NCBI GenBank assembly: GCA_030390025.1
Contig: CM059431.1
Span: forward strand, 133,798,001-133,862,000
DNA length: 64,000 nucleotides
Source: Squalus acanthias
Lineage: Eukaryota
Reading direction: 5' to 3'
Shown: in pieces, positions 1-64,000 of the stretch
Layout: each line of letters opens with the position of its first letter
How positions within the stretch are numbered: the first letter of the stretch is position 1
Program-made: the position numbers and the translations under genes
The notes under the pieces: model-generated
What the model saw: the letters and a program-made list of their open reading frames with translations, nothing else
Told to the model about the DNA's origin: nothing
The model's database searches: none

Positions 1-593
1 CGCGCTACAGGCTGCGCGCACGCAGTGCACTTAGTGCTTTGAACGCGCAGGTAAGCATGGAAGATTTTGCACATAAAGAAAGGAGGCGTAAGACCCTCTT
101 TTAACAAGGTAAGTAGTTAATTAAGTATTATTTTAATTTTTTTTCAACAGGTTTATCTTTTTTAGAGACTTTAAAGAAAGGTAAGTTTATTTTTATAACT
201 TTTAAAAAGATTTTAAATTTTTTCAAAAATTTAATTTTTTGTTTAAAGTGGTTAATTTATTTAACTATACTTATTTTATTAATGTGATGGTTTTGTAAAA
301 AAATTTAATTGAGGTTTAGCTGTTCTTTTGGGGGGGGTATAGATTCATAGCTTTGACAGCCCTTGCTGTCAAAACTATGAATGAAAGATGGTGTGCTGCC
401 ATTGGCTCTAACTGAATCACGTGATCCCAGAGCTCGCACGAATTAACTGTGTCTGTGGGATACGCACACACTGCGCGGTTGCAACCTTGAAACTAAAGTT
501 CGTGTGAGCTCGGAAGGAAAAGGCAGGCGCGCAGTGAGATATCGTGGGGAAGCCTTACCCCCGCAGGAACGCTCCGTCTTTAATTTCTGGGCC
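1..593. mobile_element. Right part of a probable non-autonomous Harbinger-type DNA element
   Basis: GC-rich subterminal segment ends in AATTTCTGGGCC (582-593), resembling the GG(G)nnGAAATT TIRs of the Harbinger copies later in the window. AT-rich interior, no ORF; the left end lies outside the window. Confidence 0.4.
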
Positions 594-840
594 ATTGTCT
601 ATCTTGGGCAAATCGTAGGCAGCATTGCCTTTAAACTTACACTGCGTATATGCCTTTCAGGTGCAAAAGGCCGATGCCTCTCGCACCACCTGTATATGCA
701 TGTTTTATTACAAAAGGAAAAATAATTAAACCAAACTATTTTGAAAATACAAAAGTTCCAAACTTAGTCACAAATACTCATAACTAACAACAATTACAAA
801 AATACACACGGTAAAAATGGAGGGGCGTCATCCTGGCCGT

Positions 841-3192
841 TTACGTGACACTTTCCTCGTTCACGCGAATGTAACGTTCTCTCCACTCACCTGTGTTCTC
901 CTGCCTCGTGAGGCGTTTGCCTCTTTTGCAGTGCACGAACAGCAGGTACACTACAATTACAACTTGACACACTACCAAAATGTGGGAGGCTATCCTGATC
1001 CATGACGGGACTTCGATATTAGTGAACAGATCCCACCACGGTGGGGTTACTATGTCCAATATCTTTGCCCCTATCTCTACAGTTTTCTGTTTCAGGGTGT
1101 AAAAATGATTCTGTGATACCATGACGGCTTTTAAAATCTTGGTGAGGTGTTCAGGGAGAGGGGGAATGATGTATCCGAAATGCGCGATGAATCGCTGCAA
1201 GTCTGTGAAATTCTCTTTTACAGTGAGGTGAACAGTGGATGGTTCAGGGATCGGGTCAATTCGCTGCTGTGCCACTTGAACTTCAGCCCTGGGTTTAAAA
1301 CAGAAACTGCTGTCACTCACCGGACACCGGCTGTGCTGTCCATGCTGGTAGTGTTGCGCTGCAGTGGTAACGCAATACGTTCCACCCCCTATGTATGCCA
1401 CCTGTGGGGGCACATGATCTTGTGTCATTGCTTCCATGGTGCAATTCATGGGCTTCGCGCCAGCCGTTCTGAACCCGCATTGTGGTGTTAAAAAGGCATT
1501 CAAGTGCTGGGGACACAGTATGATGTGTGCTCCCCGGCCACGACAACCCGAGAGGTCGGTACCTGTCATCGTTTGCTCCCAGCGGATGACGTAAGGTGGG
1601 ACCGCTGCGTAGCGAATGTGGGCTCCCCCTTGAATGACACCAATGTTCTCCACCCGGTACACCGGGGCGGGCTTTGCTGTGTCGCCCAACACCGGCATCC
1701 GTACTACTATCCCCATGATAGTGTGATTTGACTGTCCGCAGTCCACTGGGACTGGGTATGCCTCTGAGGCTAGCCTGAGCTGGCACGGGCTTAATGCGTT
1801 CTGAAAAGGGTGGAGCGCCTGCAGGTGTTTGTTGCTTATCCAGGACGGGACCAAACCTTGTTTTAAATCCTCCAAATTACTGCGGCCTTCGCCCAGTAAC
1901 CACGCCCCGTATAGTACGCACACCTCGTTCTGCGCAGCTTGATCGGATGCATTACGATCTTCCCTGATCAGGGCATTTACCGTTCTCGCATGCTTCTCCA
2001 GCTCTGCTATAATCTCTTTTAAGTGTAGTGTCATGGCCTGGTCCTCATGTAACTCAGACCCTACTACCTTGTTCTCGTTTGTGAGGATGCTTTTTAACTG
2101 TGTTTTTAAACCGTTGATCTGGGTCTGCAGCTCCACATTGTCTAGAGCGTTGACCACAGATGTTCCCGTATTAAAAGCAGTGAACACATCGTTCACAACA
2201 CCCCTTCTTTGTCTCCCCACCTGACCCAAAACTTCGTGTGGTGTGGTGTATAAGCTTGTTTTGTCAACCTCTGCAAAATCAAACTCATAAAATTGCCTGA
2301 ACATGTTTGTTAACAGGACCTGGTACAATTGTTCCGTTTCTTTGGGGCACCACTCTGGTAAATGCACCTCGGTGAGATTTAGAATCACCGAGGCCACCGC
2401 GTAATGTACCCCTTGATATAGTATCTGATCCGTTGGCACCAGTACCAGACCATTCCCGGGCCCCTTAGTGGTTTTAGGGCACCCTTCCTCCTGAGCCAAA
2501 GCCACCGGAATCGTGGGCGGAGACTTGCGTGGGCACGTGATGAGTTCAGTGGCATTTACCGGGATCGGGGAGAATGGAGCTCCACACCCCCTGGTGCTGA
2601 CGTCCCACCTCATCCCTTTCCCGGCATCCTGCCACTGTTGCAGGAAAAATATGGATATACCCTTGGGGCAAACGTACTTCGATCCCCACATACAAACATA
2701 TATTCCCTCATCCGGTTCCCACCATTTGTCCCAACAGACTTTCAATTGTCCGTTAGTCCCTGTAATTGTCCGATGGGTATTGTTACCCAATCGCTCCCAC
2801 TCGACCGAGGAATTTCTCATAGTCTTGCTTAACTTCCGTAACCACCACCATCGGCTCAATGGGACCTTCCCATTGCACGTCAAACAAATCCTTTTGCCGA
2901 CGGTGACGCTGATTCTGGGTGCAACGATCCTCACCCTGGGACACAGTAAAGAAGTCTCTTTGTACGCAAACCCGGATGCGCTGGAGTATTCCGTCGAATT
3001 CGTTCCCAGCCATCCCGGCCACCTTCCCTTGTGGAAATAAGTGGCGGTTTCCTCAGCCTCTCGCTCCCCGGTCCCATCCGTCGCGATGGGGGCCGTGTCC
3101 CCGGAGCAATCGAACACAACGACATCCTTGGTGAGGCCACAATAGGCCAATCCATATCCGATCGTTGCGAGCACTATCAGAATCCTTTCCAT
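841..3192 (-). CDS. env: Envelope glycoprotein, class I fusion protein (Mononegavirales F-like) with N-terminal Ig-like domain, 783 aa from ATG 3192
   Basis: Signal peptide MERILIVLATIGYGLAYCG; N-glycosylation sequons; furin site RQRR (2203-2214) followed by a fusion peptide and heptad repeat; Cys-rich ~450-aa F1-like subunit; C-terminal TM helix (ILVVCQVVIVVYLLFV) and short basic tail. A splice acceptor (..TTTTATCTGAATCACAG, AG at 3206-3205) lies just upstream of the ATG. Confidence 0.88.
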   Translation of the reverse strand: MERILIVLATIGYGLAYCGLTKDVVVFDCSGDTAPIATDGTGEREAEETATYFHKGRWPGWLGTNSTEYSSASGFAYKETSLLCPRVRIVAPRISVTVGKRICLTCNGKVPLSRWWWLRKLSKTMRNSSVEWERLGNNTHRTITGTNGQLKVCWDKWWEPDEGIYVCMWGSKYVCPKGISIFFLQQWQDAGKGMRWDVSTRGCGAPFSPIPVNATELITCPRKSPPTIPVALAQEEGCPKTTKGPGNGLVLVPTDQILYQGVHYAVASVILNLTEVHLPEWCPKETEQLYQVLLTNMFRQFYEFDFAEVDKTSLYTTPHEVLGQVGRQRRGVVNDVFTAFNTGTSVVNALDNVELQTQINGLKTQLKSILTNENKVVGSELHEDQAMTLHLKEIIAELEKHARTVNALIREDRNASDQAAQNEVCVLYGAWLLGEGRSNLEDLKQGLVPSWISNKHLQALHPFQNALSPCQLRLASEAYPVPVDCGQSNHTIMGIVVRMPVLGDTAKPAPVYRVENIGVIQGGAHIRYAAVPPYVIRWEQTMTGTDLSGCRGRGAHIILCPQHLNAFLTPQCGFRTAGAKPMNCTMEAMTQDHVPPQVAYIGGGTYCVTTAAQHYQHGQHSRCPVSDSSFCFKPRAEVQVAQQRIDPIPEPSTVHLTVKENFTDLQRFIAHFGYIIPPLPEHLTKILKAVMVSQNHFYTLKQKTVEIGAKILDIVTPPWWDLFTNIEVPSWIRIASHILVVCQVVIVVYLLFVHCKRGKRLTRQENTGEWRERYIRVNEESVT

Positions 3193-3466
3193 ATCTCCTG
3201 GTTCCTGTGATTCAGATAAAATGATGTAGCCAGCCTCCCAAGAGTCTCTGGCTTTTGTGAAGGGTGAGCGGGTCCCTTGACTTCGTCTCACGTACAAAGA
3301 CATGTATACTGGATAGACCTTAACTATTCCTATCACTAACTCCCATCATTTTACCATTTACTTATAAAATTAAACTACAATCTTAACCGGATATTAAAAC
3401 ACTATAAACTTAAACTTATCCTCCTAAAATAACTGTACAGCGCCGCCCGTTCCCAGGGCAGCCTAC

Positions 3467-6400
3467 CTAAAGTCTGGACAAGCTGCCACGAGCTTTTCCC
3501 CGTTGCGGGGGGGCACTGACCCCTGTCTTTGATCCGCCGCAGCCTGTCGCTGCTGAGCTGGGACTGGTATCTCCCTGGGCTGCCTTCAACTTACGCCTGG
3601 GGGTGTACGAGGGATTTGACCACAACTTCCTGGGCTGGGGTGTCCGACTCGACCTGCAGAGGGCCACCTTGGGCAAGATCTCCAGGACCGACGGACTGGG
3701 GACCGGGACTTCCGCCGCCACGGCCTGTGGTCCCACCACAGCCGCCGGCTCTGTCTCCCCTGGCTCCGCCCCCCTGGGCTCGGGATCTGCGGTTTCCGAC
3801 TCCACCTTACTTGTTTCTCCTGTAAGTGGAACTCCACTCGCAATCCCTACCTCCCCTATGCTTGGGTCAAGGGCGGAACCTCCGTCCTCCGACCCCACCA
3901 CCTCTCCGACTGGGTCACTACCTTGGTTGAGCTCTCCGAGCTCTTCCTCATCTGAATCCCACGAAAAAGAAAAGATCCTACACTTTTCCAGAATGTCCTC
4001 TCCCCTCACGCAGGCTGCTTTACCGGCCTGTGTGCCCTGCGGTTCTACCCAGGGCTGAGAGTCCCCACTCGCAGGTTTGGCCCCTGTGATTGGCCCCTGT
4101 GCACCCGGTTTATACAGCTTGCACTGGTTAATGTGGAACCATTTTGTGCGCCGGGGTACCTTTATGGCATACACCATGGGACTCGCCTTATCTACAATAC
4201 TGTAGGGTCCCATGTATAGCGGCTCCAAACTCCCTACTCTGGCATAGTTCCTAACCATGACCTGATCTCCGACTCCCCACTCCTGCTTCTTGCGGGGTTC
4301 CAGCAACAGGCGATTGCCCTGGTGCTGTCTTCCCATGTTCCCAGCCGCCTGCTCGTAAACCTGCTTCAGGCGTTCCAAGAGGGTCTGGACAAACTTGTCC
4401 CGTTTCACCTCTTGGAGCTGACCCTCAGTGAGCACCGGGGCTAGTACATGGGTGGGGGTTCACATGATCCTCCCAGTCATCACCTCGTACGGGGAATACC
4501 CCGTACTCTTCGACTGGCTGGCCCGGATTCCCATGAGGACTAGAGGCAGAACCTCCGCCCATTTTTGGGGCGAGTTCATAGTCTCTTTCCTCAGTTTTTC
4601 CTTGAGGGTCCGGTTCATGCGTTCAACAATCCCGGATGACTGGGGATTGTGCGCTATGTGCCACTTCCCTTCAATGCCCAAAAGCATGAGGGTGTTCTGC
4701 ATCACCTGGCCGGTGAAATGACTCCCTTGGTCTGACTCCACCAAACGGGGGAGTCCCCACCGCGAGAACACTTCCCGGACCAAGATCTTGGCAGTACCCA
4801 GCGCCGTAGCTGTTCTACAGGGAAAGGCTTCTACCCACTTGGAAAACACATCCACCAGGACGAGGCAGTATTTGTAGCCTCCCTGGGTGGTGGGCAGGGG
4901 CCCTATGTAATCGATTTGTATTGACTGCCATGGTCCCTCCACCCTCCTGATGTGCCCCATGTGCACTTTCCTTTTCTGGGGGTCTGGGTTGTTTGCAGCG
5001 CACACAAGACAGCTTGCACAGAACTCGCGGACCTGATCCCTGAGTCCCGGCCACCATCCCGCCTGCTCTACCCGTTGCCAGGTAACCTCGGGCCCGGGGT
5101 GTCCTGCCCCCGGCCCCTCATGAGCCAGCTGGAGGAATTCCCTCCTGTGCTGCTGCGGCACAACCCACTGTTGCTCGCGGAACAGCATGCCTTCTTTAAC
5201 GGAGAGGGTTGCCGTACTGTACGGGCCCTCTACCTGCTTGCCCTCAGTAATCGTTCTGAGAACTGCCTTTAGGGCGGGATCCTGGCTCTGGACGGTCTTA
5301 AGGTCTAGGGGCAGTGCTACCCTGGTGTTCCCGGGATTCCCTTCCCTGCCTTGGATCGCTGCCATGGGTCCGGGTCCATAGGGGTCCCAGAAAATGCCGT
5401 TACGGGCACCCTCTCTGGCTAGCGCATCCGCCTGCTGGTTGCCTTCCCCGCGGGGTTCTGTGGAGGAGTGAGCCTTCACCTTGTGGATGAAAATCTCCCC
5501 TTCCTCCCCCACTGCCGCTAGGATCTTTTCCAGCAAGGGCTTCACCGTTAAAGGTCGCCCGTCCGCGGAGGTGTATCCACGGCGGGACCAAATGGCCAGG
5601 TATTCCGTACACGAATTGCACGTAAACATACTGTCCGAACAAATCGTGTATGGGGTTGGGAAGATCTCTGGGTGGGTCACTACGTACGCCACCGCAGACA
5701 GCTCAGCCTGCTGCGCGCTCATCGTGCTGGGGAGTTTAATTGCCAAGGCAAGGTTTGCCGCAGGGTCATAAACTCCACACCCTGTGAGTCGTTCGCCAGC
5801 AGACACTGTGCTGGAACCATCAACATAAATCTCGCGACCTGTGGGATGTATCCCGGCCCGCAAACCTATGTTGACCTCCCACACCCCTTCCACCGAACAC
5901 TGGTGGGCTGTTCCGGGGTATACCAGGTTGGCCGCGAGCTTGGGCTCGCAAAGACCTTTAACTCTAAGATCCATCTGGGAAAGGAGAAGGGTCCAGCGCG
6001 CAATGCGAGCGCTGCTTACGGTCCCATCCTTAATCCTCCCATCCAGAAGCATCTTGGTTGGCGTGTGATGGGTGAGGAGAGTGATGGGAGAGAGCCCTGT
6101 GAAGATCGCTGATCTTTTCACAGCCCAATGCGTGGCTAAAAGATGCCTTTCGCAGTTGGAAAAACTCCTTTCCACATCCGTTAACACCCTGGATGAACAA
6201 ACAACCGGCCTCAGCCTGCCGTGACGCTCTTGGAACAGCACGGCGCTCAAGCTGTCTCCGATGGCAGCTACCTCCAGGAAAAACTCCTCCCCCCCATCTA
6301 TGGCCCCTAAAGCTGGCGCGGTCTGCAGATCCTTTTTTAACTTCTCGAATGCTGCCTGACAACCCTCGTCCCAAGACCACTCCACTCCCTTATGGAGGAG

Positions 6401-7773
6401 TCAGAGCAGCGGAGCTGCTGTGGCCGCATAGTCCTCGATGAAGTCTCTGCAGTAACCGGTCAGTCCCAGAAAGGACCTCACACCCGTTATGGTGTTGGGA
6501 ATCGGTAACTCCTGCACCGACTCCCTCCTAGCCTTATCTATGGTTCTTTCCCCAGCGCGAATGGTCAGACCCAGGAATTTTACTTCCAGCTGACCGATAC
6601 GTGCTTTCTTAGGGTTAACTTTAAAACCCTTTCTCGCTAGCAGCTCCAATAACTCGGCTAACAGTGGTCCATGCTCCTCCCTTGAGTCTGTGAACAGGAG
6701 CAAATCATCCACGTACTGCACTATCTGATTGGGCTGACTAAACTCCTTTAAACTTCCTGCCATACACTGATGGAAAATACTGGGGCTGTTGTGGAAACCC
6801 TGTGGCAAACAGTTCCATGTGTACTGTTGTCCTTTGAAAGTAAAGGCAAACTTGTACTGGTCCTCTCGCCGCAGCGGGATGGACCAAAAACCGTTCGAGA
6901 TATCCAGCACCGTGAACGTGGTCGCGGACGCTGGGATACTCCCTATTAGGTCAGCAACTGCTGCTACTGTGGGCGCGCAGGCGAGGATGTTACTGTTAAG
7001 GACTCTGTAGTCCACCGTGGCCCTCCACGAATTATCCGGCTTCCTTACCGGCCATAATGGGGAGTTCACGTGTGTGGCTATCGGTCTCAACACGCCCTGC
7101 TGCACCAATGAGGACATTGCTGTCTCCATGTCGGGTTCTGCTTCTTTGGGGAAGTTATACTGCTTTTGGAGCCGGGTCATGGGGTCCCCGTCTACTCAAA
7201 CCCGGTAACCCTTCCACAATCGTGCTTGTGGGTTGCAAACGCGTGCATATTATCTGACACGTACGTTTGCATGTCCGTTGGGACATCCGCGACCATAAGC
7301 CCGAGGTCGTAACCTCCGGATGGCTTCATGGTACACAGGGCCCCTTTTCCCTCCTTCCCTGGGATTACAACTACCTTGCCTTTTCCACCCCTGGCTCCCC
7401 AGAGACAGTGATTCCTGAGGTCCACGAGGATCCCGTGTTCCGCTAGGAGATCCGATCCGAGGATACCTTTGCCACCCCCCTCTTGCCATTTCATCAGGAT
7501 ACACTTCCATGTGGTGTGGAGTGCTCCTAAATGAATGGAGAGCGGAATGGAGAATGCGCCAGCCTGCTCTTTTCCTGTGAACCCCGCTAATGTGAATGGG
7601 ACCTTGGTAGACAGTGGTGAGTCAAAGGGGCTATCTGTATGAATCACGGTGCATGAAGCTCCCGTGTCCAACAAGTAACTACCCTTCTGCTTCTCTACCT
7701 CCATCTCTACCAGGGGTCTTTTCCACGCATCATAGCTGAGCGGACACAGGTAGACGGGCTGCGCGGGCTTTAG
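3467..7773 (-). pseudogene. pol: pol polyprotein (protease, RT, RNase H-derived tether, RNase H, integrase with GPY/F motif and low-complexity tail), 3 lesions
   Basis: PR LLDTGAS...ILGSD; RT LDISNGFW, LPQG, YVDD (6704-6715); RH IYVDGSS/QQAEL/CSDS/GNQQAD; IN HHCC, QIDYIG, ESDQG, GIVERMN, GPY. One frameshift near 7195 and two in-frame TGA stops (6401-6403, 4460-4462); the downstream ORFs stay in frame across both stops. Confidence 0.92.
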
Positions 7774-9525
7774 TCATTGGGTACCGGTGGACGGGGTTGT
7801 GGCATCTGTGGGGCCGGTAACGACTGCCACTCTCCCGTGCGAAATCATAAGAGACCGCATGGCTCCTAACATTGATTCTATCGCATTGGGATGGATAGGC
7901 ACACCAGCTCCTTTCTCAGAGACAGGCGCTTGGGTTCGGACTGCGGGAGCTTTTTCCCTGGAGTCCTTCCAGGGATTCCTACAGTTTTTACGCCAGTGAC
8001 CTGTCTTCCCGCACCCGTAACAAACACTACTGGTTTGTGGGGCGCGATTTCCCTCCTGATGCCACTCTTTCTGAGCCGGAGCTGCGGGCTTTGCTTCATG
8101 CACCTTTCCCTTAAGGGGACGCGCTCCCGTGCTCCTAGTGTTCCGATACCCTATGGTGAGGTGACTCAGGACAGATTCCTCCGTTGTCTCGGGGTTAGTG
8201 GGATCAAACCACGCTCTGGCCTGCTCCCTGACGGCTGGCAAGCTGTTGGCTACTATGCACCTGAGCCAATGAGCTTTCCCGGCACCGTCCAGATAGATAC
8301 GCTGTGGCGCACCTGGGCAGCTACGCTGGTATACTGGCCACAGTCTGTCGGCGAAAACCCGCGGGGGTTCTCCCTCCATCTGTACGGTCTGACCCAATCT
8401 GACGAACGGACCTTCGTCATCCACCCCTAACACTTCTAGGACCTCGTCCCGTAAATCCCCATACCTTTTAGCTCCCTTCTTGCTCTCGTCGGAGAGACAC
8501 TGAAGGATCGAGCTATCTAAAGAGAACAGCAACATTTTGGTCTTTTCCTCGTCGTCGCAGCCATTAATCGCTGCGGTCTGTTCTATCTCTCTAAAATGTA
8601 CGGAAGGGTCTTCTGACTCGGACAGCTTCCGGACATGGCTGATCATTGCCCTCAGCTGGTGTGAGCTGTGGGGCACTACAAGTAGGTTCAGGATATCCCC
8701 GTCTGCCCCATTTGCCCCATTCGGGCCTCTCTTCTGCCCTCGGAGCGGACACATCGGTCCCGGTCTCGACACTACCTCCGGGGATTGTCCTACCTCGGGA
8801 ACCTTCTTCTCTATTTCCACCACTTCCTCCCTTACCCAGGTTGCCGAATAGCTGGGTGGCGCGGAGGGCGTAGTGGTTGATACCACATCTGCTTTTTCTG
8901 GTAGGGATTTTGGGAATTCCCTACCCACCTGTGGCTGGCTCGCTGACGGGCTGATGAGACACACCAAGCCGTTTGCCTTATTCAGGGCCTCTCTTAGGTT
9001 CTCTATCTCCCTCTGACAAACACTGTGGTCGGCTCCCTCATGCCTATCCTCAAGGGCCATCTTGTATGCCGCCCTAACTCCCCTCAAGCTTTCTTCCTGG
9101 GCTTTTATCTGGTTAGCTAGGCGGATACACCGTTCTCTAATCCTTCCCTCACTTAATTTTGCTTCCGTGACCTGACATTCTAGGTAATCAATCCTAGCCT
9201 CGTGGTGGTTGGCTACTACTTGGCGGTCCTGTTGCAACGCATTCAATGATGCAATCAGTCTCTGTCCTCCCGTAACCTTTTCCTCCATCTCAGTTTCCAA
9301 TTCCCTGATCTGAGCTGCCTGTGCTGCAATGACCTGGTCCGAAAGTTGGACTTGCTTCTTGTAGCACATCAGCCAGACCGCTTTCTCTACCGACTTCTTA
9401 TGATCTTTGCTACCTGTCCATTTGATGGCGGCGTCTAGCGGACGCCTATCCATCAGTAGGTCACATATCCACTGTTTGGTTAAGTTAACTTTCCCAAACA
9501 CATAGTCGGCTACCTTCTCATCCAT
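7774..9525 (-). CDS. gag: Gag: N-terminal coiled coil, late domain, capsid-like region, single CCHC zinc knuckle
   Basis: Open frame with CYGCGKTGHWRKNC (7981-8022), PSAPPSY (8848-8868) and a heptad-rich N-terminal third. The start is most likely ATG 9525; an alternative ATG at 9597 overlaps the PBS. Confidence 0.85.
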   Translation of the reverse strand: MDEKVADYVFGKVNLTKQWICDLLMDRRPLDAAIKWTGSKDHKKSVEKAVWLMCYKKQVQLSDQVIAAQAAQIRELETEMEEKVTGGQRLIASLNALQQDRQVVANHHEARIDYLECQVTEAKLSEGRIRERCIRLANQIKAQEESLRGVRAAYKMALEDRHEGADHSVCQREIENLREALNKANGLVCLISPSASQPQVGREFPKSLPEKADVVSTTTPSAPPSYSATWVREEVVEIEKKVPEVGQSPEVVSRPGPMCPLRGQKRGPNGANGADGDILNLLVVPHSSHQLRAMISHVRKLSESEDPSVHFREIEQTAAINGCDDEEKTKMLLFSLDSSILQCLSDESKKGAKRYGDLRDEVLEVLGVDDEGPFVRLGQTVQMEGEPPRVFADRLWPVYQRSCPGAPQRIYLDGAGKAHWLRCIVANSLPAVREQARAWFDPTNPETTEESVLSHLTIGYRNTRSTGARPLKGKVHEAKPAAPAQKEWHQEGNRAPQTSSVCYGCGKTGHWRKNCRNPWKDSREKAPAVRTQAPVSEKGAGVPIHPNAIESMLGAMRSLMISHGRVAVVTGPTDATTPSTGTQ

Positions 9526-9578
9526 CACATTTCGCCTATTCAAACCTGGGTCTAAGACATTACTCTCTTGCTGCCAGG

Positions 9579-9596
9579 GTCCAGCCGCGGTCGCCA
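9579..9596 (-). promoter_or_regulatory. Primer-binding site, tRNA-Arg(TCG)-type
   Basis: Minus strand reads TGGCGACCGCGGCTGGAC, 5 nt after the LTR end. It is complementary to the vertebrate tRNA-Arg-TCG 3' end as I recall it (GTCCTGCCGCGGTCGCCA), with one mismatch. Confidence 0.8.
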
Positions 9597-9601
9597 TTTT
9601 C

Positions 9602-11207
9602 TGTAAGGGGGCGTGTCTCAGACGGTGCTGGTGCGAGGTTAGGCCTTCGTTGCCTATACTATTGCTTGCTCTGGTCTCCGGCCAGCCTTTTTGCAATAAG
9701 CACCTGTGAGTGGTTCGACCCACTCGCCCTTATGGTTCTGACACCTGGACTTAGATGCAAGGAGCAGTAATGCAGAGAAAACTCAATAGACCCGGTTGAA
9801 TAGCACGAAACGAATATCTTTATTGCATGGCGTCTAAAATCATGAAATACATGTCATAGGCGCAAATCAAAGAGAGTACAAGTATACACACATTCATAAA
9901 ACTTGGTCTATGGAAATGGAGAACACACGGCACATCGTAAAAAGGGGAACACATTATACCTTAACCTTATAAAAACCACCCTCCCTTAACAATACCTACA
10001 CTACGTCTGGATTTGTAGGATCGGAAATCATGCTCACCACTCGGTTTACTTCGGAGATTTTAAAATGAGGCACTCAGTTCGTTTCGCTGCAGCGCCTGAC
10101 TGTCACGTGTTTGGAAGGGTTTCTGCACCCCACTTGTTTACTTTCGCTGCTGCGAAAGGCAAGCCAGACTCCCTGTTGTCATGAAGCAGTCGATGGACTC
10201 AAACCGTCTTAGAATTCAAAGAAGGATCTTCCTGTGTTGCGGTACATGTAGAAGTCGGTAGAACTCAAAGGAAAGTTCTGTCGTTATATTTTTCCCCGCG
10301 CAGTCGGGTTTTACTGACCGTGGCGGCACGTGGAATTTCTTCTCGTCTTTCTTCTCGTCACTCGGGCCTTTGGGTCCAGACACCGTTTACCGACACTCGG
10401 GATGGTGTACCCTGTTACTTGCCCTTGTCGAGGCGGCTCGTTCCGATTGAGCTCCACCCAACACTCGAATAACCGACCAGTACGGCGAAGAGTCAACAGA
10501 GTCAACAGAGTCCAGAGAGAAAATCAAGAGGCTGACAGTCCAGGAGAGCGATACAAGAGACCGATGGACATTTGTCCTCTATAGTTATACTGTTGTGTCC
10601 GCTTTATCTCCCGCTCAAATCTAAATGTTTATCCTTTGTGTGATTTTGGCGCTTAAAACTCCCAGCATGGGGCGATTCTCTTCTTAACGGGTTTCGGTGG
10701 CACCTGAAACTGGCCAACTATCCGTTAATGTCTTCCCCATTGTTGAGCCAGCCAGGATGTGTATGAATCGTCTCCTCGACTGGTTTTGGGGCCCCCCGAA
10801 TACTGGCTTAATCACCCGCCAATGTCTCTCTCATTGTTGAGCCGGGGGGGTATTTGTGTATTGATGTGTCTGGATGGGCCTTCGATTGCCCAGTTCAATG
10901 ATCCTTACTGTGCATAGGAAAACGATTCCAGCACTTATATCATTGCTAGTGTTCAAAATGCAAACGGGTTGCATCCTGTCTTTATCAATGTGTACCGAGT
11001 ATGATCCAATCTCATACTGAATGTATATTCAACGCCATCTTGTCTGCCCACTGTGTCTCTGGAAGCTTCTGCCACGATGCGCGGCAGCCATTTTACAGGC
11101 TTCTGTGTCCTTTATATTATCAGGACAGCATTTCGTTTAATAAAACTGATCAATTGAATCTGCTTCTCTCATGTTATTTTGAATCGCGATAATTGCGAAA
11201 CTCTACA
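9602..11207 (-). repeat. 5' long terminal repeat (~1606 bp)
   Basis: Bounded by TGTA...TACA and immediately precedes the PBS. The minus strand has a TATA-like TATAACTATAG (~10589-10579), a splice donor GTG|GTGAGC (10037) and AATAAA (9824-9819). No second copy exists in the window to confirm the boundaries. Confidence 0.72.
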
Positions 11208-11213
11208 TGTTTT

Positions 11214-14200
11214 CATCTGTCTCTCTCTCCCCCGTTTGTGTTTCTCTCTCTCCCTCTCCCTAGTTTGTGTTTCTCTCTCCCTCCCCAGTTTGTGTTTATC
11301 TCTCTCTCTCTCTCCTCAGTTTGTGTTTCTCTCTCTCCCTCCCCAGTTAGTGTTGCTTTTCCTCTCCCCAGTTTGTTTCTGTCTCTCCATCCCCAATATG
11401 TGTTTCTCTCTCTCCCTCTCCCCAGTTTGTGTTTCTTTCTCTCCCACCCCAGTTTGCTTCCTTCACTTCTTCCCCAGTTTGTGTTTCTCTTTCTCTCTCC
11501 CCAGTTTGTTTCTCTCCCTCCCCAGTTTGTGTTTCTCTCTGTCTCCCTCTCCCTCCCCAGTTTGTGTTTCTCTCTCTCTCCCTCCCCAGTTTGTGTTTCT
11601 CTCTTTCTCCCTTTCCAGTTTGTGTGTGTCTCTCTCTCCCCAGTCAGTTTCTCTATCTCCTTCCCCAGTTTGTCTCTCTCTCTCTCCCTCTCTAGTTTGC
11701 GTTTCTCTCCCTCCCTCAGTTTGTGTTTCTCTCTCCCACTCCCCAATTTGTGTTTCTGTCTCTCTCTTCCCAGTTTGCGTTTCTCTCTCTCTCTCTCCCT
11801 AGTTTGTGATAATCTCTCTCCCTCCCCAGTTTGTGTTTCTCTCTCTCCCTCCCCCAGTTTGTGTTTCTCTCTCTCTCTCCCCAGTTTGTGTTTCTCTCTC
11901 TCTCCCCAGTTTGTGTTTCTCTCTCTCTCTCCAGTTTGTGTTTCTCTCACTCTCCCCAGTTTGTGTTTTTCTCGCTTTCTCCAGTTTGTGTTTTTCTCGC
12001 TTTCTCCAGTTTGTGTTTCTCTCTCTCTTTCCCCAGTTTGTGTTTCTCTCTCTCTCTCTCCAGTTTGTGTTTCTCTCTCTCCCCAGTTTGTGTTTCTCTC
12101 TCTCTCCCCAGTTTGTGTTTCTCTCTCTCTCCCCAGTTTGTGTTTCTCTCTCTCTCTCCAGTTTGTGTTTCTCTCTCTCTCCCCAGTTTGTGTTTCTCTC
12201 TCTCTCCCCAGTTTGTGTTTCTCTCTCTCTCTCCAGTTTGTGTTTCTCTCTCTCCCCAGTTTGTGTTTCTCTCTCTCTCCCCAGTTTGTGTTTCTCTCTC
12301 TCTCCCCAGTTTGTGTTTCTCTCTCTCTCTCTCCAGTTTGTGTTTCTCTCTCTCTCTCCCCAGTTTGTGTTTCTCTCTCTCTCCCCAGTTTGTGTTTCTC
12401 TCTCTCTCTCCAGTTTGTGTTTCTCTATCTCTCTCCCCAGTTTGTGTTTCTCTCTCTCTCCCCAGTTGGTGTTTCTCTCTCTCTCCCCAGTTTGTGTTTC
12501 TCTCTCTCTCTCCAGTTTGTGTTTCTCTCTCTCCCCAGTTTGTGTTTCTCTCTCTCTCCCCAGTTTGTGTTTCTCTCTCTCTCCCCAGTTTGTGTTTCTC
12601 TCTCTCTCTCTCCAGTTTGTGTTTCTCTCTCTCTCTCCCCAGTTTGTGTTTCTCTCTCTCTCTCCCCAGTTTGTGTTTCTCTCTCTCTCTCTCCAGTTTG
12701 TGTTTCTCTCTCTCCCCAGTTTGTGTTTCTCTCTCTCTCTCCCCAGTTTGTGTTTCTCTCTCTCTCTCCAGTTTGTGCTTCTCTCTCTCTCTCTCTCCAG
12801 TTTGTGTTTCTCTCTCTCTCTCCAGTTTGTGATTCTCTCTCTCTCCAGTTTGTGTTTCTCTCTCTCCCCAGTTTGTGTTTCTCTCTCTCTCTCCCCAGTT
12901 TGTGTTTCTCTCTCTCTCCCCAGTTTGTGCTTCTCTCTCTCTCTCTCCCCAGTTTGTGTTTCTCTCTCTCTCTCCAGTTTGTGCTTCTCTCTCTCTCTCT
13001 CTCCAGTTTGTGTTTCTCTCTCTCTCTCCCCAGTTTGTGTTTCTCTCTCTCTCCCCAGTTTGTGCTTCTCTCTCTCTCTCTCCCCAGTTTGTGTTTCTCT
13101 CTCTCTCTCTCCAGTTTGTGTTTCTCTCTCTCTCCCCAGTTTGTGTTTCTCTCTCTCTCTCCAGTTTGTGTTTCTCTCTCTCTCTCTCTCTCTCTCCAGT
13201 TTGTGTTTCTCTCTCTCTCTCCAGTTGTGTTTCTCTCTCTCTCTCTCCAGTTTGTGTTTCTCTCTCTCTCCCCAGTTTGTGTTTCTCTCTCTCTCCCCCC
13301 AGTTTGTGTTTCTCTCTCTCTCCAGTTTGTGTTTCTCTCTCTCTCCCCCCAGTTTGTGCTTCTCTCTCTCTCTCTCCAGTTTGTGTTTCTCTCTCTCTCT
13401 CCCCAGTTTGTGTTTCTCTCTCTCTCTCTCCAGTTTGTGTTTCTCTCTCTCTCCCCAGTTTGTGCTTCTCTCTCTCTCTCCCCAGTTTGTGTTTCTCTCT
13501 CTCTCTCTCCAGTTTGTGTTTCTCTCTCTCTCTCTCTCCAGTTTGTGTTTCTCTCTCTCTCTCCCCAGTTTGTGTTTCTCTCTCTCTCTCTCCAGTTTGT
13601 GTTTCTCTCTCTCTCCCCAGTTTGTGCTTCTCTCTCTCTCTCCCCAGTTTGTGTTTCTCTCTCTCTCTCTCCAGTTTGTGTTTCTCTCTCTCTCCCCCCA
13701 GTTTGTGTTTCTCTCTCTCCCCCCAGTTTGTGCTTCTCTCTCTCTCCAGTTTGTGTTTCTCTCTCTCCCCAGTTTGTGTTTCTCTCTTTCTCCCTTCCCA
13801 GTTTGTGTGTGTCTCTCTCTCTCTCCCCAGTCAGTTTCTCTATCTCCTTCCCCAGTTTGTGTTTCTCTCTCTCTCTCTCCAGTTTGTGTTTCTCTCTCTC
13901 TCTCCCCAGTTTGTGTTTCTCTCTCTCTCTCTCCAGTTTGTGTTTCTCTCTCTCCCCAGTTTGTGTTTCTCTCTCTCTCTCCCCAGTTTGTGTTTCTCTC
14001 TTTCTCCCTTCCCAGTTTGTGTTTCTCTCTCTCTCTCTCTCCAGTTTGTGTTTCTCTCTCTCCCCAGTTTGTGTTTCTCTCTCTCTCTCCCCAGTTTGTG
14101 TGTCTCTCTCTCTCCCCAGTCAGTTTCTCTATCTCCTTCCCCAGTTTGTGTGTCTCTCTCTCTCCCCAGTCAGTTTCACTCTCTCTCTCTCTCCAGTTTG

Positions 14201-17200
14201 TGTTTCTCTCTCTCCCCAGTTTGTGTTTCTCTCTCTCTCTCCCCCCAGTTTGTGTTTCTCTCTCTCTCTCTCTCCAGTTTGTGTTTCTCTCTCTCCCCAG
14301 TTTGTGTTTCTCTCTCTCCCCAGTTTGTGTTTCTCTCTCTCTCTCCAGTTTGTGTTTCTCTCTCTCTCTCCCCAGTTTGTGTTTCTCTCTCTCTCTCCCC
14401 AGTTTGTGTTTCTCTATCTCTCCCCAGTTTGTGTTTCTCTCTCTCTCTCTCCCCAGTTTGTGTTTCTCTCTCTCTCTCCAGTTTGTGTTTCTCTCTCTCT
14501 CTCTCCAGTTTGTGTTTCTCTCTCTCTCTCCAGTTTGTGTTTCTCTCTCTCTCTCCCCAGTTTGTGTTTCTCTCTCTCTCTCTCCAGTTTGTGTTTCTCT
14601 CTCTCTCTCCCCAGTTTGTGTTTCTCTCTCTCTCTCTCCAGTTTGTGTTTCTCTCTCTCTCTCCCCAGTTTGTGTCTCTCTCTCTCCCCAGTTTGTGTTT
14701 CTCTCTCTCTCTCTCCAGTTTGTGTTTCTCTCTCTCCCCAGTTTGTGTTTCTCTCTCTCTCTCTCCAGTTTGTGTTTCTCTCTCTCCCCAGTTTGTGTTT
14801 CTCTCTCTCTCTCCCCAGTTTGTGCTTCTCTCTCTCTCTCCCCAGTTTGTGTTTCTCTCTCTCCAGTTGTGCTTCTCTCTCTCTCTCTCCAGTTTGTGTT
14901 TCTCTCTCTCCCCAGTTTGTGTTTCTCTCTCTCTCTCCAGTTTGTGTTTCTCTCTCTCTCTCTCCCCAGTTTGTGTTTCTCTCTCTCTCTCTCCAGTTTG
15001 TGTTTCTCTCTCTCCCCAGTTTGTGTTTCTCTCTCTCTCTCCCCAGTTTGTGTTTCTCTCTCTCCCCAGTTTGTGTTTCTCTCTCTCCCCAGTTTGTGTT
15101 TCTCTCTCTCCCCAGTTTGTGTTTCTCTCTCCCTCTCCCCAGTTTGTGTTTCTCTCTCTCTCTCTCCAGTTTGTGATTCTCTCTCTCCCCAGTTTGTGTT
15201 TCTCTCTCTCCCCAGTTTGTGTTTCTCTCTCTCTCTCCCCAGTTTGTGTTTCTCTCTCTCTCTCTCCAGTTTGTGATTCTCTCTCTCTCCCCCCAGTTTG
15301 TGTTTCTCTCTCTCTCTCCAGTTTGTGTTTCTCTCTCTCTCTCCCCAGTTTGTGTTTCTCTCTCCCCCCAGTTTGTGTGTCTCTCTCTCTCTCCCCAGTT
15401 TGTGTTTCTCTCTCTCCCCAGTTTGTGTTTCTCTCTCTCTCTCTCCAGTTTGTGTTTCTCTCTCTCTCTCCCCAGTTTGTGGTTCTCTCTCTCCCCAGTT
15501 TGTGTTTCTCTCTCTCTCTCTCTCTCTCTCCAGTTTGTGTTTCTCTCTCTCTCTCCAGTTTGTGTTTCTCTCTCTCTCCCCAGTTTGTGTTTCTCTCTCT
15601 CCCCAGTTTGTGTTTCTCTCTCTCTCTCCCCAGTTTGTGTTTCTCTCTCTCTCTCTCTCCAGTTTGTGTTTCTCTCTCTCTCTCTCCAGTTTGTGTTTCT
15701 CTCTCTCCCCAGTTTGTGTTTCTCTCTCTCTCTCCCCAGTCAGTTTCTCTATCTCCTTCCCCAGTTTGTGTCTCTCTCTCTCCCCAGTTTGTGTTTCTCT
15801 CTCTCTCCAGTTTGTGTTTCTCTCTCTCCCCAGTTTGTGTTTCTCTCTCTCTCTCCCCAGTTTGTGTTTCTCTCTTTCTCCCTTCCCAGTTTGTGTGTGT
15901 CTCTCTCTCTCTCCCCAGTCAGTTTCTCTATCTCCTTCCCCAGTTTGTGTTTCTCTCTCTCTCCCCCCAGTTTGTGTTTCTCTCTCTCTCTCTCTCCAGT
16001 TTGTGTTTCTCTCTCTCCCCAGTTTGTGTTTCTCTCTCTCCCCAGTTTGTGTTTCTCTCTCTCTCTCCAGTTTGTGTTTCTCTCTCTCTCTCCCCAGTTT
16101 GTGTTTCTCTCTCTCTCTCCCCAGTTTGTGTTTCTCTATCTCTCCCCAGTTTGTGTTTCTCTCTCTCTCTCTCCAGTTTGTGTTTCTCTCTCTCTCTCCC
16201 CAGTTTGTGTTTCTCTCTCTCTCTCTCCAGTTTGTGTTTCTCTCTCTCTCCCCAGTTTGTGTTTCTCTCTCTCTCTCTCCAGTTTGTGTTTCTCTCTCTC
16301 CCCAGTTTGTGTTTCTCTCTCTCTCTCCCCAGTTTGTGCTTCTCTCTCTCTCTCCCCAGTTTGTGTTTCTCTCTCTCCAGTTGTGCTTCTCTCTCTCTCT
16401 CTCCAGTTTGTGTTTCTCTCTCTCCCCAGTTTGTGTTTCTCTCTCTCTCTCCAGTTTGTGTTTCTCTCTCTCCCTCCCCCCAGTTTGTGTTTCTCTCTCT
16501 CCCCAGTTTGTGTTTCTCTCTCTCTCTCCAGTTTGTGTTTCTCTCTCTCTCTCTCCCCAGTTTGTGTTTCTCTCTCTCTCTCTCCAGTTTGTGTTTCTCT
16601 CTCTCCCCAGTTTGTGTTTCTCTCTCTCTCTCCCCAGTTTGTGTTTCTCTCTCTCCCCAGTTTGTGTTTCTCTCTCTCCCCAGTTTGTGTTTCTCTCTCT
16701 CCCCAGTTTGTGTTTCTCTCTCCCTCTCCCCAGTTTGTGTTTCTCTCTCTCTCTCTCCAGTTTGTGATTCTCTCTCTCCCCAGTTTGTGTTTCTCTCTCT
16801 CCCCAGTTTGTGTTTCTCTCTCTCTCTCCCCAGTTTGTGTTTCTCTCTTTCTCCCTTCCCAGTTTGTGTTTCTCTCTCTCTCTCTCTCCAGTTTGTGTTT
16901 CTCTCTCTCCCCAGTTTGTGTTTCTCTCTCTCTCTCCCCAGTTTGTGTGTCTCTCTCTCTCCCCAGTCAGTTTCTCTATCTCCTTCCCCAGTTTGTGTGT
17001 CTCTCTCTCTCCCCAGTCAGTTTCACTCTCTCTCTCTCTCCAGTTTGTGTTTCTCTCTCTCCCCAGTTTGTGTTTCTCTCTCTCTCTCCCCCCAGTTTGT
17101 GTTTCTCTCTCTCTCTCTCTCCAGTTTGTGTTTCTCTCTCTCCCCAGTTTGTGTTTCTCTCTCTCCCCAGTTTGTGTTTCTCTCTCTCTCTCCAGTTTGT

Positions 17201-20200
17201 GTTTCTCTCTCTCTCTCCCCAGTTTGTGTTTCTCTCTCTCTCTCCCCAGTTTGTGTTTCTCTATCTCTCCCCAGTTTGTGTTTCTCTCTCTCTCTCTCCC
17301 CAGTTTGTGTTTCTCTCTCTCTCTCCAGTTTGTGTTTCTCTCTCTCTCTCTCCAGTTTGTGTTTCTCTCTCTCTCTCCAGTTTGTGTTTCTCTCTCTCTC
17401 TCCCCAGTTTGTGTTTCTCTCTCTCTCTCTCCAGTTTGTGTTTCTCTCTCTCTCTCCCCAGTTTGTGTTTCTCTCTCTCTCTCTCCAGTTTGTGTTTCTC
17501 TCTCTCTCTCCCCAGTTTGTGTCTCTCTCTCTCCCCAGTTTGTGTTTCTCTCTCTCTCTCTCCAGTTTGTGTTTCTCTCTCTCCCCAGTTTGTGTTTCTC
17601 TCTCTCTCTCTCCAGTTTGTGTTTCTCTCTCTCCCCAGTTTGTGTTTCTCTCTCTCTCTCCCCAGTTTGTGCTTCTCTCTCTCTCTCCCCAGTTTGTGTT
17701 TCTCTCTCTCCAGTTGTGCTTCTCTCTCTCTCTCTCCAGTTTGTGTTTCTCTCTCTCCCCAGTTTGTGTTTCTCTCTCTCTCTCCAGTTTGTGTTTCTCT
17801 CTCTCTCTCTCCCCAGTTTGTGTTTCTCTCTCTCTCTCTCCAGTTTGTGTTTCTCTCTCTCCCCAGTTTGTGTTTCTCTCTCTCTCTCCCCAGTTTGTGT
17901 TTCTCTCTCTCCCCAGTTTGTGTTTCTCTCTCTCCCCAGTTTGTGTTTCTCTCTCTCCCCAGTTTGTGTTTCTCTCTCCCTCTCCCCAGTTTGTGTTTCT
18001 CTCTCTCTCTCTCCAGTTTGTGATTCTCTCTCTCCCCAGTTTGTGTTTCTCTCTCTCCCCAGTTTGTGTTTCTCTCTCTCTCTCCCCAGTTTGTGTTTCT
18101 CTCTCTCTCTCTCCAGTTTGTGATTCTCTCTCTCTCCCCCCAGTTTGTGTTTCTCTCTCTCTCTCCAGTTTGTGTTTCTCTCTCTCTCTCCCCAGTTTGT
18201 GTTTCTCTCTCCCCCCAGTTTGTGTGTCTCTCTCTCTCTCCCCAGTTTGTGTTTCTCTCTCTCCCCAGTTTGTGTTTCTCTCTCTCTCTCTCCAGTTTGT
18301 GTTTCTCTCTCTCTCTCCCCAGTTTGTGGTTCTCTCTCTCCCCAGTTTGTGTTTCTCTCTCTCTCTCTCTCTCTCTCCAGTTTGTGTTTCTCTCTCTCTC
18401 TCCAGTTTGTGTTTCTCTCTCTCTCCCCAGTTTGTGTTTCTCTCTCTCCCCAGTTTGTGTTTCTCTCTCTCTCTCCCCAGTTTGTGTTTCTCTCTCTCTC
18501 TCTCTCCAGTTTGTGTTTCTCTCTCTCTCTCTCCAGTTTGTGTTTCTCTCTCTCCCCAGTTTGTGTTTCTCTCTCTCTCTCCCCAGTCAGTTTCTCTATC
18601 TCCTTCCCCAGTTTGTGTCTCTCTCTCTCCCCAGTTTGTGTTTCTCTCTCTCTCCAGTTTGTGTTTCTCTCTCTCCCCAGTTTGTGTTTCTCTCTCTCTC
18701 TCCCCAGTTTGTGTTTCTCTCTTTCTCCCTTCCCAGTTTGTGTGTGTCTCTCTCTCTCTCCCCAGTCAGTTTCTCTATCTCCTTCCCCAGTTTGTGTTTC
18801 TCTCTCTCTCCCCCCAGTTTGTGTTTCTCTCTCTCTCTCTCTCCAGTTTGTGTTTCTCTCTCTCCCCAGTTTGTGTTTCTCTCTCTCCCCAGTTTGTGTT
18901 TCTCTCTCTCTCTCCAGTTTGTGTTTCTCTCTCTCTCTCCCCAGTTTGTGTTTCTCTCTCTCTCTCCCCAGTTTGTGTTTCTCTATCTCTCCCCAGTTTG
19001 TGTTTCTCTCTCTCTCTCTCCAGTTTGTGTTTCTCTCTCTCTCTCCCCAGTTTGTGTTTCTCTCTCTCTCTCTCCAGTTTGTGTTTCTCTCTCTCTCCCC
19101 AGTTTGTGTTTCTCTCTCTCTCTCTCCAGTTTGTGTTTCTCTCTCTCCCCAGTTTGTGTTTCTCTCTCTCTCTCCCCAGTTTGTGCTTCTCTCTCTCTCT
19201 CCCCAGTTTGTGTTTCTCTCTCTCCAGTTGTGCTTCTCTCTCTCTCTCTCCAGTTTGTGTTTCTCTCTCTCCCCAGTTTGTGTTTCTCTCTCTCTCTCCA
19301 GTTTGTGTTTCTCTCTCTCCCTCCCCCCAGTTTGTGTTTCTCTCTCTCCCCAGTTTGTGTTTCTCTCTCTCTCTCCAGTTTGTGTTTCTCTCTCTCTCTC
19401 TCCCCAGTTTGTGTTTCTCTCTCTCTCTCTCCAGTTTGTGTTTCTCTCTCTCCCCAGTTTGTGTTTCTCTCTCTCTCTCCCCAGTTTGTGTTTCTCTCTC
19501 TCCCCAGTTTGTGTTTCTCTCTCTCCCCAGTTTGTGTTTCTCTCTCTCCCCAGTTTGTGTTTCTCTCTCCCTCTCCCCAGTTTGTGTTTCTCTCTCTCTC
19601 TCTCCAGTTTGTGATTCTCTCTCTCCCCAGTTTGTGTTTCTCTCTCTCCCCAGTTTGTGTTTCTCTCTCTCTCTCCCCAGTTTGTGTTTCTCTCTCTCTC
19701 TCTCCAGTTTGTGATTCTCTCTCTCTCCCCCCAGTTTGTGTTTCTCTCTCTCTCTCCAGTTTGTGTTTCTCTCTCTCTCTCCCCAGTTTGTGTTTCTCTC
19801 TCCCCCCAGTTTGTGTGTCTCTCTCTCTCTCCCCAGTTTGTGTTTCTCTCTCTCCCCAGTTTGTGTTTCTCTCTCTCTCTCTCCAGTTTGTGTTTCTCTC
19901 TCTCCCCAGTTTGTGTTTCTCTCTCTCTCTCCCCAGTTTGTGTTTCTCTCTCTCCCCAGTTTGTGTTTCTCTCTCTCTCCCCAGTTTGTGTTTCTCTCTC
20001 TCCCCAGTTTGTGTTTCTCTCTCTCTCCCCAGTTTGTGTTTCTCTCTCTCTCCCCAGTTTGTGTTTCTCTCTCTCTCTCTCTCTCCAGTTTGTGTTTCTC
20101 TCTCTCTCTCCAGTTTGTGTTTCTCTCTCTCTCCCCAGTTTGTGTTTCTCTCTCTCCCCAGTTTGTGTTTCTCTCTCTCTCCCCAGTTTGTGTTTCTCTC

Positions 20201-23200
20201 TCTCTCTCCCCAGTTTGTGTTTCTCTCTCTCCAGTTTGTGTTTCTCTCTCTCTCTCTCCAGTTTGTGTTTCTCTCTCTCCCCAGTTTGTGTTTCTCTCTC
20301 TCTCTCCCCAGTTTGTGTTTCTCTCTCTCCCCAGTTTGTGTTTCTCTCTCTCTCTCCCCAGTTTGTGATTCTCTATCTCCAGTTTGTGTTTCTCTCTCTC
20401 CCCAGTTTGTGTTTCTCTCTCTCTCTCTCTCCAGTTTGTGTTTCTCTCTCTCCCCCCAGTTTGTGTTTCTCTCTCTCTCCAGTTTGTGTTTCTCTCTCTC
20501 TGTCCCCAGTTTGTGTTTCTCCCTCTCTCCCCAGTTTGTGTTTCTCTCTCTCCAGTTGTGCTTCTCTCTCTCTCTCTCCAGTTTGTGTTTCTCTCTCTCC
20601 CCAGTTTGTGTTTCTCTCTCTCTCTCCAGTTTGTGTTTCTCTCTCTCCCTCCCCCCAGTTTGTGTTTCTCTCTCTCCCCAGTTTGTGTTTCTCTCTCTCT
20701 CTCCAGTTTGTGTTTCTCTCTCTCTCTCTCCCCAGTTTGTGTTTCTCTCTCTCTCTCTCCAGTTTGTGTTTCTCTCTCTCCCCAGTTTGTGTTTCTCTCT
20801 CTCTCTCCCCAGTTTGTGTTTCTCTCTCTCCCCAGTTTGTGTTTCTCTCTCTCCCCAGTTTGTGTTTCTCTCTCTCCCCAGTTTGTGTTTCTCTCTCCCT
20901 CTCCCCAGTTTGTGTTTCTCTCTCTCTCTCTCCAGTTTGTGATTCTCTCTCTCCCCAGTTTGTGTTTCTCTCTCTCCCCAGTTTGTGTTTCTCTCTCTCT
21001 CTCCCCAGTTTGTGTTTCTCTCTTTCTCCCTTCCCAGTTTGTGTTTCTCTCTCTCTCTCTCTCCAGTTTGTGTTTCTCTCTCTCCCCAGTTTGTGTTTCT
21101 CTCTCTCTCTCCCCAGTTTGTGTGTCTCTCTCTCTCCCCAGTCAGTTTCTCTATCTCCTTCCCCAGTTTGTGTGTCTCTCTCTCTCCCCAGTCAGTTTCA
21201 CTCTCTCTCTCTCTCCAGTTTGTGTTTCTCTCTCTCCCCAGTTTGTGTTTCTCTCTCTCTCTCCCCCCAGTTTGTGTTTCTCTCTCTCTCTCTCTCCAGT
21301 TTGTGTTTCTCTCTCTCCCCAGTTTGTGTTTCTCTCTCTCCCCAGTTTGTGTTTCTCTCTCTCTCTCCAGTTTGTGTTTCTCTCTCTCTCTCCCCAGTTT
21401 GTGTTTCTCTCTCTCTCTCCCCAGTTTGTGTTTCTCTATCTCTCCCCAGTTTGTGTTTCTCTCTCTCTCTCTCCCCAGTTTGTGTTTCTCTCTCTCTCTC
21501 CAGTTTGTGTTTCTCTCTCTCTCTCTCCAGTTTGTGTTTCTCTCTCTCTCTCCAGTTTGTGTTTCTCTCTCTCTCTCCCCAGTTTGTGTTTCTCTCTCTC
21601 TCTCTCCAGTTTGTGTTTCTCTCTCTCTCTCCCCAGTTTGTGTTTCTCTCTCTCTCTCTCCAGTTTGTGTTTCTCTCTCTCTCTCCCCAGTTTGTGTCTC
21701 TCTCTCTCCCCAGTTTGTGTTTCTCTCTCTCTCTCTCCAGTTTGTGTTTCTCTCTCTCCCCAGTTTGTGTTTCTCTCTCTCTCTCTCCAGTTTGTGTTTC
21801 TCTCTCTCCCCAGTTTGTGTTTCTCTCTCTCTCTCCCCAGTTTGTGCTTCTCTCTCTCTCTCCCCAGTTTGTGTTTCTCTCTCTCCAGTTGTGCTTCTCT
21901 CTCTCTCTCTCCAGTTTGTGTTTCTCTCTCTCCCCAGTTTGTGTTTCTCTCTCTCTCTCCAGTTTGTGTTTCTCTCTCTCTCTCTCCCCAGTTTGTGTTT
22001 CTCTCTCTCTCTCTCCAGTTTGTGTTTCTCTCTCTCCCCAGTTTGTGTTTCTCTCTCTCTCTCCCCAGTTTGTGTTTCTCTCTCTCCCCAGTTTGTGTTT
22101 CTCTCTCTCCCCAGTTTGTGTTTCTCTCTCTCCCCAGTTTGTGTTTCTCTCTCCCTCTCCCCAGTTTGTGTTTCTCTCTCTCTCTCTCCAGTTTGTGATT
22201 CTCTCTCTCCCCAGTTTGTGTTTCTCTCTCTCCCCAGTTTGTGTTTCTCTCTCTCTCTCCCCAGTTTGTGTTTCTCTCTCTCTCTCTCCAGTTTGTGATT
22301 CTCTCTCTCTCCCCCCAGTTTGTGTTTCTCTCTCTCTCTCCAGTTTGTGTTTCTCTCTCTCTCTCCCCAGTTTGTGTTTCTCTCTCCCCCCAGTTTGTGT
22401 GTCTCTCTCTCTCTCCCCAGTTTGTGTTTCTCTCTCTCCCCAGTTTGTGTTTCTCTCTCTCTCTCTCCAGTTTGTGTTTCTCTCTCTCTCTCCCCAGTTT
22501 GTGGTTCTCTCTCTCCCCAGTTTGTGTTTCTCTCTCTCTCTCTCTCTCTCTCCAGTTTGTGTTTCTCTCTCTCTCTCCAGTTTGTGTTTCTCTCTCTCTC
22601 CCCAGTTTGTGTTTCTCTCTCTCCCCAGTTTGTGTTTCTCTCTCTCTCTCCCCAGTTTGTGTTTCTCTCTCTCTCTCTCTCCAGTTTGTGTTTCTCTCTC
22701 TCTCTCTCCAGTTTGTGTTTCTCTCTCTCCCCAGTTTGTGTTTCTCTCTCTCTCTCCCCAGTCAGTTTCTCTATCTCCTTCCCCAGTTTGTGTCTCTCTC
22801 TCTCCCCAGTTTGTGTTTCTCTCTCTCTCCAGTTTGTGTTTCTCTCTCTCCCCAGTTTGTGTTTCTCTCTCTCTCTCCCCAGTTTGTGTTTCTCTCTTTC
22901 TCCCTTCCCAGTTTGTGTGTGTCTCTCTCTCTCTCCCCAGTCAGTTTCTCTATCTCCTTCCCCAGTTTGTGTTTCTCTCTCTCTCCCCCCAGTTTGTGTT
23001 TCTCTCTCTCTCTCTCTCCAGTTTGTGTTTCTCTCTCTCCCCAGTTTGTGTTTCTCTCTCTCCCCAGTTTGTGTTTCTCTCTCTCTCTCCAGTTTGTGTT
23101 TCTCTCTCTCTCTCCCCAGTTTGTGTTTCTCTCTCTCTCTCCCCAGTTTGTGTTTCTCTATCTCTCCCCAGTTTGTGTTTCTCTCTCTCTCTCTCCAGTT

Positions 23201-26200
23201 TGTGTTTCTCTCTCTCTCTCCCCAGTTTGTGTTTCTCTCTCTCTCTCTCCAGTTTGTGTTTCTCTCTCTCTCCCCAGTTTGTGTTTCTCTCTCTCTCTCT
23301 CCAGTTTGTGTTTCTCTCTCTCCCCAGTTTGTGTTTCTCTCTCTCTCTCCCCAGTTTGTGCTTCTCTCTCTCTCTCCCCAGTTTGTGTTTCTCTCTCTCC
23401 AGTTGTGCTTCTCTCTCTCTCTCTCCAGTTTGTGTTTCTCTCTCTCCCCAGTTTGTGTTTCTCTCTCTCTCTCCAGTTTGTGTTTCTCTCTCTCCCTCCC
23501 CCCAGTTTGTGTTTCTCTCTCTCCCCAGTTTGTGTTTCTCTCTCTCTCTCCAGTTTGTGTTTCTCTCTCTCTCTCTCCCCAGTTTGTGTTTCTCTCTCTC
23601 TCTCTCCAGTTTGTGTTTCTCTCTCTCCCCAGTTTGTGTTTCTCTCTCTCTCTCCCCAGTTTGTGTTTCTCTCTCTCCCCAGTTTGTGTTTCTCTCTCTC
23701 CCCAGTTTGTGTTTCTCTCTCTCCCCAGTTTGTGTTTCTCTCTCCCTCTCCCCAGTTTGTGTTTCTCTCTCTCTCTCTCCAGTTTGTGATTCTCTCTCTC
23801 CCCAGTTTGTGTTTCTCTCTCTCCCCAGTTTGTGTTTCTCTCTCTCTCTCCCCAGTTTGTGTTTCTCTCTCTCTCTCTCCAGTTTGTGATTCTCTCTCTC
23901 TCCCCCCAGTTTGTGTTTCTCTCTCTCTCTCCAGTTTGTGTTTCTCTCTCTCTCTCCCCAGTTTGTGTTTCTCTCTCCCCCCAGTTTGTGTGTCTCTCTC
24001 TCTCTCCCCAGTTTGTGTTTCTCTCTCTCCCCAGTTTGTGTTTCTCTCTCTCTCTCTCCAGTTTGTGTTTCTCTCTCTCCCCAGTTTGTGTTTCTCTCTC
24101 TCTCTCCCCAGTTTGTGTTTCTCTCTCTCCCCAGTTTGTGTTTCTCTCTCTCTCCCCAGTTTGTGTTTCTCTCTCTCCCCAGTTTGTGTTTCTCTCTCTC
24201 TCCCCAGTTTGTGTTTCTCTCTCTCTCCCCAGTTTGTGTTTCTCTCTCTCTCTCTCTCTCCAGTTTGTGTTTCTCTCTCTCTCTCCAGTTTGTGTTTCTC
24301 TCTCTCTCCCCAGTTTGTGTTTCTCTCTCTCCCCAGTTTGTGTTTCTCTCTCTCTCCCCAGTTTGTGTTTCTCTCTCTCTCTCCCCAGTTTGTGTTTCTC
24401 TCTCTCCAGTTTGTGTTTCTCTCTCTCTCTCTCCAGTTTGTGTTTCTCTCTCTCCCCAGTTTGTGTTTCTCTCTCTCTCTCCCCAGTTTGTGTTTCTCTC
24501 TCTCCCCAGTTTGTGTTTCTCTCTCTCTCTCCCCAGTTTGTGATTCTCTATCTCCAGTTTGTGTTTCTCTCTCTCCCCAGTTTGTGTTTCTCTCTCTCTC
24601 TCTCTCCAGTTTGTGTTTCTCTCTCTCCCCCCAGTTTGTGTTTCTCTCTCTCTCCAGTTTGTGTTTCTCTCTCTCTGTCCCCAGTTTGTGTTTCTCCCTC
24701 TCTCCCCAGTTTGTGTTTCTCTCTCTCTCTCTCCAGTTTGTGTTTCTCTCTCTCTCTCTCCAGTTTGTGTTTCTCTCTCTCTCTCCCCAGTTTGTGCTTC
24801 TCTCTCTCTCTCTCCCCAGTTTGTGTTTCTCTCTCTCTCTCTCCAGTTTGTGTTTCTCTCTCTCTCTCTCCAGTTTGTGTTTCTCTCTCTCTCTCCCCAG
24901 TTTCTGCTTCTCTCTCTCTCTCTCCCCAGTTTGTGTTTCTCTCTCTCTCCAGTTTGTGATTCTCTCTCTCTCTCTCTCCAGTTTGTGCTTCTCTCTCTCT
25001 CTCTCCCCAGTTTGTGTTTCTCTCTCTCTCCAGTTTGTGATTCTCTCTCTCTCTCTCCAGTTTGTGTTTCTCTCTCTCTCTCTCCAGTTTGTGTTTCTCT
25101 CTCTCTCTCTCCAGTTTGTGTTTCTCTCTCTCTCTCTCTCTCCAGTTTGTGTTTCTCTCTCTCTCTCTCTCTCCCCAGTTTGTGTTGTTCTCTCTCTCTC
25201 TCCCCAGTTTGTGTTGTTCTCTCTCTCTCTCCCCAGTTTGTGTTTCTCTCTCTCCAGTTTGTGTTGTTCTCTCTCTCTCTCCCCAGTTTGTGTTGTTCTC
25301 TCTCTCTCTCCCCAGTTTGTGTTTCTCTCTCTCCAGTTTGTGTTTCTCTCTCTCTCTCTCCCCAGTTTGTGTTTCTCTCTCTCTCTCCCCAGTTTGTGTT
25401 TCTCTCTCTCTCTCTCCCCAGTTTGTGTTTCTCTCTCGCTCTCCCCAGTTTGTGTTTCTCTCTCTCTCTCCAGTTTGTGTTTCTCTCTCTCTCTCTCTCT
25501 CCCCAGTTTGTGTTGTTCTCTCTCTCTCTCCCCAGTTTGTGTTGTTCTCTCTCTCTCTCCCCAGTTTGTGTTTCTCTCTCTCTCCCCAGTTTGTGTTTCT
25601 CTCTCTCTCTCTCCCCAGTTTGTGTTTCTCTCTCTCTCTCCAGTTTGTGTTTCTCTCTCTCTCCCCAGTTTGTGTTTCTCTCTCTCTCTCCAGTTTGTGT
25701 TTCTCTCTCTCTCTCCCCAGTTTGTGTTTCTCTCTCTCTCTCCAGTTTGTGTTTCTCTCACTCTCCCCAGTTTGTGTTTCTCTCTCTCTCCAGTTTGTGT
25801 TTCTCTCTCTCTCCCCAGTTTGTGTTTCTCTCTCTCTCTCCCCAGTTTGTGTTTCTCTCTCTCTCTCCCCAGTTTGTGTTTCTCTCTCTCTCCCCAGTTT
25901 GTGTTTCTCTCTCTCTCTCCAGTTTGTGTTTCTCTCTCTCTCTCCCCAGTTTGTGTTTCTCTCTCTCTCTCCCCAGTTTGTGTTTCTCTCTCTCTCTCTC
26001 CCCAGTTTGTGTTTCTCTCTCTCTCTCCAGTTTGTGTTTCTCTCTCTCTCTCTCCCCAGTTTGTGTTTCTCTCTCTCTCCCCAGTTTGTGTTTCTCTCTC
26101 TCTCTCCCCCCAGTTTGTGTTTCTCTCTCTCTCTCTCTCCAGTTTGTGTTTCTCTCTCTCTCTCCCCAGTTTGTGTTTCTCTCTCTCTCTCTCCAGTTTG

Positions 26201-29200
26201 TGTTTCTCTCTCTCTCTCTCCAGTTTGTGTTTCTCTCTCTCTCTCCAGTTTGTGTTTCTCTCTCTCTCTCTCCAGTTTGTGTTTCTCTCTCTCTCTCTCC
26301 AGTTTGTGTTTCTCTCTCTCTCTCCAGTTTGTGTTTCTCTCTCTCTCCCCAGTTTGTGTTTCTCTCTCTCTCTCTCCAGTTTGTGTTTCTCTCTCTCTCT
26401 CTCCAGTTTGTGTTTCTCTCTCTCTCTCCAGTTTGTGTTTCTCTCTCTCTCTCCAGTTTGTGTTTCTCTCTCTCTCTCTCCAGTTTGTGTTTCTCTCTCT
26501 CTCTCCCCAGTTTGTGTTTCTCTCTCTCTCTCCAGTTTGTGTCTCTCTCTCTCCAGTTTATGTTTCTCTCTCTCTCTCCAGTTTGTGTTTCTCTCTCTCT
26601 CTCCAGTTTGTGTTTCTCTCTCTCTCTCTCTCCCCAGTTTGTGTTTCTCTCTCTCTCTCCAGTTTGTGTTTCTCTCTCTCTCTCCAGTTTGTGTTTCTCT
26701 CTCTCTCTCCAGTTTGTGTTTCTCTCTCTCTCTCCCCAGTTTGTGTTTCTCTCTCTCTCTCCAGTTTGTGTTTCTCTCTCTCCAGTTTGTGTTTCTCTCT
26801 CTCTCTCCAGTTTGTGTTTCTCTCTCTCCAGTTTGTGTTTCTCTCTCTCTCTCTCCCCAGTTTGTGTTTCTCTCTCTCTCTCCCCAGTTTGTGTTTCTCT
26901 CTCTCTCTCCAGTTTGTGTTTCTCTCTCTCTCTCTCTCTCCCCAGTTTGTGTTGTTCTCTCTCTCTCTCCCCAGTTTGTGTTGTTCTCTCTCTCTCTCCC
27001 CAGTTTGTGTTTCTCTCTCTCTCCCCAGTTTGTGTTTCTCTCTCTCTCTCTCCCCAGTTTGTGTTTCTCTCTCTCTCTCCAGTTTGTGTTTCTCTCTCTC
27101 TCTCTCCCCCAGTTTGTGTTTCTCTCTCTCTCCCCAGTTTGTGTTTCTCTCTCTCTCTCCAGTTTGTGTTTCTCTCTCTCTCTCCCCAGTTTGTGTTTCT
27201 CTCTCTCTCTCCCCAGTTTGTGTTTCTCTCTCTCTCTCTCCCCAGTTTGTGTTTCTCTCTCTCTCTCCAGTTTGTGTTTCTCTCTCTCTCTCTCCCCCAG
27301 TTTGTGTTTCTCTCTCTCTCCCCAGTTTGTGTTTCTCTCTCTCTCTCCAGTTTGTGTTTCTCTCTCTCTCTCCCCAGTTTGTGTTTCTCTCTCTCTCTCC
27401 AGTTTGTGTTTCTCTCTCTCTCTCCCCAGTTTGTGTTTCTCTCTCTCTCTCCAGTTTGTGTTTCTCTCACTCTCCCCAGTTTGTGTTTCTCTCTCTCTCC
27501 AGTTTGTGTTTCTCTCTCTCTCCCCAGTTTGTGTTTCTCTCTCTCTCTCCCCAGTTTGTGTTTCTCTCTCTCTCTCCCCAGTTTGTGTTTCTCTCTCTCT
27601 CCCCAGTTTGTGTTTCTCTCTCTCTCTCCAGTTTGTGTTTCTCTCTCTCTCTCCCCAGTTTGTGTTTCTCTCTCTCTCTCCCCAGTTTGTGTTTCTCTCT
27701 CTCTCTCTCCCCAGTTTGTGTTTCTCTCTCTCTCTCCAGTTTGTGTTTCTCTCTCTCTCTCTCCCCAGTTTGTGTTTCTCTCTCTCTCCCCAGTTTGTGT
27801 TTCTCTCTCTCTCTCCCCCCAGTTTGTGTTTCTCTCTCTCTCTCTCTCCAGTTTGTGTTTCTCTCTCTCTCTCCCCAGTTTGTGTTTCTCTCTCTCTCTC
27901 TCCAGTTTGTGTTTCTCTCTCTCTCTCCAGTTTGTGTTTCTCTCTCTCTCTCTCCAGTTTGTGTTTCTCTCTCTCTCTCTCCAGTTTGTGTTTCTCTCTC
28001 TCTCTCCAGTTTGTGTTTCTCTCTCTCTCCCCAGTTTGTGTTTCTCTCTCTCTCTCTCCAGTTTGTGTTTCTCTCTCTCTCTCTCCAGTTTGTGTTTCTC
28101 TCTCTCTCTCCAGTTTGTGTTTCTCTCTCTCTCTCCAGTTTGTGTTTCTCTCTCTCTCTCTCCAGTTTGTGTTTCTCTCTCTCTCTCCCCAGTTTGTGTT
28201 TCTCTCTCTCTCTCCAGTTTGTGTCTCTCTCTCTCCAGTTTATGTTTCTCTCTCTCTCTCCAGTTTGTGTTTCTCTCTCTCTCTCCAGTTTGTGTTTCTC
28301 TCTCTCTCTCTCCCCAGTTTGTGTTTCTCTCTCTCTCTCCAGTTTGTGTTTCTCTCTCTCTCCAGTTTGTGTTTCTCTCTCTCTCTCCAGTTTGTGTTTC
28401 TCTCTCTCTCTCCCCAGTTTGTGTTTCTCTCTCTCTCTCCAGTTTGTGTTTCTCTCTCTCCAGTTTGTGTTTCTCTCTCTCTCTCCAGTTTGTGTTTCTC
28501 TCTCTCTCTCCAGTTTGTGTTTCTCTCTCTCTCTCCAGTTTGTGTTTCTCTCTCTCTCTCTCTCCCCAGTTTGTGTTTCTCTCTCTCTCTCCAGTTTGTG
28601 TTTCTCTCTCTCTCTCCAGTTTGTGTTTCTCTCTCTCTCCCCAGTTTGTGTTTCTCTCTCTCTCCCCAGTTTGTGTTTCTCTCTCTCTCTCCAGTTTGTG
28701 TTTCTCTCTCTCTCTCCAGTTTGTGTTTCTCTCTCTCTCCCCAGTTTGTGTTTCTCTCTCTCTCCCCAGTTTGTGTTTCTCTCTCTATCCCTCTCCAGTT
28801 TGTGTTTCTCTCACTCCCTCCCCCAGTTTGTTTCCCTCTCCCGCTCTCCCCAGTTTGTGTTTCTCTCCCTCTCCCCAGTTTGTTTCCCTCTCCCTTTCCC
28901 CAGTTTGTGTTCCTCTCTCTCCTTCCCCAGTTTGTGTCTCTCTCTATCCCTCTCTTATTTGCATTTCTCTCCCTCCCTCAGTTTGAGTTTCTCTCTCCCA
29001 CTCCCCAATTTGTGTTTCTGTCTCTCTCCCCCCAGTTTGTGTTTCTCTCTCTCCCCCCAGTTTGTGCTTCTCTCTCTCTCCAGTTTGTGTTTCTCTCTCT
29101 CCCCAGTTTGTGTTTCTCTCTCTCTCTCTCCAGTTTGTGTTTCTCTCTCTCCCCAGTTTGTGTTTCTCTCTCTCTCTCTCCAGTTTGTGTTTCTCTCTCT

Positions 29201-32200
29201 CTCCCCAGTCAGTTTCTCTATCTCCTTCCCCAGTTTGTGTCTCTCTCTCTCCCCAGTTTGTGTTTCTCTCTCTCTCTCTCCAGTTTGTGTTTCTCTCTCT
29301 CCCCAGTTTGTGTTTCTCTCTCTCTCTCCCCAGTTTGTGTTTCTCTCTTTCTCCCTTCCCAGTTTGTGTGTCTCTCTCTCTCTCCCCAGTCAGTTTCTCT
29401 ATCTCCTTCCCCAGTTTGTGTTTCTCTCTCTCTCCCCCCAGTTTGTGTTTCTCTCTCTCTCTCTCTCCAGTTTGTGTTTCTCTCTCTCCCCAGTTTGTGT
29501 TTCTCTCTCTCCCCAGTTTGTGTTTCTCTCTCTCTCTCCAGTTTGTGTTTCTCTCTCTCTCTCCCCAGTTTGTGTTTCTCTATCTCTCCCCAGTTTGTGT
29601 TTCTCTCTCTCTCTCTCCAGTTTGTGTTTCTCTCTCTCTCTCCCCAGTTTGTGTTTCTCTCTCTCTCTCTCCAGTTTGTGTTTCTCTCTCTCTCCCCAGT
29701 TTGTGTTTCTCTCTCTCTCTCCCCAGTTTGTGCTTCTCTCTCTCTCTCCCCAGTTTGTGTTTCTCTCTCTCCAGTTGTGCTTCTCTCTCTCTCTCTCCAG
29801 TTTGTGTTTCTCTCTCTCCAGTTTGTGTTTCTCTCTCTCCCTCCCCCCAGTTTGTGTTTCTCTCTCTCCCCAGTTTGTGTTTCTCTCTCTCTCTCCAGTT
29901 TGTGTTTCTCTCTCTCTCTCTCCCCAGTTTGTGTTTCTCTCTCTCTCCAGTTTGTGTTTCTCTCTCTCTCTCCAGTTTGTGTTTCTCTCTCTCCCCAGTT
30001 TGTGTTTCTCTCTCTCTCTCCCCAGTTTGTGTTTCTCTCTCTCCCCAGTTTGTGTTTCTCTCTCTCCCCAGTTTGTGTTTCTCTCTCTCCCCAGTTTGTG
30101 TTTCTCTCTCCCTCTCCCCAGTTTGTGTTTCTCTCTCTCTCTCTCCAGTTTGTGATTCTCTCTCTCTCTCTCCCCAGTTTGTGTTTCTCTCTCTCCCCAG
30201 TTTGTGTTTCTCTCTCTCTCTCCCCAGTTTGTGTTTCTCTCTCTCTCTCTCCAGTTTGTGATTCTCTCTCTCTCCCCCCAGTTTGTGTTTCTCTCTCTCT
30301 CTCCAGTTTGTGTTTCTCTCTCTCTCTCCCCAGTTTGTGTTTCTCTCTCTCTCTCTCCAGTTTGTGATTCTCTCTCTCTCCCCCCAGTTTGTGTTTCTCT
30401 CTCTCTCTCTCCAGTTTGTGATTCTCTCTCTCTCCCCCCAGTTTGTGTTTCTCTCTCTCTCTCTCCAGTTTGTGATTCTCTCTCTCTCCCCCCAGTTTGT
30501 GTTTCTCTCTCTCTCTCTCCAGTTTGTGTTTCTCTCTCCCCCCAGTTTGTGTTTCTCTCTCTCTCTCCAGTTTGTGTTTCTCTCTCCCCAGTTTGTGTTT
30601 CTCTCTCTCCCCAGTTTGTGTTTCTCTCTCTCTCTCCCCAGTTTGTGTTTCTCTCTCTCTCTCCCCAGTTTGTGTTTCTCTCTCTCTCTCCCCAGTTTGT
30701 GTTTCTCTCTCTCTCTCTCCAGTTTGTGTTTCTCTCTCTCTCTCCCCAGTTTGTGTTTCTCTCTCTCCCCAGTTTGTGTTTCTCTCTCTCTCTCTCTCTC
30801 CAGTTTGTGTTTCTCTCTCTCTCTCCAGTTTGTGTTTCTCTCTCTCTCCCCAGTTTGTGTTTCTCTCTCTCCCCAGTTTGTGTTTCTCTCTCTCTCTCCA
30901 GTTTGTGTTTCTCTCTCCCCCCAGTTTGTGTGTCTCTCTCTCTCTCCCCAGTTTGTGTTTCTCTCTCTCCCCAGTTTGTGTTTCTCTCTCTCTCTCTCCA
31001 GTTTGTGTTTCTCTCTCTCTCTCCCCAGTTTGTGTTTCTCTCTCTCCCCAGTTTGTGTTTCTCTCTCTCTCTCTCTCTCTCTCCAGTTTGTGTTTCTCTC
31101 TCTCCCCAGTTTGTGTTTCTCTCTCTCTCTCCCCCAGTTTGTGTTTCTCTCTCTCTCTCTCTCCAGTTTGTGTTTCTCTCTCTCTCTCTCCAGTTTGTGT
31201 TTCTCTCTCTCCCCAGTTTGTGTTTCTCTCTCTCTCTCCCCAGTTTGTGTTTCTCTCTCTCTTTCTCTCCAGTTTGTGTTTCTCTCTCTCTCTCTCCAGT
31301 TTGTGTTTCTCTCTCTCCCCAGTTTGTGTTTCTCTCTCTCTCTCCCCAGTTTGTGTTTCTCTCTCTCCCCAGTTTGTGTTTCTCTCTCTCTCTCTCCAGT
31401 TTGTGTTTCTCTCTCTCTCCAGTTTGTGTTTCTCTCTCTCTCTCTCCAGTTTGTGTTTCTCTCTCTCCCCAGTTTGTGTTTCTCTCTCTCTCTCCCCAGT
31501 TTGTGTTTCTCTCTCTCCCCAGTTTGTGTTTCTCTCTCTCTCTCTCCAGTTTGTGTTTCTCTCTCTCTCCAGTTTGTGTTTCTCTCTCTCTCTCTCCAGT
31601 TTGTGTTTCTCTCTCTCCCCAGTTTGTGTCTCTCTCTCTCCCCAGTTTGTGTTTCTCTCTCTCTCCAGTTTGTGTTTCTCTCTCTCCCCAGTTTGTGTTT
31701 CTCTCTCTCTCTCCCAGTTTGTGTATCTCTCTCTCTCTCCAGTTTGTGTTTCTCTCTCTCTCCAGTTTGTGTTTCTCTCGCTCTCTCCCCAGTTTGTGCT
31801 TCTCTCTCTCTCTCCCCAGTTTGTGTTTCTCTCTCTCCAGTTGTGCTTCTCTCTCTCTCTCTCCAGTTTGTGTTTCTCTCTCTCCCCAGTTTGTGTTTCT
31901 CTCTCTCTCTCCAGTTTGTGTTTCTCTCTCTCCCTCCCCCCAGTTTGTGTTTCTCTCTCTCCCCAGTTTGTGTTTCTCTCTCTCTCTCCAGTTTGTGTTT
32001 CTCTCTCTCTCTCTCCCCAGTTTGTGTTTCTCTCTCTCTCTCTCCAGTTTGTGTTTCTCTCTCTCCCCAGTTTGTGTTTCTCTCTCTCTCTCCCCAGTTT
32101 GTGTTTCTCTCTCTCCCCAGTTTGTGTTTCTCTCTCTCCCCAGTTTGTGTTTCTCTCTCTCCCCAGTTTGTGTTTCTCTCTCCCGCTCCCCAGTTTGTGT

Positions 32201-35200
32201 TTCTCTCTCTCTCTCTCCAGTTTGTGATTCTCTCTCTCTCCAGTTTGTGATTCTCTCTCTCCCCAGTTTGTGTTTCTCTCTCTCCCCAGTTTGTGTTTCT
32301 CTCTCTCTCTCTCCAGTTTGTGTTTCTCTCTCTCCCCAGTTTGTGTTTCTCTCTCTCTCTCCCCAGTTTGTGTTTCTCTCTCTCTCTCTCCAGTTTGTGA
32401 TTCTCTCTCTCTCCCCCAGTTTGTGTTTCTCTCTCTCTCTCCAGTTTGTGTTTCTCTCTCTCTCTCCCCAGTTTGTGTTTCTCTCTCCCCCCAGTTTGTG
32501 TGTCTCTCTCTCTCTCCCCAGTTTGTGTTTCTCTCTCTCCCCAGTTTGTGTTTCTCTCTCTCTCTCTCCAGTTTGTGTTTCTCTCTCTCTCTCCCCAGTT
32601 TGTGTTTCTCTCTCTCCCCAGTTTGTGTTTCTCTCTCTCTCCCCAGTTTGTGTTTCTCTCTCTCCCCAGTTTGTGTTTCTCTCTCTCTCCCCAGTTTGTG
32701 TTTCTCTCTCTCTCCCCAGTTTGTGTTTCTCTCTCTCTCTCTCTCTCCAGTTTGTGTTTCTCTCTCTCTCTCCAGTTTGTGTTTCTCTCTCTCTCTCTCT
32801 CCAGTTTGTGTTTCTCTCTCTCCCCAGTTTGTGTTTCTCTCTCTCCCCAGTTTGTGTTTCTCTCTCTCTCCCCAGTTTGTGTTTCTCTCTCTCTCTCCCC
32901 AGTTTGTGTTTCTCTCTCTCCAGTTTGTGTTTCTCTCTCTCTCTCTCCAGTTTGTGTTTCTCTCTCTCCCCAGTTTGTGTTTCTCTCTCTCTCTCCCCAG
33001 TTTGTGTTTCTCTCTCTCCCCAGTTTGTGTTTCTCTCTCTCTCTCCAGTTTGTGATTCTCTCTCTCCAGTTTGTGTTTCTCTCTCTCCCCAGTTTGTGTT
33101 TCTCTCTCTCTCTCTCTCCAGTTTGTGTTTCTCTCTCTCCCCCCAGTTTGTGTTTCTCTCTCTCTCCAGTTTGTGTTTCTCTCTCTCTCTCCCCAGTTTG
33201 TGTTTCTCTCTCTCTCTCCCCAGTTTGTGTTTCTCTCTCTCTCTCTCCAGTTTGTGTTTCTCTCTCTCTCTCTCCAGTTTGTGTTTCTCTCTCTCTCTCC
33301 CCAGTTTGTGCTTCTCTCTCTCTCTCTCCCCAGTTTGTGTTTCTCTCTCTCTCCAGTTTGTGATTCTCTCTCTCTCTCTCTCCAGTTTGTGCTTCTCTCT
33401 CTCTCTCCCCAGTTTGTGTTTCTCTCTCTCTCCAGTTTGTGATTCTCTCTCTCTCTCTCCAGTTTGTGTTTCTCTCTCTCTCTCTCCAGTTTGTGTTTCT
33501 CTCTCTCTCTCTCCAGTTTGTGTTTCTCTCTCTCTCTCCCCAGTTTGTGTTTCTCTCTCTCTCTCCAGTTTGTGTTTCTCTCTCTCTCTCTCTCTCCCCA
33601 GTTTGTGTTGTTCTCTCTCTCTCTCCCCAGTTTGTGTTGTTCTCTCTCTCTCTCCCCAGTTTGTGTTTCTCTCTCTCTCCCCAGTTTGTGTTTCTCTCTC
33701 TCTCTCTCCCCAGTTTGTGTTTCTCTCTCTCTCTCCAGTTTGTGTTTCTCTCTCTCTCCCCAGTTTGTGTTTCTCTCTCTCTCTCCAGTTTGTGTTTCTC
33801 TCTCTCTCTCCCCAGTTTGTGTTTCTCTCTCTCTCTCCAGTTTGTGTTTCTCTCACTCTCCCCAGTTTGTGTTTCTCTCTCTCTCCAGTTTGTGTTTCTC
33901 TCTCTCTCCCCAGTTTGTGTTTCTCTCTCTCTCTCCCCAGTTTGTGTTTCTCTCTCTCTCTCTCCCCAGTTTGTGTTTCTCTCTCTCTCCCCAGTTTGTG
34001 TTTCTCTCTCTCTCTCCCCAGTTTGTGTTTCTCTCTCTCTCTCCCCAGTTTGTGTTTCTCTCTCTCTCCCCAGTTTGTGTTTCTCTCTCTCTCCCCAGTT
34101 TGTGTTTCTCTCTCTCTCCCCAGTTTGTGTTTCTCTCTCTCTCTCCCCAGTTTGTGTTTCTCTCTCTCCCCAGTTTGTGTTTCTCTCTCTCTCTCCAGTT
34201 TGTGTTTCTCTCTCTCTCTCCCCAGTTTGTGTTTCTCTCTCTCTCTCCCCAGTTTGTGTTTCTCTCTCTCTCTCTCCCCAGTTTGTGTTTCTCCCTCTCT
34301 CCCCAGTTTGTGTTTCTCTCTCTCTCTCCAGTTTGTGTTTCTCTCTCTCTCTCTCCCCAGTTTGTGTTTCTCTCTCTCTCCCCAGTTTGTGTTTCTCTCT
34401 CTCTCCCCCCAGTTTGTGTTTCTCTCTCTCTCTCCAGTTTGTGTTTCTCTCTCTCCCTCCCCCCAGTTTGTGTTTCTCTCTCTCCCCAGTTTGTGTTTCT
34501 CTCTCTCTCTCTCTCTCTCTCCAGTTTGTGTTTCTCTCTCCCCCCAGTTTGTGTTTCTCTCTCTCTCTCCAGTTTGTGTTTCTCTCTCTCCCTCCCCCCA
34601 GTTTGTGTTTCTCTCTCTCTCCCCAGTTTGTGTTTCTCTCTCTCTCTCCCCAGTTTGTGTTTCTCTCTCTCTCTCTCCAGTTTGTGTTTCTCTCTCTCTC
34701 TCTCCAGTTTGTGTTTCTCTCTCTCTCTCCAGTTTGTGTTTCTCTCTCTCTCTCTCCAGTTTGTGTTTCTCTCTCTCTCTCCAGTTTGTGTTTCTCTCTC
34801 TCTCTCCCCAGTTTGTGTTTCTCTCTCTCTCTCCCCAGTTTGTGTTTCTCTCTCTCTGCCCAGTTTGTGTTTCTCTCTCTCTCTCCCCAGTTTGTGTTTC
34901 TCTCTCTCTCTCTGCAGTTTGTGTTTCTCTCTCTCTCTCTCCAGTTTGTGTTTCTCTCTCTCTCCCCAGTTTGTGTTTCTCTCTCTCTCTCCCCAGTTTG
35001 TGTTTCTCTCTCTCTCTCCCCAGTTTGTGTTTCTCTCTCTCTCTCCAGTTTGTGTTTCTCTCTCTCTCCAGTTTGTGTTTCTCTCTCTCTCTCCAGTTTG
35101 TGTTTCTCTCTCTCTCCCCAGTTTGTGTTTCTCTCTCTCTCTCTCCAGTTTGTGTTTCTCTCTCTCTCTCTCCAGTTTGTGTTTCTCTCTCTCTCTCCAG

Positions 35201-38200
35201 TTTGTGTTTCTCTCTCTCTCTCCAGTTTGTGTTTCTCTCTCTCTCTCTCCAGTTTGTGTTTCTCTCTCTCTCTCCCCAGTTTGTGTTTCTCTCTCTCTCT
35301 CCAGTTTGTGTCTCTCTCTCTCCAGTTTGTGTTTCTCTCTCTCTCTCCAGTTTGTGTTTCTCTCTCTCTCTCTCTCCCCAGTTTGTGTTTCTCTCTCTCT
35401 CTCCAGTTTGTGTTTCTCTCTCTCTCTCCAGTTTGTGTTTCTCTCTCTCTCCCCAGTTTGTGTTTCTCTCTCTCTCCCCAGTTTGTGTTTCTCTCTCTAT
35501 CCCTCTCCAGTTTGTGTTTCTCTCACTCCCTCCCCCAGTTTGTTTCCCTCTCCCGCTCTCCCCAGTTTGTGTTTCTCTCCCTCTCCCCAGTTTGTTTCCC
35601 TCTCCCTTTCCCCAGTTTGTGTTCCTCTCTCTCCTTCCCCAGTTTGTGTCTCTCTCTATCCCTCTCTTATTTGCATTTCTCTCCCTCCCTCAGTTTGAGT
35701 TTCTCTCTCCCACTCCCCAATTTGTGTTTCTGTCTCTCTCATCCCAGTTTGTGTTTATCTCTCTCCCTCCCTCAGTTTGTGTTTCTGTCTCTCCCTTTCC
35801 CCAGTTTGTGTTTCATTCTATCCCTCCCTCTGCAGTTTGTGTTTCTCTCTCTCACCACAGTTTGTGTTTCTCTCTCTCCCTCTCCCCAGTTTGTGTTACT
35901 CTCCCCCGCCAGTTTGAGATTCTCTTTCTCTCTCTCTGCCGTTTGTGTTTCTCTGACTCTCCCCAGGTTGTGTTTCTCTCTCTCTCTCTCCAGTTTGTGT
36001 TTCTCTCTCTCTCTCTCCAGTTTGTGTTTCTCTCTCTCTTTCCCCAGTTTGTGTTTCTCTCTCTCTCTCCAGTTTGTGTTTCTCTCTCTCCCCAGTTTGT
36101 GTTTCTCCCTCTCTCCCCAGTTTGTGTTTCTCTCTCTCTCTCTCCAGTTTGTGTTTCTCTCTCTCTCTCTCCCCAGTTTGTGTTTCTCCCTCTCTCCCCA
36201 GTTTGTGTTTCTCTCTCTCTCTCTCCAGTTTGTGTTTCTCTCTCTCTCTCTCCCCAGTTTGTGTTTCTCTCTCTCTCCCCCCAGTTTGTGTTTCTCTCTC
36301 TCTCTCTCTCCAGTTTGTGTTTCTCTCTCTCTCTCCCCAGTTTGTGTTTCTCTCTCTCTCTCTCCAGTTTGTGTTTCTCTCTCTCTATCTCTCCAGTTTG
36401 TGTTTCTCTCTCTCTCTCCAGTTTGTGTTTCTCTCTCTCTCTCTCCAGTTTGTGTTTCTCTCTCTCTCTCTCCAGTTTGTGTTTCTCTCTCTCTCTCCAG
36501 TTTGTGTTTCTCTCTCTCTCCCCAGTTTGTGTTTCTCTCTCTCTCTCTCCAGTTTGTGTTTCTCTCTCTCTCTCTCTCCAGTTTGTGTTTCTCTCTCTCT
36601 CTCCAGTTTGTGTTTCTCTCTCTCTCTCCAGTTTGTGTTTCTCTCTCCCCAGTTTGTGTTTCTCTCTCTCTCCCCAGTTTGTGTTTCTCTCTCTCTCTCC
36701 AGTTTGTGTTTCTCTCTCTCTCTCCAGTTTGTGTTTCTCTCTCTCTCTCCAGTTTGTGTTTCTCTCTCTCTCTCCAGTTTGTGTTTCTCTCTCTCTCTCC
36801 AGTTTGTGTTTCTCTCTCTCTCTCCAGTTTATGTTTCTCTCTCTCTCTCCAGTTTGTGTTTCTCTCTCTCTCCAGTTTGTGTTTCTCTCTCTCTCTCCAG
36901 TTTGTGTTTCTCTCTCTCTCTCTCCAGTTTGTGTTTCTCTCTCTCCCCAGTTTGTGTTTCTCTCTCTCTCTCCAGTTTGTGTTTCTCTCTCTCTCTCTCT
37001 CCAGTTTGTGTTTCTCTCTCTCTCCCCAGTTTGTGTTTCTCTCTCTCTCCCCAGTTTGTGTTTCTCTCTCTCTCTCCAGTTTGTGTTTCTCTCTCTCTCT
37101 CCAGTTTGTGTTTCTCTCTCTCTCCCCAGTTTGTGTTTCTCTCTCTCTCCCCAGTTTGTGTTTCTCTCTCTCTCCCCAGTTTGTGTTTCTCTCTCTATCC
37201 CTCTCCAGTTTGTGTTTCTCTCACTCCCTCCCCCAGTTTGTTTCCCTCTCCCGCTCTCCCCAGTTTGTGTTTCTCTCCCTCTCCCCAGTTTGTTTCCCTC
37301 TCCCTTTCCCCAGTTTGTGTTCCTCTCTCTCCTTCCCCAGTTTGTGTCTCTCTCTATCCCTCTCTTATTTGCATTTCTCTCCCTCCCTCAGTTTGAGTTT
37401 CTCTCTCCCACTCCCCAATTTGTGTTTCTGTCTCTCTCATCCCAGTTTGTGTTTATCTCTCTCCCTCCCTCAGTTTGTGTTTCTGTCTCTCCCTTTCCCC
37501 AGTTTGTGTTTCATTCTATCCCTCCCTCTGCAGTTTGTGTTTCTCTCTCTCACCACAGTTTGTGTTTCTCTCTCTCCCTCTCCCCAGTTTGTGTTACTCT
37601 CCCCCGCCAGTTTGAGATTCTCTTTCTCTCTCTCTGCCGTTTGTGTTTCTCTGACTCTCCCCAGTTTGTGTTTCTCTCCCACTCCTCAGTTTGTTTCTTT
37701 GTCTCCTTCCCCAGTTTGTGTTTTTCCCTCTTGCCCTCTCCCCAGTTTGTGTTTCACTCTCTCCCCCGTTTGTGTTTCTCTCTCTCTCTCTCCCCAGTTT
37801 ATGCTTCTCTCTCTCTCCTCAGTTTGTGTTTCTCTCTCACCCTCCCCAGTTAGTGTTGCTTTTCCTCTCCCCAGTTTATTTCTGTCTCTCCATCCCCAAT
37901 ATGTGTTTCTCTCTCCCTCTCCCCAGTTTGTGTTTCTCTCTCCCTCTCCCCAGTTTGTGTTTCTCTCTCTCTCCCCTATTTGTATTTCACTTTCTCCCCA
38001 GTTTGTTTCTCTCTCTCTCCCCAGTTAGTGTTTTTTTCTCTCTCTCTCCCTAGTTTGTGTTTCTCTCTCCCCCCAGGTTGAGTTCTTCTGTCTCTCTCCC
38101 CAGTTCTTGTTTCTCTCTCTCCCCCCAGTTTGTTTCTCTCTACTCCCCAGTTTATTACTCTCTCCCTCCCCAGTTTGTGTTTCTCTCTCCCTCTCCCCAG

Positions 38201-40790
38201 TTTGTGTTTCTTTCTCTCCCACCCCAGTTTGCTTCCTTCTCTCCTCCCCCAGTTTGTGTTTCTCTCTCTCTCTCCCCAGTTTGTGTTTCTCTCTCTCCCT
38301 CCCCAGTTTGTGTTTCTCTCTCTCCCTCTCCCCAGTTTTGTTTCTCTCTCTCTCTCTCCCCAGTTTCTGTTTTCTCTCTCTCCCTCTCCCCAGTTTGTGT
38401 TTCTCTCTCTCCCTCCCCAGTTTGTGTTGCTTTTCCTCGCCCCAGTTTGTTTCTGTCTCTCCATCCCCAATATGTGTTTCTCTCTCTCTCCCCAGTTTGT
38501 GTTTCTCTCTCTCTCCCCAGTTTGTGTTTATCTCTCCCCAGTTTGTGTTTCTCTCTCTCTCCCCAGTTTGTGTTTATCTCTCCCTACTTTGTGTTTCTCT
38601 CTCTACCCCAGGTTGAGTTCTTCTGTCTCTCTCCCCAGTTCTTGTTTCTCTCTCTCCCCCCAGTTTGTTTTTCTCTCTCTCCTTCCCCAGTTTGTGTTTC
38701 TCTCTCTCCCTCTCCCCGGTTTGTGTTTCTCTCTATCTCTCTCCCCAGTTTGTAATAATCTCTCTACTCCTCAGTTTGTGTTTCTCTCCCTCTCCCCAGT
38801 TTGTTTCCCTCTCCCTTTCCCCAGTTTGTGTTTCTCTCTATCTCTCTCCCAGTTTGTAATAATCTCTCTACTCCTCAGTTTGTGTTTCTCTCCCTCTCCC
38901 CAGTTTGTTTCCCTCTCCCTTTCCCCAGTTTGTGTTTCTCTCTCTCCCTCCCCAGTTTGTGTTCCTCTTTCTCTCTCCCCAGTCAGTTTCTCTCTCTCCA
39001 TCCCCAGTTTGTGTCTCTCTCTCTCCCTCTCTAGTTTGCATTTCTCTCCCTCCCTCAGTTTGAGTTTCTCGCTCCCTCCCTCAGTTTGTGTTTCTCTCTC
39101 CCACTCCCCAATTTGTGTTTCTGTCTCTCTCTTCCCAGTTTGTGTTTCTCTCTCTCTCCCTAGTTTGTGATAATCTCTCTCCCTCCCCAGTTTGAGTTCT
39201 TCTCTCTCTCTCACACGTTTGTTTCTCTCTCTCTCCCCAGTTTGTGTTTCTCTCTCTCTCACACGTTTGTTTCTCTCTCTCTCTCCCCAGTTTGTGTTTC
39301 TCTCTCTCTCCCCAGTTTGTGTCTCTCTCACCCTCCCCAGTTTCTGTTTTCTCTCTCTCTCTCCCCAATTTGTGTTTCTCTCTCTCTCCCATTTGTGTTT
39401 CACTCTCCCTCCCCAGTTTGTGTTTCTCTATCTCTCTCCCCAGTTTGTGTTTCTCTCTCTCTCTCTCCCCAGTTTGTGTTTTCTCTCTCTCTCTCCCCAG
39501 TTTGTGTTTTCTCTCTCTCTCTCCCCAGTTTCTGTTTTCTCTCTCTCTCTCCCCAGTTTGTGTTTCTCTCTCCTTTTCCCCAGTTTGTTTCTCTCTCTCC
39601 CTTTCCCCAGTTTGTGTTTCATTCTATCCCTCCCTCTGCAGTTTGTGTTTCTGTCTCTCACCACAGTTTGTGTTTCTCTCTCTCCCTCTCCCCAGTTTGT
39701 GTTACTCTCCCCCGCCAGTTTGAGATTCTCTTTCTCTCTCTCTGCCGTTTGTGTTTCTCTGACTCTCCCCAGTTTGTGTTTCTCTCCCACTCCTCAGTTT
39801 GTTTCTTTGTCTCCTTCCCCAGTTTGTGTTTTTCCCTCTTGCCCTCTCCCCAGTTTGTGTTTCACTCTCTCCCCCGTTTGTGTTTCTCTCTCTCTCTCTC
39901 CCCAGTTTATGCTTCTCTCTCTCTCCTCAGTTTGTGTTTCTCTCTCACCCTCCCCAGTTAGTGTTGCTTTTCCTCTCCCCAGTTTATTTCTGTCTCTCCA
40001 TCCCCAATATGTGTTTCTCTCTCCCTCTCCCCAGTTTGTGTTTCTCTCTCTCTCCCCTATTTGTATTTCACTTTCTCCCCAGTTTGTTTCTCTCTCTCTC
40101 CCCAGTTTGTGTTTATCTCTCCCTACTTTGTGTTTCTCTCTCTACCCCAGGTTGAGTTCTTCTGTCTCTCTCCCCAGTTCTTGTTTCTCTCTCTCCCCCC
40201 AGTTTGTTTCTCTCTCTCCCTCCCCCAGTTTGTGTTTCTGTCTCTCTCTCCCCAGTTTGTGTTTCTCTCTCTCCATCCTCAGTTTGTTTTTCTCTCTCTC
40301 CTTCCCCAGTTTGTGTTTCTCTCTCTCCCTCTCCCCGGTTTGTGTTTCTCTCTATCTCTCTCCCCAGTTTGTGTGTCTCTCTCTCCCCAGTTTGTGTTTC
40401 TCTCTCTCTCTCTCTCTCCCCAGTTTGTGTGTCTCTCTCTCCCCAGTTTGTGTTTCACTCTCCCTCCCCCCAGTTTGTGTTTCTCTCTCTCTCTCTCCCC
40501 AGTTTGTGTGTCTCTCTCTCCCTTTCCCCAGTTTGTGTTTCTCTCTCTCCCTCCCCATTTTGTGTTTCTCTCTCTCCATCCCCAGTTTGTTTTTCTCTCT
40601 CTCCTTCCCCAGTTTGAGTTCTTCTCTCTCTCTCCCTCTCCCCGGTTTGTGTTTCTCTCTATCTCTCTCCCCAGTTTGTGTTTCTCTCTCTCCCTCTCCC
40701 CGGTTTGTGTTTCTCTCTCTCTCTCTCCCCAGTTTGTGTTTCTCTCTCTCCCCCAGTTTGTTTTTCTCTCTCTCTCCTTCCCCCAGTTCT
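11214..40790 (+). repeat. Large satellite/minisatellite array, ~20-30-bp unit CC(CC)AGTTTGTGTTT(CT)n
   Basis: Directly visible tandem array of ~29.6 kb with a fixed core and variable (CT)n tract; homogeneous centre, degenerate margins. Confidence 0.98.
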
Positions 40791-43597
40791 CTCAGAACTC
40801 AGAGTTTCCAGGCGATTTTCGTTGGTTCCATTGTTGTCATCGTCACACCCGGCAATGAAGTGCTGTGTTTCCAAATGGCGGGGGGACCAGATAACGCGGT
40901 TTGGTTGCAAGCCATGACAGCCAGGGTAATGCGCATGCTTGAACCGCGCGGACATGGAGCATTTCTCCCGAGTTGCCAGCAGCATTGCTCGGCAGACGAA
41001 TCACCCATTCCGGGAGACTCCCGCCCAAAGCGGAAACTAGCTTATTCATTGAAAATGAACCTTTGAGGTTGCACCCATCTCCTTCTCCAACCTCGAAACA
41101 AGTGTTACCCCAGGGCCAGAAAGGGGGATCCGCGGAGCGAAAGACCATGTAGCTGCAGGTTTTGGATAACAGCCAGAAATCCTGGAAGTTAGCAGATATT
41201 ACCACTGCTGTAGGCCTCAAAGTTCCACAGCAGTGGTTAACTTCCTTCCCCTGATTTTGGGCATCCCTGTGTTGGAAAGGGGGCGTTTTCGGTTGGAAGA
41301 CCTGAAAGCAACAATATTGGCAGGTTCAGGTCCATTGTTCAGGGCTGTGTGTATTTCCACAGCGCACTGCCCATTTGTGCTTGTGCTCAAAAATAACGAC
41401 TAAAATTACCAATTGCCTTTAAGAAGTCCGCTTGAGCAGGCCACATCCCATAACTTCCAAGAGGGTATATAAGTTGTATAAGTGAATGTGCAGAGCATTG
41501 CCCTTAGCTCAGAAAAATGGGGGTATTGTATAATTTAACAAGGTCCTCACATACTTTCTGTTTACACCATGGGGTCTCCTGCTTTTTCTCAGGGTAGCTA
41601 TTGCAATTTTGTTTTAGTTTTTAATTATTCTGGTTGAGGTTTGCATTCTAGAGACTGTAGTGTAAAGCAGAAAAACATCTGTGATGTCACTATAATATAA
41701 TTACTGATTTTTTGTGCACTACAGCATCCATTTGTACTGAAAATATTGAGGAAACAGCTTTCGGTGATACTTAACTACAGCTCTGGAATAGCAGTAGCAT
41801 AGGTGAGAAGAACAGCAACAATGGCTGGATGAGAGGAAGAGAGACAGTGTTTGTAGACACTGCTACAATTCTGATTCAATAAGGCAATCAGTTAAATGAT
41901 TAATGTTTAAGTTAGATATAGTATAATTTTGTTTTTTTTATAGATTGTTGTCAGATTTCTGCTCGTGTCCAGAATTGTGCTCACAAGAAAGGCTCGGAGG
42001 TCTGTGGGGAATTAGGCACATCTTCAGATTTTTTTCTGAATACATGACTAGGAGCTCAAAAAAGGACTAGAAAATATTGGAATTTGAAATTGGAAAACCG
42101 AATTGCATTTCCTGATCCTGAACGAGCTTACCAGTCCTTTCATAACAAAATAAAATTGCACCTGGAGGTTGACAAGATCTATAGCTGAACCGATAACTCA
42201 GCTTATAAAAGGGCAATGTAATACATTTTTATTTAAAAATGAAATAGACTACACTATATCTTGTACACAAATTATGAAAGGTGAGAAAAAGGAAGTTTTA
42301 TAATGTTTTCTACATATGTGTCTCATGGAAATATCTGTTCAAGCTTATTTGAAAATTATGGAAATTACAACAGCTTCTCTTAACCTGAAAAATACACACC
42401 AAAACAATAAACTCAAAGCATGTATTGCTTCTTACAAAACCAAAAATGAACAGTCAGAAACAGAAGCAAGGGAAAAGGAAAACTTGTCCAGAAGTAGTAA
42501 CCACAGTTGGTGTAAAGGACTTATTTTAAGGCATTGGTCTCTTTCTTTTCCATTCTTCTCCACAGCGCAGTTAAGCTAGTTTTTATAATTGTAGATCTAT
42601 ACCTTCAGACAAGTTACTCCAGTCTGTTCCAATGACTGGATTGCCCTATAGAGGAATTGCCACATCAACATGAAATACTTCTGTCATTGAGAGAAAAATA
42701 AGAAAAAACATTCATTAGATACAATGCACTATTACCTGACCCAAGTAGCTGCTGTCTTATTTTAGAATTCATTTCTGATGCAGCATCTTTATAAAGTTTA
42801 AACAGAGATCAAATATTATTATGCAGGAAAATTGAAAAAGAATAATAAAACTAGGCTGATTTGCAGCCTTGTGATTGCAAAAGTAAAAATGTCAATAATG
42901 GCTGATAACCAAATGCATTTGTCACATACGTGATGAGGTGGTTTACTTCTAAAATTAAGTTACCAGGTTACAGCCATGCAAGAGAGGAAAAGTAACCCAT
43001 TTCCCCATACTTCACAACAAATGCCCACCATCAACTGAAATCAAGAATCACTAAAAGCATGGGGAAGTCTGCAGTGCTCTCATTATACCACCTCAAAAAG
43101 ATGCAAAATTAAACCATAAAATTGGATTAATAAAATGTAAATATTTTTACAGAAGGAACAAATTGTAAAACATTTTTTTTCGTCAAACTAAGTATGCAAT
43201 GCCTTTTTGAACTGGGAAGTCCAAATTCTCAGGTAAGCAACTACAACACAGTCTGAACTAAGATTTTCTCATCACTCATTTGCAAAAAGGAATGGCTTTT
43301 CTATATTTATTAAAATCTGATTGAATGATGGAAAAGTCATTGTTAATCAAATAAATATCTTTTAAAAATTCATGCAGATAGTATCAGTTCTTCCCCAAAA
43401 GGGCAGTGACAAGTGTCTCTGGAGGTCTGGATATTTGTATTAAGGAAGTGTCAATGAGGGAAATAAACTCAACTAAATTTGCATGAAACTGATCCTTAAG
43501 TATCTCACACTCTCTTTGACATACTTAGCTCCAACACAACAACCACACTGATATTTCTGGGAAAGTAAAATAACTCACTTCCTCTTTAAAATGCTAC

Positions 43598-45505
43598 GGG
43601 GGCTAAATTCGATAAAGCCCGAAAATGGGCACAGGGATCGCAGTGCGCGACCTGCCCGCGCCTGTTGAAAGTAATACAGGCAGCACACGGAATTCATGCC
43701 TGCCTGCGAATTAACATGATTGATGCGTTGAACCCAATGCTGAACGAGCTGCTGGTTGGCTCAGTGCTCAGCAGGGGGTCCAATATCATGGGAAGTCTGA
43801 CCTGTATTCAAAGGTTGCCTGCAGAGTGAAACACTGTCTGCACTTCTTAAAGGGGAGAAACTTTGTGAAAGAAGCACTCATTCTGAGTGGAGCTAAGGAA
43901 GTTACCAATATCGCAACAGGGCAGAGAAAGGTCACCTCGGTTCTCGGACGTAGCACTGGATGCCTTAGTGCAGGGGGTCGAAAGGAGGAGACAGGTCCTC
44001 TACACACAGGGAGCCAGAAGGATTTCAGAGAGATTGTACAAAGGCAGTGGGAGCAGATTGCTGAAGCAGTCAGTGTCACAAGTCCTTCCCCCAGGACCTG
44101 GATCCAGTGCCGGAAGACGTTTAATGACCGCACACGAGTGGTCATGGTAAGTGAATGCATATTCAAATGCAATATCCCACCAACTGCAACACTAGCCTCA
44201 CACACTGCTCAAGGCACCACAACCCCATTACTCACCTACCAATAATCTCTATCAATCACGACTCATACCACACAATCATAGCTTCACCTCACCCTCACAC
44301 TACCACTGTTGCATGCCTCACACCCACATCTCACACCTTGCACACAATGACAGGCACATCACCCAAACACATTGCACCGCACTCACTGACACACTTCCCT
44401 TTCTCCTGCAGGCTAAGGTGGTGCATAACCGGCGCCAGCAGTAGCTAACAGGCAGGGGTCAATCACAGCTGCAGAATCTCTCCTAGCCGGAGGAGATGGT
44501 TCTGGATATAATTGGAGGGGCCAGCACTGAAGCCGTGGTGATCGGCAAGGCTGAAAGCATTGATGATGATGTTATGCTCATACCTAATCCTTCTTCTCAC
44601 ATCCCACTTCCCCCTCATCCCACAATGCCTTCTCACTTACAATGATGGTGTAAGCATGTGTCCCCCCCTCCCCTCACCACAAACTGATCCTTGTGCCTTT
44701 CTCCTTTCAGATACCCAAGAACTCCAACATGCCCAGCCGGTGCATGAAGAAGTAGAGGAGGAGAGTGATAGAGAAGAAAAGAAACCGTCACTCGATCTGA
44801 CACTCCCAGGCACCAGCTCAGAAAATGACACTGCGCAAACTTTAGAGTGTAGTATAGAGGCGGGATCTGCATGTGGTGAGTCACTGGGCACGAGTAGGCT
44901 GCAGCCAGGTGCCAGCTCCTGGAGGGCGAAGTCACACGCGAGTTCTGATGCACAGGACTCAGATGAGGACTTTGATGGGGCGGCCTTCAGAAGAAGGGTG
45001 TTGGCATGCACACAGAAATGCTTGGTGCAATGGCAGGCCTACCAAATAGCCTCTGTCATTGTCGAGGAGCAGGGAGGAGTCCTGCTCCAACCTTGCACAG
45101 GGATTTGCGCAGAGCTTGGAGCCCATGATTTTGAGGATGGAAGTGGATGGAAGTAATGGGCAACTCCATTAGAGCACTTGTGGACCCAACCATGATGCTG
45201 GGTGTGATGGGCAATGTCGCAGCTTCCATTGCAGCACAAGCGGAAGCGACCCAATGTCTGAGTGCTGTGGAAACTCAGAATTCAGTCATGCAGGCTCAGC
45301 TTGCAATCACGCAAACTTAGACTGCTGCCATCGTGGCTGGGTTTACCAGTGTGGATAGCAGTTTGCAGGGTTTTATAGCATTCCAGCAATCTGTCCTCCA
45401 ACAGATGGTTAGGAACGCTGAGGCGCCACCCTGGGGGAATGGCAATGCCTCCGTGGTCGAACCTGCTGTCCTTTCTCAGTGCTGTTGCAGTTGCCTGTCA
45501 GCCAG
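43598..45505 (+). mobile_element. Truncated, degenerate Harbinger element (left end plus Myb/SANT pseudogene)
   Basis: Starts with TIR-like GGGGGCTAAATTCG. Frameshifted exon 1 (RSPRFSDVALDALVQGVERRR / WEQIAEAVS..RTWIQCRKTFND), donor at 44147, exons resuming at 44412 and 44711, all homologous to the intact copy at 52775. No transposase and no right end. Confidence 0.8.
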
Positions 45506-45954
45506 CGCTGGAATCATGGCAAAAAATGGCGGCCGCCACTCTTGCATGGGACTCGGTGGCCGACAATTTGGTGAGGGCCTTAGTGCTGCCGATAGGAGTG
45601 CTGGCCCGGGAGATGTAAATGAAGAGAGCGTGACGTCAGTCAGCGTGCAACGCCGACTTAACGTCACGCTCTGCGAACTTCAACCTCAGCGCTGAGTTTA
45701 GCGCTGGGTCCTAAGCTTGCTCTGAAAAGTGAGCATTCAGCAGACTAACGGAGACACTGTCAGCACCTCTTAAAGGGACACACACATCTTTCAGGTCAGT
45801 TTGCATTTAGATTTTGGACAGGATTTTTTATATTTTATTGAAGTAGTGGCTTGGTGTAATACATGTTAACAGTTTTTTAAGTGTGCAGGGAGTGCAGTGA
45901 GTGCAGCTGGACACTGTCAAGGCCTTGGATGGTAAAGGAAGGCCCCTGAGAAGA

Positions 45955-46085
45955 CAGAAAATGCTGGAAATACTCAGCAGGTCAGGCAGTTTCCAACAGA
46001 GTTCATGTCTCAGGCCGAGATGCTGCCTGATCAGCTAAGTATTTCCACCATTTTATGCTGTCATTTCAGATTTACAGCATCTGCC
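45955..46085. repeat. Short palindromic interspersed repeat (shark-type, possibly Penelope-derived)
   Basis: Arm AAAATGCTGGAAATACTCAGCAGGTCAGGCAG pairs imperfectly with CTGCCTGATCAGCTAAGTATTTCCACCATTTT; same family as the insert at 47710-47808. Confidence 0.55.
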
Positions 46086-46108
46086 TGCAGAGGGAAGAGG
46101 AAGACACA

Positions 46109-46637
46109 GGAGAGTTCGGTGGTACTTAAAGCAGCGAGAGCCTGGGAGAGCAGGAGAGTTCGGTGGTACTTAAAGCAGTGGGAGCCCAGGAGAGCGCGAG
46201 AGTTCGGCGGTACTTAAAGCAGCGAGAGCCCTGGGGAGCGCGAGAGTTCGGCGGTACTTAAAGCAGTGAGAGCCCAGGAGAGCGCGAGAGTTCGGCGGTA
46301 CTTAAAGCAGCAAGAGCCCTGGAGAGCGCAAGACCTCGGCGCTACTTAAAGCAGCGGGAGCACAGAAGAGCGCGAGACCTCGGCGGTACTTAAAGCAGCG
46401 AGAGCCCAGGAGAGCGCGAGACCTCGGCGGTACTTAAAGCAGTGGGAGCCCTGGAGAGCGCGAGACCTCGGCGGTACTTAAAGCAGCGAGAGCCCAGGAG
46501 AGCGCGAGAGTTCGGCGGTACTTAAAGCAGCGAGAGCCCAGGAGAGCGCGAGACTTCAGCGGTACTTAAAGCAGCGAGAGCCCTGGAGAGCGCGAGACTT
46601 CAGCGGTACTTAAAGCAGCGAGAGCCCAGGAGAGCAG
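46109..46637 (+). repeat. 44-bp tandem repeat (~12 copies), 5' monomer region of the CR1 LINE
   Basis: Unit GAGAGCGCGAGAGTTCGGCGGTACTTAAAGCAGCGAGAGCCCAG; GGTACTTAAA recurs at 46121, 46165, 46209, 46253 and onward. CpG-rich, directly upstream of ORF1. Confidence 0.9.
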
Positions 46638-46819
46638 TGAGTGTAAAGAAGTAAAAAGTAATCGAAGTGTGACGTCACCAGAAAGCAGGTAAGTGATTGG
46701 TTGGTGTGTATTTCTATATTTCTCGCATTTTTTCCAAACTTGGGCGTCTAAATTTAAGTGCCTTGGTGTAGATTAAAAGAAATATGTGTTCCAAATTTTA
46801 AAACTAATTAATTAATTGA

Positions 46820-47882
46820 GATGGGAGACCAGGCAATGTGTTGTTGTTGTTGCATGTGGGAGCTGGTGGACACCATTGAGGTCCAGGGCAACCACATCTG
46901 CAGCAAATGTTGGCGGCTCGAGGAACTTCGGCTCAGAGTTGATGAGCTGGAGTCGAGATTCAGACACTGCGACACATTATGGAGGGGGAGTGATACCAGG
47001 ACACTAAGTTCCAGGAGGCAGTCATACCCACTAGAGTAATTACTTCCAATTTGGCCCATGGTCAGGGACAGGAGGGTGTGACTACAAGCAAGGCAGGTAT
47101 TGGGATCCAGGAGGTAGTGATGGAGGAGCCTCAGCCCTTGGCCTTGTCCAACAGGTACGAGATTCTTGCTCCCTGTGTGGACGAGGGCAGGGGCTGCAGG
47201 AAGGATGAGCAATCTGACCACAGCACCGTGGTACAGGGAGCCATTCAAGTGGGGGGAGTAAAAAGAAATGTTGTAGTGATGGGGGATAGTATAGTTAGGG
47301 GGATAGACACTGTCTCTGCAGCCGAGAGCGTGAGTCCCGAAGGCTGTGTTGCCTGCCAGGGTTAAGGACATCTCCTCTGGGCTGGAGAGAAACTTGGAGT
47401 GGGAGGGGGAGGATCCAGTTGTCATGGTCCACGTAGGAACCAACGACATAGGTAGGACAAAGAAAGAGGTTCTGCTGAGAGAGTATGAGCAGCGAGGGGC
47501 TAAATTAAAAAGCAGAACCACAAAGGTAATAATCTCTGGATTACTACCTGAGCCACGGGCGAATTTGCATAGGGTAAATAAGATCAGAGAAATGAACGAG
47601 TGGCTCAAAGACTGGTGTGGGAGAAATGGGTTTCGATTTGTCCCAGTACTGGCACCAGTACTGGGATAAGAGGGAACTGTTCCATTTGGACGGGCTTCAC
47701 TTGAACCATTTTTATCGACCAGGTCATCGACCTGAAACGTTAACTCTCTTTCTCTCTCCACGGATGCTGCCTGGCCTGCTGAGTTTTTCCAGCGTTTTCT
47801 GTTGTTATTTCACTTGAACCATGCTGGGGCTAGAGTCCTGGCGAATCGAATAACTAGGGCTGCAGAGAGGGCTTTAAACTAA
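46820..47882 (+). pseudogene. CR1 ORF1 (zinc finger/leucine zipper plus SGNH/GDSL esterase), disrupted
   Basis: C..C.MWE....HICSKC..LEELRLRVDELE; esterase blocks VVMGDSIVRG, VHVGTNDIG, DGLHLN; frameshifts and an internal insertion. Confidence 0.85.
47710..47808. mobile_element. 99-bp insertion in CR1 ORF1 with 14-bp target-site duplication
   Basis: TTCACTTGAACCAT is repeated at 47696-47709 and 47809-47822. The insert contains GACCTGAAACGTTAACTC..GATGCTGCCTGGCCTGCTGAG. Confidence 0.8.
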
Positions 47883-47987
47883 ATAGTGGGGTGGGGGGGA
47901 GATCCAGGTGAGCGTGAATTTAAAAAGTCAATGAGAAATGAGAAAGCAACAGAGTAGGATAGAGATGGGGGAAATAATAACCAGAGT

Positions 47988-50645
47988 GTGACAGGAAGGG
48001 CCAGAATTTTTAAAAATAAGAGTGCAACAGAAAATGGGGCCAAAACAAGGAGAAATGGTAAAAAGACAAAGTTAAAAGCTCTATATCTGAATGCACGCAG
48101 CATTCGTAACAAGATAGATGAGTTGACGGCACAAATAGATACAAATAGTTATGATCTGATCGCCATTACAGAGATGTGGTTGCAAGGTGATCAAGGCTGG
48201 GACCTGAATATTCCAGGGTATTTGACAATTCGGAAGGATAGACAGAAAGGAAAGGGAGGTGGGGTGGCTTTGTTGGCAAAGGATGGGATCAGTGCAGTGG
48301 TGAGAAGTGATATTGGCTCAGAAGATCAAGATGTAGAATCGGTTTGGGTGGAGATAAAAAATAATAAAGGGAAAAAGTCTCTGGTGGGCGTAGTCTACAG
48401 GCCCCCGAACAGTAGCAATACTGTTGGACTGAGTATAAATCAACAAATAATGGAGGCCTGTAAAAAAGGTACGGTAATAATCATGGGTGATTTTAATCTC
48501 CATATTGATTGGACAAATCAAATTTGCCATGGTAGCCTTGAGGAGGAGTTCATAGAGTGTTTCAGGGATGGTTTCCTAGAACAGTATATAATGGAACCAA
48601 CCAGGGAACAGGCTATCTTGGATCTTGTACTGTGTAATGAGACAGAATTAATAAATGATCTCATAGTAAAGGATCCTCTAGGAAAGAGTGATCAGAGCAT
48701 GGTTGAATTTCAAATTCAGTTGGAGGGTGAGAAAGTTGTATCTCAAACCGGTGTCCTGATCTTAAACAAAGGCAATTCCAATGGTACGAGGGCACAACTG
48801 GCTAAAGTGGACTGGAAAAATAAATTAAAGGGTAAGACAGTTGAAATGCAGTGGCGGACATTTAAGGAGATATTTCATAACTCTCAACACAAATATATTC
48901 CAGTGAGAAAGAAAGATTTTAAGAGAAGGGAGCACCATTTGTGGCTAACTAAGGAAGTAAAGGATGGTATCAAATTGAAAACGAAGGCATACAATGTTGC
49001 CAAGATTGATGGGAGACCAGAGGATTGGGAAATTTTTAAAAACCAGCAAAGGATGACTAAAAAAATAATGAGAGAGAAGATGAATCATGAGAGTAAACTG
49101 GCAAGAAACATTAAAACAGATAGTAAGAGCTTCTACAGGTATATAAAAAGGAAGAGGGTAGCTAAAGTAAACGTTGGTCCCTCAGAGGATGAGACTGGGG
49201 AATTAATAATGGGGAACGGGGAAATGGCAGAGACTCTGAACAAATATTTTGTATCTGTCTTCACGGTAGAAGACACTAACAACATCCCAATAATGGATAA
49301 TCAAGGGGCCACAGGGAGGGGGGAACTAAAGACTATCACTATGGAAATAGTACTTGGTAAAATAATGGGACTAAAAGATGACAATTCCCCTGGACCAGAT
49401 GGCCTGCATCCCAGGGTCTTAAAAGAAGTGGCTGCAGAGATAGTGGATGCATTGGTTGCAATATACCAAAATTCCCTAGACTCTGGAGAGGTCCCAGCAG
49501 ATTGGAAAACCGCAAATGTAACACCCCTATTTAAGAAAGGAGGGACACAGAAAGCAGGAAACTATAGACCAGTTAGCCTAACATCTGTCGTTGGGAAAAT
49601 GTTGGAGTCCTTCATATTAAGGAAGCAGTAGCAGGGCATTTGGAAAATCATAATGCAATCAGGCAGAGTCAGCATGGTTTTATGAAAGGGAAATCATGTT
49701 TAACAAATTTGCTGGAGTTCTTTGAGGAGGTAACGAGCAGGGTGGACAATGGTGAGCCAGTGGATGTGGTGTATTTGGATTTCCAGAAGGCATTCGATAA
49801 GGTGCCACATAAAAGGTTACTGCATAAGATAAGAGCTCACGGAATTGGGGGTAATATATTAGCATGGATAGAGAATTGGCTAACTAACAGAAAACAGAGA
49901 GTCAGGATAAATGGGTCATTTTCCGGTTGGCAAACGGTAACTAGTGGGGTGCCACAGGGATCGATGCTGGGGCCTCAACTATTTACACTCTACATTAATG
50001 ACTTGGATGAAGGGACCGAGTGTAATGTAGCCAAGTTTGCGGATGATATAAAGATGGGTGGGAAAGCAAGTTGTGCAGAGGACTCAAAGAACCTGCAAAG
50101 GGATATAGACAGGCTAAGTGAGTGGGCAAACATTTGGCAGATGGAGTATAATGTGGGAAAGTGCGAGGTTATACACTTTGGCAGGAAAAATAAAAAAGCT
50201 AATTATTATTTAAATGGAGAGAGATTACAAAATGCTACAGTTCAGAGGGCCCTGGGGGTCCTTGTGCATGAAACACAAAAAGTTAGCATGTAGGTACAGC
50301 AAGTAATCAAAAAGACAAATGGAATGTTGGCCTTTATTTCAAGGGGGTTGGAGTATAAAAGCAGCGAAGTCCTGCTACAACTGTACAGGGTATTGGTGAG
50401 ACCACACCTTGAGTACTGCGTACAGTTTTGGTCTCCTTATTTAAGGAAGGATATACTTGCATTGGAGGCAGTTCAGAGACGATTCACTAGGTTAATTCCA
50501 GAGATGAGGGGGTTGACTTATGAGGAAAGGTTGAGCAGACTGGGCCTATACTCATTGAGATCTTATTGAAACATATAAGATACTGAGGGGGCTTGGCAAG
50601 GTAGATGCAGAGAGGATGTTTCCACTCGTGGGGAAATCTAGAACG
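47988..50645 (+). pseudogene. CR1 ORF2 (APE endonuclease plus reverse transcriptase), disrupted
   Basis: EN motifs YLNARSI, ITE.W, VYRPP, MGDFN, LDLVL; RT motifs PGPDG, NYRPVSLTS, QHGF, LDFQKAFD, GVPQGS, FADD. Frameshift near 49620, stop at 50291-50293, small deletion near 50558. Confidence 0.93.
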
Positions 50646-50649
50646 CAGG

Positions 50650-51360
50650 GCGCACAGATTCACAAATCATTAAAGGTAGCAACGCAGGTTAACAAAGCCA
50701 TAAAAGGTGCAAGCAAAGCACTAGGGTTCATTTCTCGAGGAATAGAATTCAAAAGCAGACAAGTTCTGTTAAACTTACATAGAACCTTGGTTAGACCACA
50801 CTTAAAGTATTGTGCACAGTTCTGGTCGCCACATTACAAAAAGGATATAGAAGCACTGAACAAAGTGCAAAAAAGATTTACAAGGATGATACCAGAACGG
50901 AAAGGGTACAACTATCAGAGAAGACTGAACAGGCTGGCGATCTTACCTCTTGAAAAGAGAAGACTGAGAGTTGAACTGAGAGAGGTTTTTTATATTATGA
51001 AGGGGTTCGACAATGTAGACATAGAGAAGATGTTTCCACTTTTGGGGGAGTCTAAAACTAGGGGCCATAAATATAAGATAGTCCAATAAGGAATTCAGAA
51101 GATACTTCTTTACTCAGAGAGTGGTGAGAATGTGGAACTCGCCATCACATGGAGTGGTTGAGGTGAATAGCAGAGATGCATTTAAGGGAATCTAGCTAAG
51201 TACATGACAGAGAAAGGATTAGAAGGATACGTGGATAGGGCGAGATGAAGCAAGGTGGGAGGAGGCTCATATGGAGCTTAAATACGGGCATAGACCTGTT
51301 GGGCTGAATGACCTGTTTCTGTGCTGTAAATTCAATGTAATTCTATATAATTCTATGATT
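50650..51360 (+). mobile_element. 5'-truncated CR1 3' fragment
   Basis: ORF2 C-terminus (LVRPHLKYCAQFWSPH..TRGHKYKI), 3' UTR and ATTCTATG-like terminal repeats. Confidence 0.85.
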
Positions 51361-51567
51361 TGTCCAAGCATCTGAACTTCTGTTTTCAATAAGCTGATCA
51401 TGTATTCCATAAGAATTCTAACAGAGGCATGTGTCTCGTTATTTTAGTATTTTATTCTTGCTTGTGCCTGCCTCATAGGTCATAGGTCATCTGTCAGGGC
51501 GCTCCTCCTCTCCTCTTTCCAAGAATGTCAGCATGGTGGATTGGTGTTAATTAAATAAAAGTGCCGT

Positions 51568-51806
51568 TACTTTTTTCACCCAGAGGGCGGTGGGGGTCTG
51601 GAATTCACTGCCTGAAAGGGTGGTAGAGACAGAAACCCTCATCATATTTAAAAAGTACTTGGAAATGCACTTGAAGTGCCATAACCTACAAGGCTGCGGA
51701 CCAAGAGCTGGAAAGTGGGATTAAGCTGGATAGTTCATTTCCGACTGACGCAGACACAATGGGCCAAATGGCCTCCTTCTGTGCTGTAAATTTCTATGAT
51801 TCTATG
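51568..51806 (+). mobile_element. Short CR1 3' fragment
   Basis: FFTQRAVGVWNSLP-coding segment and 3' UTR ending TTCTATGATTCTATG. Confidence 0.75.
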
Positions 51807-51940
51807 TCTGTCACCAGATATTGTGGGTATTGGACTCTACGGTCACAGACAATATGCACATTAATCGACTAAAATACATTTTTGTTCATGAAAGGCATGT
51901 TAGCAGGTATCCAATTGACCACTATGTATACCATTCCACC

Positions 51941-51986
51941 ACCCCCCACCCCCCGCCCCCCGCCCCCCCGTCCCCCCCCCCCCCCA
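51941..51986 (-). repeat. C-rich tract (G-quadruplex potential on the minus strand)
   Basis: Five runs of 6-15 C separated by only 1-2 nt. Confidence 0.7.
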
Positions 51987-52774
51987 CTCCGACACATTAG
52001 GAAAACCTGCCATCTGGTAAAAGTGCTGTGCCCACTTGTGCTGTCGCTCCTTTTCCAGGGAGAAGTGATGAAAGAGTTCTCCTGCAAACAAAGCTTCTGT
52101 CACCTGCTTGATGCATTGGTGCACTGCAGAATGACCTATTTGATAGATATCAGCAGTGGTAGTTTGGAATAATCCGATGGCTTAGAAATTTAAGGCTGTT
52201 GTCACCTTCACAATCACTTGCAGAGTTGTCCCTGTGGTCGATATTATGCCACTTGAGGAGAGAGCATAATGAAGCATTGGTGGTGAAGGCAAATCTCCTC
52301 TGGGATACCCAGGTAGTTCTGGCTAAATATATAGGCCTGGCTCCTGTGGTAAAAGTGGGTACAGGCAGAACACTTGTAGTTCAATTGCACCTGCCTTTAA
52401 TTCCTCTTAGAAATCCAGGGTAGAAATTAGGTCGCGCCCCATTTGGGGCGCAAATATCGTCCGGGCGCAAATATTAGCGCCTGGCGCTAATTATCGGCAC
52501 TGACAGGAAACTTCACTTTTACCGCCCCAGGAGGTGAGTGGAGCGCTAAATTAGGCGCTGCACACCTCTCTTAAGGCGCAAAGGCCAAGGAGTGAGGCGC
52601 TAACTCAGCGCACGAGCGCAGCGCAGCTGCTGCCAGTTAGCGAGGGAACACAGACACAATGGCGCCGGACACTTCTTAAAGCGGGGGGGGGCCACTTGCT
52701 CCCCAGCCACACCCTGCTCATTGCAGCCTTGAATCTCAGCCTGGAGAGACCTGTAATCCATTTTGCTGCCAAGC

Positions 52775-54597
52775 ATGGAGAGGGTGAGAGAACGCGCTCA
52801 TCGCTTCACCGAGCGGGCCTTGGATGCTCTGGTTGACGCAGTGGAGCGCAGACGATGCATGCTGTTCCTGGAGAGTGGCAGGAGGCCTTTGCCACGCGAG
52901 TTCAGAAGAGTGTGGAGGGAGGTGGCTCAGAGCGTCTCCTCCAGGAGCATGGTGCCCAGGACCCATGTTCAATGCCGCAAAAAGTTCAACGACCTCACTC
53001 GGGTCGTCAGGGTGAGTGGCTTTTTCTCAATACCTCTCCATCCCTCCATCTCAACCTCACTCTATGGCCAGAGGGTCTTAAAACTCCAATGCACAACACT
53101 CATCCAACACCTATGGCCCTTTCATCAAACACACACACACATTCCACACTTTGCATACAGTAAGGGCTATTCACCTATGGGAGGCACATCAGGCAAGACC
53201 ATGGCTGCATACAGTAAGGGCTATTCACCTATGGGAGGCACATCAGGCAAGACCATGGCTGTATATTTACTCAGATGCTTTCCTTTTTCTTGCAGGCTAA
53301 GCTGGCTCATAATCGGAGACAGCAGCAACGGACGGGTGGAGGGCGGCTTCAGCTGCAACCCCTCAGCGATCTGGAGGAGCGCGTCCACAGGATTGTGGCA
53401 AGCCGGGTGATCGGTCCCGTCGCCACTGGAGACGCCGACCCCGTTGTGGACAGCAATGGTAAGGTAATCACCTTTTTGTCCTCTGTCCTTCCACTTGTCC
53501 CTCACAATACCAGCCTTTGACACTTTCAATCCAACTTGCTAACTCGCTGCACTTATTCCTCCCTTACTGCCACCCTGTCCTCACGCTAAAGCCACTCTTG
53601 TACCTCCCTGCTTTCAGATGGTGATTCACCAGCTGAGGAGACGGGCCCTGAAGCTGCCACTGGGAGTGATGCTGCAGCTGAGGAGGAAGAGGAAGCCGGA
53701 GCATCAGTGCCACCCTCTCCCGAGGAAGCCCATGCCCACACTGGGAACACGCCTTCCCCGGAGGGGAGCAGGGGGGAAGGGGCTGATGATGGTGAAGCTC
53801 CAGGACCCAGCGGGCTGCAGCAACGCCATGGGGGGGGGAGGGAAGAACGGGAGCCTTCTCCCCAGAGGGAGAGTATGCCAGACACTCCTACTGCAATGGA
53901 CGCAGAGGAGGAGCGGCTGATTGCAGAAATGAACAGCCAGGCGGTGGGCATGCACACTGAGCTCATGGGTGCAGTGGGAAGGGTGCCCGAATGCATTGAG
54001 TCACTGGCAAGGAGTGTGGAGCACTTCGCTGTAGCACAGGCGGATGCCACACTAAAGCTTAGTGCTGCAATTCAGTCACTGGCTGCCAGGAACCCATCTG
54101 AGACTGCTCTCATGCAGACTCAGATTGAGGCCACGCGAGCACTGACTGCTGCCATCCTCGATGGTTCGTGCACATGTCCCCGGGGCTGTCACCGCGCCGC
54201 AGCAGGCCAGCAATCTGTTCTCCGGCAAATTGCTCCGGATGCTGAAGTGCTGCCCCGTGGGAGTGCCAGTGTGTCGGGCGAGCAGGGAGTTGCTGTCCTC
54301 TCTCACGATGACAGCATTCCTGCTGCCAACACTGTCACTTCTCCACTGCACTTGCCACCGCCTGTAGGACAGACTGCTGCCGCCCATGCAGAGTTGGTGC
54401 AGTCTGCAGCCGGGCCCTCCAGGCCCAGAAGTGGTCGAGGCCGTCCTTCAGGGGCATCTGCAGTGTCAGGGTCTGACGAGCAGCAGCCTTCCACCAGCCT
54501 TGCTGCAGCCACTGAGGTCCCATTACGGAGGAGCAGTAGGGTTAGAAGGGGGGAAGTGCGCAAGGGAAGGAGATCACCCTCGAAGGGCAAAAAGTAG
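52775..54597 (+). CDS. Harbinger Myb/SANT-like (trihelix) DNA-binding protein, 3 exons: 52775-53011, 53296-53458, 53618-54597 (~459 aa)
   Basis: RAHRFTERALDALVDAV...WREVAQSVS...RTHVQCRKKFNDL then AKLAHNRRQQQRTGGG. GT-AG introns in phase 0 and 1 join into one open frame, and the junctions are conserved in the related copies. Confidence 0.88.
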
Positions 54598-54891
54598 GAG
54601 GTGTGCCAAAATGCTGGTCATTTTTTTATTAAAGGCCGAGGTTCATGGCCCAACTTTTGTTTAGTGTTTTGGACATTATCTCCAGGTTGTGAGAACCAGT
54701 TATGTTATTGACTGTTTTTTTGTGTTTATTTCTATGAGTTTGTCATGAGGAATTGACACACACAGAGTTTGTAAAATAAATAAGTTTCTGTATTCAAAAT
54801 ATACATGGCTGGTGGCTGGAATTATTGGTGCCTTGGCCGGCTTAGGGGTTGCGTGCTGGGTTGATTAGTGTTTGTAGCAATGGCAGGGGCC

Positions 54892-56052
54892 CTAGAAGCG
54901 GCTTGCTATTAGTCGTTGACGGACGGCCCTTGCAGTTTGACCATTGTGGGCCGCCCTCCCGCCTTGGTGCTGCTGATGATCATCGTCCTCGTCCTGTTCC
55001 TCCTCTTCCTCCTCCTCCTCTGGTGGTGCTACAAGGCCTGGTGGCATTGGCTGGGTCCTGAGGATTGCCATGTTGTGCAACATGCAGCACACGACTACGA
55101 AGTTCGAAACTTGCTCAGGCGAGTACTGCAGGGCTCCTCCGGAATGGTCCAGACAGCGGAACCGTTGTTTCAGCACGCCGATTGTGCGCTCAATAATGTT
55201 CCTGGTTGCTTGATGGCTTTCATTGTACCGCAGCTCAGCAGGGGTGTTTGGCGTACGGAGCGGTGTCATCAGCCAGGTGCTCAATGCGTACCCCTTGTCC
55301 CCCAGAAGCCAACCAACTGGCTGATGCGGTGCCTCGAAAAGTTCTGCCACAGTAGTCTGGCGCAGGATGAAAGCATCGTGGCAGCTGCCCGGATAGTGGG
55401 CATTGACAGCGAGTATCACCTGTCTGTGGTCACAGACCAACTGCACATTCAAGGAATGGAACCCCTTTCTGTTCCTGAATTCCTCTGCATTCTCTCGCGG
55501 AGCACGCAAAGCCACATGCGTGCAGTCAATGGCGCCCTGCACCATGGGGAAGCCCGCTACCCTCGCAAAGCCCATAGCACGGTCACGCTGCTTGTCTGGG
55601 GTCATAGGGAAAGAGATGAAGTCTCGTCTCCTTCTGAAGAGGGCATTGGTGACCTGCCGGATGCAGCGATGCACCGCAAACTGGGAGATATTGGCGAGGT
55701 CCCCAACAGCAGCTTGGAATGAGCCAGTGGCGTAGAAGTTCAAAGCCACTGTGACCTTCACTGCCACCGACAGAGACGTCCTGGACCTCAGCTCAGGCTG
55801 CAGATCTGGCTGCAGCAGGTGGCAGAGCTCAGTGACCACCTCCTTGCTGAATCGCAGCCTTCGCAAACACAGCTCCTCGGACATATGGATGTAGGAGAGC
55901 TGTTCACGATATACCCTGGGAGGGTAAGCTCTCCTGTACATGCGCCTGATGGCCCTCCTCCATCTGGCCATCATTGCCACTCTCTGTCTGCGTCTCACTA
56001 TCCTCCGATTCAGCTGGAGCAGGACGACGCCCCCAATCATTGCAGCCCCCAT
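54892..56052 (-). CDS. Harbinger DDE transposase (HARBI1-like), 386 aa
   Basis: Motifs GAIDCTH, NRKGFHSLNVQLVCD, PGSCHDAFIL, LLGDKGY, IERTIGVLKQRFRCL; uninterrupted ORF. Confidence 0.95.
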   Translation of the reverse strand: MGAAMIGGVVLLQLNRRIVRRRQRVAMMARWRRAIRRMYRRAYPPRVYREQLSYIHMSEELCLRRLRFSKEVVTELCHLLQPDLQPELRSRTSLSVAVKVTVALNFYATGSFQAAVGDLANISQFAVHRCIRQVTNALFRRRRDFISFPMTPDKQRDRAMGFARVAGFPMVQGAIDCTHVALRAPRENAEEFRNRKGFHSLNVQLVCDHRQVILAVNAHYPGSCHDAFILRQTTVAELFEAPHQPVGWLLGDKGYALSTWLMTPLRTPNTPAELRYNESHQATRNIIERTIGVLKQRFRCLDHSGGALQYSPEQVSNFVVVCCMLHNMAILRTQPMPPGLVAPPEEEEEEEEQDEDDDHQQHQGGRAAHNGQTARAVRQRLIASRF

Positions 56053-57320
56053 ATTCTCTTTGCCAGAAAAGTAATGAGGTACAGCAACTAAAGTAGCAAC
56101 AAAGTTAGGATGAATAGGCAAAACTACCTCACAAAGCGTTGAGTCAATGTAGAAGTCTCTCTCTCTCTCTCTCCGAATCTCTCTCTCTCTCTCAGAACGA
56201 GTGGTGCATAAATGTCGACCACAGAAAAAGACAGGAAGAGGCCCCCTTTAAATAGCGTCCCCCCCCCAGCCCCACACCGATTGATAACGTTCCAGTCTTC
56301 GGGTCGTTGGAAGCGCCAGGCGGTAAGGCAGGGGGCGCCACTCAATTTCTGCTCCGGGGCGCCCCAAGGGCGTTGCACCATGGAATGACGTCACAATCTG
56401 CGCGCGCAGGTGGTCGCAGCGGTAAGTTTTAGCGCCGCCGCACAATCTCAAGTTAAGTTCTCGAGCGGCGCAAACAGCGCTGCGCCCGGGCGTTAGCGGC
56501 TTAACGCCCCATTAGCGCCCATTTAAGGCGCTAACGGGAGGCGCAACCAAGTGAATTTTTACCCCTGCAAGAAGAATACCTGGGGAATTTCCATCCTCAG
56601 ATATTTGGTTGTTGCAAATAAAATTACAGCTTACAGTAATACTGTGGTGACAAAAAGCAAACAATTAGGGCTAAAGAAGTAGAAAGTAATTTGTATTCCT
56701 TCCAGTGTCATTTTATATGGGTGTGCAAAGCTATCAATGCATTCCCAGTAAAAAGCACAGGAAACTGTGACTGATAACTATGCTTTGTGCAAGAGCAATC
56801 TGTGGCCACTTATTTCACTATGGGAAATCGTGTGCTATACGAATCTAGCCTGCTCGCCAAAATCTCCAATACCCACTTGCTCAATTGCCACCTGCAGTAC
56901 CAGTGCAACTGATCAAACTATTTTCCCTTATATTCCAAATCTGATTTATTAAGAATAGGAATAGCAATTTCCTGTTCAAAGTAGTTTTTTTTTTACTTTC
57001 GCTAGAAACTGAGGATGCAATCTGAGAACAGTAAAATCAAGGATTGATAGGGCAGCAGGGTTACAGAGTAAGTAGTTGAACTATACAGATGAAGAATGTA
57101 TGTGTTGAGTTAGTTAATCTCAGCTAGGGTGAATGTAGAGTTGCTACAATAGGCTTCAGCATTCCTGGGCTAGGAAGAGGACTATCAGGCAGGATTCCAG
57201 CTCATGATTACTATTCATCAATCACTGCTGTAGGTCCTTTGGGACCTCTTTTATTTAATACCTTCAAAAACAATCGAGAGCTAGGAGTCACAAGCATAGT
57301 GGTTACAATTGCAGGTGATT

Positions 57321-58375
57321 TTTTAAAATTCAATCATGGGATGTGGGTGTTCATGGCAAAGCCAGCATTTATTGCCCTTGAGAAGGCGTTGGTGAACTGC
57401 CTTCGTGAACTGTTGCAGTCCTTGTAGTGAAGGTACTCCCACAGTGCTGTTAGGTAGAGAGTTCCAGGATTTTGACCCAGCGAGAATGATGGAACGGCGA
57501 TATATTTCCAAGTCAGGATGGTGTGTGATTTGGAGGGGAACTTGCAGGTGATGGTGTTCCCATGAGCTTGCTGCCCTTGTCCTTCTAGGTGGCAGAAGTT
57601 GCGGGTTTGGGAGGTGCTGTCGAAGAAGCCTTGGCGAGTTGCTGCAGTGCATTTTGTAGATGGTACACACAGCAGCCACGGTGCGCTGGTGGTGGAGGGA
57701 GTGAATGTTTAAGGTGGTGGATGGGGTGCCATTCAAGTGGGCTGCTTAATCCTGGATGGTGTCGAGCTTCTTGAGTGTTGTTGGAGCTGCACTCATCTAG
57801 GCAAGTGGAGAGTATTCTATCACACTCCTGACTTGTACCTTCTAGATGGTGGAAGGGCTGTGGGGAGTCAGGAGGTGAGTCACTCGCCATAGAACATCCA
57901 GCCTCTGACCAGCTCTTGTAGCCACAGTATTCATGTGGCTGATCCAGTTAAGTTTCTGGTCAATGGTGACCCACAGGATGTTGATGGTAGGGGATCCAGC
58001 AATGGTAATGCCGTTGACTGTCAAGGAGTGGTGGTTAGATTATCTCTTGTTGGAGATAGTCATTACCTGGCACTTGTGTGGAGCGAATGTTACTTGCCAC
58101 TTATCAGCCCAAGCCTGAATATTGTCCAGGTCTTGCTGCATGCGGGCACGGACTTCTTCATTATCTGAGGAGTTGCAAATGGAACTGAACACTGTGCACT
58201 CATCAGCGAACATCCCCACATCTGACTTTATGATGGAGGGAAGGTCATTGATGAAGCAACTGAAGATGGTTGGGCCTAGGACACTGTCCTGAGGAACTCC
58301 TGCAGCAAAGCCCTCAGGCTGAGATGATTGGCCTCCAACAACCACAATCATCTTCCTTTGTGCTACCACAACCAT
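57321..58375 (-). mobile_element. 5'-truncated CR1-like LINE fragment (RT C-terminal half plus 3' end)
   Basis: GVPQDSVLGPTIFSCFINDL..FADECTVF..QQDLDNIQAWADKWQVTFAPHKC; WNSLP; short A tail at the left boundary. Confidence 0.85.
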
Positions 58376-58608
58376 CTTCATTTGATACAAAGCTAATGAA
58401 GGTGGTAGACTCCAAAGCTGAACAAGATAAGCTACAGGAGGATATGAATATTCTTGGGAATTGGGCAGATAAAATTCGATGTAGAGAATTGTAGTGCTTC
58501 ACAAGGGGTCAAAAATCCAGAAAGGGACTATTACTTAAATGGAAAGAAAATAATGTGTATGGAAAATGAAAGAGATCTGGGCATCCTGATTGATAATAAA
58601 TTGAACAA

Positions 58609-59188
58609 AGAACATAAGAATTAGGAGCAGGATCAGGTCATACGGCCCTTCGAGCCTGCTCCGCCATTCAATAAGATTATGGCTGATTTTTGACCTCAAC
58701 TCCACTCCCGCCTGATCCCCATATCCCTTGATTCCCCATGAGTCCAAAAACTCTATTCATCTTAGCCTTGAATACACTCAATGACTCAGCATCCACAAAC
58801 CTTTGGGGTAGAGAATTCCAAAGATTCACAACCCTCTGAGTAAAGAAATTCCTCTTCATCTCAGTCTTAAATGGCCGACCCCTATCCTGAGACTATGCCA
58901 CCTAGTTCTAGATCCTCCAGCCAGGGGAAACAACCTCTCAGCATCTACCCTGTCAATCCCGCTGAGAATCTTATATGTTTCAATGAGATCACCTCTCATT
59001 CTTCTAAACTCCAGAGAATATAGGCCCAATCTACTCAATCTCTCCTCATAGGACAACCCTCTCATCCCAGGGATCAATCTAGTGAACCTTTGTTACACCA
59101 CCTCTAAGGCATGTATGCCCTTTTTCAGATAAGGAGACCAAAACTATGCAGAGTACTCCAGGTGTGGTCTCACCAAAGACCTGTACAA
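58609..59188 (-). mobile_element. CR1 3' fragment
   Basis: MIPGMRGLSYEERLSRLGLYSLEFRRMRGDLIE..FFTQRVVNLWNSLP; ends in a CTTATGTTCTT-type tail. Confidence 0.88.
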
Positions 59189-59668
59189 TAATCCTTGGTG
59201 AAAGTAATTAAAGAAAATCAGATATTAGGATGTATTAAAAGGTCAATATTGAGCTGAAATAATGAGGTAATTCTGCCAATTTATAAATCATTGGTGCTAA
59301 CACACTTAAAATACGGTGTACAGTTCTGTTTGCCACAGTACAAAAAGAATATTGCAGTTATTGAAAGGATGCAGAAGTCAGAAACCAGAATGATTGAGGG
59401 ATGGAAGGATTGGATTATATGATTACCTATATTGGGCATGTTCTCACTGAAAAGATAGAGTTGAGAGGTGATAAGGTTGCCGGTTTTAGGATTCTAAAGG
59501 CTAGAAATTCGTTGTAGCCAAGGAATGGGCGGTGGCAGTAGAAAAGTTGGAGAATTAGTGCCAGCCGCAAATGCTTTAGACTGCACGAAAAATTAATGCT
59601 CACTGCTCACTAAAATGATTGGAGTCCTAAATCAAGTCTTAAAACCCAAGCTCATTGGCGTTACACTT

Positions 59669-59990
59669 CAACAACAACAACAACAACTTGTATTTATATA
59701 GTGCCTTTAACGTTGTAAACCATTCCAAGGCACTGCACAGGAGTATTTTAAGACAAAAAATTTGACACCGAGCCACATAAGGTAGATCAGGTGACCAAAA
59801 GCTTGGTCAAAGAGGTAGGTTTTAAGGAGCATCTTAAAGGAGGAAAGAGAGGTAGCGAGGCGGAGAGGTTTAGGCAGGGAATTCCAGAGCTTAGGGTCTA
59901 GGCAACAGAAAGCACGGCCACCAAAGGTTGAGCGATTATAATCAGGGATGCTCAAGAGGGCAGAATTAGAGGAGCGCAGATATCGCCTGG
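59669..59990 (-). mobile_element. L2-type LINE 3' fragment with (TTG)n tail, nested in the Harbinger
   Basis: LRSS..GGRAF...PKLWNSLP..LR...SLSSFK..LKTYLF; (CAA)n on + at 59669-59688. Confidence 0.78.
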
Positions 59991-60180
59991 ATAAAGGGTG
60001 GACCAATATCAGGTACAGTCTAATCGCAATTCATCATTCCCACAGGCTTTATTCACTACTTAAAGGGGAGGTTCGTTGATGCTGCAGCACCTTATTCTCA
60101 GCATTGCTGGCTGTGCAGCTGCCTCAGCAAGCAGAAACAGAACAAGGAGAAGGAGCCAGAGGACTGAACCAGGTGTGCTC

Positions 60181-62110
60181 ATGGCAGGTCCATGCCCCAG
60201 GGAGAGAGCCCGCAGATTCTCCGATGAAGCATTGGAGGCATTGGTTTTTGCTGTGGAGAGATGGAGGGTGATGCTCTACATGGCAAGTGGCAGGAGGCCC
60301 TCACCACAAGTCTTCCACACCATGTAGAGAGAGTTAGCGCAGCATGTCTCAGACAGCACTGTGGTCCCCAGACCCAAACACAGTGCAGGAAGAAATTTAA
60401 TGACCTCACTTGGGTGGTCAGGGTGAGTGAATGCTTCAACAAATGCTACATACCACCATCTGTACCACAATCTTCACACACTGCCCAAAGTACACACCCA
60501 CCAACAATCTCTACCTACTAACACTCACACCCACATCTCACACCTTGCACACAATGACAACTATTCAACTATGGCAGGCACATCACCCTAACACATTGCT
60601 CCACACTCACTCACACACTTTCCTTTCTCTTGCAGGCCAAGGCATCTCACAACAGGAGGGAGCAGGAGCGCACAGGCGGGGGACAAGACGACACCCAAAC
60701 ACTGTCTGCACTGGAGAATCGAGTGCTACAAATCATTGGGCACCAGGTGGTGGGCATCGTGGCCACCGGCGATGTTGACCCCCTTGGGGAGAACAATGGT
60801 ATGTTCATCCCTACTCCTTCTTCTCACATTCCTACTCCTTCTTCTCACATCCCACTTCCCCCTCACTCCACAACCATTTCGCACTTTCCAGCTAATCATG
60901 CTGCATGCATGCATTTCTCCATTCCTGCCCCCCACCCCTCACCTTAACCCGACTCTTGTGCCTTTATGCTTTCAGATAATCAGCAAGCACCTGAGCAGCC
61001 TGTCCCTGATGGAAAGGTAGCGAGCGAGGGGGGAGAAGAGGAGGAAGGAGAACACAACGCGTCACTGCATCTCTCACCCGCAGATACCAGCTCAGATTCT
61101 GGCACTATGCATTCTTTAGAGGCTAGCATAGTAGCGGAATCTGCACAGGGTGAGGCACTGGGGACAAGTGGGCTGCAGCAAGGCCAGGGGGAAAGGGTAG
61201 CTTGGGGACCAGCTCCCCGGAGGGCGAGTTCACGTGCGGGTTCTGCTGCACAGGACTCAGATGAGGACCTCAAAGGGGAGACGTTTAGGAGAAGGGTGAT
61301 GGGCATGCACACAGAGAAGATAGGTACAATGGCAAGGGTGCCCGAGAGCCTCTCGGCAATGATAAGGAGCATGGATGAGTCCACCTCCAACAATGCACAA
61401 GGCTCTGCGCACAACATGGAGTCCATCATTTCCAGTCTGCAAAGGATGGTAGAATCTCAGAGAGACTGTGGTGACCAGACCTGATGCCGTGTGTGATGGG
61501 CGATCTGGCAGCTTCCATTGCAGCATAGACAGAAGCGACGCAACGTCTTAGTGCTGTAATGCAGTCTATGCTTGGTGGCATCCAATCTCAGACTGCTCTC
61601 ATGCAGTCTCAGCTTGATGCCACACAAGCTCTGACTGCTGCCATCATGGCTGGGTCTATCACCATCGACCGGGGCTTTCACGATGTTGCAGCAGGCCAGC
61701 AATCTGTGCTCCAACAGATTGCTAGGGATGCTGAGTTGCTGCCCCGGGGGAGTGGCAGTGGGTCAGTGGAGCAGGAACCTGCTGTCTTCTCTCAGGATGA
61801 CAGCATTCCTGCTCCCACCACTGCCACTCCTCCATTGCCCTTGTCGCTGCCTGTCATCCAGCCAGCCCAGACTGCTGCCGCCCATGCTGAGGTGGTGCAG
61901 TCCACAGTCAGGCCTTCCAGGTCCAGAGTTGGTCGAGGACATCCTGCAAGGCCATCTGAAGTCTCCCGCATGGACACTCAGCAGCCTTCCACCAGCCGTG
62001 CTGCAGCCATTGGGACAACACTTCATAGAAGCACTAGAGCAGGAAAAGGCACAGTAACAACAGGCAGTAAGGGATTGCACAAGGGTGAAAAGTCAATATT
62101 TTTGGTGTAA
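60181..62110 (+). pseudogene. Harbinger Myb/SANT pseudogene (exons ~60181-60422, 60636-60798, 60976-~62110)
   Basis: RERARRFSDEALEALVFAVE..QTQCRKKFNDL, AKASHNRREQERTGGG; frameshifts near 60320 and 61480. Confidence 0.85.
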
Positions 62111-62251
62111 ATATGCATCCACTACTTTTTGATAAATGTATTACTTCACTTACCATTCTTTTGTGATGTCTCTCATTTCAGCTTTGCACAGTGATATGGC
62201 CTGCAAGAGGGATGGAATGATGGGGATGTGGTAGAAAAGGGGATCTGGGGT

Positions 62252-62530
62252 TTAAGTCATCCTGGTGTGAGGCTGTAGGTCTGTTTGGAGGGGGTGGCAG
62301 AGTTCTGTGACTACCTCCTTGGTGAAACGGAGCCAACTAATACACTGCACCTCGCTTAATTGAAGGTAGGAGAAGTGCTCTTGGAATACCCTCGGAGGGT
62401 AAGGCTTCCTGGTGAGAGCCCTGATGTCTCTCCTAATCTCTCTGCGCACATGTTTCTGTATTTTCTCGTTGCCGACGCTCCCTCCACCATAGATCCTGGA
62501 GGGCGAGGTGGCATGCCAGTACAGCCCCCA
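62252..62530 (-). pseudogene. Harbinger transposase 5' remnant (catalytic region deleted)
   Basis: YPPRVFQEHFSYLQLSEVQCISWLRFTKEVVTELCHPLQTDLQP matches YPPRVYREQLSYIHMSEELCLRRLRFSKEVVTELCHLLQPDLQP of the intact copy. Confidence 0.85.
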
Positions 62531-63235
62531 TTAATGTTACCAAGTGTAGCAATTTGAATCTTTGAAGAATAAATGTAGCCACATTTTAGTTGCCAGAAGA
62601 CTCCTGATACAAAAGAACCTTGAAATTATAGAATGAAACTGTTGCAGTGGGTGAAACTAACAAAAAACCACTGAAACTACATTAACCTGACAGCTGCGAG
62701 TGATTACTGATGATCCCTTTAAATAACATCCCTGGAGCCAGCTTCCTGGTGCTGCACACCAGCTCTCCCTGTCAGTGTTTACTCCAGGTTGTGAGCTAAG
62801 TGGCGAGAATCAATTTTATAAATCGGGCGGTCAGTGAGTGTTGCACATTCACTGATATCACAATCCACCTGGCGTTGACGTTACCGGCGATACCTCTTAG
62901 CTGTGGCACTACGGGGGGAGCTGGATTTGGCATGTGACACTGGATTTGCCTCACCCCGGCGAAACTGGTCTAGCACACCATTAGTGCCATCTAACGGGAA
63001 GCGCTAAAGGGACGAATTTTTCCCCCTAAATGTTTCGCCTTGTCCAGAAATGTAAAACAGAGGACATGACCTGCATAACATGAGTAAATTCAAAACTGAT
63101 CTTTGGAAACATTGGGCCACGTTTTGCTGGAGCAGGGTATCTCATGGCCTGCCCAGTTAGTTAGACTTTCTTTTGCATCCTTCAGCTCAAAAGTTTTTTT
63201 GCCCAAGAAGTTGCTGGAAGTGCGAGTTCATAAAC

Positions 63236-63425
63236 GATCTAGAGCTAGGAGTCACAAGCACAGTGGCTACATTTGCAGATTAAAGCTAATGAAGGTGGTA
63301 GACTCCAAAGCTAAACAGGTTAAGCTACAGGAGGATATGAATATTCTTGAGAATTCAGCAGATAGGTGGCAGATGAAATTCAATGTAAAGAACTGCCGTG
63401 ATTCACAAGGGGACTAAAAATACCT
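63236..63425 (+). repeat. Second copy of the old LINE segment, lacking the insertion seen at 57321-58375
   Basis: AGAGCTAGGAGTCACAAGCA..TGCAG followed almost directly by AAAGCTAATGAAGGTGGTAGACTCCAAAGC matches 57277-57314 joined to 58389-58470. Confidence 0.8.
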
Positions 63426-63898
63426 GTGAGGGCAACAGGGCATGTGGATGAACAAGGGGCAGTGTATCTCCTTAACCAATGAAATTAAAGGATCAAGAAA
63501 TAAACAGAGGAAGACCTGAGCAGGAGGGCAAATTAGAGTGGGTGAATTCAATGTCAAATCTGGTACAGAAAGCAAAATAAAGAGAGGGAAAGAAAGATTG
63601 GATTAAGAGAGAGAAAAAGAGACAGAAAGGAAAAGTAAGATTTTTTTTTAAAAATTGACATTTTTAAAAATCTCCAACAATCATTCACTGCCTGCAGGAA
63701 TGAGACTCCACACTTTTAATTATTCACTTTCTGGGGCAGACAGGTTGATTGGCAGTCATTAACAATTGTCATGTCAGTAAAAGGGTACTTGCCATATAAA
63801 TTACTTGACTTGATTTTCTGTGGTGAGTTTAATTGGCAATTAATGTGTAAATGCAGCAACTTCATGAAACTCACATAGGTTAAGTGTGAGATGCTGTT

Positions 63899-64000
63899 TT
63901 TATAATAGGGAACAAAGAAATGGCAGACTAATTAAATATATACTTTGGTTCTGTCTTCACAAAGGAGGACACAAATAACCTCCCAGAGATGTCGGGGAAC
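63899..64000 (+). mobile_element. Start of another CR1 ORF2 fragment
   Basis: IIGNKEMAD*LNIYFGSVFTKEDTNNLP is homologous to IMGNGEMAETLNKYFVSVFTVEDTNNIP at ~49205-49290. Confidence 0.75.

Follow-up and report, generated by a model that had tools for sequence, protein, structure and literature searches.

Envelope proteins (Envs) of the F type have been published for lokiretroviruses, where Env resembles the PF00523 profile and has its relatives among the fusion (F) proteins of paramyxoviruses and pneumoviruses, not among orthoretroviral Envs (Wang and Han 2020, PMC7947760). Foamy-virus Env gp130 (structures 8rm0 and 8rm1) combines F-protein domains I–III in its core with a receptor-binding domain of its own, and these structures gave rise to the idea that receptor-binding modules can be added to the F scaffold; F itself, whose domain II is Ig-like, mostly works alongside a distinct attachment protein (Fernandez et al. 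2024, PMC11468914). A third line of work describes gamma-type Envs whose N-terminal receptor-binding domain is IgV-like (RBD-C of MLV and FeLV), with capture from a host shown once, for a SIRP-like domain (10.1101/2024.03.17.585361). F-type retroviral Envs and IgV receptor-binding heads on gamma-type Envs are thus known; what is new at the locus described here is a predicted Ig domain on an F/foamy-like retroviral Env. The word “immunoglobulin” is absent from the main texts of PMC7947760, PMC9040795, PMC12440569, PMC13709493 and the eLife/bioRxiv errantivirus paper, and among the literature titles and abstract openings searched we found no Ig domain on an F-type Env.

The window analyzed is a stretch of 64,000 nucleotides from Squalus acanthias (contig CM059431.1, positions 133,798,001 to 133,862,000). 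Its features, all on the minus strand, are as follows.

841..3192, minus: intact env ORF of the window copy, 783 aa and a stop codon (100% self-match)
3139..3192, minus: predicted signal peptide, residues 1–18, MERILIVLATIGYGLAYC (read from sequence)
2932..3138, minus: pre-Ig region, residues 19–87 (alignments; dN/dS 0.11; AF2 pLDDT <50)
2632..2931, minus: predicted Ig V/I-type domain, residues 88–187 (AF2, Foldseek, VIA-align, language-model look-alikes, PDB profile; Pfam Ig_3 below threshold)
2458..2631, minus: linker, residues 188–245, with Cys203, Cys238 and sequon N213 (alignments; dN/dS 0.14)
2203..2457, minus: F2-like segment, residues 246–330, ending at the furin-type site RQRR (alignments, sequence)
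844..2202, minus: F1/TM-like fusion subunit, residues 331–783 (foamy-virus Env profile match; sequence)
3467..7704, minus: pro-pol, with protease, RT, RNase H-like tether plus RNase H, and integrase (Pfam, frame check)
7774..9723, minus: gag ORF of 649 aa; N-terminal part coiled-coil, a single CCHC knuckle (ORF, Pfam)
10841..11207, minus: part of the 5' LTR (98.6% identity over 367 nt to the 3' LTR)

Our main reading, to which we assign a probability of about 60%, is that this intact env belongs to a lokiretrovirus-like endogenous retrovirus that is young and present in very many copies, and that it encodes an F/foamy-type core preceded by a module of ~227 residues (19–245, from the end of the predicted signal peptide up to the conserved core) with an Ig domain at its centre.

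The element is a provirus carrying gag, pol and env, and its RNase H is dual, as in retroviruses. Env is preceded on its own strand by gag, protease, RT, RT_RNaseH plus RNase_H, and integrase, and Pfam recovers RT_RNaseH_2 and RT_RNaseH, then RNase_H (E 1.2e-20), then integrase. In the window copy the protease frame differs from that of RT, and the frame running from RT to integrase has two internal stops (6401–6403 and 4460–4462). No LTR pair emerged from a direct-repeat search of positions 1–11200 of the window, since the 3' LTR falls outside it: the DNA matched by the 5' LTR part lies 291–657 nt before the window's first base. Copies of env are abundant in the same genome, with 12,924 first-look candidates, of which 57 were scored; all 57 were 94–100% identical and 35 had no stop. 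The possibility of a domesticated, syncytin-like host gene was considered and rejected, as env belongs to a provirus bearing LTRs and its candidate copies number in the thousands.

Gene content and host range suggest that the element is lokiretrovirus-like. Like lokiretroviruses, it is an endogenous retrovirus of a vertebrate, contains gag, pol and env, and has a second RNase H after a degenerate RNase H tether; its Env has predicted counterparts of the signal peptide, R-X-K/R-R site, fusion peptide, coiled coil and membrane anchor described there. The present Env has relatives in the coelacanth and in frogs, both groups listed for lokiretroviruses (PMC7947760). It differs in its predicted N-terminal Ig module, which the main text of PMC7947760 does not describe; the terms cartilaginous, Chondrichthyes, shark, receptor and immunoglobulin are all absent from that text.

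The env ORF is part of a larger minus-strand ORF (841–3336), with the Env start ATG at 3192. The initial annotation had reported the Cys/Trp/D-x-G-x-Y-x-C signature of a V/I-set Ig domain between the signal peptide and the F2-like segment, and we located it exactly as claimed: ISVTVGKRICLTC is residues 94–106 (window 2875–2913), WWW is residues 115–117 (2842–2850) and DEGIYVC is residues 161–167 (2692–2712), so that the elements fall within or beside 2650–2935. The landmarks are a B-strand Cys106, a C-strand Trp117 and the F-strand DEGIYVC(167). Cys106 and Cys167 are 61 residues apart, the Trp run follows Cys106 by 9–11 residues, and two sequons (N127 and N137) lie inside the domain. Such a pattern is rare by chance: C-x(8-16)-W-x(30-65)-D-x-G-x-Y-x-C was found in 12 of 20,000 composition-preserving shuffles of Env, and D-x-G-x-Y-x-C at all in 38 of 20,000.

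Structure prediction points the same way, as the claim of an Ig V/I fold N-terminal to the fusion core had anticipated. AF2 modeled residues 80–195 (24-row alignment) as a beta-sandwich of seven strands with a mean pLDDT of 68 and pTM of 0.63, the core blocks reaching pLDDT 65–88 and the ends (model residues 1–11 and 103–116) staying below 50; Cys106 is placed in strand B (102–107), Trp117 in strand C (115–120) and Cys167 in strand F (164–169). Compared with the PDB using Foldseek, this model matched V domains at a best E of 1.2e-5, with at least 500 matches at E ≤ 1e-3 and antibody VL, CRTAM and ZIG-8 as the best matches, while VIA-align gave Z 11.0 with an rmsd of 2.5 Å over 94 residues and placed 988 of 995 chains at Z ≥ 8. 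Language-model look-alikes of the segment were all ig, V-set or I-set clusters, with scores of 0.88–0.91; by the search tool's own documentation, shuffled proteins can also reach 0.9, in 4–10 of 100 cases. An AF2 run on residues 19–250 (10-row alignment) had a pLDDT of 36.9 and was unusable.

Signals at the sequence level have the same direction throughout, all of them under curated or usual thresholds. The family profile matched CD8-alpha best in the PDB (E 0.011), followed by DIP-alpha and CRTAM. Pfam Ig_3 scored 16.4 bits against this Env (E 0.013; cut-off 30, a gathering score that serves as a detection threshold rather than a structural criterion) and matched 9 of 24 family members, at best with E 0.0027; the shark relative P0013 carries the UniRef label “Ig-like domain-containing protein.” A profile from alignment A1 had no PDB match at E ≤ 10, and phmmer with the whole Env against the PDB returned antibody light chains at E ~1 and nothing else. 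Taken together, these results support a predicted fold for residues 88–187 in which the canonical Cys-Trp-Cys triad sits within a beta-sandwich of the Ig V/I type.

Env appears to belong to the class I fusion proteins. Its core follows the linker, which ends in a conserved CP....GPGNGLV motif; it begins at about residue 246 and is probably of the F or foamy-virus-Env type. The part common to all full-length relatives begins at about residues 210–246, and the F2-like segment opens with GNGLVLVPTDQILY (residues 246–259). The furin-type site RQRR occupies residues 327–330 (window 2203–2214; GRQRRG is 326–331) and is followed by GVVNDVFTAFNTGTSVV, placing the putative cleavage site directly before a fusion-peptide-like start. 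In order, the F1/TM-like subunit contains the fusion-peptide-like GVVNDVF, a heptad region, Cys-rich domains, a predicted membrane anchor (a hydrophobic stretch at about residues 732–755, window 928–999, as read from the letters) and a short tail.

The family profile of Env matched foamy-virus Env gp130 in the PDB (8rm1_D, E 1.1e-4; 8rm0_A, E 7.3e-4), and the match falls in the TM part. The description of the protein as an F-type envelope was not supported in that form: the significant link is this one to foamy-virus Env, PF00523 had no match to this Env at E ≤ 1, in which it differs from the PF00523-like Env of lokiretroviruses, and as a novelty it was preceded by the published F-type Env on a retroelement (PMC7947760). 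Like foamy virus, the present element would pair a retroviral Env having an F-like core with an added receptor-binding domain, making a separate attachment protein unneeded; the foamy-virus domain, however, has a previously unseen fold and lies between N-SU and C-SU, whereas the domain here is Ig-like and at the far N-terminus, before the F2-like segment (PMC11468914). N-terminal placement of a receptor-binding domain has been described for coronavirus spikes (PMC11468914). The CCHC knuckle in the present gag is a further difference.

To our knowledge, foamy-virus Gag has no such knuckle, and we know of no N-terminal V-type Ig domain on a paramyxovirus or pneumovirus F. With those F proteins the present Env shares class I character and a furin-type site at which cutting would leave a small N-terminal subunit and a large C-terminal one; it differs in the Ig domain, and sequence similarity amounts to just 12.8 bits in one relative (PF00523 matched 1 of 18 relatives, E 0.036).

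A CX6CC motif marks the gamma-type TM; no adjacent Cys pair occurs anywhere in the present Env, which therefore lacks this motif. The likeness to gamma-type Envs would instead be an N-terminal, independently folding IgV-type domain, which binds receptors there. Those domains sit on gamma-type or alpha-like Envs and RBD-C is called “modified,” whereas here the core is F/foamy-like and the canonical Cys-Trp-Cys triad is kept (10.1101/2024.03.17.585361). The initial annotation had further inferred a one-chain attachment and fusion protein and knew of no description of such an arrangement. One chain is the norm for retroviral Envs, and IgV-like receptor-binding domains at the N-terminus, one of them captured from host SIRP, have been described on gamma-type Envs (10.1101/2024.03.17.585361).

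The Ig signature was expected to be conserved among related copies, and it largely is, both in the same genome and in the close clade. In 19 other copies from this genome (alignment read by eye), Cys106 is present in 18, and Cys167 and DxGxYxC in all 19; one same-genome copy has a stop at residue 114. Reading alignment A4 by eye, we found that 12 of 13 close-clade rows retain the B-strand Cys and 11 of 12 the F-strand Cys; DxGxYxC shows D/E/Q variants in this clade, and the Trp is kept. The pre-Ig motif GRWPGWLGxNST.YSS is likewise kept across this clade. A second clade has the B-strand Cys in 7/7 rows and the F-strand Cys in 8/10; its Trp is present in five rows (L065, L064, L043, L048, L055) and missing in three (L047, L054, L039). 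Between the window copy and a 91%-identical sub-lineage, dN/dS was 0.07 for both the Ig and the F2-like parts (dS ~0.6), so the Ig module is under strong purifying selection; for more distant pairs dN/dS is unusable, as synonymous sites are saturated. Judging by these alignments, the module appears to be an old, selected part of the Env lineage, common to divergent shark and skate env lineages.

An alternative account of this distribution is that the Ig-like modules of the close, P0013-like and frog clades and of P0036 were acquired independently into one N-terminal slot. The profile similarity of the Ig parts alone is weak between the two shark/skate clades (hhalign probability 31%), the flanks differ, and non-Ig modules occupy the slot in other lineages; moreover, neither the frog proteins P0019 and P0043 nor P0036 had significant profile similarity to the Ig module (E 0.03–0.8), P0036 having a pattern that resembles a V-set (Pfam V-set E 0.045) but lacks the Cys pair, and the P0019 N-terminus being Ig-like by language-model features only (0.87–0.88). 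Against this, the same hhalign comparison of the Ig parts gave E 5.1e-4 (a single comparison), and two runs align across both shark/skate clades, the B-strand G-x-(K/R)-x-x-x-x-C and the unusual F-strand L/V-x-W-x-x-x-W/S-x-x-x-x-G-x-x-x-C. With the F2 part included, the clade-to-clade E was 1.4e-7. We regard independent acquisition as rather unlikely, and favor a single old module shared by the shark and skate lineages.

What occupies the N-terminus nevertheless varies more widely. The L057 and L059 lineage of the same genome has a Cys-rich module of ~105 aa in place of Ig, a different Cys-rich module is found there in the shark proteins P0012 and P0022, and in the coelacanth P0049 the signal peptide joins the core directly, its start being a gene-model prediction. 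Because other lineages hold Cys-rich modules or apparently none at this position, the Env N-terminus seems to behave as a receptor-binding region exchangeable between lineages.

The Ig domain would most likely serve as the receptor-binding head of Env. We infer that the precursor would be cut at RQRR(330), that the N-terminal subunit (residues 19–330) would be held on the trimer via the F2-like segment and display the Ig domain outward, and that engagement of a host surface molecule would release the fusion subunit. A broader reading, which we put forward tentatively and at somewhat less than even odds, is that lokiretrovirus-like Envs are modular, with an F/foamy-type fusion scaffold whose N-terminal slot came to hold, over vertebrate evolution, a V-type Ig domain, a Cys-rich module or nothing, and that the Ig head of cartilaginous fishes is an ancient capture of a V domain from a host immunoglobulin-superfamily (IgSF) protein whose natural cell-surface partner would thereby have become the viral receptor.

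Capture of a host IgSF domain had been proposed for this locus outright, with a search for the nearest host protein. It is not demonstrable from our results: 49 significant matches were obtained in 1.84 billion representatives (annotation by reading), all of them env relatives or gene models containing env pieces, with no host IgSF protein among them. Any capture must be old, because the Ig domain is common to lineages with saturated synonymous sites. A recent capture of a host IgSF exon, with the domain acting as an immune decoy or shield that mimics a host receptor or ligand rather than as an entry receptor-binding site, is accordingly hard to reconcile with both the 0/49 count and that saturation, and also with the fixed position of the domain in the putatively cleaved N-terminal subunit of an entry protein, as opposed to a secreted product. 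The canonical-looking predicted V-type fold with its Cys-Trp-Cys triad and the two sequons inside the domain speak for such a decoy, and a retroviral Env carrying a SIRP-like IgV of host origin has been documented (10.1101/2024.03.17.585361); we nonetheless consider it improbable, and the fixed position in the N-terminal subunit favors receptor binding over a decoy.

A last alternative is that the Ig assignment itself is false, a lineage-specific beta-rich segment with a chance Cys/Trp pattern having been forced by AlphaFold into the commonest sandwich; moderate model confidence, sequence matches that are all below threshold and the look-alike scores attainable by shuffled proteins would fit this, yet it is very improbable given the rarity of the pattern in shuffles, its retention in ~50%-identical relatives, the agreement of independent methods on one superfamily and the position of the three key residues in model strands B, C and F.

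An Ig-headed Env of this kind joins three separately described things, namely the F-type Envs of lokiretroviruses, add-on modules on the F scaffold and the IgV heads of gamma-type Envs. If the head binds a host surface protein, it would offer a concrete handle on receptor use, show module evolution in an ancient retrovirus lineage of which we know of no exogenous member, and represent convergent use of Ig domains for viral entry. Should the modular, ancient-capture reading be true, this would be a second, independent IgV receptor-binding head, on a fusion machine unrelated to the gamma type, and the viruses may have been infectious recently, considering the proportion of stop-free env copies (35/57) and the 98.6% identity of the LTRs.

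A scan of metagenome contigs with the close-clade alignment gave 171 pattern matches, none confirmed. Contigs of four runs, the type of which was guessed, cover most of env at 90–99% identity, a match that cannot show transcription. Finally, fragments of env are included in gene models of sharks and skates, and two such models bear host-gene names, “zinc finger protein ZFP2-like” and “protein Niban 1-like.”

Structure prediction gives good support for an Ig fold of the V/I type in approximately residues 88–187 of Env (P0001; 783 aa), inside an N-terminal module that spans roughly residues 19–245. The initial annotation had proposed such a domain from a sequence pattern, and all of its elements are present: a B-strand Cys106 within RICLTC, a Trp run at residues 115–117, and the D-x-G-x-Y-x-C motif as DEGIYVC (residues 161–167), with 61 residues separating Cys106 and Cys167. 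This motif region occupies window positions 2692–2913, within the 2650–2935 interval first assigned to the domain. When Env was shuffled 20,000 times, 12 of the shuffles contained the complete Cys-Trp-DxGxYxC pattern. Nineteen further copies from the same genome retain Cys167 and DxGxYxC without exception and Cys106 in 18 cases, which tells us little, as the copies are too closely related. The window Env differs from them at three positions within the N-terminal 270 residues (18, 28, and 220): residues 18 and 28 are Cys and Asp, against Arg/Gln and Gly in every one of the 19, and residue 220 is Cys, against Arg in 17 of them.

With sequence methods alone, the Ig signal is below threshold. Pfam Ig_3 gave E = 0.22 for the whole Env and E = 0.013 for the Ig domain alone (16.4 bits; cut-off 30), and phmmer against the PDB returned antibody light chains at E ~1. 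Protein-language-model look-alikes of residues 85–190, taken as a lead only, were ig/V-set/I-set clusters throughout (scores 0.88–0.91), and the UniRef name of a shark relative (P0013) is “Ig-like domain-containing protein.” For the Ig region, diverged relatives were drawn from the window's own genome and from protein collections to give a 24-row alignment, A4; the best PDB matches of its profile were CD8-alpha (E 0.011), DIP-alpha, CRTAM (E 0.033), OBCAM, and neurotrimin. Using A4, AlphaFold2 predicted seven strands for residues 80–195 (mean pLDDT 68, pTM 0.63; ten-residue block means of 65–88 over model residues 11–90), placing Cys106 in strand B (102–107), Trp117 in C (115–120), and Cys167 in F (164–169). 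The predicted Ig sandwich covers residues 80–195; a model of the wider segment 19–250, made from 10 sequences, had no usable fold (pLDDT 36.9). Foldseek found at least 500 PDB matches to the Ig model at E ≤ 1e-3, the top ones being antibody VL domains, CRTAM, and ZIG-8 Ig1 (E 1.2e-5 and up; query-normalised TM 0.46–0.63). When Foldseek's top 1000 were realigned with VIA-align, 988 of 995 chains had Z ≥ 8, with a best Z of 11.0 for a Fab light-chain V domain (rmsd 2.5 Å over 94 residues). Confidence in the model itself is middling.

The env gene belongs to a retrovirus-like provirus on the minus strand (window 1–11207), with the features listed here.

Features of the provirus (window coordinates)
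7774–9723, minus: gag, with one CCHC knuckle (Pfam, E 7.4e-4)
7192–7704, minus: protease
6401–7180, minus: RT (RVT_1, E 5.5e-37)
4460–6385, minus: RNase H-like tether (RT_RNaseH_2, RT_RNaseH), then RNase_H (E 1.2e-20) and integrase
3467–4435, minus: C-terminal SH3-like part of integrase
841–3192, minus: env, open frame of 783 aa

Protease and RT lie in different frames in this copy, and pol (3467–7704) has two in-frame stops in the RT-to-integrase frame (6401–6403 and 4460–4462); env is open. Lokiretroviruses have been described as endogenous in lampreys, bony fishes, amphibians, and reptiles, with a tether plus RNase H and an Env similar to PF00523 at E 2.2e-7 (PMC7947760); the main text of that paper makes no mention of cartilaginous fishes. 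The gene content of the window element matches this description, and its env relatives occur in sharks (Chiloscyllium, Mustelus, Heterodontus, Rhincodon, Pristiophorus), the skate Rhinoraja (76–77% identical), the frogs Pelodytes and Mantella, and the coelacanth; on these two grounds we call the element lokiretrovirus-like. Two Pristiophorus japonicus gene models (P0003, “zinc finger protein ZFP2-like,” and P0004, “protein Niban 1-like”) contain env pieces fused to host-gene sequence; each is either a chimera of the annotation or a provirus fragment that became exonised.

A Pfam search did not match PF00523, the paramyxo/pneumovirus F family, to this Env, and among relatives matched only one, weakly (genomic locus L043, E 0.036, 12.8 bits). 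With A5, a profile built from 18 members of the family, there were significant matches to foamy-virus Env gp130 (8rm1_D, E 1.1e-4; 8rm0_A, E 7.3e-4), lying in the Cys-rich region past the heptad repeats. The mark of a gamma-type TM is CX6CC; judged from its Cys positions, which include no adjacent pair, the window Env is not gamma-type. Foamy-virus Env structures have a core of paramyxo/pneumovirus F domains I–III plus an added receptor-binding domain (PMC11468914).

The separate parts of the arrangement are already known: F-type Envs on retroelements (PMC7947760), a retroviral Env that adds a receptor-binding domain to an F-like scaffold (PMC11468914), and IgV-like N-terminal receptor-binding domains, one of them host-captured, in gamma-type Envs (10.1101/2024.03.17.585361). 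In the literature searched, we found no N-terminal canonical V/I-type Ig on an F/foamy-type retroviral Env; we rate the interest of the combination for paleovirology and structural virology as moderate to good. The surprise expressed in the initial annotation came from comparing the protein with paramyxoviruses alone; among retroviruses, attachment and fusion in one chain is the rule.

Among 1.84 billion representatives searched, 49 gave significant hits, eight aligning to the N-terminal module and six of those reaching the Ig part. Five full-length relatives (P0012, P0013, P0019, P0036, P0043) align to Env only from residue ~210–237. The P0013-like clade of sharks and skates, abundant in the window's genome too, shares with the window clade the B-strand G-x-(K/R)-x-x-x-x-C and an unusual F-strand run (LNWPQFWNRHSGNIRC vs. 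VCWDKWWEPDEGIYVC). When the profiles were compared with each other, E was 1.4e-7 if the adjoining F2-like part was kept in and 5.1e-4 (probability 31%) for the Ig parts alone, which are likely homologous. The N-terminus of P0019 is Ig-like by language-model features (0.87–0.88), and P0036 has a V-set match below threshold (E 0.045); neither P0036 nor the frog proteins showed significant profile similarity to the module. Slot content differs between env lineages: the Ig domain is present in the two clades, a ~105-aa Cys-rich module in genomic loci L057 and L059, a second Cys-rich type in P0012, P0022, and P0031, and no apparent module in P0049, a coelacanth gene model. In a further lineage from the same genome (L055, ORF cut upstream), an Ig F-strand motif (LCWPRWWKKHTGQYSC) is followed by ~110 extra residues ahead of the conserved core.

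Between the window copy and L061, of a 91%-identical sub-lineage (dS ~0.6), dN/dS was 0.07 for the Ig part, 0.07 for the F2-like part, 0.11 for residues 19–87, and 0.14 for the linker; as long as the virus was replicating, purifying selection on the module was therefore strong. The domain had been read as captured from a host. No host IgSF protein was among the 49 significant hits; recent capture is therefore unlikely, and ancient capture is possible.

The layout read from Env comprises a predicted signal peptide, the Ig-centred module, the conserved GNGLVLV (from residue 246), a furin-type site (RQRR-G, residues 327–331), a fusion-peptide-like segment, heptad repeats, Cys-rich domains, and a membrane anchor. 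We infer that the precursor would be cleaved at the furin-type site, and that the N-terminal subunit (residues 19–330), held on by its F2-like part, would show the Ig domain as a receptor-binding head, like the SU of other retroviruses, the foamy-virus receptor-binding domain, or the N-terminal domains of coronavirus spikes. CRTAM/nectin-type V domains bind other IgSF proteins on the cell surface, and the viral domain could therefore take its host ancestor's partner as receptor. Such a receptor has been proposed for a SIRP-like captured domain (10.1101/2024.03.17.585361). The scaffold of the foamy-virus Env structures is described as able to take up receptor-binding modules, at the N-terminus in coronavirus spike and internally in foamy virus (PMC11468914). 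A decoy or shield role seems less probable, the domain being a fixed part of the entry protein.

The element family is large in this 3.7 Gb genome. Of 12,924 first-look candidates, 57 env matches were scored; they are all 94–100% identical, and 35 are stop-free, although these were the best-scoring candidates and are therefore skewed toward intact copies. The LTR pair of the window copy (10841–11207, and 291–657 nt before the window's first base) is 98.6% identical over 367 nt. Its ~733 nt between env and the 3′ LTR (window 1–593 plus the 140 nt before it) are lacking in four of five compared copies and present in L006. In the N-terminal part of gag, a long coiled-coil-looking stretch (residues ~130–260) precedes the capsid and zinc-knuckle part, with only faint coiled-coil matches in Pfam; some published lokiretroviruses have an SMC-like gene (PMC7947760). 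On its outer side, the 5′ LTR is directly adjoined by a ~29.5 kb satellite array (11216–40777; GC skew −0.5, AT skew −0.84) of ~1142 copies of a 25–27 nt unit (TCTCTCTCTCCCCAGTTTGTGTTTC; 83–84% matches), which gives rise to spurious ORFs of >1000 aa.
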